Source: Clostridia bacterium
Lineage (GTDB): Bacteria > Bacillota > Clostridia > Saccharofermentanales > UBA5734
Length of the DNA: 64,000 bases
Assembly (NCBI GenBank): GCA_040772725.1
Contig: JAXGXR010000001.1
Location: 9,977-73,976 of the forward strand
Direction of reading: 5' to 3'
Under the pieces are notes generated by a model, which saw nothing but the letters and a program-made list of their open reading frames with translations, did no database searches and had not been told where the DNA came from. A program made the translations under genes and the position numbers. Positions within the stretch are counted from its first letter, which is position 1. Each line of letters opens with the position of its first letter. This document shows positions 1-64,000 of this stretch, in pieces.

Positions 1-72
1 GACTTCCTGCCATTCATCAAGCAAACGTGGGGGCTCACCGTTAAGCACTAGATTCGGATCAAGTTGTGCCAT
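1..72 (-). CDS. possible 5' end of an unidentified gene running off the left edge (first 24 codons only)
   Basis: A minus-strand ATG at 70-72 opens a frame that stays open to position 1 (MAQLDPNLVLNGEPPRLLDEWQEV). There is no clear SD and it is too short to identify. Confidence 0.25.
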   Translation of the reverse strand, partial: MAQLDPNLVLNGEPPRLLDEWQEV

Positions 73-322
73 CGTACGATTTTGGAAATTGTTTTCCGGA
101 CTTGCAAGAATGGAAGCGCTATTTGAGTGATTGAGCGCTGTCCATTTCGATAAATATAATCACACGTTTTCGATTGAATTTGGAGTGTTAAATTGCGGTT
201 CCTTCTGAATGCGTGTTCAGAACAGATATGATATGGAAATGACCCGTCGGAAGATCAAACATCGGTTGGATGTGATTACGCCTTTGAATCGGGCTATCTG
301 ATTGCAAAATCGCACCTGTCAG

Positions 323-440
323 AGTTAGTTCCGTTCGTTTCTGTGTTGGTGCCTGGCTCGCTTTCGGTACTGAAAACGGCGAGCCTTACAGCCGCAACGG
401 ATATCGAACGATAGTTCCGATTTGATGTCTGGCACCGAAG
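323..440 (-). repeat. inverted-orientation copy (~1.3 units) of the intergenic hairpin repeat family seen at 9137-9690
   Basis: The reverse complement aligns by hand with the array unit (GGTGCCAGACAYC..GGAACT, GCGGCTGTAAG, AGTACCG..CGGAACT). It carries TAGTTCCG at 326-333 and 412-419, GGTGCCTGGC at 348-357 and CTGGCACCG at 429-437. Confidence 0.7.
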
Positions 441-449
441 CATGAATCC

Positions 450-458
450 TGTTATAAT
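450..458 (+). promoter_or_regulatory. extended -10 promoter (TGtTATAAT) for the DEAD-box helicase gene
   Basis: TG at 450-451 and TATAAT at 453-458, about 70 nt upstream of the ATG at 531. Confidence 0.4.
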
Positions 459-530
459 GACATGATGTGCATGCCTACAGATATCCGAGGCTTGCCTGTA
501 ATCCATTCATTCGCACTATAAGGAGACTAC

Positions 531-1820
531 ATGACCTTTCAAGACTTACAACTGATTCCGCCGATCCTAAGGGCATTGGCTGAGGAACAGTACACCATCC
601 CGACCCCGATCCAAGAGCAAGCGATTCCTCCGGTATTGGCCGGACGTGACCTTTTAGGCATTGCCCAGACGGGTACCGGCAAGACGGCGGCGTTTGCCCT
701 GCCGACCTTGCAGCGGCTTGGCTACCGCCCCCAGAGAAACCGCCCGATTCGCGCCCTCGTCCTGACGCCGACCCGTGAGCTGGCTTTGCAGATTTTTGAA
801 AGCTTCGCGGCCTATGGCCGGCATCTAAGACTGGAGCCCTGCGTCATATTCGGCGGCGTGCCCCAGAAACCTCAAGAGCGAGCGCTGCTTCGCGGCGTCG
901 ACATCCTGGTGGCAACACCGGGGCGTCTGAACGACCTGATCGGCCAGGGGCTGATCAGCCTCCATCAGATCGAGATCCTGATCCTCGATGAAGCGGACCG
1001 CATGCTGGACATGGGCTTCATCCATGATGTCAAGCGGATCATCGCTCAGACACCTGAACGCAAACAGACGCTGTTCTTTTCGGCGACGATGCCGGCCGAA
1101 ATTGCCAACCTGTCCCGTTCGATCCTGATCGACCCGGTCAGGGTGTCGATCACACCGGATAAGCCGACTGTTGAGAAGATCGACCAGACCCTCTATTTTG
1201 TCAACAAGGACAACAAGCGCCATCTGTTGGTCCATCTGCTCCAGAACCCGTCGATCACATCCGCTCTAGTCTTCACCCGCACCAAGCACGGCGCGGACAG
1301 GGTCGTCAAGGAACTCAGCCGTAGCCGGATCGAGGCTGCCGCCATCCACGGCAACAAGTCGCAGAATGCCCGTCAGCGTGCGCTCGGCAGCTTCAAGGAC
1401 AAGTCGACGCGAATCCTTGTTGCGACTGACATCGCCGCCCGCGGCTTGGACATCGATGAGCTGTCCCACGTCATCAACTATGATCTGCCGGAGGTTTCCG
1501 AGACCTACGTGCACCGGATCGGCCGCACCGGCCGGGCCGGACTGGGCGGATCGGCGATCTCCTTCTGCGATGCGGAAGAGAAGAAGTACCTTCGAGGGAT
1601 CGAACGGCTCATCATGAAACCCATTCCGGTGGTGAATGATCACCCTTATCCGTTGACCGAAGTCGAGCCACCTGACGCGGCGCGTTCAAATCAGGAAAAT
1701 GCCCCCCGGAGACCGTCATCTTTCCAGAAAAGCCGCTCGGCTGGCAGACGGCCGGGAAGGTCCCAGCCGGATCATCGATTTGGACAAAAGACAGACCCGC
1801 GTCGATCGGAAAGAAACTGA
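531..1820 (+). CDS. DEAD-box ATP-dependent RNA helicase (RhlE-like) with a basic C-terminal tail
   Basis: Motifs [24 protein letters not shown] and [18 protein letters not shown] lies upstream of the ATG. Confidence 0.95.
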
Positions 1821-1853
1821 TCTCAAGACGGATCGCATTTTCAGGTTGCTCAG

Positions 1854-2849
1854 TCATTTTGCCAGGGCAATGGCATCCAGGACAGCCAGTTCAAACGGGT
1901 GAGTATTGGCTTCGCCTTTTCCTGCGATTTCGAAAGCGGTTCCGTGCGAAGGACTGCACATCGGGCAGGGCAGGCCTCCGATGATGCTCACGCCATGCTC
2001 AAAACCCAGCAGTTTCAGGGCGATCTGGCCCTGATCATGGTACATGGTGACCACTCCGTCGAATTCGCCATGGTTCAAGGCGCGATTGAAAATCGTGTCG
2101 GCGGCATATGGGCCGGTCACAAAAATGCCTTCGTGCTCTATTTCCCGGATACTGGGGGCAATGATGCGGCCCTCTTCATTGCCGCAAGTGCCATATTCGC
2201 CTGCGTGCGGGTTGAGCGCGGCAACCCCGATGCGGGGGTTCTCATAGCCGGCGTTTTTCATGGTGCTCCACAACAGGCGAATCGCGATTTTTATATTATC
2301 CTTGGTGAGATATTTGGCGATGTCCACCATCGGGACATGACTCATGGCCCGGGTGGTGAAAATATGCTTCATGTGGTTGATTTCACCGGCAGGGCCCTGG
2401 TAGTCCAGCACTTGCCGGATGTAGGCGATTTCACTGGTGAATTCTTTGCCCTTGGCCGCCTTGATGGACGCCTTGTTGAACGGGGCAAAGCAGATGGCGC
2501 CCACGACACCTTTTCGCCAAAGGTCGATCCCCAGGTCAATCTGCTGCGTCACAGCACGGCCCGTGATGGCGCTGACCTGTCCCAGGACGACATCATCCGG
2601 GTTGACATTTTTCATGTCATAAAAACACAGTTCGTTTGAAAAATCGGGGACTTCAGGGTCTTCGATCAAATAATACGCAAAGTCAGAGCCGATAAGCGCC
2701 AAAGCCTGATCGAACACCCGCCTGTCGCCCAGGATGATGGCGTGACAATGGCTTTGGATGAATCCGTTCGAACAAGTCTTGGCGACGAGTTCGGGTCCGA
2801 TCCCGGCAGCATCACCCAGTAGGATGGCAATCGTCTTTTTGTCGTCCAT
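1854..2849 (-). CDS. PdxA-family NAD-dependent 4-hydroxythreonine-4-phosphate dehydrogenase-like enzyme
   Basis: NPHAGEYG, HDQGQIALK and SPSHGTAFEIAGKG motifs. Start moved to the internal ATG at 2847-2849 (MDDKKTIAILLGD), which has a GGGGGAAG SD. Confidence 0.85.
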   Translation of the reverse strand: MDDKKTIAILLGDAAGIGPELVAKTCSNGFIQSHCHAIILGDRRVFDQALALIGSDFAYYLIEDPEVPDFSNELCFYDMKNVNPDDVVLGQVSAITGRAVTQQIDLGIDLWRKGVVGAICFAPFNKASIKAAKGKEFTSEIAYIRQVLDYQGPAGEINHMKHIFTTRAMSHVPMVDIAKYLTKDNIKIAIRLLWSTMKNAGYENPRIGVAALNPHAGEYGTCGNEEGRIIAPSIREIEHEGIFVTGPYAADTIFNRALNHGEFDGVVTMYHDQGQIALKLLGFEHGVSIIGGLPCPMCSPSHGTAFEIAGKGEANTHPFELAVLDAIALAK

Positions 2850-2974
2850 GATGTCTTCCCCCGATTCTGGAGCGTTTTGTGTTTGATCAATCCATTTTGT
2901 TGATATCATACAATAAAGTGCGGATTCAATGAAATGGAAATAGGCTGATTCTAACAATGAATCCATTATTCATG

Positions 2975-3010
2975 AACAAAAAAAGAGCCGCTCGCGAGAA
3001 CGGCTCCTTT
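2975..3010 (-). terminator. intrinsic terminator after the permease gene (hairpin flanked by A- and T-runs)
   Basis: GAGCCG (2985-2990) pairs with CGGCTC (3001-3006). The A-run at 2975-2984 gives a U-run on the minus strand. Confidence 0.7.
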
Positions 3011-3030
3011 TTGTGAAAACGTTATAAAAT

Positions 3031-4359
3031 TCAGATCTTGTCCTTCAAGCCGACTCTCAGGATGAGGTTGACCACGATGCCCATCAGGGCAGCGGTCGCG
3101 ATCGCCGGGAGCTGGGCGCCGAAGAAGGGGATCATGCCGCCGGGGAAACCGTAGTTGCCACCGAGGCCGACGACCAGGATGGTGGAGATGACGGCGAGGT
3201 TTCTGGCATCGAACAGGTCGACCTTGCGGTTGATCATGATCGCGATGCCCTGGGCGCCGATGATGCCGAACAGGTAGACGCTGACACCGCCGATGACCGC
3301 GCCGGGAATGGTGTTGACGAGGTTGGACAGCGGGGTGAAGAAGGAGATGATCATGGTGATGATTGCTGCCGCGCCAAGCACGTGGACAGAGAAGTTGCGG
3401 GTGATGGCCATGGTGCTCAGGTTTTCCCCGTAGTTGGTACCGGCCGGGCCACCGAACATCGAGGAGACGATGTCGCCAATGCCGTCGCCGATCAGGTTCA
3501 GACCCAGGCGATCTTTGATATTGTAGCTTTTCTTGCCCTTTTGCTCGGCCAGGTGATCAACATAGATGTCGAGCTGGTAAAGGTGGGCAGTGGACTCGGG
3601 GATGGTGGCGATGGCGATCGGCATGATGGCCGCGACCGCGACCCAGCTGACCTTGGGGAAGGTGAAATGCGGGACCGCGATGATATCGCCGGCGAAAACC
3701 GAGCTGAAGTCGATCACGCCAAAGGCCAGGGCAGTCACATAGCCGACAATGATGCCGAACAGGATCGGCAGCTGGCCCCATGTACCTTTCAGGTAGACGG
3801 AGAAGAGCATGGTGGCGAACAGGGTGACGAGCGCGATGACCCACGCGACGTTCTGGGCATTGCCGGTCGCGCCGTTGCCGGCAGCGCCTGAGATGGCGGT
3901 TCCGGCCAGCGAGATGCCAATGACGATGGCGATGGAGCCGGTGACCGTCGGCGGCAGGACCTTTTCAATCTTGTCCGAGCCGAAGGCGTTGATGATCAGG
4001 CCGGCCGCGATGGAGACGAGACCGGACATGATGACACCGAACTGGGCCTGGGAGATCAGGGCGTCCTCGGCGACCTTGCCGAATTCACGCGCGCCGGTGA
4101 TGGAGACGATGGCAGCGATGTAGGAGAAACTGGAGCCGTAGTAAAGGGGGATCTTGCCGCGGGTGACCAGCAGGAAGCAGATCGTGGCGAGGCCGCTGGC
4201 AAAAATGGTGGTGGAGACGTGGAATCCGGTGAGAAGGGCGACGAGTACAGTGGCGGGAAACATGACCAGGATCTGTTGAAGAGCAAAAAGGATCATTTTC
4301 CAGATCGGGGGCTTTTCGTCAGGCAGATACCCGACAACGGTCTTGGGTGCTTGACTCAT
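3031..4359 (-). CDS. NCS2-family nucleobase:cation symporter (uracil/xanthine permease-like)
   Basis: 442-aa polytopic membrane protein with an N-terminus and glycine-rich helices typical of UraA/PyrP-type permeases. GGAGGA SD. Confidence 0.9.
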   Translation of the reverse strand: MSQAPKTVVGYLPDEKPPIWKMILFALQQILVMFPATVLVALLTGFHVSTTIFASGLATICFLLVTRGKIPLYYGSSFSYIAAIVSITGAREFGKVAEDALISQAQFGVIMSGLVSIAAGLIINAFGSDKIEKVLPPTVTGSIAIVIGISLAGTAISGAAGNGATGNAQNVAWVIALVTLFATMLFSVYLKGTWGQLPILFGIIVGYVTALAFGVIDFSSVFAGDIIAVPHFTFPKVSWVAVAAIMPIAIATIPESTAHLYQLDIYVDHLAEQKGKKSYNIKDRLGLNLIGDGIGDIVSSMFGGPAGTNYGENLSTMAITRNFSVHVLGAAAIITMIISFFTPLSNLVNTIPGAVIGGVSVYLFGIIGAQGIAIMINRKVDLFDARNLAVISTILVVGLGGNYGFPGGMIPFFGAQLPAIATAALMGIVVNLILRVGLKDKI

Positions 4360-4523
4360 ACGATGTCCTCCAGGATGCTTGATAGTCTTGCGGTTGCTTG
4401 CATACTGTTAAAAAACTACTATGATCGATCGCCATTGTCAATAAAGATGAATCAGTTTCCGGATGCTGTCAGCAGGCCAACGGCGTGATATGATGTTTTG
4501 TAGGTGATTGGAGGGCCGGAGCT

Positions 4524-4994
4524 ATGCAAATCGTTTATTATTCCTTGAATGGAACGACCGAAAAAGTGGCCCGGCAGCTGGCGTCGCTGCTGGACCTGCC
4601 GCTGTTCCGCATCGAGGATGTCTCATCGCGCAGGGGGTTTTTCGGTTACATGAAATCCGGATTTGAATCAGTTGCCAAAAAGACACCCAAAATACGGCCA
4701 ATCGAGGATTTTGAGCCTGATGGAGATCATCTGATCCTGCTGTCTCCTGTCTGGGCCGGCAGCATGTCCAGCCCCGTCCGGACATTCTGCACGCTGCACG
4801 CCGGGCGGTATGCTGATTTTTCACTCATATTGACCCATCAGGACACGAAAAACGACTACGCGACGGTGCAACAGGAAATCGCCACGATTCTGGGCGCGAA
4901 GCCTGACCGCTTCGGCTCTTTCTGTGACAAGCAGATCCATCCGGACGACATCCTGGCCCTGGGAAGACAATTCATGGAGGATAGCCGGTCATAA
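4524..4994 (+). CDS. flavodoxin-like protein
   Basis: N-terminal MQIVYYSLNGTTEKVA flavodoxin phosphate-binding-type motif, ~155 aa, GGAGGG SD. Confidence 0.7.
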   Translation: MQIVYYSLNGTTEKVARQLASLLDLPLFRIEDVSSRRGFFGYMKSGFESVAKKTPKIRPIEDFEPDGDHLILLSPVWAGSMSSPVRTFCTLHAGRYADFSLILTHQDTKNDYATVQQEIATILGAKPDRFGSFCDKQIHPDDILALGRQFMEDSRS

Positions 4995-5626
4995 TGTGCG
5001 GACGTTACTATATCGAACAGGAAGAGGATATCGCCGAGATGCGTCGGATCCTGGAGGAAGTGAACCGGCGTTTTGCCGGCACGGCCATGGCTTCACGGCT
5101 GAAGACGGGCGAAATCGTCCCGACGGATGTGGTACCGGCTGTTTCCGGCATGGCTGGCCCCGGAGGACAAGCGGTGCCGACATTGTCCTTGATGCAATGG
5201 GGGATGAGCAGGCCGGGATCGTCCGGTGTGATCATCAATGCCCGATCAGAAACCGCTGCTGACAAACCGATGTTTCGCCGCCTGGTCACGACCGGGCGGG
5301 TCCTGCTCCCGGCAAACGCCTTCTTCGAGTGGCAAAAGGACCCGGCCAGCCGGACGAAAACCAAGTACCAAGTGATGGTGCCCGGTTCGCCTTTCTTTTA
5401 TATGGCGGGCCTGTTCCGGCCTGAGCGGATCGATACAAGTGATGGCCTGGTCAATCGGTTTGTCATTGTCACCGTACCGGCCAATGAACAATTGCTGCCG
5501 ATCCACGACCGCATGCCGCTGATCCTGGGACATGACGACGCCCGTCGCTATCTGCTCGACAGCGACCACGCCGCCCAGCTGCTCAGCAGCCCGCCGCCGT
5601 GCCCCCTGATGACAGTGCCGGCCTGA
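4994..5626 (+). CDS. SOS-response-associated peptidase (SRAP/YedK-HMCES family, abasic-site processing)
   Basis: Starts MCGRY (catalytic Cys2) with family-typical length and motifs. TAATG overlap with the upstream gene. Confidence 0.9.
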   Translation: MCGRYYIEQEEDIAEMRRILEEVNRRFAGTAMASRLKTGEIVPTDVVPAVSGMAGPGGQAVPTLSLMQWGMSRPGSSGVIINARSETAADKPMFRRLVTTGRVLLPANAFFEWQKDPASRTKTKYQVMVPGSPFFYMAGLFRPERIDTSDGLVNRFVIVTVPANEQLLPIHDRMPLILGHDDARRYLLDSDHAAQLLSSPPPCPLMTVPA

Positions 5627-5762
5627 CGGGCTTTTTCCACGGATTTCGCCTAGCCGAATACCGGACACGGTGGAAAAGCCGATGTGTTTATCTTGTCGGG
5701 CCAATATGAAAATATGGTAGAATGATGTCGATTATCAGATCACGTCGGACCAAGGAGTTTCC

Positions 5763-8567
5763 ATGCAGCATCAGACGCGCACCATGAGCAAGACCCGACA
5801 GTTGTTTCATCAGAACCGATCGCTCTTCTTTTCGTTCCTGTTTCCATTTGTCATCCTGGCCGCCGCCTTTTTCAGCCGGGCTGTCTTTCCGATCGGCGAC
5901 CGCAACATCCTGACGATCGACCTGTATCACCAGTACGCACCGTTCATTGTCGAGCTTCGGGAGAAACTGACATCCTTTTCCAGCCTGTTTTACACCTGGA
6001 ACGGTGGGCTGGGCACGAACTTCTGGTCGCTTTTCGCCTATTACCTGGCCAGCCCGCTCAACATCCTGATCGTCCTTTTCCCGCCGGCTTTCCTGACTGA
6101 AGCGATCCTGCTCCTGGTCCTGGTCAAGATCGGCCTGGCCGGCACGACCTTCGCCGCCTTCCTCAAGGGCGTGAGGCAGATGACGGGTAGCGCGCCGGTC
6201 GCCTTTGCCACGATGTACGCCCTGTCCGGCTACACCCTGGCCTATTTCTGGAACATCATGTGGCTGGACAGCCTGTTTCTGCTGCCGCTGGTCATGCTCG
6301 GCCTTCACCGGCTGGTCCGTGAAAAACGGTTCGTGCTCTATGTGGTGTCGCTGGCCTTTGTGATCTACACCAACTATTACATGGCGTTTTTTGTCTGCCT
6401 GTTCACTGTGCTCTATTTCCCGGTCTGCCTGTTTTCCAACCTGACCTTCCACAAGCCGGGTCGACTCATTGGCGCGACCGCCCGGTTTGCCGGCGCGTCT
6501 TTGCTGGCCGGCGGCCTGGCCTCGGTGCTGCTGCTGCCGACATTCTTTTCATTGCGCCTGACTTCGGCGGCCGGTGACACGTTCCCGAAATCCATCAACC
6601 ACTATTTTGACCTGTTTGACTTCATCAGCCAGCATTATGTCCTGACACCGCCCTCGATCCGAGAGGGGATGCCGAACATGTACGGAGGCCTGGCTGTCCT
6701 GATCCTGCTGCCGGTGTATTTCCTCAGCAAGTCGATTCCGCTCAGGGAAAAGCTCTGGCACATGGGACTGACCTTTGTCCTTATCCTCAGCTTCAACATC
6801 GATGTGCTCAATTTCATCTGGCATGGCATGCATTTTCCCAATCAGCTGCCATACCGCAACTCGTTTGTATACATTTTCCTGGCCTTGTCGATGGCGGCAC
6901 CCGCGTTCATGCGCCTTCGTGAATTTTCCGGTAAACAGATCGGGGCCATCGGGGCCGGCCTGGCCTTGCTGGTGGTTCTGTCCCAGAAGCTCAATGACAA
7001 GCAGCCAACGATTGTCAGCCTTTACGTGACGCTCGCCTTCATTGTCGTCTACCTGGCGATCCTGACCGTCGACCGGGTCGTCCACATGACCCGCCAGGAA
7101 TTCGCGGTCGCTTTCCTGCTGGTGATCCTGACGGAACTGACCTTGAACACATTCCTGATGATGCACAAGGTGGACACCACCGAATACCTGTCCCAGCGCG
7201 ATGGCTATCTGAGCGGGCGGGAAGTGGCCCAGATCCGGGAGCAGTTGACGATCATCGAAGAAGTGGAGCCTGACCCGCAATTTTATCGTGTCGAGATCCT
7301 GGAGCCCCGGACGATCAACGATCCGTTCCTGTATTCCTTCCGCGGGCTGTCGATCTTTGCCTCGACCGTGCCGACCAAACCGGTCCGCCTGTTTGAGAAC
7401 CTCGGCTTCCACAGCAACGGCATCAACAGCTACAAGAACGAAGGATCGACCATTCTGCTGGACACGATCTTCTCCATCGAATACCTGATCCATCGCGCTC
7501 CCAAAACCGATGACCGGCTGCGGGAGGTTTTTGCTTCGACTGACGAGATCACGGTCTATCGCAATCCGTTCGTATCCTCGATCGGGTACTGGGTACCGCA
7601 GGAGGTCACGAACTGGTACAGTTATGCCGGTAGTCCTTTCGAAGCCCAGAACAGTCTGTTGGCGCACATGACTCGCAAAGACCCGGTACTGATGACACTT
7701 CCGCTTTCGCCTGCATCTCAGGCCAACCTGACGTTCAGCGGCACACCGGACCAGTATTTCTCCTTCACCCGGTCAAACGCCGACCTTGCGTCCACCGCGC
7801 GCGTGAATGTGGAAAACCCGATCGACCAGCAGGTGTACCTATACCTCGATATCCCGGCGAACGTGGCCGAAAGCGGCACGGTTCGTGTCGGCGAGCGGAC
7901 CATCGGCTTCAACGCGGCCAGGGCGACTGTGATCGACCTGGGGCATTGCCTGGCTTCCGAGCCGATCGTGGTTGAAATCGGTTACAAAAGCGGATCGGCC
8001 CAATCGAGCTATTTCGAACTGTTCGCCTGCGGACTGGAACGCTCGGCCATGGAACGGGCTGCCGATGACTTGAAAGCCCAGGCCATGGAGATCACCCGGT
8101 TTACAGACCGGCGGGTGGAAGGCACGATCCAGGCTCCGGAGGACGGGTATGTCCTGATGACCATTCCCTTTGACGCCGGATGGAAGATCCAGGTCGATGG
8201 CCAATCGGTCGAGACAAAAGCGCTCGATGACGGACTGGTTCTGTTCGACATCCCGAAGGGCACCCATCAGGTGACGATGCACTTCACACCTGACAAACTG
8301 TTGCTCGGTGCCGGCATCTCCCTGGTGTCCCTGATGGTGCTCACACTGCTCACCATGATCCAGCGCCGAAAAGATCGCCATCGTCGATCCATGGGATTCA
8401 TCCCAGGAATCGAACGCCCCGTCCCGGTCCGGGTCGGACTGGCCCACGAGGATTTGCCGGCAGAAAATCAATCGCCACCGATCATTGAAGAGGCAGGTGC
8501 CGATTCCCCTGCGGCAGCAGAAGCGCCCTCTGAAGCCAATCCTCAAGAACCGGACGATGTGGTATAA
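5763..8567 (+). CDS. YfhO-family polytopic membrane protein (glycosyltransferase-like)
   Basis: 934 aa with many TM helices. The N-terminal FPIGDRNILTIDLYHQYAPF signature is typical of YfhO. AAGGAG SD. Confidence 0.85.
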   Translation: MQHQTRTMSKTRQLFHQNRSLFFSFLFPFVILAAAFFSRAVFPIGDRNILTIDLYHQYAPFIVELREKLTSFSSLFYTWNGGLGTNFWSLFAYYLASPLNILIVLFPPAFLTEAILLLVLVKIGLAGTTFAAFLKGVRQMTGSAPVAFATMYALSGYTLAYFWNIMWLDSLFLLPLVMLGLHRLVREKRFVLYVVSLAFVIYTNYYMAFFVCLFTVLYFPVCLFSNLTFHKPGRLIGATARFAGASLLAGGLASVLLLPTFFSLRLTSAAGDTFPKSINHYFDLFDFISQHYVLTPPSIREGMPNMYGGLAVLILLPVYFLSKSIPLREKLWHMGLTFVLILSFNIDVLNFIWHGMHFPNQLPYRNSFVYIFLALSMAAPAFMRLREFSGKQIGAIGAGLALLVVLSQKLNDKQPTIVSLYVTLAFIVVYLAILTVDRVVHMTRQEFAVAFLLVILTELTLNTFLMMHKVDTTEYLSQRDGYLSGREVAQIREQLTIIEEVEPDPQFYRVEILEPRTINDPFLYSFRGLSIFASTVPTKPVRLFENLGFHSNGINSYKNEGSTILLDTIFSIEYLIHRAPKTDDRLREVFASTDEITVYRNPFVSSIGYWVPQEVTNWYSYAGSPFEAQNSLLAHMTRKDPVLMTLPLSPASQANLTFSGTPDQYFSFTRSNADLASTARVNVENPIDQQVYLYLDIPANVAESGTVRVGERTIGFNAARATVIDLGHCLASEPIVVEIGYKSGSAQSSYFELFACGLERSAMERAADDLKAQAMEITRFTDRRVEGTIQAPEDGYVLMTIPFDAGWKIQVDGQSVETKALDDGLVLFDIPKGTHQVTMHFTPDKLLLGAGISLVSLMVLTLLTMIQRRKDRHRRSMGFIPGIERPVPVRVGLAHEDLPAENQSPPIIEEAGADSPAAAEAPSEANPQEPDDVV

Positions 8568-8617
8568 TATTTTCATATACGGACTCAAGACATCCAATAT
8601 GCAAGGAGGAACCGAAC

Positions 8618-9001
8618 ATGGACACAAACAAGAGTTTTTATCGCTGCAGCATTTGCGGAAACATTGTCGGCCTGATCCAGGATGGCGGCGGGGAACTCGT
8701 CTGCTGCGGACAGCCCATGGATCTGCTCAAGGCCAACACGACCGACGCCGCGACAGAGAAGCATGTTCCTGTCCTGACCCGTAACGGCAATAATCTGCAT
8801 GTCGAAGTTGGCAGCGTCGCCCATCCGATGGTCGCCGAACATTACATCCAGTGGATCTGCATCGCCCAGGGCAATCTCACCCAGCGCACCGCGCTTGATC
8901 CGGGCGATCCGCCGGTGGCTGATTTCGTGATCTGCGACGGACCGGTTGTCGTCTACGAGTACTGCAACCTCCATGGATTGTGGAAAGCGGAGCTCGAATA
9001 A
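8618..9001 (+). CDS. dfx: desulfoferrodoxin (class I superoxide reductase)
   Basis: N-terminal CxxC...CC desulforedoxin-like site (CSICGN, VCCGQPM), KHVPV, and His/Cys ligands of the SOR centre. AAGGAGG SD. Confidence 0.92.
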   Translation: MDTNKSFYRCSICGNIVGLIQDGGGELVCCGQPMDLLKANTTDAATEKHVPVLTRNGNNLHVEVGSVAHPMVAEHYIQWICIAQGNLTQRTALDPGDPPVADFVICDGPVVVYEYCNLHGLWKAELE

Positions 9002-9092
9002 ACATCCTTTGCCCGGTTGTTGATCGGCCAGCCGCCGTTCAGACGGTGACCCATCAGCAAGTGTAAGATGATCCGATTCCAGCCATATGCAA

Positions 9093-9129
9093 AACTGCCG
9101 GACGCGAAGTAGCGTCCGGCAGTTTTTTT
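9093..9129 (+). terminator. intrinsic terminator of dfx
   Basis: A 13-bp stem, AACTGCCGGACGC (9093-9105) with GCGTCCGGCAGTT (9112-9124), followed by a T7 run. Confidence 0.85.
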
Positions 9130-9136
9130 GCGTGTG

Positions 9137-9690
9137 GGTGGTGCCACGGGCGCGGGTGGTGCCATGGGCGGTGCCACGGGCGGTGCCAGACACCGATTCA
9201 GAACTTCGTCAAAGACACTCCCCGTAAGCCCTGAGCCTGTAGTATCACAAGCCCTGGGCCACCATTAGTTCCACCCCGGTGCCTGGCACGATTACGGTAC
9301 CCCATAAAGTGGACACATAGTTAGTTCCGTTTGTTCCGCAGTCAGTGCCAGTTGCCGATTCGGTACTAATTCTTGTACTCTCCTAAAAACCGCTGCGGCT
9401 GTAGTATTACAGAACATGACGCCGCGCTAGTTCCGAAATCCCGTCTGGCACCGCTCAGTGGGCGGTGCCAGACACCGATTCAGAACTTCGTCAAAGACGC
9501 AACCCGTAAGCCCTGAGGCTGTAATGTCACAAGCCCTGTAACCGCACGAGTTCCGTTCGCGCGCCTGGCACCGATTTCGGTACCCGGCGGAACGAACTGC
9601 CGAACGCTCATGCTATGATGACAGGGTTTATTTTCGCGCTTGAAAGTATGTGAGGCACCATTGCTATTTAACGCTTAGTTGATATAAGGT
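9137..9690 (+). repeat. array of an unclassified hairpin-forming intergenic repeat: three degenerate units, a 12-bp GGTGCCAYGGGC mini-repeat and a 3' tail
   Basis: 79-bp direct repeat 9178-9256 vs 9460-9538 (6 mismatches by hand alignment). A diverged third copy lies at ~9343-9452. Recurrent blocks are GGTGCCAG/CTGGCACC, CGATTCGGTAC/CAGAACT, GCTGTARTRTYAC and TAGTTCCG. No credible ORF. Confidence 0.8.
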
Positions 9691-9701
9691 GTGCAGGAGG
9701 A

Positions 9702-9730
9702 TTGACAATCTGGTGTTCTGTTTCTATAGT
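9702..9730 (+). promoter_or_regulatory. sigma-A type promoter of the TrmB-like regulator / lysA operon
   Basis: TTGACA (9702-9707), 17-nt spacer, TATAGT (9725-9730). Confidence 0.6.
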
Positions 9731-9764
9731 GTTCCTAATAAGTAATACTAAGGAGCGACAGGAA

Positions 9765-10475
9765 ATGGACCTGATCCAGGCACTGATGGAAACCGGCCTG
9801 ACCCGGCATGAAGCCAGACTTTTCGCCCTTTTGTCTTCAGAAGGGGCCATGTCCGGCTATGAGGCGGCCAAGCTGACCGGCATGTCGCGATCCAACGCGT
9901 ACATGGCGCTTTCCGGGCTGGCGGACAAAGGCGGCGCTTTGCGTATCGAAGGTGACGTAGTGCTTTATGAAGCCGTTCCGGCCCATGAGTACGCGGCCAA
10001 CAAACGCCGCTATCTGGCGGATGTCCTGCGGACCATCGAGCAGGACATGCCCCATCTCCGGTCTTCGGTGCAGCCTTACCTGACGATCCGTGGACGGCGC
10101 CACATTCTTGATAAAATCAGGAACATGGTCGATCAGGCTCGCGAACGGGTTTACATCCTGCTTCCCATTGCGGAATTGCGCCAGGTGCTCCCGGAACTGT
10201 CTTCGCTCAAGGACAGGGGAGGCAAGGTGGTCATCCTGACCGCCCCACCTTTCACCATGAACGATGTGACTGTCCACCATCGCGACGCGCGCGATGCCCA
10301 GGTCCGTCTGATTGTCGATTCATCTGAAATCCTGAGCGGTGAAATCGGCACATCAGCCGAGTCGACCTGTCTTTATTCGCGCGACGACGTTCTGGTCGGA
10401 CTGTTCAAAGAAGCCATGAAAAATGAAATCAACCTGATCGAACTGAAGCAGGAGAAACGAGGGAAAACAACATGA
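9765..10475 (+). CDS. TrmB-family transcriptional regulator
   Basis: N-terminal winged-HTH typical of TrmB (GLTRHEARLFALL...GYEAAKLTGMSRSNAYMAL). Start set at the ATG at 9765, which has an AAGGAG SD. Confidence 0.85.
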   Translation: MDLIQALMETGLTRHEARLFALLSSEGAMSGYEAAKLTGMSRSNAYMALSGLADKGGALRIEGDVVLYEAVPAHEYAANKRRYLADVLRTIEQDMPHLRSSVQPYLTIRGRRHILDKIRNMVDQARERVYILLPIAELRQVLPELSSLKDRGGKVVILTAPPFTMNDVTVHHRDARDAQVRLIVDSSEILSGEIGTSAESTCLYSRDDVLVGLFKEAMKNEINLIELKQEKRGKTT

Positions 10476-11725
10476 GCCAGGAACTCAAGATGGCCGGCCG
10501 CCAGCTTTTTGGTCAATTCAACCCCCAGGATCTGATTGACAAATATGGCAGCCCCCTTTACGTCTACGATGAAGAGACATTTCGGACAAGATGCCGTGAA
10601 ATGAAGCAGCTGGTTGACTATCCAGGGTTCACGGCCAACTATTCCATCAAGGCCAACAGCAATCTGACGCTGCTGAGGATTGCGCACGAGGAAGGCCTCT
10701 ATGCTGACGCGATGTCCCCGGGAGAGATCTTTTTTCTGGAAAAGGCAGGCTTTGAGCCTGAAAAGATCTTTTTCATACCCAACAATGTCGATGCCTCGGA
10801 GTTTCGGTATGCGGTCGATCACAAGGTGATGGTCAGTATCGATTCGCTTTCCCAGCTGGACCTGTTCGGCCGGATCGCGCCTGGATCCGAAGTCGCGCTG
10901 CGACTGAATCCGGGCATCGGGGCCGGACATCACAAAAAGGTGGTGACTGCCGGAAAGAAGACCAAATTCGGAATTCCCGAGGAACAGATCGACGAAGCCA
11001 AAAAGGTCGCTGCAACGCATCAGCTCCGGATCACCGGCATCAACCAGCACATTGGATCCCTGTTCATGACCCCAGAGTCGTATGTCTCTGCAGTCGCTCA
11101 TTTCCTGGAACTGGCAGAAACATTCCCCGATCTTCGATTGATTGACTTTGGCGGCGGATTCGGTATTCCCTATCGGAAAATGGCCGGGGAGACCCGCCTC
11201 GACCTGGCCGATCTTGGCGAGCAACTGACAAGCCTGGTTCGCACATTTGCCGAGCGATACCCGCATCCTGTGACCTTCAAGATAGAGCCCGGGCGTTATG
11301 TTGTGGCTGAGAGCGGTGCCTTGCTCGGCAAGGTCGTCACCAGGAAAAGCCAGGGAGGCGTCGAATATATCGGCACGGATATCGGTTTCAACGTGCTGAT
11401 GCGCCCAGTGCTGTATGATTCCCATCATGACATTGAATTGTTCCGGGACGGGACAAGCCTCTTTGGCCAGCCAGAAGCGCCGTTCACGGTTGTCGGCAAC
11501 ATTTGTGAAAGTGGCGACATCCTGGCCCATGACCGGCTCTTGCCAAATCCTGAAGAGGGAGATATCATCGCGATTCATGATGCAGGTGCCTATGGATATG
11601 CGATGAGCTCATCATATAACAACAGACCAAGGCCTGCAGAAGTACTCATAACAACAGAAGGTAAGGATGTCCTGATTAGAAGAAAGGAGACACTTGAGGA
11701 TCTGATTCTGCTTTTCCCGGATTGA
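10472..11725 (+). CDS. lysA: diaminopimelate decarboxylase
   Basis: PLP-lysine context YSIKAN, plus GGGFGIPY and CESGD motifs. ATGA overlap with the upstream regulator gene. Confidence 0.93.
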   Translation: MSQELKMAGRQLFGQFNPQDLIDKYGSPLYVYDEETFRTRCREMKQLVDYPGFTANYSIKANSNLTLLRIAHEEGLYADAMSPGEIFFLEKAGFEPEKIFFIPNNVDASEFRYAVDHKVMVSIDSLSQLDLFGRIAPGSEVALRLNPGIGAGHHKKVVTAGKKTKFGIPEEQIDEAKKVAATHQLRITGINQHIGSLFMTPESYVSAVAHFLELAETFPDLRLIDFGGGFGIPYRKMAGETRLDLADLGEQLTSLVRTFAERYPHPVTFKIEPGRYVVAESGALLGKVVTRKSQGGVEYIGTDIGFNVLMRPVLYDSHHDIELFRDGTSLFGQPEAPFTVVGNICESGDILAHDRLLPNPEEGDIIAIHDAGAYGYAMSSSYNNRPRPAEVLITTEGKDVLIRRKETLEDLILLFPD

Positions 11726-11778
11726 AGCGCCACTCAATGACTGATATGCTGGTTGAAAGCAATTCAGGAGGTGGGTTC

Positions 11779-12276
11779 ATGCAGAAAAGGCAGAACTATA
11801 TCAGTTGGGACGAGTATTTCATGGGCATTGCCCTTTTGTCCGCCAAGCGAAGCAAAGACCCGAACACACAGGTCGGCGCCTGCATCGTGAACGCGCACAA
11901 CAAGATCCTGTCAGTCGGCTACAATGGCATGCCGATCGGCTGCAGCGACGATGAGTACCCGTGGGCTCGCGAGGGCGACCCGCTGGACACCAAGTATCCG
12001 TACGTCTGTCATGCCGAGCTCAATGCCATCCTGAACAATGTCGGGTTCAGCCTGGAGGGCTGCAAGATCTACGTGCCGCTATTTCCGTGCAATGAATGCA
12101 GCAAGGCCATCATCCAGTCCGGCATCCGCGAGATCATTTACATATCCGACAAATACGCCGGGACAGACAGTGTCAAGGCCTCCAAGCGCATGCTGGACAG
12201 CGCCGGTGTCCAATATCGACCGCTGAAGACCGGCCTGGAGGAACTGACCATTTCCTACCGGGTATCGGATATCTGA
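11779..12276 (+). CDS. dCMP deaminase (ComEB-type deoxycytidylate deaminase)
   Basis: HAELNAI and PCNECSKAI zinc-binding motifs. Start at the ATG at 11779, which has an AGGAGG SD. Confidence 0.9.
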   Translation: MQKRQNYISWDEYFMGIALLSAKRSKDPNTQVGACIVNAHNKILSVGYNGMPIGCSDDEYPWAREGDPLDTKYPYVCHAELNAILNNVGFSLEGCKIYVPLFPCNECSKAIIQSGIREIIYISDKYAGTDSVKASKRMLDSAGVQYRPLKTGLEELTISYRVSDI

Positions 12277-12357
12277 ACATGCCTCGCCAATCAGATGAGT
12301 CTTCTCCGGACGGCGACGGACATGCCATAACCAGCCATGATCGGTTCAACCATCAAA

Positions 12358-12385
12358 AGAGCCTGCGAATCCGCAGGCTTTTTTG
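12358..12385 (+). terminator. intrinsic terminator after the dCMP deaminase gene
   Basis: AGCCTGCG (12360-12367) pairs with CGCAGGCT (12372-12379), followed by a T-run. Confidence 0.85.
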
Positions 12386-12455
12386 ATGGCCGATTGACAT
12401 GGCCAATCGAGGAAATGACGTTTCAATTAAAATAAAACAAATGTTCTTATATTGC

Positions 12456-12484
12456 TTGACAGCAAGCCTCCAGATGCGTATACT
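12456..12484 (+). promoter_or_regulatory. sigma-A type promoter
   Basis: TTGACA (12456-12461), 17-nt spacer, TATACT (12479-12484). Confidence 0.6.
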
Positions 12485-12518
12485 GACAATAACGAACATA
12501 TGTTTGGAGGCGTGCAAA

Positions 12519-12932
12519 ATGACAATGCTGAATGGACTGTTCTTCCTGATGATCGGACTGGCCGGTCTTGCGACCGCACTGATCCTGGCTGATCTCAACA
12601 GGCGGGAGGATGAAGCGCTGGCTGAGTTGGCTCGTCTTCAGTCCGGAAAGCCTGCCATGGCCGCTTCGCGGAGCAGTCACAGACGTTCATGCGATCATGC
12701 ATATGTTACGGAAGGTCTATCATCATCAGGGCACATGAATTACGCCACAATGGAACGGTCCGGTAGACTGGATGATTTCCTGACCGTCGCAGATATGAAA
12801 CAGGAATCAGATCACAGATGTCGTGATAGAGCAGTCAGCTTTGATTTTGCCATCTTCGGGAAACAGACAGATGCAAACATGGCAGGTGCAGAGGGTCACT
12901 CATTCGCGTCAGACGCAGAACACTGTGCCTGA
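12519..12932 (+). CDS. hypothetical protein with one N-terminal TM helix
   Basis: ATG at 12519 preceded by a GGAGG SD. Hydrophobic N-terminus LFFLMIGLAGLATALILA. I recognise no family. Confidence 0.5.
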   Translation: MTMLNGLFFLMIGLAGLATALILADLNRREDEALAELARLQSGKPAMAASRSSHRRSCDHAYVTEGLSSSGHMNYATMERSGRLDDFLTVADMKQESDHRCRDRAVSFDFAIFGKQTDANMAGAEGHSFASDAEHCA

Positions 12933-13185
12933 CATGTCATGACCGTGTTAAAAAACATTTTGCATTCTATTGTCATTTCATCGTAAAATATGTCTGACAT
13001 GAAAGGCTTGCCAACTTGTCAGACTACGGTTTCGATGACTTCCCCATGTTTGATTGATGTATTCATTGACGAAACAGTTGTCAGCACAGAACAATTGGCA
13101 CCCACCATGGCACTCAATTTTAGATATCAATCATGTGTGGACCCTCGGGTCGCAAGCATGTCAGTGTCAGCCAGGAGGTGCCCAG

Positions 13186-13953
13186 ATGCCAGACCTGAAA
13201 TCTGTTCTGGGACAATTGATGCAACAAGAAGCTGATCTCAGTCAGCCGTCTGATGATCAGTGCGATGCATCATGGAATCGGATCAGTCAACTGATTGACC
13301 AAGTGGAGCAAGAGCGGGGAAGACCTCAGAAGTCATTCCCGAGTCTTGATTCATTCGATTCGCTTGACAACGAGGAATGGAATCCCAAGACAGCTTTTGA
13401 CGCCCGATCCACTCCGCGCAGTTTCTGGCGGTTGCCAACCCGCAGGCTGGCTGCAGCCATGCTGGCGGTGTTTTTTGGCGTCGTTGCCTTGCTGGCCGGC
13501 GCACTGTATCTGCAGAGCAGCGGTATCCTGCCCGGCCCGACATCAACAACGATCATACTGACCGACGAACCAATCCCCCTGGCAGATCCTGATGCTCCGA
13601 TACCGGACCTGGACCAGCTGGCCGTTTTCCTGTCATCATCCGACAGCACACAGCTGCTTGAGGTGCCAACGCTGTCACCAGACAGCCAGAAAGCAGCTGT
13701 TGAAGCATTGGTCAGCCGCAACTGCATGACCATCGCCCGGAGTGGCGTGTCTGCCTTGCCCGGTACGGCTTACTGGGTTGCCCGTAAACTTGCCGACCAA
13801 TCAGACAAGATGCTTGTCCTGGTCGCACGGGAACGTGAAGGTGAGATTGGCTGGCAGACGATCTTCCAGATCTTGCCCAAGTCATCCGACTTGCCTTCCG
13901 GGAAAGCACTGGACGAATATTTTTCCAGACAGCTAGCCAAGCATACCGACTGA
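13186..13953 (+). CDS. hypothetical single-pass membrane protein (anti-sigma-like topology, no recognisable domain)
   Basis: ATG at 13186 with an AGGAGG SD. Central TM helix LAAAMLAVFFGVVALLAGALYL. I recognise no family. Confidence 0.55.
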   Translation: MPDLKSVLGQLMQQEADLSQPSDDQCDASWNRISQLIDQVEQERGRPQKSFPSLDSFDSLDNEEWNPKTAFDARSTPRSFWRLPTRRLAAAMLAVFFGVVALLAGALYLQSSGILPGPTSTTIILTDEPIPLADPDAPIPDLDQLAVFLSSSDSTQLLEVPTLSPDSQKAAVEALVSRNCMTIARSGVSALPGTAYWVARKLADQSDKMLVLVAREREGEIGWQTIFQILPKSSDLPSGKALDEYFSRQLAKHTD

Positions 13954-13955
13954 TT

Positions 13956-14531
13956 CTACCCTTCAAGATACAGACGATTCCCACCGACCGCCTCAACTTC
14001 ATCCGGATCGTGAGTCACCAGGATCACGGTCTTTCCGGCAGTCTGTTCTTTCACGTACCGGATGACGGTTTGCTTTGTTTCTGCGTCCAGACCTTTGAAT
14101 GGCTCATCCATGAACAGGATGTCGCTTGTCGCCAGGACCGCCCGGACAATCGCGACGCGGCGACGCATGCCGCCACTCAATTCGCGAACAGGCACGTTCA
14201 TGCTGCCTTGCAATCCAACTCGTGAAAGATGTTCCTCCATGGTTCTTTCCGGGCATGACTTGGGGGCTGTCAGACGGATATTCGCGATCGCGCTGAACGG
14301 TTCACAAAGCCGATCCTCCTGGAACACCGCGCTCTTTTTTTCCGGTATCCCTGACAGTGAGCCGCTGTCCGGCCGAATCAGACCCATCATCAAATGAAGC
14401 AGCGTTGTCTTGCCGCAACCGGAAGGGCCCAGGATGCAGGTGATCTGATTTGTGTCGATGACAGCCGAGTAATCCTTGAGTACAACCTTGCCGTTATAGC
14501 TTTTCACTAAATGGCTGATGACAATCGTCAT
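13956..14531 (-). CDS. ABC transporter ATP-binding protein (NitT/TauT-type, compact 191 aa)
   Basis: Walker A GPSGCGKTT, signature LSGGMRRR and Walker B LFMDEPF. Confidence 0.9.
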   Translation of the reverse strand: MTIVISHLVKSYNGKVVLKDYSAVIDTNQITCILGPSGCGKTTLLHLMMGLIRPDSGSLSGIPEKKSAVFQEDRLCEPFSAIANIRLTAPKSCPERTMEEHLSRVGLQGSMNVPVRELSGGMRRRVAIVRAVLATSDILFMDEPFKGLDAETKQTVIRYVKEQTAGKTVILVTHDPDEVEAVGGNRLYLEG

Positions 14532-14534
14532 GGC

Positions 14535-15287
14535 TCAGGCACGCTCCATTCTTACGTAGGCCGCCTTCAGCATCAGAATGAACATTTTTTCAAACAATAC
14601 GCTGATCGCGACAATGACGACGGTCCAGGCGAACAGGTCTGCAGAGCTGAGATAGATCTTGGCCTCATAAAGCCGTTCCCCGATCGAACCAGTCGGGATG
14701 CCGATCACTTCGGCGGCGATGCCGGCTTTCCAGGACATCCCGATCGAGACACTGCAGGCGGACACCAGGTAGGGTTTCAGCTGAGGTACATAGATGTACA
14801 TGAGTTTTCGCCAACGGCCGACCCGAAAGAGGTCAGTCATTTCGAGCAGTTTGGCATCTGTGCTCTGGATACCGTGCAGGACATTCGTGTAAATGATCGG
14901 CAGCACCATGAGAAATGAAATGAAAATGGACAGGTTCTTTGAATCCAGCCAGATCAGGCACAGGATGATGAATGAAGCGACGGGTGTCGCCTTGACGACC
15001 GACATATAGGGCTTGAACAGCACCTCGGCGAGATGATGCCGTCCGGCCAGGGCCGCCAGTCCGATGCCGGCGACCAGCGCCAGAAAGAAACCGTATGCGA
15101 TCCGGAAAAAGGAAAAACTGATCGACTGCCAGAAGGCAGGATTGCCGATGAGGGTTCCGAGTGTTTTCAAGACGGTGAGTGGTGTCACCAGGATCAGCGG
15201 ATTTGAAATCAGCATGGAAGCGGCCTGCCAGAAGGACAGGGCCGCGACTATCGCCAAAAACCGCTCGATCGAACGTTTATCGGGCAT
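14535..15287 (-). CDS. ABC transporter permease (NitT/TauT-type)
   Basis: Six-helix BPD-type permease. Start ambiguous between 15287 and 15299; it overlaps the end of the binding-protein gene. Confidence 0.85.
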   Translation of the reverse strand: MPDKRSIERFLAIVAALSFWQAASMLISNPLILVTPLTVLKTLGTLIGNPAFWQSISFSFFRIAYGFFLALVAGIGLAALAGRHHLAEVLFKPYMSVVKATPVASFIILCLIWLDSKNLSIFISFLMVLPIIYTNVLHGIQSTDAKLLEMTDLFRVGRWRKLMYIYVPQLKPYLVSACSVSIGMSWKAGIAAEVIGIPTGSIGERLYEAKIYLSSADLFAWTVVIVAISVLFEKMFILMLKAAYVRMERA

Positions 15288-16359
15288 AATAGAAATCATC
15301 TCCCGGCATGGCACCGCCGATTGATTTGGGGTTGCGCTCGAACAGGACATTCAGGTAGCCCTGCATGGCTGTTTTCATTTCAGCACCATCCAGATAGGTG
15401 ATGTTGAGGGAAGGGATGGCCTTCGCGGCGACAGCCGCGCTGAAGATGTTGAACTTTTCGACCAGGCTGGCTGCTTGCGGGATGTTGTTGTTGACAAAGG
15501 TGGTCGATTCCTTGTACTCGTTCAGGAAAGCTGCCAGCTCGTCCGGATGCTCGTTGGCAAATTCCGAGCGGACGATCAGCACGCCAGTGATCATGAGGCT
15601 GTTGTTGTCAAGGTCGGACCAGGCCTGATTCAGGTCAAGCGCGACACGCAAGTCGCTGAGCTTGGTCTGGGCAACTGTGACATACGGCTGTGGCAGCATG
15701 GCAATCCGGTCCTTGCTTTCCGAAAGCAGCGCGACCACTTCGGCCGGCTCGGACTTCCATTCAAATGTTACGTCCTGATCCGGATCCAGACCATTTTCTT
15801 CGAAAAGGTAGCGCATCGCGTATTCCGGCGCGGTGCCCTTGCCGGTCGAGTAGATTGTCCGGCCACGCAGATCTGAAAAATCCCGGACGGTTTCATCTCG
15901 CTCGACGATATAGATGACGCCGAGCGTGTTGACGGCGAGCAGCCGGATGGCGCCCTTGGTGTTGTTGTACAGAATGGACGCGAGATTGGCGGGTACAGCG
16001 GCAATGTCCAGATCCCCCTGGATCAGCTTGGGTGTCAGCTCATCAGCCGCGCCTGCGATCGTGAATTCGTAAGGATTGGCGGAGGTGCCCTTTTCGGCGT
16101 TTTCCATCAACTGAACCATGCCGATCGAGGTCGCCCCTTTCAGACCACCGATGCGAATGGCGGGCGTTTCGGCAGTTGAATTCGTGGCTGTTGTTGCTTG
16201 TGTTGACGCAACTGTGGTCGACGCTGCGGTCGTGGCCGCGGTCGTCCCGGCTGATGACGCGGCGGTTGTGGCAGCCGTCGTGCTGACCGTTGCCTGGCAG
16301 CTTGCCAGCAGAATGGTGGCGAGGGCAAGGGATAAAACGAGACTGATGATCCTTTTCAT
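15277..16359 (-). CDS. ABC transporter substrate-binding lipoprotein (NMT1/THI5-like fold) with a Thr/Ala-rich linker
   Basis: Signal peptide plus lipobox LLASC, and a low-complexity T/A linker. The remainder resembles NitT/TauT/ThiY-type binding proteins. AAAGGGGA SD. Confidence 0.85.
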   Translation of the reverse strand: MKRIISLVLSLALATILLASCQATVSTTAATTAASSAGTTAATTAASTTVASTQATTATNSTAETPAIRIGGLKGATSIGMVQLMENAEKGTSANPYEFTIAGAADELTPKLIQGDLDIAAVPANLASILYNNTKGAIRLLAVNTLGVIYIVERDETVRDFSDLRGRTIYSTGKGTAPEYAMRYLFEENGLDPDQDVTFEWKSEPAEVVALLSESKDRIAMLPQPYVTVAQTKLSDLRVALDLNQAWSDLDNNSLMITGVLIVRSEFANEHPDELAAFLNEYKESTTFVNNNIPQAASLVEKFNIFSAAVAAKAIPSLNITYLDGAEMKTAMQGYLNVLFERNPKSIGGAMPGDDFYYAR

Positions 16360-16443
16360 GAATATGTTCCCCTTTCAAATGGACACGATGCAATTGCCAT
16401 ATCGGTAGTCATGGACAGTCAGAGCGTTGGCGACCGATCATGG

Positions 16444-16695
16444 TCAGTGGCCGGACTTCGCGGTTGTGGTTTTGACACTGACACCAATGACCATGCCGAG
16501 TTTGCCGGAGAGCGCGCTGGTGATGTCACCCGGTGCCTCCAGAATCACACAGATGATGGCGATACCCCGTTCCCGGTAGGGGATCCCCAGTCGTCCGACG
16601 ATGTACGGACTGTATTGGTGCAGCAGATCGTTGACTTCATGGGATACCGCGTTGTCTTCGATGATGATGCTGACGATCGAAATCCTGTTTTCCAT
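16444..16695 (-). CDS. TM1266-family small ACT-like protein (annotated in databases as putative iron-only hydrogenase system regulator)
   Basis: 83 aa, MENRISIVSIIIEDN...IVGRLGIPYRERGIAIICVILEAPGDITSALSGKLG, which matches my memory of the TM1266/TIGR03959 pattern. Start at the ATG at 16693-16695 with a GAGGTG SD. Confidence 0.8.
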   Translation of the reverse strand: MENRISIVSIIIEDNAVSHEVNDLLHQYSPYIVGRLGIPYRERGIAIICVILEAPGDITSALSGKLGMVIGVSVKTTTAKSGH

Positions 16696-16707
16696 GACCG
16701 GCACCTC

Positions 16708-16745
16708 AAAAATTAAAAAAATTTCCGCGTCTAAAGGCGCGGAAA
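16708..16745 (-). terminator. intrinsic terminator inside the 5' leader of the TM1266-like/ABC operon (attenuator or riboswitch expression platform)
   Basis: Minus strand: TTTCCGCG pairs with CGCGGAAA (16722-16745), then a U-rich run (16708-21), ending 12 nt before the start codon. Confidence 0.7.
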
Positions 16746-16823
16746 CAGAGATGAAGGGACATCTGTCTGCTCGCCTTCCCATTCGGGACGGACCCAAATG
16801 CGTCAGAACGGTTTTCGCTTTTG

Positions 16824-16852
16824 TTTATATCATGTTCGGGTTATCGCCGCAA
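16824..16852 (-). promoter_or_regulatory. candidate promoter of the TM1266-like/ABC operon
   Basis: Minus strand: TTGCGG (16847-52), 17-nt spacer, TATAAA (16824-29). The -35 overlaps an 8-bp perfect hairpin, GCAAGCGT/ACGCTTGC (16851-16876). Confidence 0.4.
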
Positions 16853-16930
16853 GCGTTTGCGAAGAGACGCTTGCCAATCCCTACACATCTGGATGGGAAC
16901 CGGATCAAGCCGCTGTCCGGGCATCCGCGG

Positions 16931-16960
16931 TAAAAAAACAGCGGATCCGTGGGACCCGCT
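16931..16960 (-). terminator. strong intrinsic terminator (minus strand)
   Basis: A 9-bp stem AGCGGGTCC/GGATCCGCT with a 3-nt loop, followed by U7 on the minus strand (A-run at 16932-38 on plus). Confidence 0.75.
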
Positions 16961-17336
16961 GTTTCGTGTCTGAATGATGATGCATTTCCCTTGTACAACG
17001 TCTACTGACTGCCGTTCGTTCTTTCACAAGCAAGAACAATTAAATATGAGAATGATCCTTATTCAATTCAGATCGAACCGTATTTGTTTTCGTTCGAGTG
17101 AAGAATGAACTCCTTTCTCATCGTCCCGGCCGTTTGTCGGCCGGATGCTTTCGCTGTCCATTTCATAGATTGATGTAACAGGCAGTGTCCGTTTCCTGAA
17201 TGGGTGGTCTTCGAGCCACTATGGCTGTCAGATGTGCATCAAGGGGATGCATCGGTTGATAAACCTACCATTATTATATCTCATGTATGACTGACAATTG
17301 TTACATACTCCTGAATCAGATTTCAAAAAACACACG
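16961..17336 (-). ncRNA. candidate ~400-nt non-coding transcript or long 3' UTR (unclassified)
   Basis: AT-rich and ORF-poor, lying between a promoter-like site (17343-17371) and the terminator at 16931-16960. I found no match to tmRNA, RNase P, SRP, 6S, T-box or known riboswitch signatures. Confidence 0.25.
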
Positions 17337-17342
17337 GTCAAT

Positions 17343-17371
17343 TTTGTAAATATTGTAGAATTTGATGTCAA
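17343..17371 (-). promoter_or_regulatory. promoter-like site immediately downstream of the HD-domain gene
   Basis: Minus strand: TTGACA (17366-71), 17-nt spacer, TACAAA (17343-48). Confidence 0.45.
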
Positions 17372-17392
17372 TGATTGTCACGATGCTTTTCA

Positions 17393-17974
17393 TCAAGCCT
17401 CAGACCCGTCCAGACCGAGCGAGGCTGCCACGCTTCGCATGCCGGCCAGGGCTTCAGTCATGACCGTATCGAGATCCATGCCGATCATATCGGCCCCTTT
17501 GCGGATGATCTCACGGTCGACGCCGGCGGCGAAGGATGGGGTCTTGAATTTCTTCTTCAAGGACTTCAACTCCATGTCCATCACGCTTTTGCTCGGTCGC
17601 ATCAACGCGGCCGCGTTGATCAGGCCGGTCAGCTCATCGATTGTATAAAGGACCTTCTCCAGATCGGTCTGTGGTTCGACATCGGTGCAGATGCCATAGC
17701 CATGGCTCATGACCGCACGGATGATGGTCTCGTCGATGCCGTTGTCGCGCAGAATCTCGGCGGACTTGACACAATGCTGCTCGGGGTAGCGTCCATAATC
17801 CAGATCGTGCAGGAGACCGACGATGCCCCACAGATCAGGAGCCGGATCCTGATAGAGACCGGCGAAGTGCCGCATGACGCCTTCGACGGCGAGCGCGTGC
17901 TTTTCCAGTGCTTCACTGTCATTGTATTGCCTGAAGATGGCCAGTGCCTGTTCCCGGGTTGGTATCATGCCCAT
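17393..17974 (-). CDS. HD-domain metal-dependent phosphohydrolase
   Basis: H...HD signature (VGLLHDLDY) in a ~190-aa HD/HDIG-type protein. Start at the ATG at 17972-74, which has a GGAAGGGA SD. Confidence 0.85.
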   Translation of the reverse strand: MGMIPTREQALAIFRQYNDSEALEKHALAVEGVMRHFAGLYQDPAPDLWGIVGLLHDLDYGRYPEQHCVKSAEILRDNGIDETIIRAVMSHGYGICTDVEPQTDLEKVLYTIDELTGLINAAALMRPSKSVMDMELKSLKKKFKTPSFAAGVDREIIRKGADMIGMDLDTVMTEALAGMRSVAASLGLDGSEA

Positions 17975-18190
17975 TTTCGTTCCCTTCCAGATCACTCCTT
18001 GCCCGTCCACTGCACGCAGTCAGACTGACGGCTTTCCCGATGACGGGAAATCGGATTGTTTTACGTATTTTACCAGTCTGTCCGGGTGATGAAAAGAACT
18101 ATGCAAGGATAGCGGATCAGATGACATGAGGATCGGATTTCCTGATATACTGTTCCTGATGTCAAAATTCGAGACAAGGAGACGACCTCT

Positions 18191-18454
18191 GTGAAAAAGC
18201 TGACTGTTTTCAAGTTGAAATATTGCGGATATTGCCGCCGTGCCCTGCAATACATGGAGGACAGCATCGCAGAGCATCCGGAATACAAGGACCTGTCCAT
18301 CGAACTGATCGATGAGCGGGAACAATATCAACTGGCCAAGCAATACGATTATTTTTTCGTACCGACGTTCTACATCGGCGATGAAAAGGTGCACGAGGGA
18401 GCGGTCTCATACGATCAGGTGAAAAAGATCCTCAAGCGCGCCTATGAAGCGTGA
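18191..18454 (+). CDS. glutaredoxin-like thioredoxin-fold protein
   Basis: 87 aa with a CGYC redox motif near the N-terminus. GTG start with an AAGGAG SD. Confidence 0.8.
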   Translation: MKKLTVFKLKYCGYCRRALQYMEDSIAEHPEYKDLSIELIDEREQYQLAKQYDYFFVPTFYIGDEKVHEGAVSYDQVKKILKRAYEA

Positions 18455-18472
18455 GTCAATCCCGTTCTCGCC

Positions 18473-19912
18473 ATGGATCATAAAGGGGGATTTCCATTGA
18501 TTCGAGATGCCTGTGGAATTTTCGGCATATTCGGCAAGCCCGCCGTCGAGGCCGCGACGCTTGTCTACTATGGGCTGTTTGCCCTTCAGCACCGCGGGCA
18601 GGAAAGCTGCGGCATTGCGTCCAATGATGACGGTACGGTCACGGTTCACAAGGACATGGGCCTGGTGCACGAAGTCTTCACGCCGGCCTTGCTGGAACAG
18701 CTGACGGGCAATGTGGCAATGGGCCATGTCCGTTACGCGACCACCGGCAAAAGTGTGCGTGAGAACGCGCAGCCGTTGGTGATGCGGTATATCAAAGGCA
18801 CCTTGGCGCTGGCGCACAACGGGAACCTGAAAAACACCACCTATCTCCGGGAGACGCTTGAAAGCCAGGGCGCCATTTTCCAGACCTCGATCGATTCAGA
18901 AATCATTGCCTACCTGATCGCGCGTGAACGCTCCCGTTGCCGTTCTGTCGAAGACGCGATCATCGCGACGATGCCGTATCTTGAGGGTGCATACAGTCTG
19001 TTGATCATGAGTCCGAAAAAACTGATCGCTGTCCGGGACCCCCTGGGATTCCGCCCGCTTTGCATTGGTGATCTGGACGGTTCGATTGTCTTCGCCTCGG
19101 AATCGTGCGCATTGGACACCATTGGCGCCCGTTTCGTCCGGGACGTTGAGCCCGGCGAAGTCGTGATCGCCGACCGGTCGGGCCTTCGCAGCATCCGGAC
19201 CTATTGTGGGCTGGCCAGGCGGCTTTGCATTTTCGAGTATATCTATTTTGCCCGACCTGACAGCCGGATCGACGGCCAAAGCGTGGTGGATTCGCGCATC
19301 CTGGCTGGCCGACAGCTGGCCCGGCAATACCCGGTCGATGCCGATCTGGTCATCGGTGTGCCCGATTCCGGGATGGACGCCGCGTCAGGCTATGCCCTGG
19401 AATCGAACATTCCGCTTGTGCGTGGATTCGTCAAGAACAACTACGTCGGTCGGACATTCATCCGTCCTGACCAGGCTCAGCGTGAGACCGCCGTCCGGAT
19501 CAAGCTCAATCCGGTCATCAGCACCGTGGCTGGCAAACGGGTGGTCATGGTGGATGACTCCATTGTCCGCGGCACGACCAGCGCCATCATTGTCAAATTG
19601 CTGAAGGCAGCCGGCGCGAAGGAAGTCCATGTCCGAATCAGCGCGCCACCATTTTTGTGGCCCTGCTATTATGGGACCGACATCCCTTCCCGGGAAGAAC
19701 TGACGGCTCAGAAGCACACGCTCGAAGAGATCCGGGTCAAAATCGGAGCGGATTCCCTGGGGTACCTGACTACACACTGTCTTCCGGAGCTGACGGGTCA
19801 CGCAGACGCGGCGACCAATCCAGTCCATGGTTATTGCAGTGCCTGTTTCACCGGAGCATATCCGGACCCGGAAATGCTGTTGCCGGGTTATGAGAAAATA
19901 TACAGGGGTTGA
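18473..19912 (+). CDS. purF: amidophosphoribosyltransferase
   Basis: Short propeptide followed by the catalytic CGIFGI, a glutamine amidotransferase class II domain and a PRTase domain. An alternative TTG start at 18497 has a better SD. Confidence 0.95.
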   Translation: MDHKGGFPLIRDACGIFGIFGKPAVEAATLVYYGLFALQHRGQESCGIASNDDGTVTVHKDMGLVHEVFTPALLEQLTGNVAMGHVRYATTGKSVRENAQPLVMRYIKGTLALAHNGNLKNTTYLRETLESQGAIFQTSIDSEIIAYLIARERSRCRSVEDAIIATMPYLEGAYSLLIMSPKKLIAVRDPLGFRPLCIGDLDGSIVFASESCALDTIGARFVRDVEPGEVVIADRSGLRSIRTYCGLARRLCIFEYIYFARPDSRIDGQSVVDSRILAGRQLARQYPVDADLVIGVPDSGMDAASGYALESNIPLVRGFVKNNYVGRTFIRPDQAQRETAVRIKLNPVISTVAGKRVVMVDDSIVRGTTSAIIVKLLKAAGAKEVHVRISAPPFLWPCYYGTDIPSREELTAQKHTLEEIRVKIGADSLGYLTTHCLPELTGHADAATNPVHGYCSACFTGAYPDPEMLLPGYEKIYRG

Positions 19913-20730
19913 TGGACATGAACCGGATTCGGGATAAAAAGGGCTTCCTATGCGACATGGATGGCGTCATCTATCATGGCCGGCAGATCCTGCCGGGTGT
20001 CAGTGAGTTTGTCAGCTGGCTTTTGCAGTCCGGCAAACCGTTCCTGTTCCTGACCAACAGCAGTGAGAAGACACCGCGTGAACTCAGCCTGAAACTGCTG
20101 AACATGGGACTGCAGGTCGACGAACGCCATTTCTACACCAGCGCGCTTGCGACCGCGGAATTCATCGCCTCCCAGTCACCGGGCTGTTCTGCCTATGTGA
20201 TCGGTGATTCAGGATTGATGAACGCACTGTATGACGCCGGGATCGTCTTCACGGATACCAATCCGGAATATGTGATTGTCGGAGAAACCCGTAATTATGG
20301 CTATGACTCGCTGCGCCGGGCGATGAACCTGGTCCTTGGCGGAGCCAAGCTCATCGGGACCAATCCGGACACCAGCGGGCCTTCCGAGACCGGCGTCGTG
20401 CCGGGGTGCAAGGCGTTGATCGCCCCGATCGAGCTGGTGACCGGAAAGAGCGCCTATTACATCGGCAAACCGAATCCGCTCATGATGCGCACCGGCATGC
20501 GGCTTCTGGGCGTCCAGCCTGAGGAATGCGTCATCATCGGAGACCGGATGGACACGGACATCGTGGCCGGCATCGAGTCGGAAATCGATACGGTCCTTGT
20601 GCTGTCAGGCGTGACCAATCTGGTCAACCTCAAGACCTTCCCCTATAGGCCAAAGACGATCATCAACCATGTAGGGGAGATCGTCACGCGCGCTGACGGT
20701 GACAAGGGGATCGATCCGGAGGCACTGTGA
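19912..20730 (+). CDS. HAD-IIA family sugar-phosphatase (NagD-like)
   Basis: DMDGVIY nucleophile motif, LTNSS, and a GDRMDTDI C-terminal motif. Start ambiguous among 19909 (TTG), 19912 and 19918. Confidence 0.85.
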   Translation: MDMNRIRDKKGFLCDMDGVIYHGRQILPGVSEFVSWLLQSGKPFLFLTNSSEKTPRELSLKLLNMGLQVDERHFYTSALATAEFIASQSPGCSAYVIGDSGLMNALYDAGIVFTDTNPEYVIVGETRNYGYDSLRRAMNLVLGGAKLIGTNPDTSGPSETGVVPGCKALIAPIELVTGKSAYYIGKPNPLMMRTGMRLLGVQPEECVIIGDRMDTDIVAGIESEIDTVLVLSGVTNLVNLKTFPYRPKTIINHVGEIVTRADGDKGIDPEAL

Positions 20731-20770
20731 TACTTTTTTATGAAATGCTGCCCTTCTGACAGTATTTTGG

Positions 20771-21538
20771 TTATTCTTCGTCGTCGTAATCCTGGTTGAA
20801 GCCGGACGGCATGTCATCCGGGTTGCTTTGTGATGTGGCTGTCAGCCGGCGCAGTTCGGCGATTTCATGGCGGGTCAGGTGACGATACTGGCCATACGGT
20901 AGTTTCCCCAGATTGATGTGCATGATGCGAAGCCTGACCAGTCGGACAACCGTGTAGCCCAAGGCCTCGCACATCCGGCGGATCTGGCGGTTCAGCCCCT
21001 GGGTCAGGACGATGCGGAAGACCTTCGGGTGCTCCTGCCGGACCTGGCATGGGAGAGTCACGGTATCCAGGATCGGGACACCGGATGCCATCTGCGCCAA
21101 AAACCCGGGCGTGACCGGTCTGTCAACCGTCACCCGGTATTCTTTCTCATGTCGGTTATGACCACGCAGGATCTTGTTGACAATGTCACCATCGTTTGTC
21201 ATCAGAATCAGCCCCTCGGAATCGCGGTCGAGGCGGCCAATGGTGAAAATCCGCTTCGGATAGTTGATATAATCGATGATATTGTCATTTCTTCGCCGAT
21301 CGGACGTGCAGGTGATGCCGGTCGGTTTGTGCAAGGCCAGATAGACCGGTTCGTCAAGCGGGATGACCGGCTCTCCCTCAACCATGACAATCTGGCCGGG
21401 GAAGATACGCTGACCGACCTGGGCCGGCTGACCATCCACGGTGACCTTGTTTTCTGCGATCAGGCTGTCGGCCTGGCGTCGGCTGCAGCGGCCGGAGTCG
21501 GCGATGTATTTGTTCAGGCGAATGGATGGAACGGTCAT
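20771..21538 (-). CDS. RsuA/RluF-family rRNA pseudouridine synthase with an S4 domain
   Basis: S4 motif RLNKYIADSGRCSRRQAD and the catalytic GRLDRDSEGLILMTND. Confidence 0.9.
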   Translation of the reverse strand: MTVPSIRLNKYIADSGRCSRRQADSLIAENKVTVDGQPAQVGQRIFPGQIVMVEGEPVIPLDEPVYLALHKPTGITCTSDRRRNDNIIDYINYPKRIFTIGRLDRDSEGLILMTNDGDIVNKILRGHNRHEKEYRVTVDRPVTPGFLAQMASGVPILDTVTLPCQVRQEHPKVFRIVLTQGLNRQIRRMCEALGYTVVRLVRLRIMHINLGKLPYGQYRHLTRHEIAELRRLTATSQSNPDDMPSGFNQDYDDEE

Positions 21539-21939
21539 AGATCCGAAAATTCACGCATGACCGGAACCAGCTGGAGACTGCCGGAAGCGTCGACGGTGAT
21601 CACCGGCACCTCCGGACACTGGTCCTCCAGTGTGGCGATGAAGACACTGTTTCCGGGGTCAGGCGGCATGCCGACAAGTACGTAACTGACCGGATTGTCG
21701 ATCATATATGATGCGACCGTGTGGGCGGCGTTGTCACTGAAATAGACCAGCATCTCGGCGCCCTGTTCCTTGGCGACATTGAACAGATATTCAACTTCGT
21801 CGCTGGCCAGCCAGCGTTCAGCCTTCTTGGGACGGACACAGACAACCTTGAGGTCGATGCCCTCGAAATCGGCCAGAGACCGGCCGGCAAAAATCAGTCG
21901 ATCACAGGATTCCTGATCGGTGACACAGACAAGAACCAT
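21535..21939 (-). CDS. universal-stress-protein-like (KdpD N-terminal Usp-type) small protein
   Basis: MVLVCVTDQESCDRLI... alpha/beta Usp-like pattern. Start at 21937-39 with a GAAAGGGG SD. 4-nt overlap with the pseudouridine synthase gene. Confidence 0.6.
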   Translation of the reverse strand: MVLVCVTDQESCDRLIFAGRSLADFEGIDLKVVCVRPKKAERWLASDEVEYLFNVAKEQGAEMLVYFSDNAAHTVASYMIDNPVSYVLVGMPPDPGNSVFIATLEDQCPEVPVITVDASGSLQLVPVMREFSDL

Positions 21940-22082
21940 TGAAGCAGCCCCTTTCCAAGCGTTGATTTGGATGCGAGCCAATGCCGTTGGCTGTCATCTC
22001 CAGTTTAGGGTCGGAATGTGTCGACATTATGTACGTATCACAACAATTTGGCGACGTTGCCCGACAAGTCCGGCTGCCATCG

Positions 22083-23963
22083 TCACGATCCATGATCAGC
22101 CTTGGCCCGTTTCAAGGTGAAGGTGAAAACCGTACCCTGGCCGGGATTGCTTCGAACATGGATCTGTTCGCCCGACAGGACCAGGATCTCCCTTGCGATC
22201 GACAGCCCGAGTCCGGTTCCGGGCAGGTGATGGGACTTGTCGGCTTTGTAGAAACGGTCGAACACATGATCGATGTCGTCCGGGTCGATGCCGACTCCAT
22301 TGTCCTTGACATGAACCCGCACCTGGTCCGGACCCCACTCCGCATCGATACTGATCGTCCCGCCGGCTTGTGTGAACTTGAAAGCATTGTCCATCAGGAT
22401 GACCAGCACCTGCTCGATCCGGTCGGGATCGGCCATCACATCCGGACATCGGGACAATTTTTCTTCATCCAGATCCAGATTGATGCCGCTTTGTTCAGAC
22501 CGCGGCTTGAACTGGATATGCAGGTCCCGGATCAGATGATGAAGACTGAATGGCTGCGGGTCGAAGGATATGGTGCCACCCTGCAGGCGAGACAGTTCCA
22601 GCATGTCATCGATCAGTCGCGAAAGACGCAGTGTTTCCCGGAGCATGATGTCGTAGTAACGGTCGCGGTCCGCCGGGCTCTGCACCATGCCGTCCTTGAG
22701 CGGCTCGATCAGTGCACGCATCGCGGTGAGGGGTGTGCGCAACTCGTGGGATACATTGGCGACATAATCCTTGCGTGTCTGTTCGAGCCGCTCGGTTTCT
22801 GTCACATCCCGGAAAAGGCCGACCGCGCCGGCGATCCGGCCGAGGGCATCCTCGAGCGGAGTCACGGTCAGGGCTATCGACCGGTTGGAAAAATACAGCA
22901 TCTGCTGACGGGGCTTGTTCTCCTGGATCACCGAACAGAAAATCCCGGTCAATCCGTCTGCCATCCGGAGATCATCGGGCGTTCGGATCTTTGTGTTCAG
23001 TCCGGTTGCGACCATGGGAGTCGGGGCGGCATCCTGCTGCCAGGACCCTGGCTCAAGGCTGTCCAAGGCGTTCATTTCCGCCCGGCTGAGCTTGATCATG
23101 GCTTCATTGATCATCGTGACCCGTCCCGTCGTGTCCACCGCGACTATCCCCTCGGAAATGCCGTCCAGAACCTGCTTCAGCCGATTGCGCTCAAGTGTCA
23201 GGGCGGATATGGATTGAGCCAGGTTGTCGGCCAGATGGTTCATGGTCGACGCGAGTTCACCGATCTCACCTTCCTGCGAATCGTCCGCCCTCAGGCCGAA
23301 TTCGCCGCTGGCCATGGCCAGCGCGACATCGCGGGTCTGCTTGAGCGGCCGAATGACACGGATCGTGCCCAGATAAGCCGGCATCAGCATGAAAAAAGCG
23401 ACTGCCAGGGCGGAAAGGATGAGCGCGACATACATGCTGCGCAGGCTGGCGTTGAGTTCCTGCATCGGCTTGACGAAAAAAACGGTGCCTACGATGGTGT
23501 TCAACCCAAGGAAATTCGAGGTGATCGGGACACCGACAAACAGGAGGCTCTCCGGACTGGATGGGAATCGCTCGGTGAACCAGAGCGAGGACGCCTGCCC
23601 GTTCAGCAGGGGAGCCGATTCCTGATTGATCCGTTCTTCGATTTCGCCTGCGTCGAGGTTGGCGCTTTCAGGCAGGGTGGTGTGGCTGAACGCGCCCGTT
23701 GTCCCGTCCACTACAAAAATGTAGGCGTCAAACAGCTCGAGGGCCGAATGCATCAAACCGTCGAAATAGGGATCATAGGTGAGGAACCGGCCATAAGCCA
23801 GTTGCGCGATTGCCTCGGCCTTGGGCTGTAGCTCACGGACCTTGATGCGCGTGAACAGTTCAGCGGAAATCGCGCCGAAAAACAGGGAAGTGAGGGCCAC
23901 GGTCAGGAAAATGGCGAGCAGCAGCAGGGACATGACCTTCCTGACAAAGATGCTGCGATGCAT
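22083..23963 (-). CDS. sensor histidine kinase (two TM helices, extracytoplasmic domain, HAMP, PAS, HisKA, HATPase)
   Basis: H-box SHELRTPLT, and N, G1 and G2 boxes (DNAFKFT, DNGVGI, GTGLGLSI). Confidence 0.92.
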   Translation of the reverse strand: MHRSIFVRKVMSLLLLAIFLTVALTSLFFGAISAELFTRIKVRELQPKAEAIAQLAYGRFLTYDPYFDGLMHSALELFDAYIFVVDGTTGAFSHTTLPESANLDAGEIEERINQESAPLLNGQASSLWFTERFPSSPESLLFVGVPITSNFLGLNTIVGTVFFVKPMQELNASLRSMYVALILSALAVAFFMLMPAYLGTIRVIRPLKQTRDVALAMASGEFGLRADDSQEGEIGELASTMNHLADNLAQSISALTLERNRLKQVLDGISEGIVAVDTTGRVTMINEAMIKLSRAEMNALDSLEPGSWQQDAAPTPMVATGLNTKIRTPDDLRMADGLTGIFCSVIQENKPRQQMLYFSNRSIALTVTPLEDALGRIAGAVGLFRDVTETERLEQTRKDYVANVSHELRTPLTAMRALIEPLKDGMVQSPADRDRYYDIMLRETLRLSRLIDDMLELSRLQGGTISFDPQPFSLHHLIRDLHIQFKPRSEQSGINLDLDEEKLSRCPDVMADPDRIEQVLVILMDNAFKFTQAGGTISIDAEWGPDQVRVHVKDNGVGIDPDDIDHVFDRFYKADKSHHLPGTGLGLSIAREILVLSGEQIHVRSNPGQGTVFTFTLKRAKADHGS

Positions 23964-24665
23964 TCAGCGGGCCACCTCGAACTTGTAACCCACGCCATAG
24001 ACGGTGATCAGGCCATAGGCGGCATTTTCGTGGGCGATCTTCTGGCGGATGCGCTTGATGTGGGTGTCAACGGTACGGGTGTCACCAAAATAATCATAAC
24101 CCCATACCTTGGCCAGGATCTGTTCGCGATCGAGGACCTGACCCTGATGCGAAGCCAGGAGATGCAGGATTTCAACCTCCTTGGGCGTGAACGGCACCAC
24201 TTCGTTCATGACCTTGACCTGGTAGTTGTCCAGGTTGATCTCAAGCCCCTCGAACCGGAGCAACGAACTGTTGTCCTGACGCCTTTCACCGAGCCGGCGC
24301 AGGACAGCCTTTATCCTGGCGATGACTTCGCGGGGGCTGAAGGGCTTGACAATGTAATCGTCTGCCCCCAGTTCCAGGCCAAGCACACGATCGATCTCCT
24401 CACCCTTGGCTGTCAGCATGATGATCGGCAGACGGCTTGTGCGGCGGATTTCGCGGCAAACATCCGTGCCTGACAGTTTCGGCATCATCAGATCGAGAAT
24501 CATCAGGTCGGGCTGGTCGCTTTCAACCCGTGCGATGGCCTGTTCGCCATCATATGCCGATGAGTGGGTGAACCGTTCGGCATCCAGATAAAGCGACAGG
24601 GACTCATGAACCACGGGATCATCGTCACAAATCAGGATATGCGGCGCTTTCGACATCATCTTCAC
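23964..24665 (-). CDS. OmpR/PhoB-family response regulator
   Basis: Receiver domain (ILICDDD...DLMMP...TAKG) plus a winged-helix C-terminal domain (VWGYDYFGDTRTVDTHIKRIRQK). Confidence 0.93.
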   Translation of the reverse strand: MKMMSKAPHILICDDDPVVHESLSLYLDAERFTHSSAYDGEQAIARVESDQPDLMILDLMMPKLSGTDVCREIRRTSRLPIIMLTAKGEEIDRVLGLELGADDYIVKPFSPREVIARIKAVLRRLGERRQDNSSLLRFEGLEINLDNYQVKVMNEVVPFTPKEVEILHLLASHQGQVLDREQILAKVWGYDYFGDTRTVDTHIKRIRQKIAHENAAYGLITVYGVGYKFEVAR

Positions 24666-24887
24666 CTTCGGTCTGAATTTTCAATTCCATTATATCTGAA
24701 TTGTACCATCACGATCTTGACATGCGGAAAAACCTTCACAATTGTTCGAAATGAATTCAAGGTGGTTTTCGATGGCAGGTGCTGCCAGGCGTCTGTGATA
24801 TAATGGCAGCAAAATTGAACGTTTGATTCGCGCGATCCACGCGGGCAATCCGCTTTTCGCATGATCAATGACGACAGGAGAACAGGC

Positions 24888-25763
24888 ATGTATCTGGCGG
24901 ACCGTTGGACGGACTATGAATTGCTGGACGCGGGCGATGGTGAAAAACTGGAGAGGTGGGGCCGTGTCATCCTGCAAAGACCCGATCCCCAGGCCATCTG
25001 GCCACGCGGGCCGTGGCAGGAACCGCATGCCTTGTATCACCGCAGCGCCACCGGAGGCGGCCACTGGGAAAAGAAAAGGCCGCATGAAAGCCACTGGACA
25101 ATCCGCTACCATGGGGTGGCAGGTGAATTGAGTTTCATCATTGAGCCGACCGGTTTCAAGCACACCGGCCTGTTCCCCGAGCAGGCAGTCAACTGGGATC
25201 ATTGTTCCGGCCTCATCCGGAAATCGGTGTCAGAGGGCAGGCCGCCGAGGATCCTCAACCTGTTCGGCTATACGGGCGGCGCGACCGTCGCCTGCGCGGC
25301 TGCCGGTGCCGCCGAGGTTGTCCATGTCGACGCTTCCCGGGGCATGAACGCCAGGGCCAGGGAGAACCTGGCCGCTTCCGGCCTGTCAGACCGGCTCGTC
25401 AGGTGCCTGGCCGATGACGCGGTCAAGTTTGTGGAACGGGAAGCGCGCCGGGGACGCCGATACGACGGCATCATCATGGATCCCCCCTCATATGGTCGCG
25501 GACCGGGCGGTGAGCTCTGGAAACTGGAGGACGCGCTTTTCGAACTTCTGCAGAAGGCAAGCCTCCTGATGAGCGAGCGACCGCTTTTCCTGCTGGTCAA
25601 TTCCTACACAACAGGCCTTTCCCCCACGGTCGTCGCCAACATGCTCAACCTGGTCATGACACCCCGGTTTGGCGGTCATTCAACGGCTCAGGAACTTTGC
25701 CTGCCAGCCAGCCAACGGCCATTGCTCCTGCCTTGCGGCAGCACCGGACGATGGGAACCGTGA
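24888..25763 (+). CDS. class I SAM-dependent methyltransferase (RlmI/RlmK-like rRNA methyltransferase core)
   Basis: LNLFGYTGGATV SAM motif and DGIIMDPPSY motif. Start at the ATG at 24888, which has an AGGAGA SD. Confidence 0.85.
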   Translation: MYLADRWTDYELLDAGDGEKLERWGRVILQRPDPQAIWPRGPWQEPHALYHRSATGGGHWEKKRPHESHWTIRYHGVAGELSFIIEPTGFKHTGLFPEQAVNWDHCSGLIRKSVSEGRPPRILNLFGYTGGATVACAAAGAAEVVHVDASRGMNARARENLAASGLSDRLVRCLADDAVKFVEREARRGRRYDGIIMDPPSYGRGPGGELWKLEDALFELLQKASLLMSERPLFLLVNSYTTGLSPTVVANMLNLVMTPRFGGHSTAQELCLPASQRPLLLPCGSTGRWEP

Positions 25764-26449
25764 CGAAGCCGGACCAGCCGGTGATCATCCATGAAGACAA
25801 TCACGTGATTGTCGCGGTCAAGCCGCCTGGTTTCCTGTCACAGGCAGATGGCGGCCCGGCACCGGACATGCTCACCTGGCTCAAGGCCGTGATCAAGGAA
25901 AAATACGAGAAGCCGGGCGCGGTCTACCTGGGCCTGGTGCACCGGCTCGACCAGCCGGTCAGTGGTCTCATGGTGTTTGCCCGCACCTCCAAGTCAGCAT
26001 CGCGACTGAGCAGCCAGATAAGGGAACGCCGGTTCGAAAAGGGCTATCTGGCTGTTGTGCACGGACACCCTGTGCCGGCCACAGGAGAAATATGTGTCCG
26101 CTTGTTGAAAGACGCGTCGACCAATCGGGTCCGGGTCGATCCCGCCGGCCTGGAATCTTCCCTGATCTATGAGGTGATCGCCTATCATGAGCAGACGGAC
26201 AGCTCGCTGATCAGCATCTCGCTCGGCACCGGACGCGGACACCAGATCCGGGTCTCGCTGGCCCATCGCGGCTGGCCGATCGTCTACGATCAACGATACG
26301 GTCTGACCGAGGACCGTGGGCTCGGGGACATTGCCCTGTTTGCCAATCGTCTTGGCTTTTTCCATCCAACACGAAAAGACTGGTGCCTGTTTACACAGCC
26401 CATGCCGACCCGGCATCCATTTGACCGTTTTCGACCGTTTGACGTATAA
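25751..26449 (+). CDS. RluA-family pseudouridine synthase
   Basis: Catalytic HRLDQPVSGLMVFART motif. Overlaps the preceding methyltransferase gene. Confidence 0.9.
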   Translation: MGTVTKPDQPVIIHEDNHVIVAVKPPGFLSQADGGPAPDMLTWLKAVIKEKYEKPGAVYLGLVHRLDQPVSGLMVFARTSKSASRLSSQIRERRFEKGYLAVVHGHPVPATGEICVRLLKDASTNRVRVDPAGLESSLIYEVIAYHEQTDSSLISISLGTGRGHQIRVSLAHRGWPIVYDQRYGLTEDRGLGDIALFANRLGFFHPTRKDWCLFTQPMPTRHPFDRFRPFDV

Positions 26450-26519
26450 TCAGATCATGAATTCATGACAATAATTCCATGATATGAAAATCCTGTGCTT
26501 ACTTGAAAGGAGGCAGCCC

Positions 26520-27113
26520 ATGTCCAGACTGGAAGGAACAAAAACGCTTGAAAACCTCATGAAGGCCTTTGCCGGCGAGTCCCAGGCCCGTAACCGGTAT
26601 ACGTATTTCGCCAGTGTCGCGAAGAAAGAGGGCTACAACCAGATCGAAGCCATTTTCATCGAGACTGCTGATAATGAGAAAGAGCATGCCAAGTTGTTTT
26701 ACAAGGCGATTGCCAACGATCTTGACGCGAAAGTCGCGATCCCGATCGAAATCCAGGCGGCCTATCCGGTCGCGCTCGGCGACACGGAGGCCAATCTGAT
26801 CGCGGCGGCGGCCGGTGAGCACGAGGAATGGTCAGATCTTTACCTGGCCTTTGCCAAAGTGGCCGACTCGGAGGGGTTCAGGGACATCGCCTCGACCTTC
26901 CGCCTGGTGGCCGAAGTTGAAAAACATCATGAAGCGCGTTACCTGAAGCTGGCCGAGAACATCCGGGAAGACCGGGTCTTCAGTCGCGCAAAGCCGGTCT
27001 TCTGGAAGTGCCGCAATTGCGGATTCATCATGGAGACCGCGGCCGCGCCGGACCTCTGCCCGGCCTGCAAGCATCCGAAAGCGCATTTCGAGCTGTTCTG
27101 CGAAAACTACTGA
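26520..27113 (+). CDS. rbr: rubrerythrin
   Basis: Diiron ExxH pairs ([24 protein letters not shown]) plus a C-terminal rubredoxin-like CRNCG...CPACKHP. GGAGG SD. Confidence 0.93.
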
Positions 27114-27134
27114 TAAAATCCCCGAGGATCGTGA

Positions 27135-27180
27135 ATCAGGGGCGATCACCTGCGAAGAGCGATCGCCCCTGATTTTCATT
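27135..27180 (+). terminator. terminator-like hairpin after rbr
   Basis: A 13-bp stem, ATCAGGGGCGATC (27135-47) with GATCGCCCCTGAT (27161-73), followed by TTTTCATT. Confidence 0.6.
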
Positions 27181-27182
27181 GG

Positions 27183-27211
27183 TTGCTTTTCATGGTTCCC
27201 TGACTTATAAT
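27183..27211 (+). promoter_or_regulatory. promoter of tRNA-Pro(UGG)
   Basis: TTGCTT (27183-88), 17-nt spacer, TATAAT (27206-11), 14 nt upstream of the tRNA 5' end. Confidence 0.55.
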
Positions 27212-27224
27212 GGGAACGCGATTT

Positions 27225-27301
27225 CGAGGTGTAGCGCAGTTGGCTAGCGCGCCTGCTTTGGGAGCAGGATGTCGGGGGTTCAAGTCCCTTCACCTCGACC
27301 A
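27225..27301 (+). tRNA. tRNA-Pro (anticodon UGG), CCA encoded
   Basis: Cloverleaf read by hand: acceptor CGAGGTG/CACCTCG, anticodon stem CCTGC/GCAGG with loop TTTGGGA, TTCAAGT T-loop, and a 3' CCA. Confidence 0.9.
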
Positions 27302-27357
27302 CGACAACAGGCGTTCCTCATCTGGTGGGACGCCTTTTCAATCAATCTGGAGGCTCA

Positions 27358-28641
27358 ATGACAGAACGCCGACGGGTGAGTCCATGGATGGGTCGATTCA
27401 TGTTCATCCTGATCGGGCAGGGTGTGTCACTGCTGGGATCGGGTCTTGTTCAGTTTGCCATCATCTGGTGGCTGACCCGCGAGACAGGTTCCCCCGTCGT
27501 GTTGACTGTGGCGACCATCATGGGACTGGTTCCCATGATCCTTCTGTCCCCTTGGGCCGGTGTCATCGCGGATCAATACAATCGCAAGCGGGTGCTCATC
27601 CTGGCGGATGGGTTCATCGCGACGGCCACGCTCCTGATGGCCGGGCTATTTCTCATGGGATGGCTCGAGGTTTGGCTGATCTATGTCCTGCTGGCTTTGC
27701 GCGCGGCCGGAACCGCTTTCCACCAGCCCGCCTTTGACGCGGCCATGCCGCTGATCGCGCCGGAAGCGCAGCTGGTCAGGATCAGTGCCATGCTGCAGAT
27801 GGTCCGGTCCGGCATCAATCTCGCCGCGCCGATGCTGGCTGCCTTGCTGATCGAGTGGGTCAGCCTGCCTGCGGTGCTGCTGATCGATGTCCTGACTGCC
27901 CTGGCCGCGATCCTGCTGTTGTTTCCCGTGCCGATTCCCGACGTGCATGACGCGTCTTCGCGGCAATCGAGCGCGAGTGGCTACATGAGGGACCTGAAGG
28001 CCGGTTTCCGCTACATTCTTCGCTGGCGGGGCCTTTCGATCCTGATCCTGATATTTGCCCTGTCCAATTTTCTGCTATCGCCGATGTTGTCCTTGATGCC
28101 GCTGATCATCAACGACTATTTCCGGGGCAGCGCGCGTGACTATGGTTTTTTCGAGATATTCTTCGCGGCCGGATTGATCGCCGGGAGCCTTTCACTTTCG
28201 GTCTGGGGTGGCTTCAAACGTAAAATTGTCAGCATCAACCTGGCCCAGATCCTGTGCGGAGTGGCTTTGACGGCCGCCGGCCTTGCCAGCCCATCGCAGT
28301 TCCACTTTGTCCTGGTCGCCATCTTCATCTGCGGCATCACGTCCGCTTACATCAATTCTCCGGCCGTGGCCATTGTCCAGTCCCAGGTCGACAAGGTGAT
28401 GCTTGGCCGGGTCATGTCAATCGTGACAACCCTGTGCATGGTCGCGATGCCAATGAGTCTTGCATTGGCCGGGCCATTCGCCAACCGGGTGGGATTGATG
28501 CCGATGGTCTATGTGCCGGGCGCGATCAGTGCCCTGATGGGCATCGGTTGCTTCTTCATCCCGTCGCTGATGGGCATTGAAAAAGGAAAGACCGCCGATG
28601 ATCAGGCGGCGGCCGTTGCCAAGCCGGAATGGACCCGTTGA
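27358..28641 (+). CDS. MFS transporter (12 TM helices, EntS/macrolide-efflux-like)
   Basis: Polytopic protein with an MFS-type loop motif (ADQYNRKRVLI). Start at the ATG at 27358, which has a GGAGG SD. Confidence 0.85.
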   Translation: MTERRRVSPWMGRFMFILIGQGVSLLGSGLVQFAIIWWLTRETGSPVVLTVATIMGLVPMILLSPWAGVIADQYNRKRVLILADGFIATATLLMAGLFLMGWLEVWLIYVLLALRAAGTAFHQPAFDAAMPLIAPEAQLVRISAMLQMVRSGINLAAPMLAALLIEWVSLPAVLLIDVLTALAAILLLFPVPIPDVHDASSRQSSASGYMRDLKAGFRYILRWRGLSILILIFALSNFLLSPMLSLMPLIINDYFRGSARDYGFFEIFFAAGLIAGSLSLSVWGGFKRKIVSINLAQILCGVALTAAGLASPSQFHFVLVAIFICGITSAYINSPAVAIVQSQVDKVMLGRVMSIVTTLCMVAMPMSLALAGPFANRVGLMPMVYVPGAISALMGIGCFFIPSLMGIEKGKTADDQAAAVAKPEWTR

Positions 28642-28650
28642 CGGCTGCGT

Positions 28651-29457
28651 TCAGCCGGTGCCTTTGATCCGGATATAGATGTGCTTGGACGAAGAACCGG
28701 CGCTTTCACGGACATCGATCTCGTACTTCCCGATCGACTTGATCATCGGTGTCAGTTTTGAGAAGCCGTAATTGCGTGGATCGAAAGATGGCTGCTTCTT
28801 GAGCAGCAGCTGACCGACCTCGCCCAGATAGGCCCAGCCGTTTTCGTCCTCCAGGTCGCGGATCGTCGCGTCGATCAGTTTGAGGACATCTTTCGTGACC
28901 TTCTTGAAGCCGCTGCTGCGTCTTGTTCCGGCGGGCGGCCTGGCTGGCTTTGATTCCTGTGTGTCCGCATCCTTGTCTGTTATGGATGGCTCGTCATGGA
29001 CTGGACTGTCCAGGATTTCGAGATAAATGAACTTGTCACAAGCCGCGATGAAGGCGTTGGGCGTCTTTTGCTCACCGATGCCATAAACGACCATGCCGGC
29101 CTCGCGCAGCCGGGTCGCCAGCCGGGTGAAGTCGGAATCGCTGGACACGAGGCAGAAACCGTCGACGCGCTCGGAATAGAGAATGTCCATCGCGTCGATG
29201 ATCATCGCTGAGTCAGTGGCGTTTTTGCCAAAAGTGTAGCCAAACTGCTGCATGGGCGTGATCGCGTAGTCCAGCAGCATGGGCTTCCATCCGGAAAGGT
29301 TGGGCTTGGTCCAGTCCCCGTAGATCCGCTTGATGGTGGCATTGCCATACCGGGCGATCTCTTCCATCATCGCCCGCAGGTTCTGGTGGGAGACATTGTC
29401 CGCGTCAATCAGGACGGCCAGCCGGAAATCACTGTTGTTTTCCTTGATTGGGGTCAT
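28651..29457 (-). CDS. NYN-domain (PIN-like RNase) protein with a C-terminal OST-HTH/LOTUS domain
   Basis: LAVLIDADN...GKNATDSAMIIDAMD...VSSDSDF NYN acidic residues, and a C-terminal ~70-aa LOTUS-like segment. Start at 29455-57 with an AAGGAG SD. Confidence 0.8.
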   Translation of the reverse strand: MTPIKENNSDFRLAVLIDADNVSHQNLRAMMEEIARYGNATIKRIYGDWTKPNLSGWKPMLLDYAITPMQQFGYTFGKNATDSAMIIDAMDILYSERVDGFCLVSSDSDFTRLATRLREAGMVVYGIGEQKTPNAFIAACDKFIYLEILDSPVHDEPSITDKDADTQESKPARPPAGTRRSSGFKKVTKDVLKLIDATIRDLEDENGWAYLGEVGQLLLKKQPSFDPRNYGFSKLTPMIKSIGKYEIDVRESAGSSSKHIYIRIKGTG

Positions 29458-29640
29458 TGCATTCAGCTCCTTTAGCCTTATCATAACGGAACGGACGGAC
29501 GCTGTACATGACACGCCTGTAGGAGCCCTGTCTTTTTTTCGGCTTCCGGATGCGATAAGATTAAAACTGCATCGTGTTGAACATCAGAAGACAATGGCCG
29601 ACAGCGGCCCTGGACCGCTCAAAAGCGAGGTGAAGCACGA

Positions 29641-30732
29641 ATGAAACGGATCGGGATCCTGACCAGTGGCGGCGATTGTCAGGGATTGAACGCCGCGATG
29701 CGGGGCGTGTCGAAAGCGCTTTACGAATCAATTGACCAGATTGAGGTCATCGGGTTTCTGGATGGCTACAAGGGCCTGATCGAAGGGCAGTCGAGAAAAA
29801 TGAGCCCGGCTGACTTTTCCGGGATCCTGACTGTTGGCGGCACCATCCTCGGCACATCGCGCCAGCCGTTCAAAAGCATGAAACAGCCGGCTGACCCCGA
29901 TGATCCGGACGGCCCGACCCGGCTCGACGCCATGGTCAAAAACGTGGACCGCCAGAAACTGGACGCGCTGGTCATCCTGGGCGGAAACGGAACCCACAAG
30001 ACAGCCCATGCCTTGTCCAAGGCCGGCGTACCGGTCGTCACCCTGCCCAAGACCATAGACAATGACCTGTGGGGAACCGAGGTCACCTTTGGGTTTCATA
30101 GCGCGGTCGACATCGCGACGAATGTCATCGACAGCATCCACACCACGGCCACGTCGCACGGTCGGGTCTTTGTCGTCGAACTGATGGGCCACTCGGCCGG
30201 CTGGCTGACGTTGTATGCCGGTGTAGCCGGAGGGGCCGACATCATCCTTCTGCCGGAACTGCCGTTTGACATCAAAGCCGTGAGCGAGGCGATCCGGCGT
30301 CGAAACGAGCAGAACAAGCGCTTTTCGATCATCGCGGTTGCCGAGGGCGCTGTCACGACCGACATGGCCAGACTGAGCAAGAAAGACCTGGCCCGTTACC
30401 GGTCAACCTGTCCCCATCCGTCCATCGCCTATGAACTGGCCGCCGCGCTTGGTCAAAAAGCCGGCCAGGAAGTCCGGGTCACGATTCCGGGCCACTACCA
30501 GAGGGGTGGACAGCCGTCCCCCTATGACCGGATCCTGGCGACCCGATTCGGCACAGCGGCGGCTGATCTGATCCGTCAAGGCCGATTCGGCGTGATGGTC
30601 GGCATGCAGTCAGACCACGTGGTGCCGGTTCCTCTGGCCGATGTCGCCGGCAAGCTCAAACTGGTGCCGCCTGAATCCCCGGTCATCGCCTCCGCCCGGT
30701 CGCTCGGCACGTCCTTCGGCATGCCGGAATGA
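29641..30732 (+). CDS. pfkA: 6-phosphofructokinase
   Basis: GILTSGGDCQGLNAA, GGNGT, PKTIDNDL and MGHSAG motifs. Confidence 0.92.
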   Translation: MKRIGILTSGGDCQGLNAAMRGVSKALYESIDQIEVIGFLDGYKGLIEGQSRKMSPADFSGILTVGGTILGTSRQPFKSMKQPADPDDPDGPTRLDAMVKNVDRQKLDALVILGGNGTHKTAHALSKAGVPVVTLPKTIDNDLWGTEVTFGFHSAVDIATNVIDSIHTTATSHGRVFVVELMGHSAGWLTLYAGVAGGADIILLPELPFDIKAVSEAIRRRNEQNKRFSIIAVAEGAVTTDMARLSKKDLARYRSTCPHPSIAYELAAALGQKAGQEVRVTIPGHYQRGGQPSPYDRILATRFGTAAADLIRQGRFGVMVGMQSDHVVPVPLADVAGKLKLVPPESPVIASARSLGTSFGMPE

Positions 30733-30768
30733 ACGGTCAGCGAATGATGGAAAGGAGACAAACCAGCC

Positions 30769-32325
30769 ATGGCCAGGAAGAAACGGACAGCCGCCATTGA
30801 TGTCGGGTCGCACGAGATCCGGCTGTATATCGCTGAAAACACCGCTTCGGAAGCGCCACGGGTCATCGAGAAGGTCCGCCGGACATTGCCGCTCGGTTCG
30901 GACACGTATAGCACCGGCCACATCAGCCAGCCACTGGTCAAGGAGTGCGTCAGCATCCTGCAAGGGTTTGCGGCTCGACTCCAGGAGTATCACGTTCAGG
31001 ATACGGTTGCGGTCGCGACCAGCGCGTTCCGTGAGGCGTCCAACTGCTATCGGGTGGTTGACCAGATCAGTCGTGAAACCGGACTATCGATCCGGGTGCT
31101 GAGCAACGCCGAGGAAAAATTCTATCATACGATGGCTTTGTCACAGATCCTGCCGAATTTCACCGACCTGATCCGGCAGGGGACCATGATCGTCGACATC
31201 GGATCCGGCAGCATCCAGGCCACCGCTTACGACAAAGGGGACTTCGTCTTCAGCCAGAACATGCTACTGGGATCGTTGCGCCTGCGGGAACTCCTGGCCG
31301 ACCTGCAGCGGGTGACGACGGATTACGCAGCGCTGCTTGAAGAATATGTCTCCAGTGATCTGGACAATTATCGCCTGCTCGAACCGAAAAACATGTCCTA
31401 TGAAAACCTGGTCGTCCTGTGCGGCGACCTCTCCTATCTGCGGCGCATGGCGGATACGCTTCACCCGGCCGATGAATCGGACCCGATGTTCATGAGCCGG
31501 AAGTCTTTCGAGCAGGTCTATGAACGACTTCTGAAGGCCCAGCCACGGGATCTCACCATCGATTTTGACATACCGGCCGAAAACGCCACCTTGCTTCTGC
31601 CTTCCGCCCTGATCATGCGCAAATTCCTGCTCAACACCGGGGCTGGCGGCTTTTTCACCCCGTCAGCCTCGCTGTGCGACGGGATGCTGTTCGATCTGGC
31701 CATCCGCAAGCACCACTTTGTACCGGCCTACGACCAGTCGCGGGACCTGATTTCCGCCTGCAGGCAGATCGCGACGCGTTTCAAGACCGACCGGAAGCAT
31801 TCGGACTGGGTCGAGAAGGCGGCGCTGAAAATTTTCGACGCGACTGTGAAACTGCATCGGCTCGACCGTCGGCACCGTCTGCTCCTGCAGGCCGCCTCGA
31901 TCCTGCAGGACTGCGGCATGTACATCAACATGGCCCGCCACAATGTCCGGTCCTACTATGTGATCATGTCGATCGAGATGATCGGCCTTTCCGCGGATGA
32001 GCGGGAAGTGGTGGCCTATACGGCCCGCTTCCATCATGAAGCCAAACTGGATGAAGACGCGCATTATGCCTCGTTGCCGGAACAGGAGAAAATCCGGATC
32101 GCCAAGCTTGCGGCGATTTTAAGGCTGGCTGACGCGCTCGATTCCGGACACAAACAGAAAATCACAAACATCGATCTGCTGCCCGCCGAGGACGAATTGG
32201 TGATCGCCGCGACAACCGCGAAAGACATCACGCTCGAGCAGTGGTCAGTCAGCCGCAAAGGGCGTCTTTTCTCGGAGGTCTACGGTGTCGCTGTGAAGAT
32301 CCGTATCAGGAGGCTCAAGGCATGA
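30769..32325 (+). CDS. ppx: Ppx/GppA-family exopolyphosphatase with a C-terminal HD domain
   Basis: ASKHA-fold N-terminus (AAIDVGSHEIRLYIAE) and a C-terminal HD-type helical domain. AAGGAG SD. Confidence 0.88.
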   Translation: MARKKRTAAIDVGSHEIRLYIAENTASEAPRVIEKVRRTLPLGSDTYSTGHISQPLVKECVSILQGFAARLQEYHVQDTVAVATSAFREASNCYRVVDQISRETGLSIRVLSNAEEKFYHTMALSQILPNFTDLIRQGTMIVDIGSGSIQATAYDKGDFVFSQNMLLGSLRLRELLADLQRVTTDYAALLEEYVSSDLDNYRLLEPKNMSYENLVVLCGDLSYLRRMADTLHPADESDPMFMSRKSFEQVYERLLKAQPRDLTIDFDIPAENATLLLPSALIMRKFLLNTGAGGFFTPSASLCDGMLFDLAIRKHHFVPAYDQSRDLISACRQIATRFKTDRKHSDWVEKAALKIFDATVKLHRLDRRHRLLLQAASILQDCGMYINMARHNVRSYYVIMSIEMIGLSADEREVVAYTARFHHEAKLDEDAHYASLPEQEKIRIAKLAAILRLADALDSGHKQKITNIDLLPAEDELVIAATTAKDITLEQWSVSRKGRLFSEVYGVAVKIRIRRLKA

Positions 32326-34511
32326 AGAAAAGCAAGAACACCGGTAAAGCAAAAAAGACCATCAAGGCGAAACCGGACATTAAAGACCAAAAGCCGATGC
32401 CGGACCTGTACATCAATCGGGAACTGAGCTGGCTCGATTTCAATGACCGGGTGCTGGATGAGGCGCGTGACAAGGAAAACCCGCTGCTCGAGCGGGTCAA
32501 ATTCCTGGCCATCACCAGCTCCAATCTGGATGAGTTCTTCATGATCCGGGTCGCCTCCCTGAAGGACATGACCCACGCCGGGTACGAAGGCGTTGATCCG
32601 GCCGGGATGACCGCCGGAGAGCAGCTGACCGCCATTTCCGAGAAAACGCATACCTTGGTCCGCAAGCAGTATTCGACTTACAATCGGGTCTTGTACCCGG
32701 AACTGATCAAAAACGGAATCCGGATCCTGTCATTCAAAGACCTGTCCGGGGCGCAGACCAAGTACCTGGACCATTACTTCCACCAGACCGTTTTCCCGAC
32801 CTTGACTCCATTGGCTGTCGATGCGGGACGGCCATTTCCCCTGATCAGCAACCGTTCGCTCAATATCTGCTGTCTGGTCCAGCCGGGCGGGGACAACCCG
32901 GACCAGCAGCCCCACCTGGCGGTCGTCCAGGTGCCGTCCGTCGTGGCGCGCCTGGTGGCGGTTCCATCGGAGGAGCACAAGGATTTCGTGCTTCTGGAGG
33001 ACCTCGTGAGCCGCCATCTCCAGGAACTGTTCCGGGGATCCCGGATCCTGGCATCCGGGGCTTTCCGCATCATGCGCAATGCCGATCTCGACATAGAGGA
33101 CGAAGGCGCGGCCGATCTCCTGAAGGAAATCGAGAAGCAGGTCCGCATGCGACAATGGGGGGAAGTGATCCGGCTCGAAGCGGAGGCCGATCTGGATGAC
33201 ATGCTGCTCGATCGGTTGAAATCCGCGCTGAAGCTGAACGAGGATGACCTGTACCTGATCAACGGACCACTGGACCTGACCTTCCTGTTCCGGTTGTCCG
33301 GTATCCCGGGCTTTCCCCATCTGCGATTCGAACCGTATGATCCATGGGTGGACGAAGCCATCATGGCCGACCCGTTCGCGGCCATCAGGGCTGGCGACCG
33401 GCTTCTGCACCATCCGTACCATGCTTTCGATCCGGTCACCGAACTGATTCGCACAGCGGCAAAGGACCCGGATGTCCTGGCGATCAAACAGACCCTTTAC
33501 CGGGTCGGTGGTGACAGCCCGATCGTCAAGAGCCTGGAGGAGGCGGCCGAACGCGGCAAGCAGGTGCTGGTGCTGGTCGAACTCAAGGCCCGGTTCGACG
33601 AAGAGAACAACATCCAGTGGGCCAGACGTCTGGAACAGGCCGGCTGTCATGTCATCTATGGTCTCGTCGGCCTCAAGGTCCACAGCAAGATCACGCTGAT
33701 CGTCCGGGAAGAAGAGGATGGCATCCGCCGTTATGTCCACCTGGGCACCGGCAATTACAACGACCAGACCGCCAGGATCTATTCCGATTTCAGCTTGTTC
33801 ACCTGTTCCGAAAGCATTGGCACGGACGCCACGGAGTTTTTCAACATGCTGTCCGGCTATTCCGCGCCATTGTCCTGGCGACGCCTGATCGTAGCGCCCT
33901 ATTGGCTCAGACGCGAGGTGACGCGTCTGATCGAGCAGGAAATGCGCCATGCGGCAGAAGGGAAGCCGGCCCGGATCGTCATCAAGGTCAATTCACTGGT
34001 CGATCCGGAAATGATCAGCCTGCTTTATCGCGCGTCACAGGCCGGGGTGGACATTTCGCTCATTGTCCGCGGCATCTGCTGCCTGAGAGCGGGCGTGCCG
34101 GGGCTGTCCGACCGGATATCGGTCCGGTCGATCATCGGCCGTTTCCTCGAACACAGTCGGGTCTACCTGTTTCACAACGATGGTCAGGACGATTTGTTCC
34201 TCGCCAGTGCCGACCTGATGGAACGCAATCTCGATCGCCGGGTCGAGCTGTTTTTCCCGATCGAGGATCCCAAGGCTTACGATCAGGTCATGTCCTTGCT
34301 CGATCTACAGCTCAGCGACACGAACCGGACCCGGATCATGGACGAAAACGGTGCCTATCAATCGGTCGACCGGCGTGGCAAACAACGGGTCGACTGCCAG
34401 GGCGAGCTGATCGGCCAAGTGAAGAAACTGGGTTTCGAGCAACTGGAGACAAAAGCGGAAATCCGTTTCACACCCGCTGAGTCCGAGTGGGAAAAACCGG
34501 ACCTGTCTTGA
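32322..34511 (+). CDS. ppk: polyphosphate kinase 1
   Basis: NRELSWLDFNDRVLDEA N-terminus and two PLD-like HKD-type domains. ATGA overlap with ppx, with an AGGAGG SD. Confidence 0.95.
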   Translation: MKKSKNTGKAKKTIKAKPDIKDQKPMPDLYINRELSWLDFNDRVLDEARDKENPLLERVKFLAITSSNLDEFFMIRVASLKDMTHAGYEGVDPAGMTAGEQLTAISEKTHTLVRKQYSTYNRVLYPELIKNGIRILSFKDLSGAQTKYLDHYFHQTVFPTLTPLAVDAGRPFPLISNRSLNICCLVQPGGDNPDQQPHLAVVQVPSVVARLVAVPSEEHKDFVLLEDLVSRHLQELFRGSRILASGAFRIMRNADLDIEDEGAADLLKEIEKQVRMRQWGEVIRLEAEADLDDMLLDRLKSALKLNEDDLYLINGPLDLTFLFRLSGIPGFPHLRFEPYDPWVDEAIMADPFAAIRAGDRLLHHPYHAFDPVTELIRTAAKDPDVLAIKQTLYRVGGDSPIVKSLEEAAERGKQVLVLVELKARFDEENNIQWARRLEQAGCHVIYGLVGLKVHSKITLIVREEEDGIRRYVHLGTGNYNDQTARIYSDFSLFTCSESIGTDATEFFNMLSGYSAPLSWRRLIVAPYWLRREVTRLIEQEMRHAAEGKPARIVIKVNSLVDPEMISLLYRASQAGVDISLIVRGICCLRAGVPGLSDRISVRSIIGRFLEHSRVYLFHNDGQDDLFLASADLMERNLDRRVELFFPIEDPKAYDQVMSLLDLQLSDTNRTRIMDENGAYQSVDRRGKQRVDCQGELIGQVKKLGFEQLETKAEIRFTPAESEWEKPDLS

Positions 34512-34528
34512 GACGGATCCGGGTTTCA

Positions 34529-34558
34529 TTGACAGTTTTCACGACCGGATGGTAGAGT
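34529..34558 (+). promoter_or_regulatory. promoter of argS
   Basis: TTGACA (34529-34), 18-nt spacer, TAGAGT (34553-58). Confidence 0.5.
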
Positions 34559-34631
34559 ATTTCGTGCATATGCCGACCGTCCGGACATCTGACCACGGAA
34601 GCGGCTAGGACAGTCAAACGGGAGGACCGAC

Positions 34632-36356
34632 ATGAGTGACAGACAAGAACTGCTTGAGGCGTTGAGCCAGCATACCGGGCTGGAAACCGGGTTTCTGGAC
34701 CAACTGGTCGAAATCCCGCCCAACCCGACCCTTGGTGACTACGCCTTCCCCTGTTTCACACTGGCCAAGCAGCTGCGAAAAGCCCCGGCCGCCATTGCCG
34801 CGGACCTGGCTGACCGTTTGCGTCGTCAACTGACCCAGTTCGACCGGATCGAGACGGTCGGCGGTTACCTGAATTTCTTTCTGAACCGGGGCCGGTTCAT
34901 TGCCGGCACCATCCGGAACGTGCAGGCGGCCGGTCCTGCTTTTGGATCGGCGGTCGCGCCGGACGACAAGCCGGTCATCATCGAATTCTCTTCGCCGAAC
35001 ATTGCCAAGCCATTCCACGTCGGACATGCTTTCACGACCATCATCGGCCATTCACTGGCAAAAATTTACCGCCATCTTGGCTACTCGGTCGTGCGGATGA
35101 ATCATCTTGGCGATTACGGCACGCAGTTCGGCAAACTGATCGTCGCCTATCAGCGCTGGGGCGACGAGGCGGCCCTGACCGCGGAGCCGATCAAGGAGCT
35201 TTTGCGCATTTATGTCAAGTTTCATGACGAGGCCAAAGCGGATCCGACACTGGAACCGTTGGCCAGGGAGCACTTCCGGCGTCTGGAAGATGGCCGGCCG
35301 GAGGAGACCGCGCTCTGGCAGCGGTTCCGCGACCTGAGCCTGGTCGAGTTCGCGCAGGTCTATGACCGGCTGGGAATCGAATTCGACAACTTCAATGGCG
35401 AGAGTTTTTACAGCAGCCAGATCCCGGCGGTTGTCAGGATGCTTGAGGAAAAGGGCCTCCTGGAGGACAGCGAAGGCGCCCGGGTCGTGCGTCTGGACGA
35501 ATTCGACCTGCCGCCGTGCATCATCCTGAAGTCGGACGGCACGACGATCTATGCCTCGCGGGATATCGCGGCCGTCCTGTATCGCTTCCGTGAATACCAG
35601 TTCCAGAAAAACATCTATGTGGTCGGCACGCCACAGGCGATGCACTTCCGCCAGGTGTTCGGCGTGCTCGAAAAGGCCGGGTTCCCGTTTGCGAAAGATT
35701 GTGTCCATGTCGGATTCGGACTGGTCCGTTTCGCCGACCGGAAGCTTTCCACACGAAGCGGGGATGTGATTTTCCTGCAGGATCTGCTGCAGGAGGCTGT
35801 GGACAAGACCCTTGAGATCATCCGCGCGAACGCAGCCCTGCGCGCGCCGGACATGACCGAGACGGACATGCGCCTGGTCGCGGAACGGGTCGGCATCGGC
35901 GCGATTTCCTATACCTTCCTCAAGAACAGCCGGGAGCGTGACATCGTCTTTTCATATGAGGAAATGCTCGATTTTGAAGGTGACTCGGCGCCGTACGTCC
36001 TGTACACATACGCCCGGGCCAGAAGCATCCTGAGAAAAGCGGAGCAGGACGAAAGCCCGCAAGCAGAAGCGTCGCTGGAAGAACTTGGCACAGACGACGA
36101 ATTCATGGTCGCCAAACTGATTGACGGTCTGCCGCAAAGCATCGTCAAAGCAGCCAGGACGTATGAACCGTTCATGATTGTCCGCCAGATCACGCAACTG
36201 GCCCGGGCATTCAACAAGTACTACCACAACGAACCGATCCTGGCGACGGCCGATCCAAAACTTCGCCAGGCCCGGCTTGACCTGTTGAAAACAGTCTGTC
36301 AGACCCTTGAAGTCGGGTTGGATCTGGTCGGGATCCGGCCTGTGGAACGGATGTGA
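34632..36356 (+). CDS. argS: arginine--tRNA ligase
   Basis: HIGH-type FHVGHAF, class I synthetase core, and the DALR anticodon-binding C-terminus ending ERM. Confidence 0.96.
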   Translation: MSDRQELLEALSQHTGLETGFLDQLVEIPPNPTLGDYAFPCFTLAKQLRKAPAAIAADLADRLRRQLTQFDRIETVGGYLNFFLNRGRFIAGTIRNVQAAGPAFGSAVAPDDKPVIIEFSSPNIAKPFHVGHAFTTIIGHSLAKIYRHLGYSVVRMNHLGDYGTQFGKLIVAYQRWGDEAALTAEPIKELLRIYVKFHDEAKADPTLEPLAREHFRRLEDGRPEETALWQRFRDLSLVEFAQVYDRLGIEFDNFNGESFYSSQIPAVVRMLEEKGLLEDSEGARVVRLDEFDLPPCIILKSDGTTIYASRDIAAVLYRFREYQFQKNIYVVGTPQAMHFRQVFGVLEKAGFPFAKDCVHVGFGLVRFADRKLSTRSGDVIFLQDLLQEAVDKTLEIIRANAALRAPDMTETDMRLVAERVGIGAISYTFLKNSRERDIVFSYEEMLDFEGDSAPYVLYTYARARSILRKAEQDESPQAEASLEELGTDDEFMVAKLIDGLPQSIVKAARTYEPFMIVRQITQLARAFNKYYHNEPILATADPKLRQARLDLLKTVCQTLEVGLDLVGIRPVERM

Positions 36357-36362
36357 CCGACC

Positions 36363-38063
36363 ATGCCGGATCCAATGTCCCGCCTGCCGTTTGCGCGGCT
36401 TCCCTACAAGCGGCCGAATCTGGATGACCTGGTCGCGCAAGGCCGGCGAAGCCGGCTGATCCTTCGGATCGCGCTGAGCCAGCATGCCGCTGAAAACGCG
36501 GTGCTCGATTTTGACGCCGCCCTTACCGGTTTCAAGACAATGGCCGCCATCGCCCACATCCGGCATGACCAGTCGCTGGATGACGCGTTTTATATGCAGG
36601 AACAGGCGTTTTTCGATGAAACGGCAGCCCAGGTGCTGGCTGTCGAGCGACAGTTCAATCAATCACTGCTGAAAAGCCGTCACGCGGCTCACCTGGGCGA
36701 GCGGTTCGGTTCCATGCTGCTGATCCGGGCAGAAAACAGTGATCGCCTGGTCAATGCCAAGGTCCAGAGCCAGATTGCCGAGGAAAACCGTCTGGCCTCC
36801 CGGTATGAAGCCGATCTGGCCGAGCCGGATGTCCGGTTAAACGGCGCGCGTCTGTCGTTGTCCCAGCTCGGTCCTTATCTTCAAAGTCCCGACCGTGATG
36901 TCCGCCGATCGGCACATCTGGCGGTCTCTGACTTCTTCAGTCGGCGAGGTGACCGTTTTGACCAGACCTTCGACCAGCTTGTCAAGCTGCGTGACAGCAT
37001 TGCCCGCGGGCTTGGCTTCCGCCGCTTCACCGAACTGGGATACCGGCGCATGGAACGATTCGATTACGGGCGGGAACAGGTCGAGTCTTTTCGGGAGGCC
37101 ATAGAGCGCTATATTGTGCCCATGACGGTCGAGATCCGCCGATTGCAGCGTCGACGGCTCGGGGTCGACCGGCTGTTCCATTATGACTTGCCCTGCCTGT
37201 TTCCCTTTGGCAACCCTGTCTGCCAGGTCGAGCCAGCCAAAATTGCCCAGACAGCGGAACGCCTGTTTGTCGACCTCTTCGGCCAGGCGCCTTCCTTTTT
37301 CACGAAACTGTCCGACCGGGGATTCCTGGATCTGGTGGCCCGGCCGAACAAGACGGGGGGCGGCTATTGCGAGACCGTCCATGACGCCGGATTGCCATTC
37401 ATCCTGATGAACGCCAGCGATACGCCGCAGGATGTCACGACGCTGATGCACGAGTCCGGCCACGCGTATGCCAGCATGGAAGCGTTTGAAAAAGCCCGTC
37501 TGTCCTTGTGCCACTCGCCCTCACTGGATGTCTGCGAGATCCATTCGACAGCGCTTGAGTATCTGTCCTATCCCCTGATGACGCCATTTTTTGGCGAGGA
37601 CGCGGAAGACTACACGCTGATGCACATGACGGAAAGCCTGCTCTTCTTGCCTTATGCCTGCCAGGTAGACGAATACCAGCACAGGATTTATGACGAACCG
37701 GACCTTCGGGTGGATCAGCGTCACGAAATCTGGCGTGAACTGGAGCGCAAGTACCAGCCGTACCTGGAATACGAGGACGACGAATACTTCGAGGGCGGCC
37801 GGGCCTGGCACAAAAAAGCGCACATTTTCGTCGATCCGTTCTATTATATCGATTACGCCATCGCCCAGGTCTCGGCCATGGAACTCTGGATGATCGCCCA
37901 GGAGGACAAGGACGACGCGATCAGCCGCTATACGACGCTTTGCCGGTCTGGTGGAACCGCTCCGTTTGGCGAACTGCTCCGCTCATCCAACATCAGTTCA
38001 CCGTTTTCTACGGACACGATCAAAAAGATTGCCTACAAGGCCAGCCAGTTTCTGGAGCTCTGA
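36363..38063 (+). CDS. M3B-family oligoendopeptidase (PepF-like)
   Basis: HESGH zinc motif in an M3-type context, ~565 aa. Confidence 0.88.
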   Translation: MPDPMSRLPFARLPYKRPNLDDLVAQGRRSRLILRIALSQHAAENAVLDFDAALTGFKTMAAIAHIRHDQSLDDAFYMQEQAFFDETAAQVLAVERQFNQSLLKSRHAAHLGERFGSMLLIRAENSDRLVNAKVQSQIAEENRLASRYEADLAEPDVRLNGARLSLSQLGPYLQSPDRDVRRSAHLAVSDFFSRRGDRFDQTFDQLVKLRDSIARGLGFRRFTELGYRRMERFDYGREQVESFREAIERYIVPMTVEIRRLQRRRLGVDRLFHYDLPCLFPFGNPVCQVEPAKIAQTAERLFVDLFGQAPSFFTKLSDRGFLDLVARPNKTGGGYCETVHDAGLPFILMNASDTPQDVTTLMHESGHAYASMEAFEKARLSLCHSPSLDVCEIHSTALEYLSYPLMTPFFGEDAEDYTLMHMTESLLFLPYACQVDEYQHRIYDEPDLRVDQRHEIWRELERKYQPYLEYEDDEYFEGGRAWHKKAHIFVDPFYYIDYAIAQVSAMELWMIAQEDKDDAISRYTTLCRSGGTAPFGELLRSSNISSPFSTDTIKKIAYKASQFLEL

Positions 38064-38066
38064 CCG

Positions 38067-39563
38067 GTGAAGCTGCCTGAACGATTCCTCGAATCCATCC
38101 ATGATCTGCTGACGCTGGACGGTTTCCCCGATGAAACAGCGGCGTTTGCCAGCGCCCTGGAACAACCATCGGTCCGTGGATTGAGAGCCAATCGCCTGCG
38201 GGTCAAGGATCGCCGGACGCTGAATGACGTCCTGTCCCGAAGCCTTGACCTGACCGCTCCGCTCGAACCGGTTCCCTGGACGCCAGACGGACTATATTAT
38301 GACGCGTCCTATTCACCGGCCACACTGACGGCTTATCACGCTGGCCTGTTCTACATCCAGGAACCGAGCGCCATGCTTCCGGCCCAGCTGCTGGACACAC
38401 AGCCCGGAGAATGGGTCCTCGACCTGTGCGCCGCCCCGGGCGGAAAATCCTGCCGGATTGCCGCCGATCTGCAGGGGGAGGGCCTGCTCTGGGCCAACGA
38501 TGTGTCGTCGGACCGGATCCGGCCATTGATCCGCAATCTTGAACTGATGGGTTGTGCCAACGCCGTTGTCAGTGTCGAAACGCCAGAGCGGCTGGCCCAT
38601 GCCATGCCGGGCTGGTTTGACCGGGTCCTGGTGGACGCGCCCTGCTCAGGCGCCGGCATGCTGCGACGGGACAATCGCGCGCTTGCGGGGTCGGACGGAT
38701 CCTCACCGATGGACTATGTCGCCGTGCAGAGCGACATCCTCGATCATGCCGACCATCTCCTCAGACCGGGCGGGATCCTCGTCTACTCCACCTGCACATT
38801 TGCCATGGCGGAAAATGAAGGGCAAATCGCCGATTTCCTGAACAAGCACCCGGACTACACCTTGCGACCCATTCCTGCCGGTCCGGGCCTGTCTCCCGGT
38901 CTGCCCGTGGCGGACCTGGGCCGGGTCGGGGTCCGGATCTGGCCGCACCGGACGGCGGGCGACGGCCATTTCTGTGCGGTGCTCGTGAAAAATGCTCCGT
39001 CTGGCCTGACCCGACCGATCGCGAAAAAAGGCTCGAATGCGCCCGTGTCCCTGTCAGGCCTTCTGGAACAGCCGCCGGAAGCCTATCGACAATTCATCCT
39101 GAGCACGCTGACACCAGCCGGCCAGGACCGACTGGAGCGGCTTTCACCCTGGTTACGACTGCATGAAGGGCACTTGCATGGTTTGCCTTCGCCCGACATT
39201 CCCGCCCGTGGCCTGAGACTGGTCAAGACGGGACTTTACCTGGGCGACATCCGGGAGCCGGCGCGTCGCGAGAGCCGACCCATGAAAAAGAATTTTCGTG
39301 CGACGTTCACGCCTTCCCATGCCTTGTCTCATGTGCTGGAACCGGATGACCTCAATCACACCATTTCCTATCCCATGGAATCGATCCAGGCTGCCCGCTT
39401 TATCCGTGGGGAGACATTGACCGGAACCAACCAAGACGAACACATCCCATCCGGTGCGTATGTGGGCATCGCCGCCGATCGATACCTGCTCGGTTTCGCG
39501 CGTCAGATGCCGGAGGGACACCTGAAAAACCTGTATCCGCCAGCGTGGCGCAAACTGAGCTGA
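38067..39563 (+). CDS. NOL1/NOP2/Sun-family RNA m5C methyltransferase (RsmF/RsmB-like)
   Basis: DLCAAPGGKS SAM motif and the catalytic cysteines in DAPCSGAGM and YSTCT. GTG start. Confidence 0.85.
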   Translation: MKLPERFLESIHDLLTLDGFPDETAAFASALEQPSVRGLRANRLRVKDRRTLNDVLSRSLDLTAPLEPVPWTPDGLYYDASYSPATLTAYHAGLFYIQEPSAMLPAQLLDTQPGEWVLDLCAAPGGKSCRIAADLQGEGLLWANDVSSDRIRPLIRNLELMGCANAVVSVETPERLAHAMPGWFDRVLVDAPCSGAGMLRRDNRALAGSDGSSPMDYVAVQSDILDHADHLLRPGGILVYSTCTFAMAENEGQIADFLNKHPDYTLRPIPAGPGLSPGLPVADLGRVGVRIWPHRTAGDGHFCAVLVKNAPSGLTRPIAKKGSNAPVSLSGLLEQPPEAYRQFILSTLTPAGQDRLERLSPWLRLHEGHLHGLPSPDIPARGLRLVKTGLYLGDIREPARRESRPMKKNFRATFTPSHALSHVLEPDDLNHTISYPMESIQAARFIRGETLTGTNQDEHIPSGAYVGIAADRYLLGFARQMPEGHLKNLYPPAWRKLS

Positions 39564-39613
39564 ATGCCGATACCATGATGATGTTCTAATTGATGACACG
39601 AGGTGCGACAGAC

Positions 39614-40198
39614 ATGAAACTGATCCTGGCCACGAGAAATCATGACAAAATATCGGAAATCGCGGATATCCTGTCTCTTTCCCGTTCGGATGTCCTGACG
39701 ATGGATGAAGCCGGCTTCACGGACGAAATCGATGAAAATGGCGCCACTTTCGAAGAAAACGCGCTGATCAAGGCCCGGACCGTCCATCAGGTCACGGGCG
39801 GCCATGTCCTGGCTGACGATTCCGGCCTGGCGATCGATGTGCTGGATGGCGCGCCCGGCATCTACTCGGCTCGCTTTGCCGGTGAAAACGCGGGCTATCC
39901 GGAAAAGTTCAAACGGATGTATGAACTGCTTGAGCCGTATGCCCCGCAAACCTGGACCTGTCATTTCATCTGCGTCATCGCCCTGATCCGTCCGGATGGC
40001 ACGGAACTGACCGTTCGCGGTGAGGTTGACGGGATGATTTCATCGACGGCCAGCGGTACGAACGGGTTTGGCTATGACCCGATTTTCTATCTGCCGGAGC
40101 GTGGCTTGTCGATGGCCGAGCTCGATCCGGACGAAAAAAACCGGATCAGTCACCGCGGCCAGGCACTCATGCGGTTGAAGGAACAGTGGTCGTGGTGA
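39614..40198 (+). CDS. rdgB: RdgB/HAM1-family XTP/dITP diphosphatase
   Basis: KLILATRNHDKISE, FGYDPIF and SHRGQA motifs. Start at the ATG at 39614, which has a GAGGTG SD. Confidence 0.9.
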   Translation: MKLILATRNHDKISEIADILSLSRSDVLTMDEAGFTDEIDENGATFEENALIKARTVHQVTGGHVLADDSGLAIDVLDGAPGIYSARFAGENAGYPEKFKRMYELLEPYAPQTWTCHFICVIALIRPDGTELTVRGEVDGMISSTASGTNGFGYDPIFYLPERGLSMAELDPDEKNRISHRGQALMRLKEQWSW

Positions 40199-40767
40199 AC
40201 CGACCGGACAGTCGGGGAATCGAATGGGAGCACCTGGCCATCGCTCAGTCCCTGCGCGTGCTCGTCCTGTCAGACACGCATGGCAGTCTTGGCCTGCTCA
40301 AGACCGCCGTCACCGATCTGGCACCCCTTGACCTGATCCTGCACCTCGGTGACCATTCCGCCCCCTATCCCGGGCTGACTGACCTCACCACCGTTCCGGT
40401 CCTTGCGGTCGCCGGCAACTGTGACGGTGAACACGGCCGCGACCTGCCTGAATCCATGCGGTTGAAACTGGCCGGTCGAAGCGTGTTCATGACACACGGC
40501 CATCGGTTTTCGGTCAAGCAGACACTGGACCGCCTGGCGATCGCGGCTGCGCAGCCGCCGGTCGCGGCTGACCTCATCCTGTTCGGCCATACGCATCAAT
40601 ACCTTGATCAGGTCCGGATGACCGTCTCCGGACACCCCTTCCGGATGCTGAACCCCGGATCCGCCAGCCAATCGTTTTTCCAGAGAAATCCTTCTCTGGC
40701 GCTTGTCCTGTTCGCTCCTGCATCCATCCAGGTTTTTCGATACCCTTCTGGTGTTTTCAAGGCTTGA
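40186..40767 (+). CDS. YfcE/MJ0936-family metallophosphoesterase
   Basis: LSDTHG, GDH, GNCD, THGH and GHTH motifs. GTG start overlapping the end of rdgB; the exact start is uncertain. Confidence 0.8.
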   Translation: MVVVNRPDSRGIEWEHLAIAQSLRVLVLSDTHGSLGLLKTAVTDLAPLDLILHLGDHSAPYPGLTDLTTVPVLAVAGNCDGEHGRDLPESMRLKLAGRSVFMTHGHRFSVKQTLDRLAIAAAQPPVAADLILFGHTHQYLDQVRMTVSGHPFRMLNPGSASQSFFQRNPSLALVLFAPASIQVFRYPSGVFKA

Positions 40768-40793
40768 CCCTCCGGGCAGACCCGTGATATATT
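40764..40793 (+). promoter_or_regulatory. candidate promoter of the ACT-domain/hom operon, overlapped by a 7-bp inverted repeat
   Basis: TTGACC (40764-69), 18-nt spacer, TATATT (40788-93). CCGTGAT (40782-88) and ATCACGG (40798-804) flank the -10. Confidence 0.45.
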
Positions 40794-40858
40794 ATCCATC
40801 ACGGACGGATGTTCGCACAGGGCGGACAAATGCCGCGATTCACACGAGGAGGAGCCGG

Positions 40859-41299
40859 ATGCCGGATTCCGAGTATTTTCTGGTCAAATCAGACATGCTG
40901 CCTGAGGTCTTCCTCAAGGTGATGCAGGTGAAGCGTCTGCTCAGTTCGGGCAAGGCCAACTCGGTCAATGAAGCGGTCCAGCGGATCGGATTGTCCCGCA
41001 GTGCCTATTACAAGTACAAGGACGCGGTCCTGCCATTTTACGAGTCCTCAAAGGGGCGGATGGTCACCTTGATTTTCGCGGTGGAAAACTTCCCCGGGAT
41101 CCTGTCCGGCATCATCAATTGCATGGCCCGAGTCAAAGCCAATATCCTGACCATCAATCAGAACATCCCGATCAATGGGCTGGCCGATGTATCCATCTCG
41201 CTGGAGACAGACCGGATGACGGTGACATTGGAGGCCCTGGTCGATGAACTTGGACGGATCCCCGGTGTCAGGACCCATCAGATCCTGGCTCGGGATTAA
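40859..41299 (+). CDS. ACT-domain protein (UPF0735/PheB-like)
   Basis: N-terminal helical segment plus a C-terminal ACT domain (MVTLIFAVENFPGILSGII). GAGGAGG SD. Confidence 0.8.
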   Translation: MPDSEYFLVKSDMLPEVFLKVMQVKRLLSSGKANSVNEAVQRIGLSRSAYYKYKDAVLPFYESSKGRMVTLIFAVENFPGILSGIINCMARVKANILTINQNIPINGLADVSISLETDRMTVTLEALVDELGRIPGVRTHQILARD

Positions 41300-41312
41300 G
41301 GAGGAGAAGAAC

Positions 41313-42545
41313 ATGATTTCAATCGCCATTTTCGGGTACGGTGTCGTCGGGTCAGGCGTGGCAGAAGTCTGCCGCATGAACGCGACTGTCATCCGCGAGC
41401 GCGTCGGCCGTGGCATCGATATCCGCTACATTCTTGATATTCGCGAATTTCCGGATGACCCGCTGGCCGACCGATTCACCAAGGATCCGGAACAGGTCCT
41501 GAAAGATCCGGATGTGTCCATAGTTGTCGAGACGATCGGCGGAGTCGGTTTCGCCTATGAAATGACAAAGCGGGCGCTCTCGGCCGGCAAGCATGTGGTC
41601 ACATCCAACAAGGAACTGGTCGCCAGGCACGGACCGGAACTGATGCGCCTGGCCCAGGCGCACAAGGTGAATTACCTGTTCGAGGCCAGTGTCGGCGGCG
41701 GCATCCCGATTATCCGACCACTGCACAAATGCCTCGCGGCCAATGTGATCAATCGCATCGTCGGCATTCTGAACGGGACGACGAACTATATCCTCACACG
41801 CATGGAAGAGGACGGTGTCGATTTTGACGAGGCGCTTCGGGAAGCGCAGGCCAAGGGCTACGCGGAGCAGAATCCGGCCGCAGATGTGGAAGGCAAGGAC
41901 GCTTGCCGCAAGATCGCCATTTTGTCCAGTATCACGCTGGGGGAATACGTTGATTCGGAAAAGATCCATACGGAGGGTATCACTTCGGTCACAAGCCGTG
42001 ACATGTCCTACGCGCGGGCGTTGCGCCGCAAACTCAAACTGCTTGGCACCTACCGTCGTGTCAATGGCGACCACGCACAAGTGATGGTGGCACCCATGCT
42101 GATCGACAAGCATCATCCGGTGGCTGTCGCCAGTGATGTCTTCAACGCGATCGAACTGGAGGGCAACGCGCTCGGCAGCGCCATGTTCTACGGTCAGGGG
42201 GCGGGCCGCATGCCGACAGCCAGCGCGGTAGTCGCGGATGTCATCGAGTGCGCGCTCCACCTGGACAAAGTGCCGCACATGATTTCCTGGCAGGACAATG
42301 GCCGGGACATCCTGATCGCCCATGATGACAGTCCGGTCCAGATGCTGCTGCGTGTTGACGGACACGCCCAGCTGCCTGTGATCGAGTCTTTTTTCTCGCC
42401 TTATGGTGTCCGCAGGCTTGAGAAACTGTTCAATGATGAAGAGGCTCTCCTGGTCGGATTGGACGGCAATCTGACCGAAGGGATGCTGGAGCATCTGATC
42501 CAGCCCTTCCTGAACGACCTGAAGGGAAGAATCCGTCTGTACTGA
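41313..42545 (+). CDS. hom: homoserine dehydrogenase
   Basis: GYGVVGSGV Rossmann motif, NGTTNYIL, and a C-terminal ACT-like regulatory domain. AAGGAGG SD. Confidence 0.93.
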   Translation: MISIAIFGYGVVGSGVAEVCRMNATVIRERVGRGIDIRYILDIREFPDDPLADRFTKDPEQVLKDPDVSIVVETIGGVGFAYEMTKRALSAGKHVVTSNKELVARHGPELMRLAQAHKVNYLFEASVGGGIPIIRPLHKCLAANVINRIVGILNGTTNYILTRMEEDGVDFDEALREAQAKGYAEQNPAADVEGKDACRKIAILSSITLGEYVDSEKIHTEGITSVTSRDMSYARALRRKLKLLGTYRRVNGDHAQVMVAPMLIDKHHPVAVASDVFNAIELEGNALGSAMFYGQGAGRMPTASAVVADVIECALHLDKVPHMISWQDNGRDILIAHDDSPVQMLLRVDGHAQLPVIESFFSPYGVRRLEKLFNDEEALLVGLDGNLTEGMLEHLIQPFLNDLKGRIRLY

Positions 42546-42571
42546 AACCCGGCACGATCAAGAACATGAAG

Positions 42572-42597
42572 AAGGGGGCGTCTGCGGACGCCCCCTT
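42572..42597. terminator. shared hairpin between the convergent hom and glutamine synthetase genes
   Basis: An 11-bp GC-rich stem AAGGGGGCGTC/GACGCCCCCTT with a 4-nt loop. The U-runs on both sides are weak. Confidence 0.6.
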
Positions 42598-42632
42598 TGG
42601 TGTGTGTTCAAGTGACAGATGGACAGGGAAGG

Positions 42633-44537
42633 TCAGATCTGGTTCTGATGATATTCCAGGTAGAGTTTCTCCAGTTTGCGCATCAACGCATCCATCTGGA
42701 TCTGCAGTTCAGACACTCGTTTCAGGTTTCTTTCAGACAGTGATTTGCGTATCTCGCTGAACAGGGAGATCCGGTCGACGGTCGTGACCGCAAGTGTCTG
42801 GCGGATGTCGTCGATCCGTTCCCAAAGGGTGTCATCATATTCATTGTCTTCATGGAGAAACATGCATTGCCGGATCCGTTCCAGATTGGTGTGGATGATC
42901 CGTTCTGCAAGCTCCATCTCCCAGGTGTCCAGCATGGCCCGGGCATAGGAGGAGATGATCGCGTCGGTGAAGACATCCCCGGCACACAGCATGTCCTGCC
43001 CATCGGAATGGTTCAGGAGCCGGCGCAGCGTCTCGAAGACGGTCGAGGGCGGTTTGCCGAACAGCCGGTCACGTTCAGCGTCCGTGTAGTCGATGAAGAT
43101 GTCGTCCTCACTGCGGTACATCCGGTCCTGGTGCAGGTAGACCGCCGGATCGCCTGCGTTTTTGCAGAACTCCCGCTCCAGTTCCTTGCTGTCGCGCAGG
43201 GCATTGTGCTTGATGCCGTCCAGCATCGCCTGGAAAATGGCCGCCAGTGCGATGTAGGTGTTGGTGTGCGGGTTGGGCGAACGGACTTCAAACCGGGTTG
43301 ACATCGGAGAGTCGGCACTGCGGATCAGGCCGACCAGAACGGTCCGGTTGCGAGAGGAGGTGCCGAGGTCGCGGCCGATCGAGGCGACCGTGTGCGTCGG
43401 AGCCTCGAAACCGGGCTTGAGACGGTTGAAGGCATCATTGGAGACGGTGATGAATGATCCGACCGTGTCGTAGTGCTTCATGAACCCCATCAGGGCGCCC
43501 CAGCCGATGCTGTTGAGGAAATCCCTGTCAAAATCGGCAGGGGAGAACAGGTTGACCCGACGGCCGTTCTTCAGGTGGGCTGTCGCGTTGACATGCACGT
43601 GCTCGCCGCTGCCTGCGACCCCCTCCATCGGCTTGGCCAGGAAAGAAGCCTCCAGTCCGTGCAGGCGAAACACCTCTTTGATGAAAATGCGGGCAAACAA
43701 CTCATTGTCACCGGCCTGCATGGAAGTGGAAAACCTCCAGTCAATCTCAAGCTGCTCCATGATGTGGTCGAGACTGCCGCTGCCGGTCAGATGCGCCTTG
43801 ACGCCGCCCACTTCCTTGTGGCCCATTTCGGGATTGAAGCCATATCGCTCCAGCAGCATGATCGACCGTTCCAGTGCCGTGCGGACCATGCCCTTGGTGC
43901 GCTTCCAGTACTGTTCCTTGAGACCCTGCGAGACGGACAACTGCTCACGGTTGACATCGGTGTCCGGCGTGCGGACCCAGAATTCAAGCTCAGTCGCGCT
44001 TGTCAGGGTGATCTTGTCGATTTCATCCTGCTCAAAGCCCCACTGAGCGCACAGCTCGGGATGTTCAGCGAACAAGGCTTTCAGTTCCGAGTCGAACCGG
44101 TCGATCGCCCGTTTGAGCAATGAACGCGAGCAGACCAGGGAATGGTTGTGCGACAGGAAGGAAGGGATCCGGAGGGTGCCGCAAGGCCGGCCCGTTTTCG
44201 CATCGATATTCTCATAATTGTAATCGACATACCAGTTGACTTCCGTGTCGGCCAGCAAGTCGACCTTGCCATCGTTGAGTTTCGCGATCCCGGGCAGGAC
44301 AACCGAGGATCCGTCTGTCTGGACGCCGCCGTGCAGGTAGTCATCGATATGCTCGAGAAACAGGCTCACGGGAATTTTTTCGTCTGTGTCGTTGCCGGCC
44401 AGGTCAATGCCTGCCAGGGAGACAAAGCATACTTCAGGATGATTGCCCAGGATCTGCCGGATGGTTTCCGGGTCATGGCTTTCCTTGGGCATCACATAAA
44501 GCAGGTCGGGCCTGATGGTGAAATTTTCTGAAAACAT
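42633..44537 (-). CDS. glutamine synthetase, large (~630 aa) clostridial/type III-like form
   Basis: GS catalytic motifs: NPEMGHKEVGG, KPMEGVAGSGEHVHVN, RLKPGFEAP and NRTVLVGLIR...RFEVRSPNPHTNTYIALAA. GAGGAA SD. Confidence 0.85.
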   Translation of the reverse strand: MFSENFTIRPDLLYVMPKESHDPETIRQILGNHPEVCFVSLAGIDLAGNDTDEKIPVSLFLEHIDDYLHGGVQTDGSSVVLPGIAKLNDGKVDLLADTEVNWYVDYNYENIDAKTGRPCGTLRIPSFLSHNHSLVCSRSLLKRAIDRFDSELKALFAEHPELCAQWGFEQDEIDKITLTSATELEFWVRTPDTDVNREQLSVSQGLKEQYWKRTKGMVRTALERSIMLLERYGFNPEMGHKEVGGVKAHLTGSGSLDHIMEQLEIDWRFSTSMQAGDNELFARIFIKEVFRLHGLEASFLAKPMEGVAGSGEHVHVNATAHLKNGRRVNLFSPADFDRDFLNSIGWGALMGFMKHYDTVGSFITVSNDAFNRLKPGFEAPTHTVASIGRDLGTSSRNRTVLVGLIRSADSPMSTRFEVRSPNPHTNTYIALAAIFQAMLDGIKHNALRDSKELEREFCKNAGDPAVYLHQDRMYRSEDDIFIDYTDAERDRLFGKPPSTVFETLRRLLNHSDGQDMLCAGDVFTDAIISSYARAMLDTWEMELAERIIHTNLERIRQCMFLHEDNEYDDTLWERIDDIRQTLAVTTVDRISLFSEIRKSLSERNLKRVSELQIQMDALMRKLEKLYLEYHQNQI

Positions 44538-44622
44538 GATTGTTCCTCACAGGATGGACAGCCTGGTTCCAAGGCCGGCCGGCTCGACATGAAGGGACAG
44601 GACATGGCTTGATGACAGATTC

Positions 44623-44650
44623 ATTCTAACGGAAATCAACCGAGCGTCAA
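44623..44650 (-). promoter_or_regulatory. promoter of the glutamine synthetase gene
   Basis: Minus strand: TTGACG (44645-50), 16-nt spacer, TAGAAT (44623-28). Confidence 0.5.
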
Positions 44651-44664
44651 GGGGAGGGCTTTTG

Positions 44665-44703
44665 CATAAAAAAGCGGAAGGACTGTCCGAGGACAGCCCT
44701 TCC
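44665..44703 (-). terminator. intrinsic terminator of the zinc-ribbon gene
   Basis: Minus strand: 13-bp stem GGAAGGGCTGTCC/GGACAGTCCTTCC (44676-44703), followed by a U-run. Confidence 0.85.
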
Positions 44704-44730
44704 GGTCTGGTGCGTATGTACGGTCAAGAA

Positions 44731-44907
44731 TCAGAAACGGTTCTGATAACCATCCTGCTGGCGCCTTGAGTTCTTCCGGGCTTTGCGGCACTCAGGGCAA
44801 CGGACGGGATCATTTTCGAAACCCTTCTCCTTGTAGAACGCCTGCTCCCCCTCGGTGAACGCGAACTCCGCGCCACAATCCTTACAAACGATCATCTTGT
44901 CGGGCAT
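44731..44907 (-). CDS. small zinc-ribbon protein (CxxC...CxxC)
   Basis: CKDCG and CPECR pairs with a basic C-terminus. Start at 44905-07, which has a GGAGG SD 7 nt upstream. Confidence 0.75.
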   Translation of the reverse strand: MPDKMIVCKDCGAEFAFTEGEQAFYKEKGFENDPVRCPECRKARKNSRRQQDGYQNRF

Positions 44908-45021
44908 AACCATACCTCCAATAAATTTCCGGACAGAGCATTGTCAAATGTTACCTTGACTAATCGGAGGCATGAAGACCTTCTCTTAGATGGGGTTTAA
45001 GGACAGTGCATTCTTGATCCG

Positions 45022-45051
45022 TTGCGGAAATCATAGCACAACTGATATAAT
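45022..45051 (+). promoter_or_regulatory. promoter of the DRTGG/HydS-like operon
   Basis: TTGCGG (45022-27), 18-nt spacer, TATAAT (45046-51). Confidence 0.5.
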
Positions 45052-45117
45052 CATTTCAAGTACAAACGAACTGAACGCGTGCGAAAATTTGGATAGGTTG
45101 AACAAAAAAATACGAAA

Positions 45118-45483
45118 ATGAGGGCTTTGCCTATGAAATTGATCGATTGCGTTGGTTTGCTGAAGGCAGAAGTGCTCGTTCCTGCCGATGACATGGACAT
45201 GGATATCAGGGTGGCTTGCGGAGCAGACCTGATGAGCGATGTCATGGCCTTTGCCTGCACGAACAACGAAATGCTGCTGACCGGGCTGGTCAATCCTCAG
45301 ACAATCCGGACGGCCGAGATGATGGATGTCAAGGTGATTGTGTTTGTTCGCGGCAAGACACCGCCGGAAAACATGGTGCGGCTGGCCAGTGAAAAAAGCA
45401 TCTGTGTCCTGTCTACGACCTTTCCCATGTTCACAGCCTGCGGTCTTCTCTACAATTCCGGGATCAAGGGCAAGGGGGAGTGA
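45118..45483 (+). CDS. DRTGG-domain protein (copy 1)
   Basis: ~120 aa with LLTGLVNPQTIRTAEMMD and VIVFVRGK patterns typical of DRTGG domains. An alternative start is at 45133. Confidence 0.8.
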   Translation: MRALPMKLIDCVGLLKAEVLVPADDMDMDIRVACGADLMSDVMAFACTNNEMLLTGLVNPQTIRTAEMMDVKVIVFVRGKTPPENMVRLASEKSICVLSTTFPMFTACGLLYNSGIKGKGE

Positions 45484-45486
45484 CTT

Positions 45487-45909
45487 ATCGACCCTGTCAA
45501 GCTTGATTTCGTCATTCGCGGTCAGGATTTCGTCAATGCCGGCGAAGCATCGAGCGGCACAAAAAAGGCACTGATGCGTCTCGGCGTTCCGCCGGCTGCC
45601 GTCAAACGGGCCGCCATCGCCATGTATGAAGCGGAAATCAACGCAGTCATCCACGCCAATGGCGGTCATGCGGAAGTTGAGATATTCAGCGACCATGTCG
45701 AGATCTGCATCAAGGACAACGGCCCGGGCATCCCCAATGTCGAGCTGGCCATGCAGGCCGGTTGGTCCACGGCGCCCGACATCGCGAGGGAAATGGGTTT
45801 TGGCGCCGGCATGGGCCTGCCGAACATCAAGAAAAATTCCGACAGTCTGAAAATCGAGACAGAAGTCGGACACGGGACAACCGTGCGCATCGAAATCGTC
45901 TTCCGATGA
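45487..45909 (+). CDS. RsbW/SpoIIAB-like serine kinase-type ATPase (HATPase_c_2), start codon unresolved
   Basis: AMYEAEINAVIHA, DNGPGI and GFGAGMGLPNIKK ATP-lid motifs. The first ATG is 45574, but the family-typical N-terminus (IRGQDFVNAGEASSGTKKAL) is encoded from 45484, directly after the in-frame TGA of the upstream gene. A GGGGGAG SD lies at 45474-80, and 45487 is an ATC codon. Confidence 0.6.
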   Translation: MDPVKLDFVIRGQDFVNAGEASSGTKKALMRLGVPPAAVKRAAIAMYEAEINAVIHANGGHAEVEIFSDHVEICIKDNGPGIPNVELAMQAGWSTAPDIAREMGFGAGMGLPNIKKNSDSLKIETEVGHGTTVRIEIVFR

Positions 45910-45946
45910 ACGCTTGTCCTCCTTTCCGTCCAGGAGGTTTCACATT

Positions 45947-47302
45947 ATGTCCAGGTTTCATTCCGTCCAGCTGAACCGTGACCTTTGCGTCGGCTGCACC
46001 ACCTGCATCAAGAAGTGCCCGACCGAAGCGATCCGGGTCAGGGATGGAAAGGCGAAAATCAATGACAATCGCTGCATCGACTGCAGTGAATGCATCCGCG
46101 TGTGTCCGCATCACGCGAAAAGCGCATCCATGGATTCCCTGGACCGCATGCAGGAATTCGACTACAATATCGCGCTGGCCTCGCCATCGCTCTATGCCCA
46201 GTTCGGCCCGCCGGCCGACCGTTTCATGGTGCTGGCCGCGCTCAAGAACATCGGATTTGACGATGTCTATGAAGTGGCGATCGGTGCGGACATCGTCACG
46301 GAGAACACGATCAGGCTGATGAAGGAACTGGGGAAGCGGGCACCCCGCCCCATGATCTCTTCCGCCTGCCCGGCGGTCGTCCGTCTGATCCAGATGCGCT
46401 TTCCGGGCTTGATTGAACACCTGGTTCCGTTCGACTCCCCCATGGAGGTGACCGCCAGCATCGCGCGCGGTGAGACCATTGTCAAGACAGGCCTGAAATC
46501 CGACCGGATCGGCATATTCTTCATCAGCCCCTGCCCGGCCAAGCGGACCGCGGTGGTCAATCCGCAGAGTTTCCAGCGTTCCCAGGTCGATGCGGCCGTG
46601 GCCACTTCTGAAGTGTATCCGCTGATCCTTTCCAAACTTGAAAAGATGGATCCCCAATCCGTCGAGGATTTCAAGCAGCATCAGCTGGCCCATGCTGGTG
46701 GTATCCGCTGGGGCTACATCGGTGGCGAATCCATGTCGCTCAACACGGAGAAATATCTGGCGGTTGACGGTATCCACAGTGTGATCTCCATTCTCGACGA
46801 GGTGGAGAACGAACGCCTGCGCGACATCGATTTCATCGAGGCGAATTCGTGCCTGGGCGGCTGCATCGGTGGAGCCCTGAACGTGGCCAACCGTTTTTCC
46901 GGACGGGCACGCCAGAGCGCTTATGTCCGGGCTGCCAACCAGCTGGCTCAGGCTCATCCGGAAAAATTCTTCGATGCCCGTCACATTGTCCTGCCGGAAT
47001 GGGAGCATCCGATCGAGCCCAATCCCGCGCTCAACCTTGACGAGGATATCGGCAAGGCCCTGGTTAAATACGAGATGATCGAACAGATCGTCAAGAACCT
47101 GCCGGGCCTCGACTGCGGGGCCTGCGGGGCGCCTGACTGCCAGGCGCTGGCCGAAGACATCGTACAAGGCGAAGCGACAGAAACGGACTGCATCTTCAAG
47201 CTCAAGGAACGGATCCGCCAGGTGGCTGCGGAGATGATCGCCCTTGAATCCGAAATGAACCGGCACACCTTGCCGGGCGATGTGAAAAAGGACACGAAAT
47301 GA
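45947..47302 (+). CDS. [FeFe]-hydrogenase-like sensory-type protein (HydS-like: 2x[4Fe-4S] ferredoxin domain, H-domain, C-terminal Cx2Cx4Cx16C)
   Basis: CVGCTTCIKKCP and CIDCSECIRVCP motifs. H-cluster-type motifs are SSACP, SPCPAK and EANSCLGGCIGG. The C-terminus carries DCGACGAPDC...DC. AGGAGG SD. Confidence 0.85.
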   Translation: MSRFHSVQLNRDLCVGCTTCIKKCPTEAIRVRDGKAKINDNRCIDCSECIRVCPHHAKSASMDSLDRMQEFDYNIALASPSLYAQFGPPADRFMVLAALKNIGFDDVYEVAIGADIVTENTIRLMKELGKRAPRPMISSACPAVVRLIQMRFPGLIEHLVPFDSPMEVTASIARGETIVKTGLKSDRIGIFFISPCPAKRTAVVNPQSFQRSQVDAAVATSEVYPLILSKLEKMDPQSVEDFKQHQLAHAGGIRWGYIGGESMSLNTEKYLAVDGIHSVISILDEVENERLRDIDFIEANSCLGGCIGGALNVANRFSGRARQSAYVRAANQLAQAHPEKFFDARHIVLPEWEHPIEPNPALNLDEDIGKALVKYEMIEQIVKNLPGLDCGACGAPDCQALAEDIVQGEATETDCIFKLKERIRQVAAEMIALESEMNRHTLPGDVKKDTK

Positions 47303-47658
47303 AAATTTCTGATGTTGTGTCCGGCCTGCCGGCTGCCTGGTTGACACCGGAACCCGATCATGAAGCATTGACTGCACGCGAGATCAACAGCGGCTATGCT
47401 TGTGATCTGCTCAGTCTGGTCATTGCCGGAGTCAAGCGGGACGAAGCCTGGTTCACCATTCTCAACAGCGTGAATGTGGTGGCTGTGGCGGTGCTCGCCG
47501 ATTGCCCGCTGGTCGTCCTGACCGAAGGAGTGGTCATGGACCCGGAAGTCGTGGCGCGGGCGGCCGACAAGGGCGTATGGGTGGTGTCCACAAAACTGTC
47601 GACCTATCGGGCCTGTGTTCGCCTGAACGCGCTGATCGAAGCTGATGACAAGGCATGA
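47299..47658 (+). CDS. DRTGG-domain protein (copy 2)
   Basis: 119 aa with a DRTGG-like pattern (LLSLVIAGVKRDEAWFTILNSVNVVAVAVLADCPLVVLTEG). ATGA overlap with the HydS-like gene. Confidence 0.8.
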   Translation: MKISDVVSGLPAAWLTPEPDHEALTAREINSGYACDLLSLVIAGVKRDEAWFTILNSVNVVAVAVLADCPLVVLTEGVVMDPEVVARAADKGVWVVSTKLSTYRACVRLNALIEADDKA

Positions 47659-48482
47659 TCGCCGGATTTGACACGGACCGTCCGTCCGGTTCGCCTCCCT
47701 GGCAGGACAATGATCCGCTATCCGGTATCCGGGCGGACCTGCACATTCACTCGGTCCTGTCCCCCTGCGCCGACCGGGAGATGACGCCCGGCAACATCGT
47801 GGGCATGGCAATGGTCCTCGGACTCGATGTGATCGCGATCACCGATCATCAGAGTTGCGGCAACTGCGAGGCCGCGATGACGATTTCCGAATCGCTCGAC
47901 GGACCGTTGGTGATTCCGGGCATGGAAGCGGAGAGCGCGGAGGAAATCCATCTGCTCTGCCTGTTCCCGGACCTGTTGACGGCCAAGGCGTTCGAATCCC
48001 TCATCCGCTCCACCATGCCCGAGATGCCAAACCGTAAAGACATCTTCGGGGAACAGTGGCTCATGGACGATCAGGATGATCTGATCGGCGAAGAGGAACG
48101 GATGCTGCTGGTGCCCAGCCGGCTGTCCTGTGATGAAATCGCTGCCCGGGTTGTTGCGATGGGCGGCGTCTGCATACCAGCCCACCTGGACCGTGAGGCC
48201 AACAGCATGCTCATCAGCCTTGGCACGGTGCCGCCTGATTTCCCCACGCGTGTCATCGAACTGTCTTCCCGAGCCAACCCGCCCCTTTTTTTCAGCCAGC
48301 ATCCGGAACTGGCCGGTTATCGCCAAATTGTGAATTCCGACGCGCACTCATTGGCGGCCATGGCCGCGGCGTCCACGCGTTTTGACGAACATTCACCCGA
48401 TGTTGTGCAAAATGGAGACCGTAACCGTTCACGAAAGTCGATTTTCGATATTCTGCAAGCATTGCGGCAAGGATTGCTCTAG
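47655..48482 (+). CDS. PHP-domain metal-dependent phosphoesterase
   Basis: ADLHIHSVLSPCA, AITDH and IPAHLDR His/Asp motifs. ATGA overlap. Confidence 0.85.
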   Translation: MIAGFDTDRPSGSPPWQDNDPLSGIRADLHIHSVLSPCADREMTPGNIVGMAMVLGLDVIAITDHQSCGNCEAAMTISESLDGPLVIPGMEAESAEEIHLLCLFPDLLTAKAFESLIRSTMPEMPNRKDIFGEQWLMDDQDDLIGEEERMLLVPSRLSCDEIAARVVAMGGVCIPAHLDREANSMLISLGTVPPDFPTRVIELSSRANPPLFFSQHPELAGYRQIVNSDAHSLAAMAAASTRFDEHSPDVVQNGDRNRSRKSIFDILQALRQGLL

Positions 48483-48526
48483 TGCTATAATGACGCAGAT
48501 TGTGGCGAAGGAATGGTGAGCTGACC

Positions 48527-49093
48527 ATGCGCGACCTGTCCCTGCACCTGCTGGACATTGTCCAGAATTCCCTGAAAGCCGGCGCGAGCCGGATTGAAGT
48601 GCGGGTTGAGGCAGATGAGGACCTTGACCGGCTGACCGTATCCGTCATCGACAATGGTTCCGGCATGAGCGAGGACATGCTGAACAGGGTGACCGACCCT
48701 TTCATGACCTCTAGGACCACTCGATCCGTCGGACTGGGCGTGCCTCTTTTTCGTGAAGCGGCAACGATTACGGGTGGCCGCTTCACCATTGAATCCAAGC
48801 CGGGAGAAGGCACCAGCCTGACAGCGCAATTCGTGATGTCGAGCATTGACCGGGTGCCGCTTGGAGACCTGGCTGACACGTTTGTCGGACTGGTCCTCTC
48901 GGATCCCAAACGAAACTATGTCATCTGCTTTTCAGCCGGTGACAGGCGCTTTGACCTCGACCTCGACGATGTCAGGGCAGAGCTCATCGACGTTCCGCTC
49001 AACGACCCCAATGTCCTGGAATGGCTTCAGGCGTTGATCCGCGAGCAGCAAAGCACAATTTTCGGAGGTGTCCTCAATGAAGTCTCTTGCTGA
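48527..49093 (+). CDS. GHKL-type ATP-binding protein (histidine-kinase-like ATPase without HisKA domain)
   Basis: LLDIVQNSLKAGA N-box, DNGSGM G1 and VGLGVPL G2 motifs. Start at the ATG at 48527. Confidence 0.8.
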   Translation: MRDLSLHLLDIVQNSLKAGASRIEVRVEADEDLDRLTVSVIDNGSGMSEDMLNRVTDPFMTSRTTRSVGLGVPLFREAATITGGRFTIESKPGEGTSLTAQFVMSSIDRVPLGDLADTFVGLVLSDPKRNYVICFSAGDRRFDLDLDDVRAELIDVPLNDPNVLEWLQALIREQQSTIFGGVLNEVSC

Positions 49094-49454
49094 ACTCAAT
49101 GAAATCCGCCAGAAGGCAAAGGCCGGCATGGCAGCGCGTGAAGAAGGTGGCCGTCGGGTTGTTGTCGGCATGGCCACCTGTGGCATCGCGGCGGGTGCCC
49201 GTCCAGTGATGAACGCGATCGTCGAAGAGCTGCGCACGCGCCAGATCACCGGTGTGTCCGTGACCATGACCGGCTGCATCGGGGTATGCCGTCTGGAACC
49301 GATCGTCGAGGTGATCGACGAGGATGGCAGCAAAGTCACCTATGTCAGGCTGGACGCCAACAAGGCCCGGCGGATTGTGGCGGAACATCTGGTGAACAAG
49401 CGGATCTGTCAGGACCTGACCATTGGTGCCGTCGAGACAGCCGGCAAGGCCTGA
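49077..49454 (+). CDS. thioredoxin-like [2Fe-2S] ferredoxin (NuoE/HydC-related small protein)
   Basis: Cys pattern MATCGIAAG...GCIGVCRLEP. GGAGG SD 8 nt upstream. Overlaps the preceding gene by 17 nt. Confidence 0.85.
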   Translation: MKSLAELNEIRQKAKAGMAAREEGGRRVVVGMATCGIAAGARPVMNAIVEELRTRQITGVSVTMTGCIGVCRLEPIVEVIDEDGSKVTYVRLDANKARRIVAEHLVNKRICQDLTIGAVETAGKA

Positions 49455-49484
49455 TTCTCGACCTGCACTCGAAAAACCGGACTT

Positions 49485-49530
49485 CACGGGACGGTCCGAC
49501 GGACCATCCCGTGAGGTTCTCTTTTTTTTT
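49485..49530 (+). terminator. intrinsic terminator ending the DRTGG/HydS-like operon
   Basis: A 13-bp stem CACGGGACGGTCC/GGACCATCCCGTG (one mismatch), followed by a T-run at 49519-30. Confidence 0.85.
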
Positions 49531-49626
49531 GACCATCACGCACACCAAATTATGATACGATAAGAGTCATACTTGAAGGCAACCAGCTTCAAATCGTCAT
49601 TATTCAAACCCTTCATGGAGGAACGG

Positions 49627-50370
49627 ATGAATCTGATGCTACTCATCGAAACGATGAAATTTCACAAGGTCAAACAGGAGATGGCCGTCCGGATCCTGTT
49701 TGTATTTTGCTACGTGATCAATACCGGCATCTTCTTTTTCCCCGGAACCGACCCGGACCTGACCGTCATTTACAACACCCTGGAGCGGATGACACAAGGT
49801 GATATCACGATGCCCCCGCTCACGGACGGCAACATGCTGTTCATTGGCTTGTCGCTCGCCGCCTCGATCCTGACATTCCTTTGCACGTTTTTTTACGCGG
49901 CCCTTTACACGGGTGAAAAGGAAGACATCCCGACCCGTGACATCATCAAACGGCTGATCCTGTCCATTCCGGCCATCGCCGCGACCGGTGTCCTCCTGAT
50001 CGTCCCGGTCATCTTTTCGTCATTTCTGCTGTTCATTCCGATGATCTTCATTTTGACGGCCATCTACTTTCTACCGCTCAACCTGATCATCGGCCGCATG
50101 CGGCTGTCTGAAGCCCTCGCGTCGTCGGTGCGTGACACCAGACGGGCGCGCCTGTTCATTTTCCTGCAGTACCTGTTCCTCATGTTCGCGATGAACCTGC
50201 CGGAATCCCTCATTCTGACGCTTTTCCAGCTCCGGGGTGTCGCAAGCGCCCTTGTCTCGGGCTTTTTCCTGGCTGCCAGCGCCTTGATGCGAGGCCGTCT
50301 GATGGGGATCTTCTACCTCAATCTTGTAAAAAAAGTGCCGGTTGTGATACCATCAAAGCCAAATGTCTGA
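49627..50370 (+). CDS. hypothetical polytopic membrane protein
   Basis: About 6 hydrophobic helices. I recognise no family. Start at the ATG at 49627, behind GGAGGA. Confidence 0.6.
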   Translation: MNLMLLIETMKFHKVKQEMAVRILFVFCYVINTGIFFFPGTDPDLTVIYNTLERMTQGDITMPPLTDGNMLFIGLSLAASILTFLCTFFYAALYTGEKEDIPTRDIIKRLILSIPAIAATGVLLIVPVIFSSFLLFIPMIFILTAIYFLPLNLIIGRMRLSEALASSVRDTRRARLFIFLQYLFLMFAMNLPESLILTLFQLRGVASALVSGFFLAASALMRGRLMGIFYLNLVKKVPVVIPSKPNV

Positions 50371-50407
50371 ACACGCTGTTTCTGCTAAATCAAAGGGGGA
50401 AGACCTG

Positions 50408-50896
50408 ATGGGCCGCAAAGAAGAGATCCTGAGCCTTCTGGAAAAAAACGCCAAGCTTGATGCCACGCAGATCGCGGTCATGACCGGCCGTCCGGTTGCC
50501 GAGATTGAGCGGGATATCGATAATCTGGAGAAAAACAAGACAATACTGGCTTACAATGCCATTGTCAATTGGGAGAAAACCGATCGTGACCCGGTCACGG
50601 CGCTGATCGAGGTCCGTGTCACCCCGCAGCGCGATCAGGGGTTTGACCGGATTGCTTCCCGCATTTACCGCTATCCACAGGTCAAGTCCTGCTACCTGAT
50701 GTCCGGCGGGTTCGATCTCATGGTGATCATCGAGGATGAAAACCTCAAGGATGTCGCCATGTTCGTCTCGGAAAAAATCGCGCCGCTTGACTCCGTCGTC
50801 TCGACCCGGACCCATTTCATCCTGAAGAAATACAAAATGAACGGGACCGAGTTCACGGTGAAGGATGAGGACAACCGGGAGGCGGTCGTCCTATGA
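50408..50896 (+). CDS. Lrp/AsnC-family transcriptional regulator
   Basis: N-terminal HTH (ILSLLEKNAKLDATQIAVMTGRPVAEI) plus a RAM/AsnC_trans_reg domain. AGGGGGA SD. Confidence 0.9.
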   Translation: MGRKEEILSLLEKNAKLDATQIAVMTGRPVAEIERDIDNLEKNKTILAYNAIVNWEKTDRDPVTALIEVRVTPQRDQGFDRIASRIYRYPQVKSCYLMSGGFDLMVIIEDENLKDVAMFVSEKIAPLDSVVSTRTHFILKKYKMNGTEFTVKDEDNREAVVL

Positions 50897-52071
50897 ATTA
50901 TGACGCGTATCTTTCCCATACGGTCAAGAGCATACCTCCTTCGGCGATCCGGCGCTTTTTCGACCTGGCCAACGAGTTGAAGGGACAGGTGATCTCATTG
51001 TCGATCGGTGAGCCTGACTTTGTGACACCCTGGAATGTCCGGGAAGCCGGCATTTTTTCCCTTGAAAGCGGCAATACCCATTATTCTCCCAATCAGGGGT
51101 TCATCGAGCTTCGCGAGGCGATCGCCGCCTACATGAAGCGATCCTTCGATTTGTCATACCAGCCGCGGACCGAGGTCCTGGTCACCGTCGGCGGCAGCGA
51201 GGCCATCGACCTGGCCGTTCGCGCCCTGGTCAATCCTGGCGACGAGGTCATCATTCCGGAGCCCTGCTTTGTCGCCTACAAGTCCTGTGTCATGCTGGCC
51301 GGCGGCGTCCCCGTCACGATCAGCACCCGACAGGAGGATGACTTCAAACTCCTGCCGCAGGATCTGGAACGGGCGATCACCTCGAAGACGAAACTGATCA
51401 TCCTCGGCTATCCCAACAACCCGACCGGCGCGGTCATGTCTCACGAAGAACTGACGAAAATCGCCGAAGTCCTGCACGGCAAGGACATCATCATCGTCTC
51501 CGACGAGATCTACGCGGAGCTGACCTATCCACCGCAGGAGCACTGTTCGATCGCGACGCTCGATGGGCTATGGGAACGCACCATCGTCGTCAATGGTTTT
51601 TCCAAGGCGTTCGCGATGACGGGATGGCGCCTCGGATTCGCTGTTGGACCGGCGCCGCTGATCGGAGCCATGAACAAGATCCATCAATACGCCATCATGT
51701 CCTCACCGACGACCGCCCAGGACGCGGCGATTGAGGCGTTGAACAACGGCGCGACATCGATCGTCGACATGCGCAATGAATACAATCGTCGACGCCGGAT
51801 CGTCATCGATGCCTGCCGCAAGGCCGGTTTGCCGTCTTTCGAACCCCTCGGCGCATTCTACGCGTTTCCTGACATCCGGCCGACGGGCATGGATTCGACA
51901 ACTTTCTGCGAGACTTTCCTCAAGGAGGAGAAGGTCGCGATCGTGCCGGGCAATGCCTTCGGCGCTTGCGGGGAAGGCTATGTCCGCATCAGTTACGCCT
52001 CCTCCATGGACAACATCCGGGAAGCCATGGCCCGTCTGACCGCATTTGTATCCAGGAGAATCAACCCATGA
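50893..52071 (+). CDS. class I/II PLP-dependent aminotransferase (aspartate aminotransferase-like)
   Basis: SKAFAMTGWRLG PLP-lysine motif and NPTG. ATGA overlap with the Lrp gene. Confidence 0.92.
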   Translation: MNYDAYLSHTVKSIPPSAIRRFFDLANELKGQVISLSIGEPDFVTPWNVREAGIFSLESGNTHYSPNQGFIELREAIAAYMKRSFDLSYQPRTEVLVTVGGSEAIDLAVRALVNPGDEVIIPEPCFVAYKSCVMLAGGVPVTISTRQEDDFKLLPQDLERAITSKTKLIILGYPNNPTGAVMSHEELTKIAEVLHGKDIIIVSDEIYAELTYPPQEHCSIATLDGLWERTIVVNGFSKAFAMTGWRLGFAVGPAPLIGAMNKIHQYAIMSSPTTAQDAAIEALNNGATSIVDMRNEYNRRRRIVIDACRKAGLPSFEPLGAFYAFPDIRPTGMDSTTFCETFLKEEKVAIVPGNAFGACGEGYVRISYASSMDNIREAMARLTAFVSRRINP

Positions 52072-53177
52072 TTGAGTACGATCAGTATCGGCTGACCATC
52101 CTGGCGATGGAGCCGGCCATCGAGCAGCTGCGTGAATCCCTGCACATCGAAAAGGTGCGGGATGAAATCGCCGAGCTGGAGGCGCATGCCCAGGAACCGG
52201 GTTTCTGGGACAATGTCGAGCGGGCTCAGAAAATGCAGGTGCAGATCAAGCACTTGCAGCGCAAGGTCGACCGTTTCCAGAAACTGCGGCAGGACTATGA
52301 TGACCTGACGGTGCTTTGCGATCTCGGCGCAGAGGCCGAGGACCCGGACACCCTGGTGGAGGTCGGTGAGGGATTGAAGTCACTGCAGCATGAATTCGAG
52401 ACCATGAGGCTCGAGACGCTGTTCACCGGGGAATACGATGCCAGCAATGCCATCCTGACTCTGCATGCAGGCGCTGGCGGCACCGAAGCGCAGGACTGGG
52501 CCGAGATGTTGTATCGCATGTACACGCGCTGGTGCGAGTCGCATGAATTCGAAATCAAGCTTCTGGATTACCTGGACGGTGACGAGGCCGGCATCAAGAG
52601 CGTCTCGTTCATGGTGATCGGTGAAAACGCCTATGGGTATCTACGATCGGAAATGGGCGTCCATCGTCTGGTCCGCATTTCGCCTTTCGACTCGTCCGGC
52701 CGACGCCATACGTCCTTTGCCTCGCTCGAGGTCATGCCGGAACTCGACGATTCCATCAAAATCGACATCCGCTCAGAAGATCTGAAAGTCGACACCTACC
52801 GTTCATCCGGTGCGGGCGGCCAGCACGTCAACAAGACTGAATCCGCCATCCGGATCACGCATGTTCCGACCGGCGTGGTTGTTTCCTGCCAGACGGAGCG
52901 ATCCCAGGTCCAGAACCGCGAGACCGCGATGAACATGCTCAAGTCCAAATTGTTCGCCATTGCCCGGGCGGCCCAGATGGACCGGATCGAGGACCTGAAG
53001 GGCAACCAGATGGACATAGCCTGGGGCAGCCAGATCCGCTCCTATGTCTTCTGCCCCTACACCATGGTCAAGGATCACCGGACCGGCTACGAAATGGTCG
53101 ATGTCCAAAGTGTAATGGACGGCGATCTCGACGGCTTCATCAACGCGTACCTGTCCGGGATGAAAATTGAAAAGTGA
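52068..53177 (+). CDS. prfB: peptide chain release factor 2 (single ORF, no programmed frameshift)
   Basis: SPF tripeptide (RISPFDS) and GGQ (SSGAGGQHVNK). ATGA overlap with the aminotransferase gene, with an AGGAGA SD. Confidence 0.93.
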   Translation: MIEYDQYRLTILAMEPAIEQLRESLHIEKVRDEIAELEAHAQEPGFWDNVERAQKMQVQIKHLQRKVDRFQKLRQDYDDLTVLCDLGAEAEDPDTLVEVGEGLKSLQHEFETMRLETLFTGEYDASNAILTLHAGAGGTEAQDWAEMLYRMYTRWCESHEFEIKLLDYLDGDEAGIKSVSFMVIGENAYGYLRSEMGVHRLVRISPFDSSGRRHTSFASLEVMPELDDSIKIDIRSEDLKVDTYRSSGAGGQHVNKTESAIRITHVPTGVVVSCQTERSQVQNRETAMNMLKSKLFAIARAAQMDRIEDLKGNQMDIAWGSQIRSYVFCPYTMVKDHRTGYEMVDVQSVMDGDLDGFINAYLSGMKIEK

Positions 53178-53191
53178 AAGGGAAACATTCA

Positions 53192-53692
53192 ATGAAAAAA
53201 GTTCTTGTAGTCATGGGCAGCGATTCCGATTATCCAGTCATGGAATCCTGCTTTTCACAGCTCAAACAGTTTGGCATCCCCTTTGAGGCTTCGGTCTGTT
53301 CTGCCCATCGCACACCGGAAACGGCAGCGAAACTGTCCCGTGAAGCCATCGAAAACGGTTTCGGGGTTATCATCGCGGCAGCCGGCCTGGCAGCCCATTT
53401 GCCGGGTGTGCTAGCGGCTTTCACCACCTTGCCGGTCATCGGGGTTCCGATCGGCGGCGGACCGCTCAACGGTCAGGACGCGCTTTACGCGATTGTGCAG
53501 ATGCCGTCCGGGATTCCCGTCGCGACCGTCGCCATCAACGGCGCGGCAAACGCGGCCATCCTTGCGGCCCAGATCCTGGCTGTGGCGGATGAAGCGTTGG
53601 CCGGAAAACTGGTGCATGCCAAGCAGGACATGGCGACCAAGGTTGCGGAGCGAAATGCCCGGCTTCAGGAAAAACTCGGTTCAGGCCAATGA
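53192..53692 (+). CDS. purE: N5-carboxyaminoimidazole ribonucleotide mutase
   Basis: VVMGSDSD, SAHRTP and AAGLAAHLPGV motifs. Confidence 0.95.
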   Translation: MKKVLVVMGSDSDYPVMESCFSQLKQFGIPFEASVCSAHRTPETAAKLSREAIENGFGVIIAAAGLAAHLPGVLAAFTTLPVIGVPIGGGPLNGQDALYAIVQMPSGIPVATVAINGAANAAILAAQILAVADEALAGKLVHAKQDMATKVAERNARLQEKLGSGQ

Positions 53693-53771
53693 ACAATTGC
53701 CTTGAAGGATCCGTGGAAATCATCTCCGGCCGGGCATGGACCGGCAAAAAGGGCTTGTCGAAGAGGGTACC

Positions 53772-54410
53772 ATGCTGAATGTGCTTGTCCTGGTATCAGG
53801 CGGCGGGACGAATCTGCAGGCCATACTGGACCGGATGGCCGAAGGCCGGCTGCCCGGTGTCCGGATCGTTGGCGTCATTTCATCCAGGTCCGGTGCGTAT
53901 GCCATGGAACGGGCCGCCGCGGCCGGGATCCCCAGCCTGGTGGTCAGCAAAAAGCAGCACCCGGACATGGCCGATTATGACGCGGCCATGATCGAAGCGG
54001 CTGACCGTCTGTCAGATGAACCGGTTGGCCTGGTTGTGCTGGCCGGTTTTTTATCGCTTCTGGGACCGGATTTCATCGCACGGTTCAAGAACCGGATCAT
54101 CAATATCCACCCGGCCCTGATCCCGTCCTTTTGTGGTCCGGGGATGTATGGCATCCGCCCGCACGAAGCCGCGATCGATCGCGGGGTGAGAATTTCCGGT
54201 GCGACGGTGCATGTGGTGGATGAAAGTTACGATGCCGGTCCGATCATTTCGCAGAAGGCGGTCGAAGTCCGGTGGGATGACACGCCGCAGACCCTGCAGA
54301 AGCGGATCATGCAGGAGGCCGAGCAAGTCCTGCTTCCTGAAGCGATCCGGCTGTTTGCCGAGAGCAGAATCACGATTGAGGGACGAAAAGTCCACATCAG
54401 GGAGGAATGA
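53772..54410 (+). CDS. purN: phosphoribosylglycinamide formyltransferase
   Basis: VLVSGGGTNLQAI, NIHPALIPSF and HVVDESYDAGPII motifs. Confidence 0.93.
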   Translation: MLNVLVLVSGGGTNLQAILDRMAEGRLPGVRIVGVISSRSGAYAMERAAAAGIPSLVVSKKQHPDMADYDAAMIEAADRLSDEPVGLVVLAGFLSLLGPDFIARFKNRIINIHPALIPSFCGPGMYGIRPHEAAIDRGVRISGATVHVVDESYDAGPIISQKAVEVRWDDTPQTLQKRIMQEAEQVLLPEAIRLFAESRITIEGRKVHIREE

Positions 54411-54412
54411 TC

Positions 54413-55957
54413 ATGATCAGAAGAGCGTTGGTGAGTGTGTCGGACAAAACCGGCATCGTCGATTTTTGCAAAGCGCTGGAAAAGGCGGGCATCGAGATCG
54501 TATCGACCGGTGGAACGGCCGACCTGCTGGCGGCCAATCAGATTCCGGTGCGGAATGTCTCTGACCTGACCGGCTTTCCGGAATGTCTGGACGGTCGGGT
54601 GAAAACGCTGCATCCGCTGGTCCATGGCGGCATTCTGGCGATCCGGGACAATCCGGAGCACCAGAAGACTGTCCAGGAACTGGAACTGCCCCTGATCGAC
54701 CTGGTCTGCATCAACTTGTATCCGTTCAAGGCGACCATCCAGAAACCGCACGTGTCACTGGAGACCTGCATTGAGAATATCGATATCGGCGGCCCCACCA
54801 TGCTTCGTTCCGCGGCCAAGAACTATGGCGATGTCACGGTTCTGGTCGATCCGGATGATTACGCGCCGGTTCTTGAACAGATCGCCCGTGACGGCGACAC
54901 CGACCGGGCGACCAGGGCTCGCCTTTCACGCAAAGTCTTTGAACATACCGCCGCTTACGACGCGTTGATCGCCGACTACTTGCGTCGACAGTCCGGCACT
55001 GAAGAATGGCCGGCCAAACTGACCCTGACCTTCGAAAAGGACAGCGACCTTCGTTACGGTGAGAATCCGCACCAGCGGGCCGTGTTCTACAAGAACCCCA
55101 TCCCGGCGGCCGGAACGTTGGCCCGGGCGACCAAGCTTCATGGCAAGGAACTGTCCTACAACAATTTCGCCGACACGGACGCGGCCTTGCAATTGCTGAA
55201 GGAATTCAGCGACCCGGCCGCGGTGGCGGTCAAGCACGCCAACCCCTGCGGGGTCGCGATCGGGCGGAACCTCGCCGAGGCGTTCAACAAGGCCTATGAA
55301 GCAGACCCGGTGTCGATTTTCGGCGGAATCGTCGCCGTCAACCGGACGGTCGACGAAGCGGTCGCTCAAAGCATGGCGAAGATTTTCCTCGAGGTCATCA
55401 TTGCCCCGGATTACACCGAACAAGCACTGGCGGTACTGAAGGAGAAAAAGAACCTGCGGCTGCTGCTTCTGGCCGACCTGGGCCTGCCGGCCCCAGCCAG
55501 CGAACCGGCCCTCAAGGCAATCAGCGGCGGACTTCTGATCCAGGATCCGGACGTTGATGTCTGGGCGGATGCCGACTTCAGGAAAGTGACCGCAGCATCC
55601 ATCGAGCCGGAGCGGATGCCTGACCTGGAATTTGCCATGAAAGTCGTCAAACATGTCCGATCCAACGCCATCGTCCTGGTCCGGGACTTGCAGACCGTCG
55701 GCATTGGCCCGGGTCAGCCGAACCGGATCACCTCGGCCAGGATCGCGATCGAGAACGCGGGTGAGAAGAGCAAGGGATCGGTCATGGGGTCGGATGCCTT
55801 TTTCCCGTTTTCGGACAGCGTGGAAGCGGCAGCTGCGGCAGGAGTCGCCGCGATTGTCCAGCCGGGCGGCTCAATCCGCGACCAGGAGTCCATCGACGCC
55901 TGCGATCGGCTGGGCGTGCCGATGTACTTCACCGGCATGCGCCATTTCCGTCATTGA
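54413..55957 (+). CDS. purH: bifunctional AICAR transformylase / IMP cyclohydrolase
   Basis: RALVSVSDKTG MGS-like N-terminus and an AICARFT domain. A GGAGGA SD lies 6 nt upstream; an alternative ATG is at 54407. Confidence 0.96.
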   Translation: MIRRALVSVSDKTGIVDFCKALEKAGIEIVSTGGTADLLAANQIPVRNVSDLTGFPECLDGRVKTLHPLVHGGILAIRDNPEHQKTVQELELPLIDLVCINLYPFKATIQKPHVSLETCIENIDIGGPTMLRSAAKNYGDVTVLVDPDDYAPVLEQIARDGDTDRATRARLSRKVFEHTAAYDALIADYLRRQSGTEEWPAKLTLTFEKDSDLRYGENPHQRAVFYKNPIPAAGTLARATKLHGKELSYNNFADTDAALQLLKEFSDPAAVAVKHANPCGVAIGRNLAEAFNKAYEADPVSIFGGIVAVNRTVDEAVAQSMAKIFLEVIIAPDYTEQALAVLKEKKNLRLLLLADLGLPAPASEPALKAISGGLLIQDPDVDVWADADFRKVTAASIEPERMPDLEFAMKVVKHVRSNAIVLVRDLQTVGIGPGQPNRITSARIAIENAGEKSKGSVMGSDAFFPFSDSVEAAAAAGVAAIVQPGGSIRDQESIDACDRLGVPMYFTGMRHFRH

Positions 55958-55994
55958 AGCGAAGCGTCAGACACGAAAAGGGGACAGCATCAAC

Positions 55995-57263
55995 ATGAAT
56001 ATACTGGTGATCGGTGGAGGCGGAAGGGAACACGCGTTGGTCTGGAAACTGGCGCAGAGCCGACGGGTCGGACAACTGTACTGTGCGCCCGGGAACGCCG
56101 GCATGAAAGGCCTTGCCCGTACGGTACCCATTTCTGTCATGGATTTCCCGGCGATTATTGAATTCTGCCAGAGCAATGCCATCGACCGGGTGCTCGTCGC
56201 GCCGGACGACCCGCTGGCCGGGGGACTGGTGGACGAGCTGGAAGAGGCCGGCATTCGCGCCTTCGGACCGAACCGGGCGGCAGCACGCATCGAATCCAGC
56301 AAAGCCTATGCCAAGGACCTGATGCGGCGGTATGGCATACCGACAGCCGAGTATCAGGTGTTCAACAAGATGTCGGACGCCCTGGCTGCCCTTCAGGACC
56401 GTCCATACCCCGTTGTTGTCAAGGCGGACGGACTCGCGCTCGGCAAAGGTGTCCTGATCGCCCACTCACAGGAGGAGGCGCAAAAGGCAGTCCGTCTGAT
56501 GATGGAAGACCAGGCGTTTGGCAAGGCCGGCGGAACAGTCGTCCTGGAATCCTTCCTGACCGGACCGGAACTGACGGTCCTCGCCTTCACGGACGGAGTC
56601 ACGATCAAGCCGATGGTGACCTCGCGTGACCACAAGCGGGCGCTCGACGGCAACCAGGGACTCAACACCGGCGGCATGGGCGCGGTCTCGCCGGGTGCCG
56701 ACCTGACCGAGGATGATCTCAAACGGATGCAGGACACGATTTTCCAGCCGACCATCGATGCCATGCGGGCCGAGGGCTGCCTGTTCAAAGGCGTGATCTA
56801 TTTTGGCCTCATGCTGACGCCGGATGGACCGAAGGTGATTGAATACAACGCGCGTTTCGGTGATCCCGAAGCCCAGGTGGTGTTGCCCCGTCTTGAGACA
56901 GATCTGGTCGACATCATGGAGGCCGTGCTAGACGAACGGCTGGAATCCTTGCCGATCCGCTACAGCCATGACTGCGCCTGCTGCGTGGTGATGGCGTCCG
57001 GTGGCTATCCCGGCGCCTACAAGACGGGATACCGGATCGAAGGACTGGACAACCCTGACCTGAAGGGCAGAACCGATGTGATCGTGTTCCACGCTGGCAC
57101 CAAACAGGACAAGGAGGATCAATTGGTCACCGCCGGAGGACGGGTCCTTGGGGTCACCGCTCTGGCCGCGACACTGCCGGAAGCGATTGACAAAGCCTAT
57201 GAGGCGGTTGACCGGATCCATTTCCAGGACTGTCACTACCGGAAGGACATCGGCCGGTCATGA
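55995..57263 (+). CDS. purD: phosphoribosylamine--glycine ligase
   Basis: MNILVIGGGGREHAL N-terminus and ATP-grasp motifs. Confidence 0.96.
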   Translation: MNILVIGGGGREHALVWKLAQSRRVGQLYCAPGNAGMKGLARTVPISVMDFPAIIEFCQSNAIDRVLVAPDDPLAGGLVDELEEAGIRAFGPNRAAARIESSKAYAKDLMRRYGIPTAEYQVFNKMSDALAALQDRPYPVVVKADGLALGKGVLIAHSQEEAQKAVRLMMEDQAFGKAGGTVVLESFLTGPELTVLAFTDGVTIKPMVTSRDHKRALDGNQGLNTGGMGAVSPGADLTEDDLKRMQDTIFQPTIDAMRAEGCLFKGVIYFGLMLTPDGPKVIEYNARFGDPEAQVVLPRLETDLVDIMEAVLDERLESLPIRYSHDCACCVVMASGGYPGAYKTGYRIEGLDNPDLKGRTDVIVFHAGTKQDKEDQLVTAGGRVLGVTALAATLPEAIDKAYEAVDRIHFQDCHYRKDIGRS

Positions 57264-58459
57264 AAAGGATCGGCATCGTCGGAGGCACCTTCGACCCCAT
57301 CCATCTGGGTCATGTGGCGTTGATCCAGAGCGCTGCCGCCAGTGGTCGTCTCGACCGTGTCATGGTCCTGCCGGCCGGCATACCGCCGCACAGCTACAAA
57401 TCTGTCGAACGGACCGCTTTCGCGGCCTACCGTTTCGTCATGGTCCAGAAGGCACTTGACGGCATGGACCGTGTCGATGTGTCCAACCTCGAGATCCTCC
57501 GCCAGGGCGGCTCCTACACAATCGACACGCTGCGTCAGCTTCGCCGGAGCGGCTTTCAGGACGACGAGCTGGTCCTCATATACGGCTCGGACATCCTCAT
57601 GAACATGCATACCTGGAAAGAGCCCGGACAATTGCTCAAAGAGGCGTCCTTGTTCCTGGCCAGACGTGGAGGCGACGATCCGGCTGATCTTCAAAGCCAG
57701 ATCGATCGGATGAGACGTGAATACGGGGCACGGATCGAGGTTTTCAATGCCCCCCAGATCGAACTCTCCTCCACCATGGTCCGTGAAGCAATCGCCAAAG
57801 GGGAATCCTTGGCAGGCATGCTTCCGGAAAAAGTCGTCAAATTCATCCACAAGCATAAACTATATATGCCAAATGATCCGGTTTTCGACTTGCCATCCAG
57901 CCTGAAACTGATGCTGCGTCAATTTGAACGTGAGTTGTGGCCGATCCTGACCATGAAACGTCTTCTGCACAGCCTGAACGTATGCCGGCTCAGCGTCAAA
58001 CTGGCAGCCGCGCACGGATTGTCCCTTGAAAAAGCGGCGATCGCCGGCCTGCTGCATGATTGCGCCAAGGATCTGCCGATCGAGGAACAACTGGACCTGG
58101 CCCGTCGGGCCGGCGACCCCCTGCTGCTCGAACCGGCTTTGGCCCATGGCCCGGCCGGCGTCATGCTGGCGCGCTCACAGTTCAAGATCACCGATCCGCA
58201 GATTCTGCAGGCGATTCGCTGTCATACAACCGGATGTCATGACATGTCGGACCTGGACCGTGTGGTCTTCATTGCCGACAAGGTGGAACCGGCCCGGACC
58301 TATCAGAACCTGGACGAGATCCGGCGCCTGGCACCGGTGAACCTGAGGGCGGCCATGCGCGTCTGCCTGGACGAAATCGGCCTTTATCTCGAACGGGAGG
58401 GCATTCCGGCCCATCCGTATTCGACAGCCGCTTACGATTCGACCGATGATCAGCTATAA
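57260..58459 (+). CDS. nadD: fusion protein: nicotinate-nucleotide adenylyltransferase (NadD) plus YqeK-type HD-domain hydrolase
   Basis: N-terminal half has GGTFDPIHLGH and LSSTMVR. C-terminal half has H...LLHDCAKD...CHTTG...FIADKVEP (YqeK HD family). It is one uninterrupted 399-codon frame. Confidence 0.85.
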   Translation: MKRIGIVGGTFDPIHLGHVALIQSAAASGRLDRVMVLPAGIPPHSYKSVERTAFAAYRFVMVQKALDGMDRVDVSNLEILRQGGSYTIDTLRQLRRSGFQDDELVLIYGSDILMNMHTWKEPGQLLKEASLFLARRGGDDPADLQSQIDRMRREYGARIEVFNAPQIELSSTMVREAIAKGESLAGMLPEKVVKFIHKHKLYMPNDPVFDLPSSLKLMLRQFERELWPILTMKRLLHSLNVCRLSVKLAAAHGLSLEKAAIAGLLHDCAKDLPIEEQLDLARRAGDPLLLEPALAHGPAGVMLARSQFKITDPQILQAIRCHTTGCHDMSDLDRVVFIADKVEPARTYQNLDEIRRLAPVNLRAAMRVCLDEIGLYLEREGIPAHPYSTAAYDSTDDQL

Positions 58460-58525
58460 TGATTGCTAAATAAACTTTTCCGGAGGCAGAAAGGCCGACC
58501 GGACTGATTTCAAGGAGGAGGACAG

Positions 58526-58864
58526 ATGACTTCATCTCAAGTCGCGGAACTGGTCAAGACGATTCTGGTCAACAAGAAGGCGTTGAACGTGGAACTGATC
58601 GAGGTTGCTGAAAAAACGATCCTGGCCGATTATTTCATCATCGCCAGCGGCACGTCGGTGACCCATGTCAAATCGTTGGCGGACGAACTGGTTTTCCAGC
58701 TCAAGGACCAATATCAGATCGTCCCGGACCATGTAGAAGGCGAGTCGACCGCTCGCTGGATCCTTCTGGATTTTGGCGATGTGGTGGTCCACATATTCCA
58801 TCCGGAGGAACGTGACTTCTACAGCCTGGAAAAACTCTGGCAAATGAGTCGACCCCGTTCCTGA
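58526..58864 (+). CDS. rsfS: ribosome silencing factor
   Basis: 112 aa with an ADYFIIASGTS...WILLDFGDVVVHIF pattern. AAGGAGG SD. Confidence 0.92.
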   Translation: MTSSQVAELVKTILVNKKALNVELIEVAEKTILADYFIIASGTSVTHVKSLADELVFQLKDQYQIVPDHVEGESTARWILLDFGDVVVHIFHPEERDFYSLEKLWQMSRPRS

Positions 58865-58890
58865 AGCTGTTCTCCATCATCGCAACATGG

Positions 58891-58919
58891 ACAGGCTGCC
58901 TGAAGCGGCCTGTTTTTTT
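58891..58919 (+). terminator. intrinsic terminator after rsfS
   Basis: A 9-bp stem (58891-99 with 58905-13), followed by T7. Confidence 0.8.
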
Positions 58920-58995
58920 GTCGCCTTTTGGCTGTCTGCAGCCGGCATGCAGGATCATTTCCTTTGCTACGCTGGTTAAAAAGGAGGGGATGCCG

Positions 58996-59742
58996 ATGAC
59001 CATGAAAACCGGACACCAGGACAAGCGCTGGCGAGTCTGGCAAAAACGATTTGTCCAACTGGCACTCGTCTTGTCGCTGGCGGGCGTGATCAGCCTCGCC
59101 TGGTCATTGACCTCCGGCGAAGAGGAGGGGTTTGTCCTATCAAAACCATCAACCGCTTCATCGATAGAGCCGGTCGATCATGCGACTTCCACAAACCAGC
59201 ATCCAAATGACTCGCCTTCTGCCACAGGGCCGACATCAGAACAAATCCATGAAACGGTTCCGACCAGAACCCCTCGACCATCCGATGCGGAAGAAATACC
59301 GGTCTATCTGGTCGGTGCGGTGAACAAACCGGGGGTTTACATCATCAGGAGAGGCACGTACCTGTATGAACTGATTGAGCTGGCAGGTGGGCTGACAGCG
59401 GATGCCGCGCACGATTCGGTCAATCTGGCCATGCAGATCAAAGAAAACCAGATGATCCGGATCCCGGACGCGAGCGAGTTGGATCAGGCCGGCGGTCCCG
59501 GGATCGGCATGGTTGGCGGATCGGCAAACGCGGGAGGATCGGCATCCGGACGGATCAACATCAACCAGGCTTCCCAGGCCGAACTGGAGAGCCTGCCGGG
59601 TATCGGTCCCGCTACAGCCGCGGCCATTCTCGCTGATCGCGACAAAAACGGTCCATTTCATGAAATTGAGGACATCATGCGCGTTCCGGGCATCAAGGAG
59701 AGCCGGTTCGTATTGATGGAGGCCTTGATCACAGTCGGATGA
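58996..59742 (+). CDS. comEA: ComEA-family DNA-binding protein (TM anchor, SLBB domain, tandem helix-hairpin-helix)
   Basis: VYLVGAVNKPGVY SLBB motif and INQASQAELESLPGIGPATAAAI HhH motif. Start at the ATG at 58996, 8 nt after AGGAGG. Confidence 0.88.
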   Translation: MTMKTGHQDKRWRVWQKRFVQLALVLSLAGVISLAWSLTSGEEEGFVLSKPSTASSIEPVDHATSTNQHPNDSPSATGPTSEQIHETVPTRTPRPSDAEEIPVYLVGAVNKPGVYIIRRGTYLYELIELAGGLTADAAHDSVNLAMQIKENQMIRIPDASELDQAGGPGIGMVGGSANAGGSASGRININQASQAELESLPGIGPATAAAILADRDKNGPFHEIEDIMRVPGIKESRFVLMEALITVG

Positions 59743-59744
59743 TT

Positions 59745-60680
59745 TCAGTCAGCCGGCAGCAGGACGAGCGGTCCAGACACGGTTTTGACGGAAATGTTGC
59801 CACCGCCGCCATTGCGGGTCGCTTCCACCACACGGTTGATTTTTGACATCACCTCCACCGGAAGCCGTTTGCTGTCAAAATCGCCGGAAATGGTTTCAAA
59901 CGAAATGTCGAATCGGGCCTTTTCCGGAAAAGACAGCTCGACTTTGCCGCTGACCGTGTCCACTTTCAGCGCTTTCGGCTCAAGGGTCGCGTATTGGGCC
60001 GTGATTTTCCCTGAAACGGTCTTGAGATCGGCCTTGCCTATGATGGATGCGAGGTCGATCGTTCCTGACACGATATTTACATTCATCTTCGACCAGTCGG
60101 CCGTATCGGCTTTCAGGTCACCGGACACCCCGGTGTAATCGAGTTCAGACCAGTCGGTACCGGCCGGATTCGTGATGACGCAGTCGCCGGACACGGTTTT
60201 GATCGTGACGGTTCCGTCGAAATCCTCCGGAATCGACACATCCAGGGAAAGCCCATCATTTCTGAAGCCCCAGCGGGGATAATCCGGTTTGATGCGCACT
60301 GTCTGGCCGGAACGGGTCACGGCAAAGCCGAGTCCGACAGTGGCGCGATAGGGGCCATGCAAGCGGGCAACGACCTGCTGGCCCTGGGCCGAAACGCTCA
60401 CCTGTTCTGACACAACCTGGATGATGATGTGATCGATGCCGTCCAGCGAAGCCGTATGGGTCTGATCGATCGTGTACGATTTCCAGGGCCCGACGTGAAT
60501 GCCTCGGGCCCAGTCACGAAACTGTTCGACCACCTGGGTGACATTGGCCGGGAATTGGTCCAGATTGGCCAGCCCCTGCCAGCCGACAGTCGCGACGGTC
60601 AGAATGACACCGGAAACCAATGCCGTGATGAAAACAACCAGACAAAGAATGATGACCGTGAGCAGCACGGGATGTTTCAT
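59745..60680 (-). CDS. DUF4097-family beta-strand-repeat protein with an N-terminal TM anchor
   Basis: Repeated VSG(D/K/T) beta-strand pattern (TVSGDC, GVSGDL, IVSGTI, TVSGKI, TVSGKV, TISGDF, TVSGPL). GGAGGTG SD. Confidence 0.75.
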   Translation of the reverse strand: MKHPVLLTVIILCLVVFITALVSGVILTVATVGWQGLANLDQFPANVTQVVEQFRDWARGIHVGPWKSYTIDQTHTASLDGIDHIIIQVVSEQVSVSAQGQQVVARLHGPYRATVGLGFAVTRSGQTVRIKPDYPRWGFRNDGLSLDVSIPEDFDGTVTIKTVSGDCVITNPAGTDWSELDYTGVSGDLKADTADWSKMNVNIVSGTIDLASIIGKADLKTVSGKITAQYATLEPKALKVDTVSGKVELSFPEKARFDISFETISGDFDSKRLPVEVMSKINRVVEATRNGGGGNISVKTVSGPLVLLPAD

Positions 60681-61339
60681 GCAGCCTCACCTCCCGATAC
60701 GAGCTGTTTGTTCCACTGGATGTATTGTCTGACCGCGAGCAGAAACAGCTTGGTCAGGAAATACATGCCGATGCAGAGAAGAATGGTCAAGGCAGTCAGC
60801 GATAATCCAAAAAGGACAAAGACGATGCTGATGAATCCGGCCCGGGCAAAGGCCAGGACAAACAGGGATCCGGCCGCCACGCCGACACCACCGGCCGCGG
60901 CCCAAAGCACAATCATGACCAGCACCGTAGTGACAAAAACAGGCAGGACGATGAAGATGTTGACGATCAGGAGCAGCGCGACCATCCATCCCCGGTTGTT
61001 CGGCCGCGTCACGTACACGGATCCGGGTGAAGATTGACCGGCAGCACCGCTGCCTGGAACATGGCCTTGCGTGGAGTCTGTCCTATCCCGGTCGGACCAG
61101 CCGCCCCAACGATAACCAGCTTGTGCCCTGCCGTTGGCCTGACTGCCCGATCGGTTGGCATACTGCGCAGCGATGGCAGCCGGATCGCCCAGATCACGGG
61201 CGATGGTTTCCTCGTCCTTGCCATTGGCCAGGCCAGTGGCGAAGTGCTCGGCAAAATCGGAAAGAATGTCATCGATGTCGGATTGACCGGATCTTGCCAG
61301 CTCCTGTCTGAGCAGTCCCATGAATTCTGACTGGTTCAT
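60677..61339 (-). CDS. DUF1700-family membrane protein (HAAS-type sensor helical domain)
   Basis: N-terminus MNQSEFMGLLRQEL...DIDDILSDFAEHF...ETIARDLGDP is typical of DUF1700, and C-terminal TM helices follow. 4-nt overlap with the DUF4097 gene. Confidence 0.75.
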   Translation of the reverse strand: MNQSEFMGLLRQELARSGQSDIDDILSDFAEHFATGLANGKDEETIARDLGDPAAIAAQYANRSGSQANGRAQAGYRWGGWSDRDRTDSTQGHVPGSGAAGQSSPGSVYVTRPNNRGWMVALLLIVNIFIVLPVFVTTVLVMIVLWAAAGGVGVAAGSLFVLAFARAGFISIVFVLFGLSLTALTILLCIGMYFLTKLFLLAVRQYIQWNKQLVSGGEAA

Positions 61340-61452
61340 GAGCGATCCCCCTTTTCATGCCTGGTGCATTTTGTCCAAATGATGTTGCTACATGATCACA
61401 TATTGATCATAGTGCCCTGCCGTGTTCCCTGTCAATCCGGACGCGCATCGAG

Positions 61453-61592
61453 CGAGTTCCGTTGCGGTGCCAGGCCCGATTTTAGAACCAGGCGGAACTA
61501 ACTGCCGGGCGCTCACAAGTGGTGCCTGAGTTTTGTTTCGCGCTTAAAAGTATGTGAGGCACCATTACTATTTCGCGCCTAATTTATAAGGT
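61453..61592 (+). repeat. single copy of the intergenic repeat family (paralogue of 9547-9690)
   Basis: Hand alignment with 9547-9690 over ~140 bp. The 37-bp core at 61537-61573 differs from 9633-9669 at 2 positions. A perfect 7-bp inverted repeat, AGTTCCG (61455-61) with CGGAACT (61493-99), is present. Confidence 0.75.
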
Positions 61593-61603
61593 ACGCAATC
61601 GAG

Positions 61604-61632
61604 TTTACAGATTCTGTCAATTTGGCTATGAT
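61604..61632 (+). promoter_or_regulatory. promoter of thrS
   Basis: TTTACA (61604-09), 17-nt spacer, TATGAT (61627-32). Confidence 0.6.
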
Positions 61633-61733
61633 GAGATGAGCAATAAAAGGGGTCCGACTGATTGCGACCCGTTTGATGATGGTCGCGCCTGTCGGGACCG
61701 GGACACGTTAAAGCGTTTATTGGAGGAATCACC

Positions 61734-63506
61734 ATGTCAGATTTTCAGGATGCCGGTTATCAGAAAACGTTCCGGCATACATCCGCCCATATTTTGGCGC
61801 ATGCGGTCAAAAGACTTTTCCCCGGTGCAAAACTTGCCATCGGACCGGCGATCGAGAATGGTTTCTATTACGATTTCGACCGCGATGAGCCGTTTTCCGT
61901 CACAGAACTGTCTCAAATCGAAGACGAAATGAAGAAGATTGTACGCGAGCGTCTGCCGATCGAGCGTTTTGAACTCGACCGCGCGGCGGCCCGCGCCTTG
62001 ATGATCGAGAAGGACGAGCCCTACAAGGTGGAGCTGGTCGACGAACTGCCGGACGATGCCGTGATCTCCTTTTATCGCCAGGGCGACTTCGTCGACCTCT
62101 GTGCCGGCCCCCACCTTGAGGACACCGGCGCGGTCAAGGCGTTCAAGCTAACCCAGACCGCGGGCGCCTACTGGCGCGGCAGCGAGAAGAACAAGATGCT
62201 ACATCGGATATACGGCACCAGTTTCCCGGACAAGGAGCAGCTCAAGGCCTACCTCGCGATGGTCGAGGAAGCCCGCAAGCGCGACCATAACAAACTGGGC
62301 CGTGAACTTGGCTACTTCACGACTGTCGACTACATCGGCCAGGGACTGCCGATCCTGCTGCCCAAGGGCGCCCGGGTCATCCAGCTGCTCACCCGTTTTG
62401 TGGAAGACGAGGAGGAGCATCGTGGCTACCAGCTGACCAAGACCCCGTACATGGCGAAATCGGACCTCTACAAGATCTCCGGCCACTGGCAGCACTACCG
62501 GGAGGGCATGTTCATCATTGGCGACCCGGAACAGGCTGACACCACCGAAGTGCTGGCCATGCGCCCGATGACCTGCCCGTTCCAGTTCCAGGCCTATCTG
62601 ACCAAAACCAGAAGCTACCGGGACCTGCCGATCCGATACAACGAAACATCCACCTTGTTCCGCAACGAGTCCTCCGGCGAGATGCACGGCCTGATCCGCG
62701 TCCGCCAGTTCACGATTTCGGAGGGCCATCTCGTGGTAGCCCCGGACCAGCTGGAGAAGGAGTTCCGCGACTGCGTCGACTTGGCCCGGTTCATGATCGA
62801 CGCGCTCGGCTTCCAGGACGATGTCAGCTACCGCTTCTCGAAATGGGATCCGACCAACACGGCGAAATACATCGGCGACGCCAAGCAGTGGGACGCGGTC
62901 CAGGACACCATGCAGGTCATTCTCGACCATATGAAGCTCGACTACACCACCGCCATCGGTGAAGCTGCCTTCTACGGGCCGAAGCTCGACATCCAGATCA
63001 AGAACGTCTTCGGCAAGGAAGACACCCTGATCACGATCCAGATCGACTTCCAGCTCGCCGAACGTTTCGGCATGGAATACGCCGACCGGGACGGGGAGAA
63101 GAAGCACCCGATCGTCATCCACCGCACCTCCATCGGCTGCTACGAGCGCACCCTGGCGCTGCTGATCGAAAAATACGCCGGCGCGCTCCCTCTGTGGATC
63201 GCCCCCGAGCAGGTGCGCGTGCTGCCGATCTCCGAAAAGCATCTCGATGCGGCAGCCGAACTGAAAGAACGGCTGGTCCGCGCCGGCTTCCGGGTCGAAG
63301 TCGACAATCGTGACGAAAAGATCGGCAAGAAGATCCGTGAAGCACAAATGGAGAAAGTGCCGTACATGCTGGTCCTCGGTGACCAGGAAGTGGCTGACGG
63401 GACCGTCGCGGTCCGGGCACGCAAAGAAGGCGACCTGGGCGCCCAAACGGTCGACAGCCTGATCGAGCGCCTCCGCGAAGAAGTGGCAACAAGAAAGAAT
63501 ACCTGA
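61734..63506 (+). CDS. thrS: threonine--tRNA ligase (short form lacking the N-terminal TGS domain)
   Basis: Begins directly in the editing domain (HTSAHILAHAV), followed by a class II core and an anticodon-binding domain. GGAGGA SD. Confidence 0.96.
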   Translation: MSDFQDAGYQKTFRHTSAHILAHAVKRLFPGAKLAIGPAIENGFYYDFDRDEPFSVTELSQIEDEMKKIVRERLPIERFELDRAAARALMIEKDEPYKVELVDELPDDAVISFYRQGDFVDLCAGPHLEDTGAVKAFKLTQTAGAYWRGSEKNKMLHRIYGTSFPDKEQLKAYLAMVEEARKRDHNKLGRELGYFTTVDYIGQGLPILLPKGARVIQLLTRFVEDEEEHRGYQLTKTPYMAKSDLYKISGHWQHYREGMFIIGDPEQADTTEVLAMRPMTCPFQFQAYLTKTRSYRDLPIRYNETSTLFRNESSGEMHGLIRVRQFTISEGHLVVAPDQLEKEFRDCVDLARFMIDALGFQDDVSYRFSKWDPTNTAKYIGDAKQWDAVQDTMQVILDHMKLDYTTAIGEAAFYGPKLDIQIKNVFGKEDTLITIQIDFQLAERFGMEYADRDGEKKHPIVIHRTSIGCYERTLALLIEKYAGALPLWIAPEQVRVLPISEKHLDAAAELKERLVRAGFRVEVDNRDEKIGKKIREAQMEKVPYMLVLGDQEVADGTVAVRARKEGDLGAQTVDSLIERLREEVATRKNT

Positions 63507-63602
63507 TCATCATCGACAAGAAAGCCGGCCGGACAAGGGCATGATCCTCGTCCGGCCGGCAAATGTCCGGCAATATATCCTCCATCACGCCAAGTGAAAG
63601 CA

Positions 63603-63631
63603 TTGACAGAATTCACGACTTCCCGTAAAAT
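63603..63631 (+). promoter_or_regulatory. promoter of tRNA-Pro(CGG)
   Basis: TTGACA (63603-08), 17-nt spacer, TAAAAT (63626-31). Confidence 0.6.
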
Positions 63632-63646
63632 CAACTCTGTTGCCGT

Positions 63647-63722
63647 CGGGGTGTGGCTCAGGTGGTAGAGCGCTTGGTTCGGGACCAAGAGGCCGGAGGT
63701 TCAAGTCCTCTCACTCCGACCA
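63647..63722 (+). tRNA. tRNA-Pro (anticodon CGG), CCA encoded
   Basis: Acceptor CGGGGTG/CACTCCG (one G-U pair), anticodon stem CTTGG/CCAAG with loop TTCGGGA, TTCAAGT T-loop, and a 3' CCA. Confidence 0.9.
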
Positions 63723-63730
63723 CCGAAGAA

Positions 63731-63762
63731 CCGTTGAGACTGTAAGGTCTTGACGGTTTTTT
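63731..63762 (+). terminator. intrinsic terminator after tRNA-Pro(CGG)
   Basis: A 10-bp stem CCGTTGAGAC/GTCTTGACGG (two G-U pairs), followed by T6. Confidence 0.8.
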
Positions 63763-63774
63763 CATTGCCTCATG

Positions 63775-64000
63775 TCAAAATGACTTCCAGCATTTCACTT
63801 TCATAAAAGCCATGATTTCCTCATCTGATTTGCCCTCATAATAGGCTATTAAGATTCTTTTAAATTCAGGCACTTCCTTTTCAGGAATGACGATAAGCCC
63901 TCCCCCTTGAGAAATTAAAAAGTGATTGGCAAAAATGACTGCAGCTCTTTTATTTCCATCATTGAAGACTTGCGTCTTCATGCAATAAAGGCATAGTTTT
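63775..64000 (-). CDS. Fic/Doc-family protein, C-terminal part (runs off the right edge), with a degenerate active-site motif
   Basis: QVFNDGNKRAAV corresponds to the Doc-type HxFxDxNKR motif with Gln in the His position. The frame stays open upstream of the listed ATG to position 64000. The DNA is AT-rich. Confidence 0.6.
   Translation of the reverse strand, partial: KLCLYCMKTQVFNDGNKRAAVIFANHFLISQGGGLIVIPEKEVPEFKRILIAYYEGKSDEEIMAFMKVKCWKSF

Follow-up and report, generated by a model that had tools for sequence, protein, structure and literature searches.

A candidate REPIN/BIME-like repeat cluster between dfx and a TrmB-like regulator gene in an uncultured Clostridia lineage

What is the gene-free block of 560 bp that separates dfx from the gene of a TrmB-like regulator? 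A preliminary description of the window, by which we mean the whole 64-kb stretch of DNA analysed here, left three options: a REP/MITE-like element, an array of protein-binding sites or a structured RNA. The present analysis establishes that the block is a genuine cluster of a small palindromic repeat family. Among the three options, the REP/MITE-like one is the best supported, as the repeats are dispersed and intergenic, form paired palindromes at discrete spacings, carry co-duplicated flanks and, at two of three loci, are a gain of this lineage alone. The protein-binding option remains a candidate because a pair of sites is conserved at a helicase promoter, while the support for a structured RNA is weak. 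With a probability of roughly 55%, we read the block as a cluster of lineage-restricted, non-autonomous palindromic intergenic repeats whose architecture is closest to REP/BIME elements and REPINs.

The array and its repeated module

The array (9136-9690) consists of three units of 107-109 nt, a tandem-repeat head and a 105-nt tail, with dfx on one side and the TrmB-like regulator gene on the other (Table 1). The left edge of the inserted block is the dfx terminator, which has orthologues in the relatives L091 and L093, and the right edge is the trmB promoter. In the head, the GGTGCC box is reiterated four times. The anatomy of the units can be illustrated by u1, where an arm GGTGCC-N12-AGAACT (9182-9205) is followed by a 61-nt spacer (9206-9266) and an arm AGTTCC-N12-GGCACG (9267-9290). 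The first compact palindrome is common to u1 and the next module, and is Watson-Crick self-complementary at only 9 of 17 positions.

Table 1. Features of the three window loci (positions in the window; a point marks features without assigned strand)
Feature	Position	Strand	Details
dfx intrinsic terminator, bidirectional-looking	9091..9133	+	15-nt arms 100% complementary, 6-nt loop, then T-run
Array head, tandem 18/12-nt repeats (GGGYGGTGCCAY)	9136..9188	.	TRF period 18 x1.9, period 12 x3.0
Long unit u1	9182..9290	.	palindrome centres 9188 and 9284, 96 bp apart
Compact 35-bp palindrome AGTTCC-N5-GGTGCC-T-GGCAC-N5-CGGTAC	9267..9301	.	centre 9284
Short module AGTTCCG-N15-GTGCCAG-N4-CGATTCGGTACT	9316..9367	.	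71% identical to 320-371 (pairwise alignment)
Long unit u2	9344..9452	.	centres 9350 and 9446; 61-nt spacer length as in u1/u3
Junction palindrome between u2 and u3	9429..9487	.	29-nt arms, 76% complementary, 1 nt apart
Long unit u3	9464..9572	.	centres 9470 and 9566
Compact palindrome	9549..9583	.	centre 9566; start of 144-nt composite 9547-9690
Tail module	9586..9690	+	ends 11 nt before trmB -35 box
Native sigma-70-type promoter of TrmB-like regulator gene, TTGACA-17-TATAGT	9702..9730	+	kept in L091 and L093
Unit u0, palindrome pair upstream of DEAD-box helicase gene	320..436	.	centres 354 and 430, 76 bp apart, 41-nt spacer
Helicase promoter CTGGCA-18-(TG)TATAAT	429..458	+	-35 hexamer = GGCAC box of proximal arm
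Composite copy: palindrome 61455-61499 and tail	61453..61592	+	ends 11 nt before thrS -35 box

The 79-bp direct repeat that had first drawn attention to the block (9178-9256 and 9460-9538, 282 bp apart) was recovered with its 6 mismatches, at 92.4% identity, and continues as described at lower identity, to 112-126 nt at 83%. It corresponds to u1 and u3, which are 92% identical over 79 nt, u3 being a recent duplicate of u1. The diverged third copy also proved real: it lies at 9345-9451 within u2, is 64% identical to u1/u3 and has a homologous spacer (z = 3.3-3.9), and we regard u2 as an older copy. The same ordered blocks had been seen in every unit, and indeed u1, u2 and u3 all fit the full-unit pattern GTGCCWG-N9-YRGWACT-N61-AGTTCC-N10-CTGGCAC, which has 4 matches in the window versus 0.00 expected; for the pattern AGTTCC-N5-25-YTGGCAC the figures are 5 and 0.11. 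The count of nine exact GGTGCC/GGCACC hexamers within 9137-9690 is likewise correct.

However, the repeating unit itself had to be redefined. The basic module is a 35-bp four-box palindrome, AGTTCCG-N4-GGTGCC-W-GGCACC-N4-CGGAACT, or alternatively a 24-nt arm, AGTTCC-N12-GGCACC, and arms that interdigitate give the compact 35-bp palindromes. The consensus of 21-25 arms is nnnAGTTCCGnnnnGGTGCCTGGCACC, with the foot (T/A)AGTTCC. Modules are paired, their centres being either 76 bp (41-nt spacer) or 96 bp (61-nt spacer) apart. The shorter distance is found in u0 of the window and in L098, L095 and L005, and the longer one in u1-u3 and in L095 (centres 3916/4012). The spacers S1-S3 of u1-u3 are mutually homologous. 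Both spacings recur in other genomes with unrelated spacer sequences: z is below 2 for every 61-nt cross-genome comparison and for L005, and the sole exception is u0, which resembles the reverse complement of the L098 and L095 helicase spacers (z about 3).

The 24-nt arm has 11 matches in the three window loci and matches at chance level elsewhere; a near-match at 41618-41641, within a coding region, was judged to be chance. The further copies that had been reported at ca 320-440 and at 61453-61592 are real, and a repeat search revealed no other repeated DNA in the 64-kb window besides these three loci. All of them lie immediately upstream of promoters, and all copies, both in the window and in L091, L095, L098 and L005, are intergenic.

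The 105-nt tail at 9586-9690 is a separate module and not a further unit. It contains a decayed terminator-like segment, AACTGCCGAACGC ... GTTTATTTT (ca 9593-9636), that resembles the dfx terminator, and a block of 38 nt (9632-9669) with 95% identity to 61536-61573. The whole 144-nt composite 9547-9690 is 79% identical to 61453-61592, a copy that sits between the divergent promoters of a HAAS-domain gene and thrS. Since the shared composite carries this apparently non-element tail, segmental copying is indicated rather than clean transposition. We have also considered the tail as native thrS upstream DNA that was copied to trmB, and rejected this, as the GCGCTTAAA block shared with L158 is insignificant (z = 1.9; 32 of 500 shuffles).

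Occurrence in relatives and in databases

The relatives used for comparison have TrmB proteins 70-74% and ThrRS proteins 82-92% identical to those of the window, and their gene order is conserved. Copies of the element occur in L091, L095, L098 and L005. At the dfx-trmB locus, the spacer measures 140-170 bp in the syntenic relatives versus 763 bp in the window. Most relatives are without the element at this locus, the terminator abutting the TTGACA-17-TATAGT promoter, and one contig is without dfx; upstream of trmB the element is present in 0 of 3 relatives. Upstream of thrS it is absent in all three relatives examined (L156, L158 and L159), although the thrS promoter GAGTTTACAG is conserved in them. 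These absences identify the copies at dfx-trmB and thrS as lineage-specific gains. The family was gained in the window lineage at these two of the three loci, both vacant in the closest relatives available. At dfx-trmB the element entered between a terminator and a promoter, and the locus was subsequently enlarged as units and the DNA flanking them were duplicated in place; this is seen in u1/u3, in the repetition of GGTGCC in the head and in a further terminator-like copy.

The helicase locus is different. Here, u0 is orthologous to pairs in L091, L095 and L098, so that the pair is kept in four of four lineages, at ca 75% protein identity, while the DNA between the paired sites has diverged beyond recognition. 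In the distal site, GGTGCCTGGCAC shows no variation. The proximal GGCAC box lies exactly at -35 in L091, L095 and L098 as well, within a conserved promoter CTGGCA-17/18-TGnTATAMT. Such conservation would be expected equally of a regulatory site and of a REPIN that has persisted. Other promoter-related identities of the motif were discarded. A sigma-54 promoter, suggested by TGGCAC, does not fit because the GG-N10-GC spacing is never met (TGGCAC-N5 is followed by CGGwAC, and L098 is one base short), and for an ECF-sigma promoter (GGAAC...CGT) the spacing is inconsistent among units. An operator of the adjacent TrmB-like regulator was rejected too, as the motif is missing upstream of trmB in the relatives.

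In addition to the helicase-upstream pair, L095 contains an independent pair (3899-4029) that begins right after a stop codon, and a weak site (764-818). The pair in L005 (933-1043) has an unrelated gene context. All copies occupy transcriptionally tolerated gaps, lying behind a terminator, ahead of a promoter or in between two divergent ones. The observed density is low, with 3 loci in the 64 kb of the window and 0-3 per sampled stretch of 3-25 kb in relatives, and 1.2 Mb of order-level relatives yielded no member of the family. One related contig starts inside a copy.

The block 9136-9690 holds no credible ORF, in line with the initial reading, and a Pfam scan of 39 window ORFs revealed no transposase, RAYT/Y1 included. 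That the repeat matches no known family is also borne out by the searches made. Rfam gave no match to the array on either strand at E<=10, and nothing above 20.5 bits for the three loci and the L095 unit, the weak matches being to unrelated families; in the window, only two tRNAs reach the gathering score. A blastn search of the block against plasmids and phages returned nothing, and two patterns run against viral contigs gave chance-level matches, in coding sequence by eye. A literature string search for the core palindrome returned only eukaryotic primers and irrelevant matches. The strict unit pattern has 0 matches in a collection of 185,579 species genomes that is without the host genome. 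The relaxed pattern has 9 in JGI metagenomes, of which L005 is the only genuine relative; the other eight were dismissed as chance, including a repeated coding-sequence match (infB, as suggested by six-frame reading).

Folding and the competing readings

Each unit had been proposed to form a hairpin of 40-60 nt with the GTGCC half-sites in its loop. The calculations do not bear this out, as such local hairpins are weak in the window copies, with fold z-scores of 0.2 to -1.05. Dyad symmetry is seen in the whole units, which have 25-38 of 65 or 26-34 of 55 Watson-Crick pairs versus ca 14-17 in shuffles. With a spacer of constant length between the two modules (41 or 61 nt), the entire unit of 111 or 131 nt is able to fold back on itself, and the L095 and L005 units fold at z of ca -6 to -10. 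Dyad symmetry of the spacer alone was rejected as a general feature, being significant only in L095. The compact palindromes of the window are poorly self-complementary (5-9 of 17 positions) and are decaying, not maintained.

We now turn to the reading as a structured RNA. Here, the 107-131-nt units would be transcribed from the window minus strand, each transcript folding as one long, irregular hairpin that has a stem-loop at its centre. Its role would be that of a small RNA or of an element for RNA stability or processing, and the array would represent RNA genes in tandem. The minus strand indeed folds far better in u1 (-56.4 versus -37.2 kcal/mol on the plus strand; minus z = -4.7) and in u3 (-53.4 versus -35.5 kcal/mol; minus z = -4.1), because G:U pairs form on one strand only. 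The L095 unit, which starts right after a stop codon, reaches -71.7 kcal/mol (z = -9) on the strand sense to the flanking genes. However, u0 and the L005 unit favour the opposite strand and u2 and L098 show little preference, so that the strand preference comes mostly from one paralogue pair. In the four 61-type units 90% of cells pair, and double-sided pair changes number 7 versus 3.3+-1.3 in shuffles (4 of 500 reach 7), in a test that comprises four sequences, two of them near-duplicates, and a structure derived from the same sequences. In the central helix, 5 of 8 pairs are compensatory between the window and L095. Against these figures stand a small covariation term (-1.1 and -0.6 kcal/mol), the decay of the window palindromes and the absence of partner-specific arm co-evolution, which was rejected since partner arms are complementary at 6.4 of 12 positions and non-partner arms at 6.8. 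On neither strand are the units bracketed by a promoter or terminator, the array being framed by the terminator of dfx and the promoter of trmB; relative to the two neighbouring window genes the minus strand is antisense, and Rfam is silent as described above. We consider this reading quite improbable. Far less probable still is a known recombination-site or guide array, namely integron attC sites (a CALIN cluster), a CRISPR-like array or type III toxin-antitoxin RNA repeats, which the anatomy already largely refutes. Imperfect inverted repeats of 107-131 nt with two boxes per arm and a variable centre superficially resemble attC, and constant 61-nt "spacers" lie between hairpin "repeats". The R/L consensus of attC is RYYYAAC / GTTRRRY, which the boxes do not fit, and there are neither cassettes between the units nor an integrase among the scanned window ORFs. 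The spacers S1-S3 are mutually homologous and therefore not unique, the "repeats" vary in length and orientation, and cas, toxN-like and Tas-like genes are all absent from the scanned neighbourhood, where dfx and the TrmB-like regulator gene adjoin the array.

A more serious alternative, although also an unlikely one in our estimate, is that a predicted transcription factor or a predicted nucleoid-associated protein recognises the 35-bp palindrome as a dimer of dimers. Pairs 76 or 96 bp apart would then allow cooperative binding or looping, and the dfx-trmB array would be a set of amplified sites that titrate the protein or insulate the promoter. The helicase locus, with its pair kept in four lineages and its box at -35, speaks for this, and so does the position of all three window loci directly upstream of promoters. 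What is conserved in the family is, moreover, boxes at a fixed spacing (AGTTCC-N12-GGCACC) and not local pairing, since the bases between them do not keep pairing. The site-to-site distances also form a few classes that differ by about whole helical turns (34, 76 and 96 bp for partners, 24 and 66 bp for units), but an offset of ca 0.15-0.3 helical turn between sites goes against simple same-face looping. At the helicase gene the sites are kept (4/4 lineages), but in relatives they are found upstream of neither trmB (0/3) nor thrS (0/3), which speaks against a conserved regulon that extends past the helicase gene. The TrmB-like gene in the relatives carries a conserved palindrome of another kind, located behind its -10 box. 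The homologous 61-nt spacers and flanks of u1-u3 and the shared 105-nt tail point to whole-segment duplication and not to selection for sites. The L095 copy behind a stop codon and the unrelated context of L005 also fit an operator poorly. We know of no operator motif that matches the palindrome, and the literature string search matched none.

For a REPIN/BIME-like repeat cluster, one can envisage the following course of events. The replicating unit appears to be a pair of modules, or of 24-nt arms AGTTCC-N12-GGCACC, whose boxes would be read by a protein that acts in trans, from a gene at another place in the genome. This could be an HUH/Y1 RAYT-like enzyme that works on single-stranded foldbacks, or else a different transposase or a recombinase. 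Clusters would then arise by tandem duplication or recombination, as for REPIN clusters, and the ancient copy at the helicase promoter may have been co-opted as a -35 region plus upstream element.

A bolder version, which we put forward only tentatively and think doubtful, is that the four-box palindrome is the site of a predicted DNA-binding or DNA-cleaving protein, not a canonical GTAG-reading RAYT, that is conserved in a Saccharofermentans-related Clostridia clade. The ancestral paired site would be the -35/upstream control of a cshA-like DEAD-box helicase gene, and the module would be proliferating like a REPIN in one lineage. If so, the window would capture a transition between regulatory site and selfish repeat, in either direction, and would represent a REPIN-type system in Clostridia without the canonical REP foot.

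Comparison with known repeat systems

If the cluster is confirmed genome-wide, a REPIN/BIME-like family would be added to an uncultured anaerobic Clostridia lineage, its hallmarks being the distinctive four-box palindrome and two quantised spacer lengths. This would open no new class of biology. The relatives with one or a few copies and the recent local amplification in the window lineage form a natural comparison, usable for studying the spread of repeats and their possible co-option as promoter elements. On the practical side, such repeats may break short-read assemblies of the clade, and they give rise to long "empty" stretches between genes for which annotation pipelines offer no explanation.

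CRISPR arrays combine identical direct repeats and unique spacers of similar length with cas genes, whereas here the repeats alternate in orientation and vary in form. Paired-operator control regions that act by DNA looping, such as lac O1/O3 and gal OE/OI, share with the family two palindromic sites tens of bp apart, one over a promoter -35 box, and a spacing that is kept while the intervening sequence drifts. Unlike such regions, whole units including spacers are duplicated here, the sites are not conserved upstream of trmB/thrS, and copies lie downstream of stop codons, any cognate regulator being hypothetical. MITEs with terminal inverted repeats, such as the Correia elements of Neisseria, also share features with the family. 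Inverted arms of ca 24 nt bound units of 89-109 nt or, as otherwise delimited, about 107-131 nt (<300 bp), which are intergenic and lie beside promoters and terminators. As can happen with Correia elements, the -35-like hexamer of a downstream gene, the helicase gene, comes from one of the copies. However, the arms interdigitate into 35-bp palindromes, which ordinary inverted terminal repeats do not. No direct repeat indicating a target-site duplication is seen at the unit borders, which are hard to delimit because units abut one another and the sequence has diverged from the empty sites of relatives. The plasmid, phage and viral searches, like the window ORFs, also gave no cognate autonomous IS with the same ends.

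The preliminary description had set REP/BIME aside as a comparison, and this was premature, since the anatomy matches published REPINs and REPIN clusters (PMC3116915). It is important to note the differences. REP hairpins have a conserved 5' GT[AG]G tetranucleotide at their foot (PMC6006769), and with neither GT[AG]G nor C[TC]AC at either end, the foot here being (T/A)AGTTCC, membership of the family in REP/REPIN is putative. Further differences are the four boxes with a GGTGCC-W-GGCACC core and the non-palindromic 105-nt tail that travels with one module. REP/RAYT systems have been described in Pseudomonas and Enterobacteria, with tens to hundreds of copies per genome, while here the host is an uncultured Clostridia lineage and 3 loci with 11 arms are visible in the 64 kb covered, out of a contig of at least 1.38 Mb. 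The single-copy RAYT that is flanked by the same REPs in a REPtron has no counterpart among the 39 scanned ORFs.

The likenesses concern the architecture as a whole. REPINs are hairpin-forming doublets of inverted REPs with a sharply preferred spacing, in which spacer length and foldback are conserved over sequence (PMC3116915). The present family consists, like REPs (about 20-40 nt), of short imperfect palindromes, here of 35 bp, that are extragenic only. It forms doublets at preferred spacing that can fold into one long hairpin (foldback z to about -9.6, with the excess of compensatory pairs given above), with a spacer that keeps its length and hairpin capacity but not its sequence. As in REPIN clusters, near-identical units are ordered and duplicated with their flanks; as with REPINs, copies persist at orthologous positions; and as in BIMEs, several sub-types and partial modules stand side by side. 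The family would be a fresh example of an already known element type and not a novel sort of system.

The repeat block and its genomic setting

The gene-free block at 9136-9690, between dfx and the TrmB-like regulator gene, was examined by direct reading and then with repeat, pattern and ORF tools, and the preliminary description of it as a real repeat block is confirmed. The 79-nt direct repeat reported there (9178-9256 and 9460-9538) has an identity of 92.4% at a spacing of 282 bp, and its lower-identity extension reaches about 126 nt at 83%. The third, diverged copy, at 9345-9451, shares 64% identity with the first two, and all nine exact GGTGCC/GGCACC hexamers claimed for 9137-9690 were recovered. 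The further copies were located by whole-window self-comparison at 320-436 and 61453-61592, and with these three loci the GGTGCC family is the sole substantial repeat in the 64 kb. It was also stated correctly that the block has no credible ORF, those present being short, inconsistent in strand and without plausible start context, and that it matches no known RNA family: at the three loci Rfam gives weak matches to unrelated families (none above 20.5 bits), while in the whole window it finds two tRNAs and nothing else.

The full-unit pattern GTGCCWG-N9-YRGWACT-N35-65-AGTTCC-N8-12-CTGGCAC has 4 matches in the window versus 0.00 in shuffles, namely three in the block (units u1, u2 and u3) and a shorter one at 349-435, and AGTTCC-N5-25-YTGGCAC occurs 5 times versus 0.11 expected. 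The core boxes GGTGCC/GGCACC/GGTACC (for example at 9182, 9278, 9296 and 9579) all fit GGYRCC, the BanI/HgiCI-type recognition sequence; the window shows no avoidance of it, with 67 occurrences versus 45 expected.

The landmarks are collected in the table. The two loci outside the block both lie between divergent genes. A Pfam scan of 39 window ORFs gave housekeeping genes only, with no transposase, HUH enzyme, integrase or cas gene among them. Several sizeable ORFs of 280, 516, 177, 299 and 148 aa, located within 45031-47377 (-), 12399-13953 (+) and 21535-21981 (-), remain without a Pfam match at thresholds of E<=1e-5 or E<=1e-3.

Features at and around the three repeat loci, with the sequence conserved after the trmB promoter
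Feature	Position	Strand	Description
DEAD-box helicase promoter	429-458		CTGGCA-18-TGnTATAAT; palindrome pair u0 just upstream
dfx	8618-9001		Desulfoferrodoxin domains; left of block
dfx intrinsic terminator	9091-9133		perfect; left landmark of block
Array head			12/18-nt tandem repeats repeating GGTGCC
Short module	9316-9367		71% identity to 320-371
Tail	9586-9690		105 nt
TrmB-like gene promoter	9702-9730		TTGACA-17-TATAGT, strong; right landmark of block
TATAGTGTTCC-type sequence	window 9725-9750; L091 about 7775-7800; L093 about 3300-3330		conserved
TrmB-like regulator gene	9765-10475		downstream of the 9702-9730 promoter
Promoter at thrS locus	61435-61406	-	one flank of repeat copy
thrS promoter	61604-61632	+	other flank of repeat copy

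Some further observations concern these promoters. A second promoter-like site, TTGAGC-18-TATAAT, lies at 131-160 (+), about 170 nt upstream of u0; were it active, transcription would cross the palindromes of u0 on its way to the helicase gene, whose 5' UTR would then be long and contain them. Window and relatives alike keep TATAGTGTTCC(A/T)AA(A/T)AAG(A/T)A..ACTA immediately downstream of the -10 box of the TrmB-like gene; this sequence has no relation to the GGTGCC family and is a candidate autoregulatory operator. Firmicutes thrS genes are often T-box-controlled; the thrS 5' leader here (61632-61733) is only about 100 nt long and, down to E<=1, yields neither a T-box nor any other Rfam family.

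Anatomy and folding of the units

From 21-25 aligned arms of the window and its relatives, we obtained a 24-nt consensus arm, AGTTCCG-nnnn-GGTGCC-T-GGCACC. Two opposed arms interdigitate to form a compact 35-bp palindrome, AGTTCCG-N4-GGTGCC-W-GGCACC-N4-CGGAACT, and each of the long units noted earlier consists of a spacer and the inner arms of the two palindromes that flank it. Clean palindromes are found in contigs of relatives (L091 46-80, L098 1569-1603; 14-15 of 17 Watson-Crick pairs), and those of the window, centred at 9284, 9566, 61472 and 354, have a degenerate mid-part (5-9 of 17). A coding-region near-match to the compact palindrome, AGTTCCGGTCCGTGCCTGGCGACC at 41618-41641 (-) with 2 mismatches, has no right-hand arm and was judged to be due to chance.

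The centre-to-centre distances fall at 96 bp (61-nt spacer; u1, u2, u3 and, independently, L095 3916/4012), 76 bp (41-nt spacer; u0, L098, the L095 helicase locus and L005) and 34 bp (L091). Between genomes, spacers of the same length have no detectable same-strand homology (z < 2); the u0 spacer resembles the reverse complement of the L098 and L095 helicase spacers (z about 3), and the spacers of u1, u2 and u3 are mutually homologous (z = 3.3-11).

The dyad symmetry of whole units is well above that of shuffles, and the fold z-scores of the L095 and L005 units are about -6 to -10. In the four units with 61-nt spacers, a long consensus hairpin that includes a central stem pairs 90% of cells, versus just 33-54% in slid controls. 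Pairs changed on both sides number 7 versus 3.3+-1.3 in shuffles (reached in 4 of 500), a count from four sequences, two of them near-duplicates, from which the structure was itself derived. Partner arms do not exceed non-partner arms in complementarity, the between-box bases of the window palindromes do not keep pairing, and for spacers by themselves symmetry reaches significance just in L095. As for strand, u1 and u3 fold far better on the minus strand, u0 and L005 favour the other one, and u2, L098 and L095 differ little under the shared structure. The conserved features are thus the boxes and their spacing; the foldback capacity is real and, as a trait selected independently of the boxes, a candidate at most.

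The array also bears traces of its assembly. The composite of palindrome and tail (144 nt, 9547-9690) is 79% identical to 61453-61592, and a -35 hexamer begins exactly 11 nt past the end of each copy. At its start the tail is 60-64% identical to the dfx terminator (AACTGCCGGRCGC ... T-run), so that a terminator-like copy stands on either side of the array. Both tail copies (9593-9636; 61499-61537) open with sequence like the 5' half-stem and T-run of the dfx terminator, AACTGCCGGRCGC ... GTTTTnTTT, which suggests that the dfx-trmB spacer was the source from which the composite was copied; the copy at thrS still scores terminator-like. The shared tail and the flanking terminator-like copies suggest spread at least partly by segment duplication or recombination, not by precise transposition.

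Comparison with relatives

Relatives closer than the species-representative genomes were found by protein search (TrmB 70-75%, ThrRS 82-97%), and their contigs were compared. The host is an uncultured member of the Clostridia, and its ThrRS is also 79% identical to that of a Saccharofermentans MAG and of Oscillospiraceae-labelled MAGs. The gene order DEAD-box helicase, permease, ..., YfhO, Dfx, TrmB, decarboxylase, deaminase is conserved. The dfx-trmB spacer measures 140-170 bp in L091 and L093/L094 versus 763 bp in the window; in these relatives the orthologous TTGACA-17-TATAGT promoter comes directly after the terminator, and the family motif is absent. It is likewise absent from the 327 bp before trmB in L092 (upstream gene unidentified). 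At thrS, the promoter GAGTTTACAG is kept in L156, L158 and L159, and the element is absent upstream of the gene in all three.

The palindrome pair at the helicase gene is present at the orthologous place in four of four lineages (window, L091, L095-97, L098-99). The distal site GGTGCCTGGCAC and TGGCAC at the -35 position are invariant across them, and the DNA between the sites has diverged. L095 has two further loci, one at 3899-4029, whose start immediately follows a stop codon, and another, weaker, at 764-818. The family's best-preserved member is a pair in L005 (933-1043; JGI Ga0075012_10042711), from an unrelated metagenome and another gene context; its neighbours are a divergent unannotated gene on one side and a GNAT acetyltransferase gene on the other. 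Its two 35-nt palindromes are 86% complementary and separated by a 41-nt spacer, and paired GGCTCC/GGAGCC boxes co-vary between them. The unit pattern had 0 hits in the species-representative genomes, a collection that does not contain the host genome. Order-level relatives (1.2 Mb) gave just two matches, at chance level, and viral contigs, plasmids and phages gave no genuine relative. Taken together, these comparisons show a family that is old in the clade, is sparsely represented in the relatives and has undergone local amplification in the lineage of the window.

Two side observations bear on neighbouring DNA. A PadR-family gene lies between the HAAS-domain gene and thrS in L156 (9360-9677), L158 (567-884) and L159 (9252-9653). 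The window has no such ORF at 61340-61440 and keeps the orthologous TTGACA-18-TATGAT promoter (61435-61406, minus strand), now directly upstream of the HAAS-domain gene; padR was therefore deleted from the very intergenic region in which the repeat was acquired. Contig L091 starts inside the helicase-upstream element, which fits a fragmentation of short-read assemblies by repeats; additional copies would then be present elsewhere in these genomes. L001, the only Logan contig with the window's TrmB protein, starts 18 nt upstream of the gene and 57 nt past the end of the block, which is at most compatible with such a break.

Nature of the block

The main rival reading is that the block is a protein-binding operator array. 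The deep conservation at the helicase promoter, the -35 placement there and the quantised spacings all speak for it, and we nevertheless regard it as unlikely. That the units are structured RNA is less probable still, its support being weak and inconsistent, and an attC-, CRISPR- or ToxI-like array is very improbable, as the anatomy does not fit.

We favour instead a cluster of palindromic repeats, whose mobilising protein and mechanism are putative. A tentative, rather doubtful extension, and the most novel one, would have the boxes read by a recognition protein of non-canonical type, and would see here an ancestral regulatory site in the course of becoming a replicator, or a replicator becoming such a site. 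The element is not categorically new and its function is putative; it is relevant to workers on intragenomic repeats, and its tie to a conserved promoter, that of the helicase, is modestly intriguing.

Canonical REPs carry a GT[AG]G foot (PMC6006769), which is absent from the window family. For this reason, and with the search for a REP-associated transposase (RAYT) confined to the window, membership of the RAYT-REP family cannot be claimed. In REPINs, REP doublets that form hairpins, the REPs are conserved and the doublets stand at sharply preferred distances (PMC3116915), and the anatomy of the block agrees point by point with that description. We therefore consider it, with a probability of roughly 0.55, a REP/BIME/REPIN-like cluster, formed by a new family of palindromic repeats that is restricted to its lineage.

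Follow-up and report, generated by a model that had tools for sequence, protein, structure and literature searches.

The DNA analyzed here, a window of 64 kb that we treat at its whole length, belongs to an uncultured member of the Clostridia whose ThrRS finds its best counterparts among GTDB species representatives, at 79%, in Saccharofermentans and Oscillospiraceae metagenome-assembled genomes (MAGs). Near the far end of the window thrS diverges from a HAAS-domain gene, which is followed by a DUF4097 gene, and the spacer between the two transcription units holds a pair of divergent predicted promoters enclosing a noncoding stretch, copy B, that is the subject of this analysis. Its counterpart, copy A, closes a repeat array between the desulfoferrodoxin gene (dfx) and a gene for a TrmB-family regulator, which is followed by lysA and a deaminase gene. 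The features of these loci and of a third repeat-bearing locus are collected in Table 1. The sequence-only reading had proposed that the tail of the array recurs in front of thrS, and window self-BLASTN bears this out, aligning 9547-9684 with 61453-61588 at 77.5% identity over 138 nt (E 8e-26); its coordinates and counts were all correct. A MAFFT alignment of the two copies agrees with the BLASTN result.

Table 1. Coordinates of the repeat element, its flanks, and neighboring genes and promoters in the window
Feature	Position	Strand	Remarks
Element copy B, full length, ~140 bp	61453..61592	+	CGAGTTCCG ... TATAAGGT; aligns with 9547-9690; absent from the L092 inter-promoter spacer
Left flanking direct repeat ACGCGCATCGAG, candidate target-site duplication	61441..61452	+	10/12 aligned columns vs. 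right repeat
Right flanking direct repeat ACGCAATCGAG	61593..61603	+	Abuts the thrS -35; orthologous to ..GCATGAG / ..GATCAAG before TTTACA in relatives
Palindromic 5′ module of copy B, AGTTCCG ... GGTGCCAGGC ... CGGAACT	61455..61499	+	Unit-profile nhmmer E 1.4e-7; member of the short-unit family
37-bp core, copy B	61537..61573	+	35/37 identical to copy A
Resident thrS promoter TTTACA-17-TATGAT	61604..61632	+	Scan 10/12; kept in L092, L084, L082, L086, L087
Divergent resident promoter TTGACA-18-TATGAT, HAAS-DUF4097 operon	61406..61435	-	Scan 11/12; in relatives drives padR-HAAS-DUF4097
thrS, 590 aa	61734..63506	+	tRNA_SAD, tRNA-synt_2b, and HGTP_anticodon domains
HAAS-domain gene, then DUF4097 gene	60677-61339 (HAAS)	-	Upstream of thrS
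Element copy A, full length, 3′ end of repeat array	9547..9690	+	Alignment and profile match
37-bp core, copy A	9633..9669	+	37-mer match
Resident promoter, TrmB-like gene/lysA operon, TTGACA-17-TATAGT	9702..9730	+	Scan 11/12
Array of short palindromic units	9134..9546	+	Includes tandem 9178-9302 / 9460-9585 and four GGTGCCAYGGGCG copies
dfx terminator, 15-bp perfect stem and T run	9091..9133 (stem 9091-9126)	+	
Two further family units without core	320..445	+	Upstream of DEAD-box helicase gene (531-1820)
Desulfoferrodoxin gene (dfx)	8618-9001		5′ neighbor of copy A, followed by terminator
TrmB-family regulator gene	start 9765		3′ neighbor of copy A; then lysA, deaminase gene

Within the alignment, a 37-bp core had been singled out as differing at only two positions, and 35 of its 37 positions are indeed identical between 9633-9669 and 61537-61573. 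Written as a degenerate 37-mer with two R positions, TTCGCGCTTRAAAGTATGTGAGGCACCATTRCTATTT, it matches the window exactly twice, at these coordinates and both times on the forward strand, and 0 of 100 dinucleotide shuffles contained a match even when 3 mismatches were allowed. An nhmmer profile of the two copies, searched against the window, recovered copies A and B (E 1e-53 and 4e-50) and otherwise gave weak matches to the unit part of the element. Two smaller details of the earlier description are likewise present in the DNA: the succession of TTGAAA or TTAAAA, an identical 16-nt spacer and TGCTAT or TACTAT within the core, and the perfect 7-bp inverted repeat of copy B, AGTTCCG at 61455-61461 and CGGAACT at 61493-61499.

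Identity between the copies is unevenly distributed along the element: it reaches 36/47 columns (77%) in the unit, 25/38 (66%) in the middle, 35/37 (95%) in the core, and 19/32 (59%) in the tail. Set against the rest of the element (83/122 identical), the core is conserved in excess by Fisher's exact test (p = 0.001), and a permutation that scans for the best 37-column window also finds the excess significant (p = 0.015). Between the window and its closest relative, which is without copy B, identity at the fourfold-degenerate sites of thrS is only 74%; at that rate, 37 neutral positions of comparable age should have accumulated about 10 changes. The core is accordingly either under constraint or homogenized by gene conversion, two processes that would leave the same conservation pattern. 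The inner palindrome of the copy B unit is degraded relative to that of copy A, and whatever preserves the core therefore does not act on the element as a whole. A feature confined to copy B is the perfect complementarity of TGGTGCCT (61521-61528), upstream of the core, to AGGCACCA in the core (61558-61565) across a 29-nt loop; copy A has TGATGACA at the position of TGGTGCCT, and no pairing is possible there.

The 5′ third of the element is a palindromic unit, AGTTCCG..GGTGCC..CGGAACT, which the window has at three intergenic loci only. Self-BLAST and an nhmmer profile of the unit located five long units, all on the forward strand, at 336-375, 9264-9303, 9332-9369, 9546-9586, and 61453-61492 (E 7.5e-8 to 1.6e-5), as well as several half units in both orientations; the same searches found no family units in the coding DNA of the window. 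GGTGCC/GGCACC hexamers concentrate at the same three intergenic loci. By our reading, the ancestral unit was probably a palindrome of ~37 bp, AGTTCCGAAATCGGTGCC-W-GGCACCGATTTCGGAACT. The 3′ extension with the core is carried by copies A and B only, and units otherwise stand alone or in arrays. The stretch 9134-9546 is a mosaic array with a 282-bp tandem duplication (83% identity; 9178-9302 / 9460-9585) and an inverted unit pair, 9429-9457 / 9459-9487, whose 29-nt arms are 1 nt apart. Each tandem copy bears a CTGTAGTATCACAAGCCCTG-like submotif, with a third, more diverged copy at ~9398, and four head-to-tail copies of GGTGCCAYGGGCG with a period of 12-18 nt (9135-9190) open the array immediately downstream of the dfx terminator. 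The units at 320-445 lie just upstream of an extended -10, TGTTATAAT (~452-460), before the DEAD-box helicase gene, and theirs is the third promoter-proximal locus.

Relatives of both gene neighborhoods were obtained from metagenome assemblies by protein search, and the contigs encoding ThrRS relatives (97, 92, 89, 87, and 82% identity) and relatives of the TrmB-like protein (74 and 70% identity) were fetched. Contig L092, of the closest relative, comes from the same sample (SRR34069003) as contig L085, which carries the 97% ThrRS gene. The thrS promoter, GAGTTTACAGA..CGCTATGATAAGG, is kept in all relatives whose contigs reach the promoter (L092, L084, L082, L086, and L087), and the divergent promoter, ..GATCATAG..TGTCAAT, is likewise kept in them. 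On the copy A side, contig L089 is syntenic from a permease gene to lysA, and its dfx-TrmB spacer of 140 bp consists of the terminator, 11 nt, and TTGACA-17-TATAGTGTTCC; contig L090 has ATTGACA..TATAGT before the TrmB-like gene, and both contigs are without the element. Both predicted resident promoters are orthologous to those of the relatives and older than the element. Since they are kept where the element is absent, they do not depend on it. A duplication of whole promoters, in which the homology of A and B would run on through the resident -35 and -10, was rejected because each promoter has its own orthologue in element-free relatives; for the same reason, the likeness of the two resident promoters is that of a shared consensus only.

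Several differences between the window and its relatives concern the genes beside the element. In every relative, padR (105-133 aa) separates the HAAS gene from the divergent promoter (L082 9360-9677, L084 567-884, L086 1227-1544, L087 4252-4653, and L092 206-523). At 61337-61435 of the window, on the minus strand, padR is gone and the HAAS start codon follows directly after the conserved promoter and leader, an arrangement found also in the same-species Logan contig L091. The loss of padR, a presumed repressor gene, coincides in this lineage with the insertion of the element beside that promoter. The thrS leader (61633-61733) is without a T-box or other Rfam match and, apart from the ribosome-binding site, is unalignable even with that of the 97% ThrRS relative (L085 1-95); among relatives its length varies from ~40 to ~170 nt. 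The ThrRS of this clade (590 aa) is without the N-terminal TGS domain. Elsewhere in the window, ORFs of 280, 516, 177, and 299 aa at 45031-47377 (minus strand) and 12399-13953 (plus strand) have a GC3 of 0.49-0.58 against ~0.7 in their neighbors and no Pfam match, and may have been recently acquired.

The relatives also supply the state of the thrS spacer before copy B. The divergent -35 boxes are separated by 34 nt in L092 (TTGTCAA to AGTTTACA) and by 166 nt in the window (61436-61601); read toward thrS, L092 has TTGTCAA, then gcacgtgtcttttaagccacaaaagacaagatca, then AGTTTACAgaatcggtgaatttggcTATGAT. The extra DNA of the window's spacer is the 140-bp element, bracketed by a direct repeat of 11-12 bp whose two members (11 nt vs. 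12, with one gap) agree in 10 of 12 aligned columns; pairs of 16-nt stretches drawn at random from the window gave p = 0.009 for this match. This repeat resembles the empty site of L092, ACGTAAGATCAAG, as we read it with the 21-nt hairpin of that contig removed, and relatives have a single similar string directly before TTTACA, ending in GCATGAG (L082 and L086) or GATCAAG (L092). On its thrS side the insertion directly abuts the -35, and on the other side 5 nt separate it from the divergent -35. Comparison with the empty site shows copy B to be an insertion, with an apparent target duplication, between two divergent ancestral promoters. The spacers of L084, L082, L086, and L087 (74-120 nt) hold no similarity to copy B above shuffled controls, and an ancestral core in relatives, of which GCTTGAAAAAAGGGGAGCACC in L082 was a candidate, was discarded, the best p of ~0.03 not standing above shuffles after allowing for 8 tests. 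At 55-75 (minus strand reading), L092 has its own 21-nt hairpin, GTCTTTTAAGCCACAAAAGAC, inserted in the same inter-promoter spacer, which appears to accept insertions repeatedly.

Copy A has the less clear history of the two, its left side being continuous with the tandem repeat of the array. The dfx-TrmB spacer measures 763 bp in the window vs. 140 bp in L089, which places copy A in ~620 bp of extra DNA, and no significant direct repeat flanks it (6/7, p = 0.24). Its ends, GCACGAG and GCAGGAG, resemble the junctions of copy B, GCATCGAG and GCAATCGAG, and all four read GCAnGAG; the likeness could reflect a target preference, a terminal repeat of the element's own, or a microhomology-mediated one-off copy. 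The portability that had been suggested for the repeat agrees with these findings: copy B is absent from the orthologous site of the closest relative and flanked by a direct repeat of its target, and copy A falls within DNA that the syntenic relative does not have.

A fixed distance between the core and the downstream promoter had been part of the same proposal. The distance itself is real, the core ending 32 nt before TTGACA (9702) in copy A and 30 nt before TTTACA (61604) in copy B, but regulatory design is not needed to explain it, since it follows from the insertion site. The position of the core inside the element is fixed, 19-21 nt before the right end, and this, together with insertion next to a -35, yields the constant 30-32 nt. 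If the flanking repeats are assigned to the target, either copy stops 11 nt short of a -35, and the repeats themselves leave 2 nt (A) and 0 nt (B). The spaces in which an insertion could be tolerated were tiny, 11 nt from terminator to -35 as seen in L089 and ~15-34 nt between the divergent -35 boxes. At other positions an insertion would fall in a terminator, in a promoter, or in a leader. The edge of a -35 is among the few tolerated places, and the two gaps of 11-34 nt would illustrate neatly, on a small scale, how compact spacers between genes restrict which insertions survive.

Searches for the element beyond the window, and for known signals within it, were largely negative. A 20-mer of the core had 0 matches in GTDB species genomes, 0 in viral contigs and 0 in plasmids, and one chance match, without flanking similarity, in JGI metagenomes; BLAST and nhmmer found no element in 92 loci of relatives (717 kb). 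Among the ~50 ORFs of the window, there is no transposase family or RAYT gene. Terminal inverted repeats were not found either, the left end CGAGTTCCGTT.. and right end ..ATTTATAAGGT being noncomplementary in both copies by our reading, and such inverted repeats as were found are internal to the 5′ unit. Rfam at its gathering threshold identified two tRNAs elsewhere in the window only, and at E ≤ 5 it added sub-threshold noise only. Folding z-scores of the core (+1.0) and tail (0.0) indicate no significant structure, the only outlier being the palindromic unit of copy A on the minus strand (z = -2.98). Further candidate identities were tried and rejected. A sigma-54 promoter does not fit, as the TGGCAC motifs are wrongly spaced and there is by our reading no TTGC at -12; comparison by eye with consensus sequences for ECF, sigma-E/K/G, CRP, LexA, PadR, and TrmB gave partial half-sites only, none convincing; and a terminator in the element was set aside, a weak G-U-rich hairpin with a T run in copy B (61506-61538) having no counterpart in copy A.

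We consider it probable that 61453-61592 is one of two full-length copies in the window of a lineage-specific, noncoding miniature repeat element of ~140 bp; full copies were counted in the 64-kb window (n = 2), and a multicopy status across the genome is an extrapolation from that count. From 5′ to 3′ such an element would consist of a palindromic unit of ~45 nt (AGTTCCG..GGTGCC-W-GGCACC..CGGAACT), a spacer of ~40 nt ending T-rich, the 37-bp core, and a tail of ~20 nt ending TATAAGGT. Copy A would be a complete element closing, on the promoter side, an array that presumably expanded between the dfx terminator and the ancestral TrmB-like promoter. Transcription of thrS and of TrmB-like/lysA would start from the resident promoters and not from the core. 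The core, as the slowest-evolving part, most likely binds a protein, which may serve propagation of the element or may be a host factor. Against the reading speak the missing terminal inverted repeats and the missing transposase or RAYT gene in the window, the lack of a significant repeat around copy A, the mutual likeness of the flanking repeats of A and B, and the conservation of the core, which hints at a function that the reading does not assign. If this reading is right, the locus represents another lineage-specific intergenic repeat family whose main use is as an annotation caveat, and the promoter-like core and its fixed distance from the -35 are side effects of insertion that owe nothing to regulatory design.

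The alternative that survives best, though we rate it as unlikely, takes up the upstream activating site (UAS) or shared regulator site of the sequence-only reading and would make the repeat a portable upstream regulatory module, its core putatively bound by a nucleoid protein or by a transcription factor of the host at about -85 from the presumed starts, through which thrS and TrmB-like/lysA would share an input. The contrast between core and remainder (Fisher p = 0.001, scanning p = 0.015), found where neutral divergence is high enough for ~10 changes in 37 nt and where decay has affected the neighboring palindromic unit of copy B, argues for it, and yet gene conversion would produce the same conservation pattern in what are two copies only. 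The two copies agree in orientation and in their distance to the -35, but a difference of 2 nt in that distance amounts to ~70 degrees of helical phase, and the core offers no recognizable operator symmetry, an imperfect AGTA..TACT dyad and a single TGTGA half-site being all that we read in it. Repeats that precede unrelated genes have been described as a class, the putative mobile promoters (PMC3575422); here, however, both promoters run without the core in relatives, and the third locus has family units and no core. Were the core to bind a regulator, the locus would show, in a dated example from nature, a mobile element rewiring the region upstream of a promoter, and as the element is absent in the 97% ThrRS relative, both states exist in nature and are directly comparable. 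A fuller version of the idea strikes us as distinctly unlikely: an undescribed miniature mobile element of an uncultured Clostridia lineage that would prefer the upstream edge of a -35 and a GCAnGAG-like target, generate an 11-12-bp duplication, and carry in its conserved 37-bp protein-binding core a portable UAS or regulatory site placing unrelated genes such as thrS and trmB-lysA under one input.

It is also improbable, in our estimation, that no mobile full-length family exists and that a stretch from the tail of the array, or from some third locus, entered the thrS spacer a single time through gene conversion or microhomology-mediated templated repair. Such a segmental copy would fit the presence of only two full copies in 64 kb, the resemblance between the ends of A and the junctions of B that microhomology would require, and the missing terminal inverted repeats and transposase. 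Against this, the 5′ module is clearly part of a family spread over several loci, and a target duplication of 11-12 bp is more typical of staggered-cut insertion. Outside the core, moreover, A and B differ by ~32%, at least the neutral divergence from the closest relative without copy B, which makes a different source copy a better fit than direct copying of A to B.

We hold it highly improbable that the core is an outward-facing sigma-A promoter (TTGAAA/TTAAAA-16-TGCTAT/TACTAT) giving each gene a second, upstream start, and here the sequence-only reading, in which the core reads as a promoter, is not supported. Its hexamers and 16-nt spacer are found in both copies and point toward the gene, and Correia, ERIC, and REPIN sequences are reported to carry promoters (PMC3575422). 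A sigma-70 consensus scan nevertheless returned the resident promoters only (11/12 before the TrmB-like gene, 10/12 before thrS, and 11/12 for the divergent promoter), with the core below threshold in both copies; by our count it scores 8/12 in each, and TGCTAT of copy A has G in place of the near-invariant A at -10 position 2. The two substitutions between the copies trade a better -35 for a better -10, so that neither box is preserved, and strong resident promoters, conserved by descent and kept by relatives without the element, lie 30-32 nt downstream. The chance that both loci share a structured RNA, whether a small RNA or a cis-regulatory leader, is close to nil, for although RNAalifold draws an imperfect hairpin over the core in which both variable positions stay paired (G-U to A-U), only 2 pairs are changed on both sides, from 2 sequences, the element lies upstream of both conserved promoters, and neither the Rfam search nor the folding scores of core and tail lend it support.

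The miniature repeat element that we favor is a member of the broad class of miniature intergenic repeats, within which it falls in no named family. Highly similar noncoding DNA upstream of nonhomologous genes of one genome, here those for ThrRS and a TrmB-family regulator, recalls the putative mobile promoters (PMPs) of Matus-Garcia, Nijveen and van Passel (2012), which, as summarized in PMC3575422, are defined by an identity of at least 80% across 50 nt or more in front of nonparalogous genes and were searched for between -150 and -50 from the start codon. The best ungapped block between A and B is 81% identical over 69 nt; in copy A it lies inside that search interval (-149 to -81), whereas in copy B it is at -214 to -146, farther upstream because of the thrS leader of ~95 nt. 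Many PMPs may not be promoters, according to their authors (PMC3575422, which also cites Correia and ERIC elements). The element described here differs from PMPs in that the actual promoters of thrS and the TrmB-like gene are predicted to lie outside the repeat.

Among MITEs that affect neighboring promoters, the Correia elements of Neisseria and the ERIC elements of enterobacteria insert next to promoters and can change transcription. The present element is like them in being 100-150 bp long, noncoding, and intergenic, and copy B has both a flanking target duplication and an empty site in L092. It is unlike them in having no terminal inverted repeats and no predicted promoter activity, and its 11-12-bp duplication contrasts with the TA of Correia elements.

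The REP, REPIN, and BIME elements of Proteobacteria, which Bertels and Rainey reportedly treated in 2011, are resembled by the 5′ module, a short imperfect extragenic palindrome occurring at three loci singly, in inverted pairs, and in a mosaic array. Mobilization by a single-strand Y1 transposase (RAYT) is not expected to produce a direct-repeat target duplication; copy B in contrast has a flanking direct repeat of 11-12 bp, and the window has no RAYT gene. The host here, furthermore, is a member of the Clostridia, and the element continues beyond its palindrome into ~95 nt of nonpalindromic 3′ sequence that includes the core.
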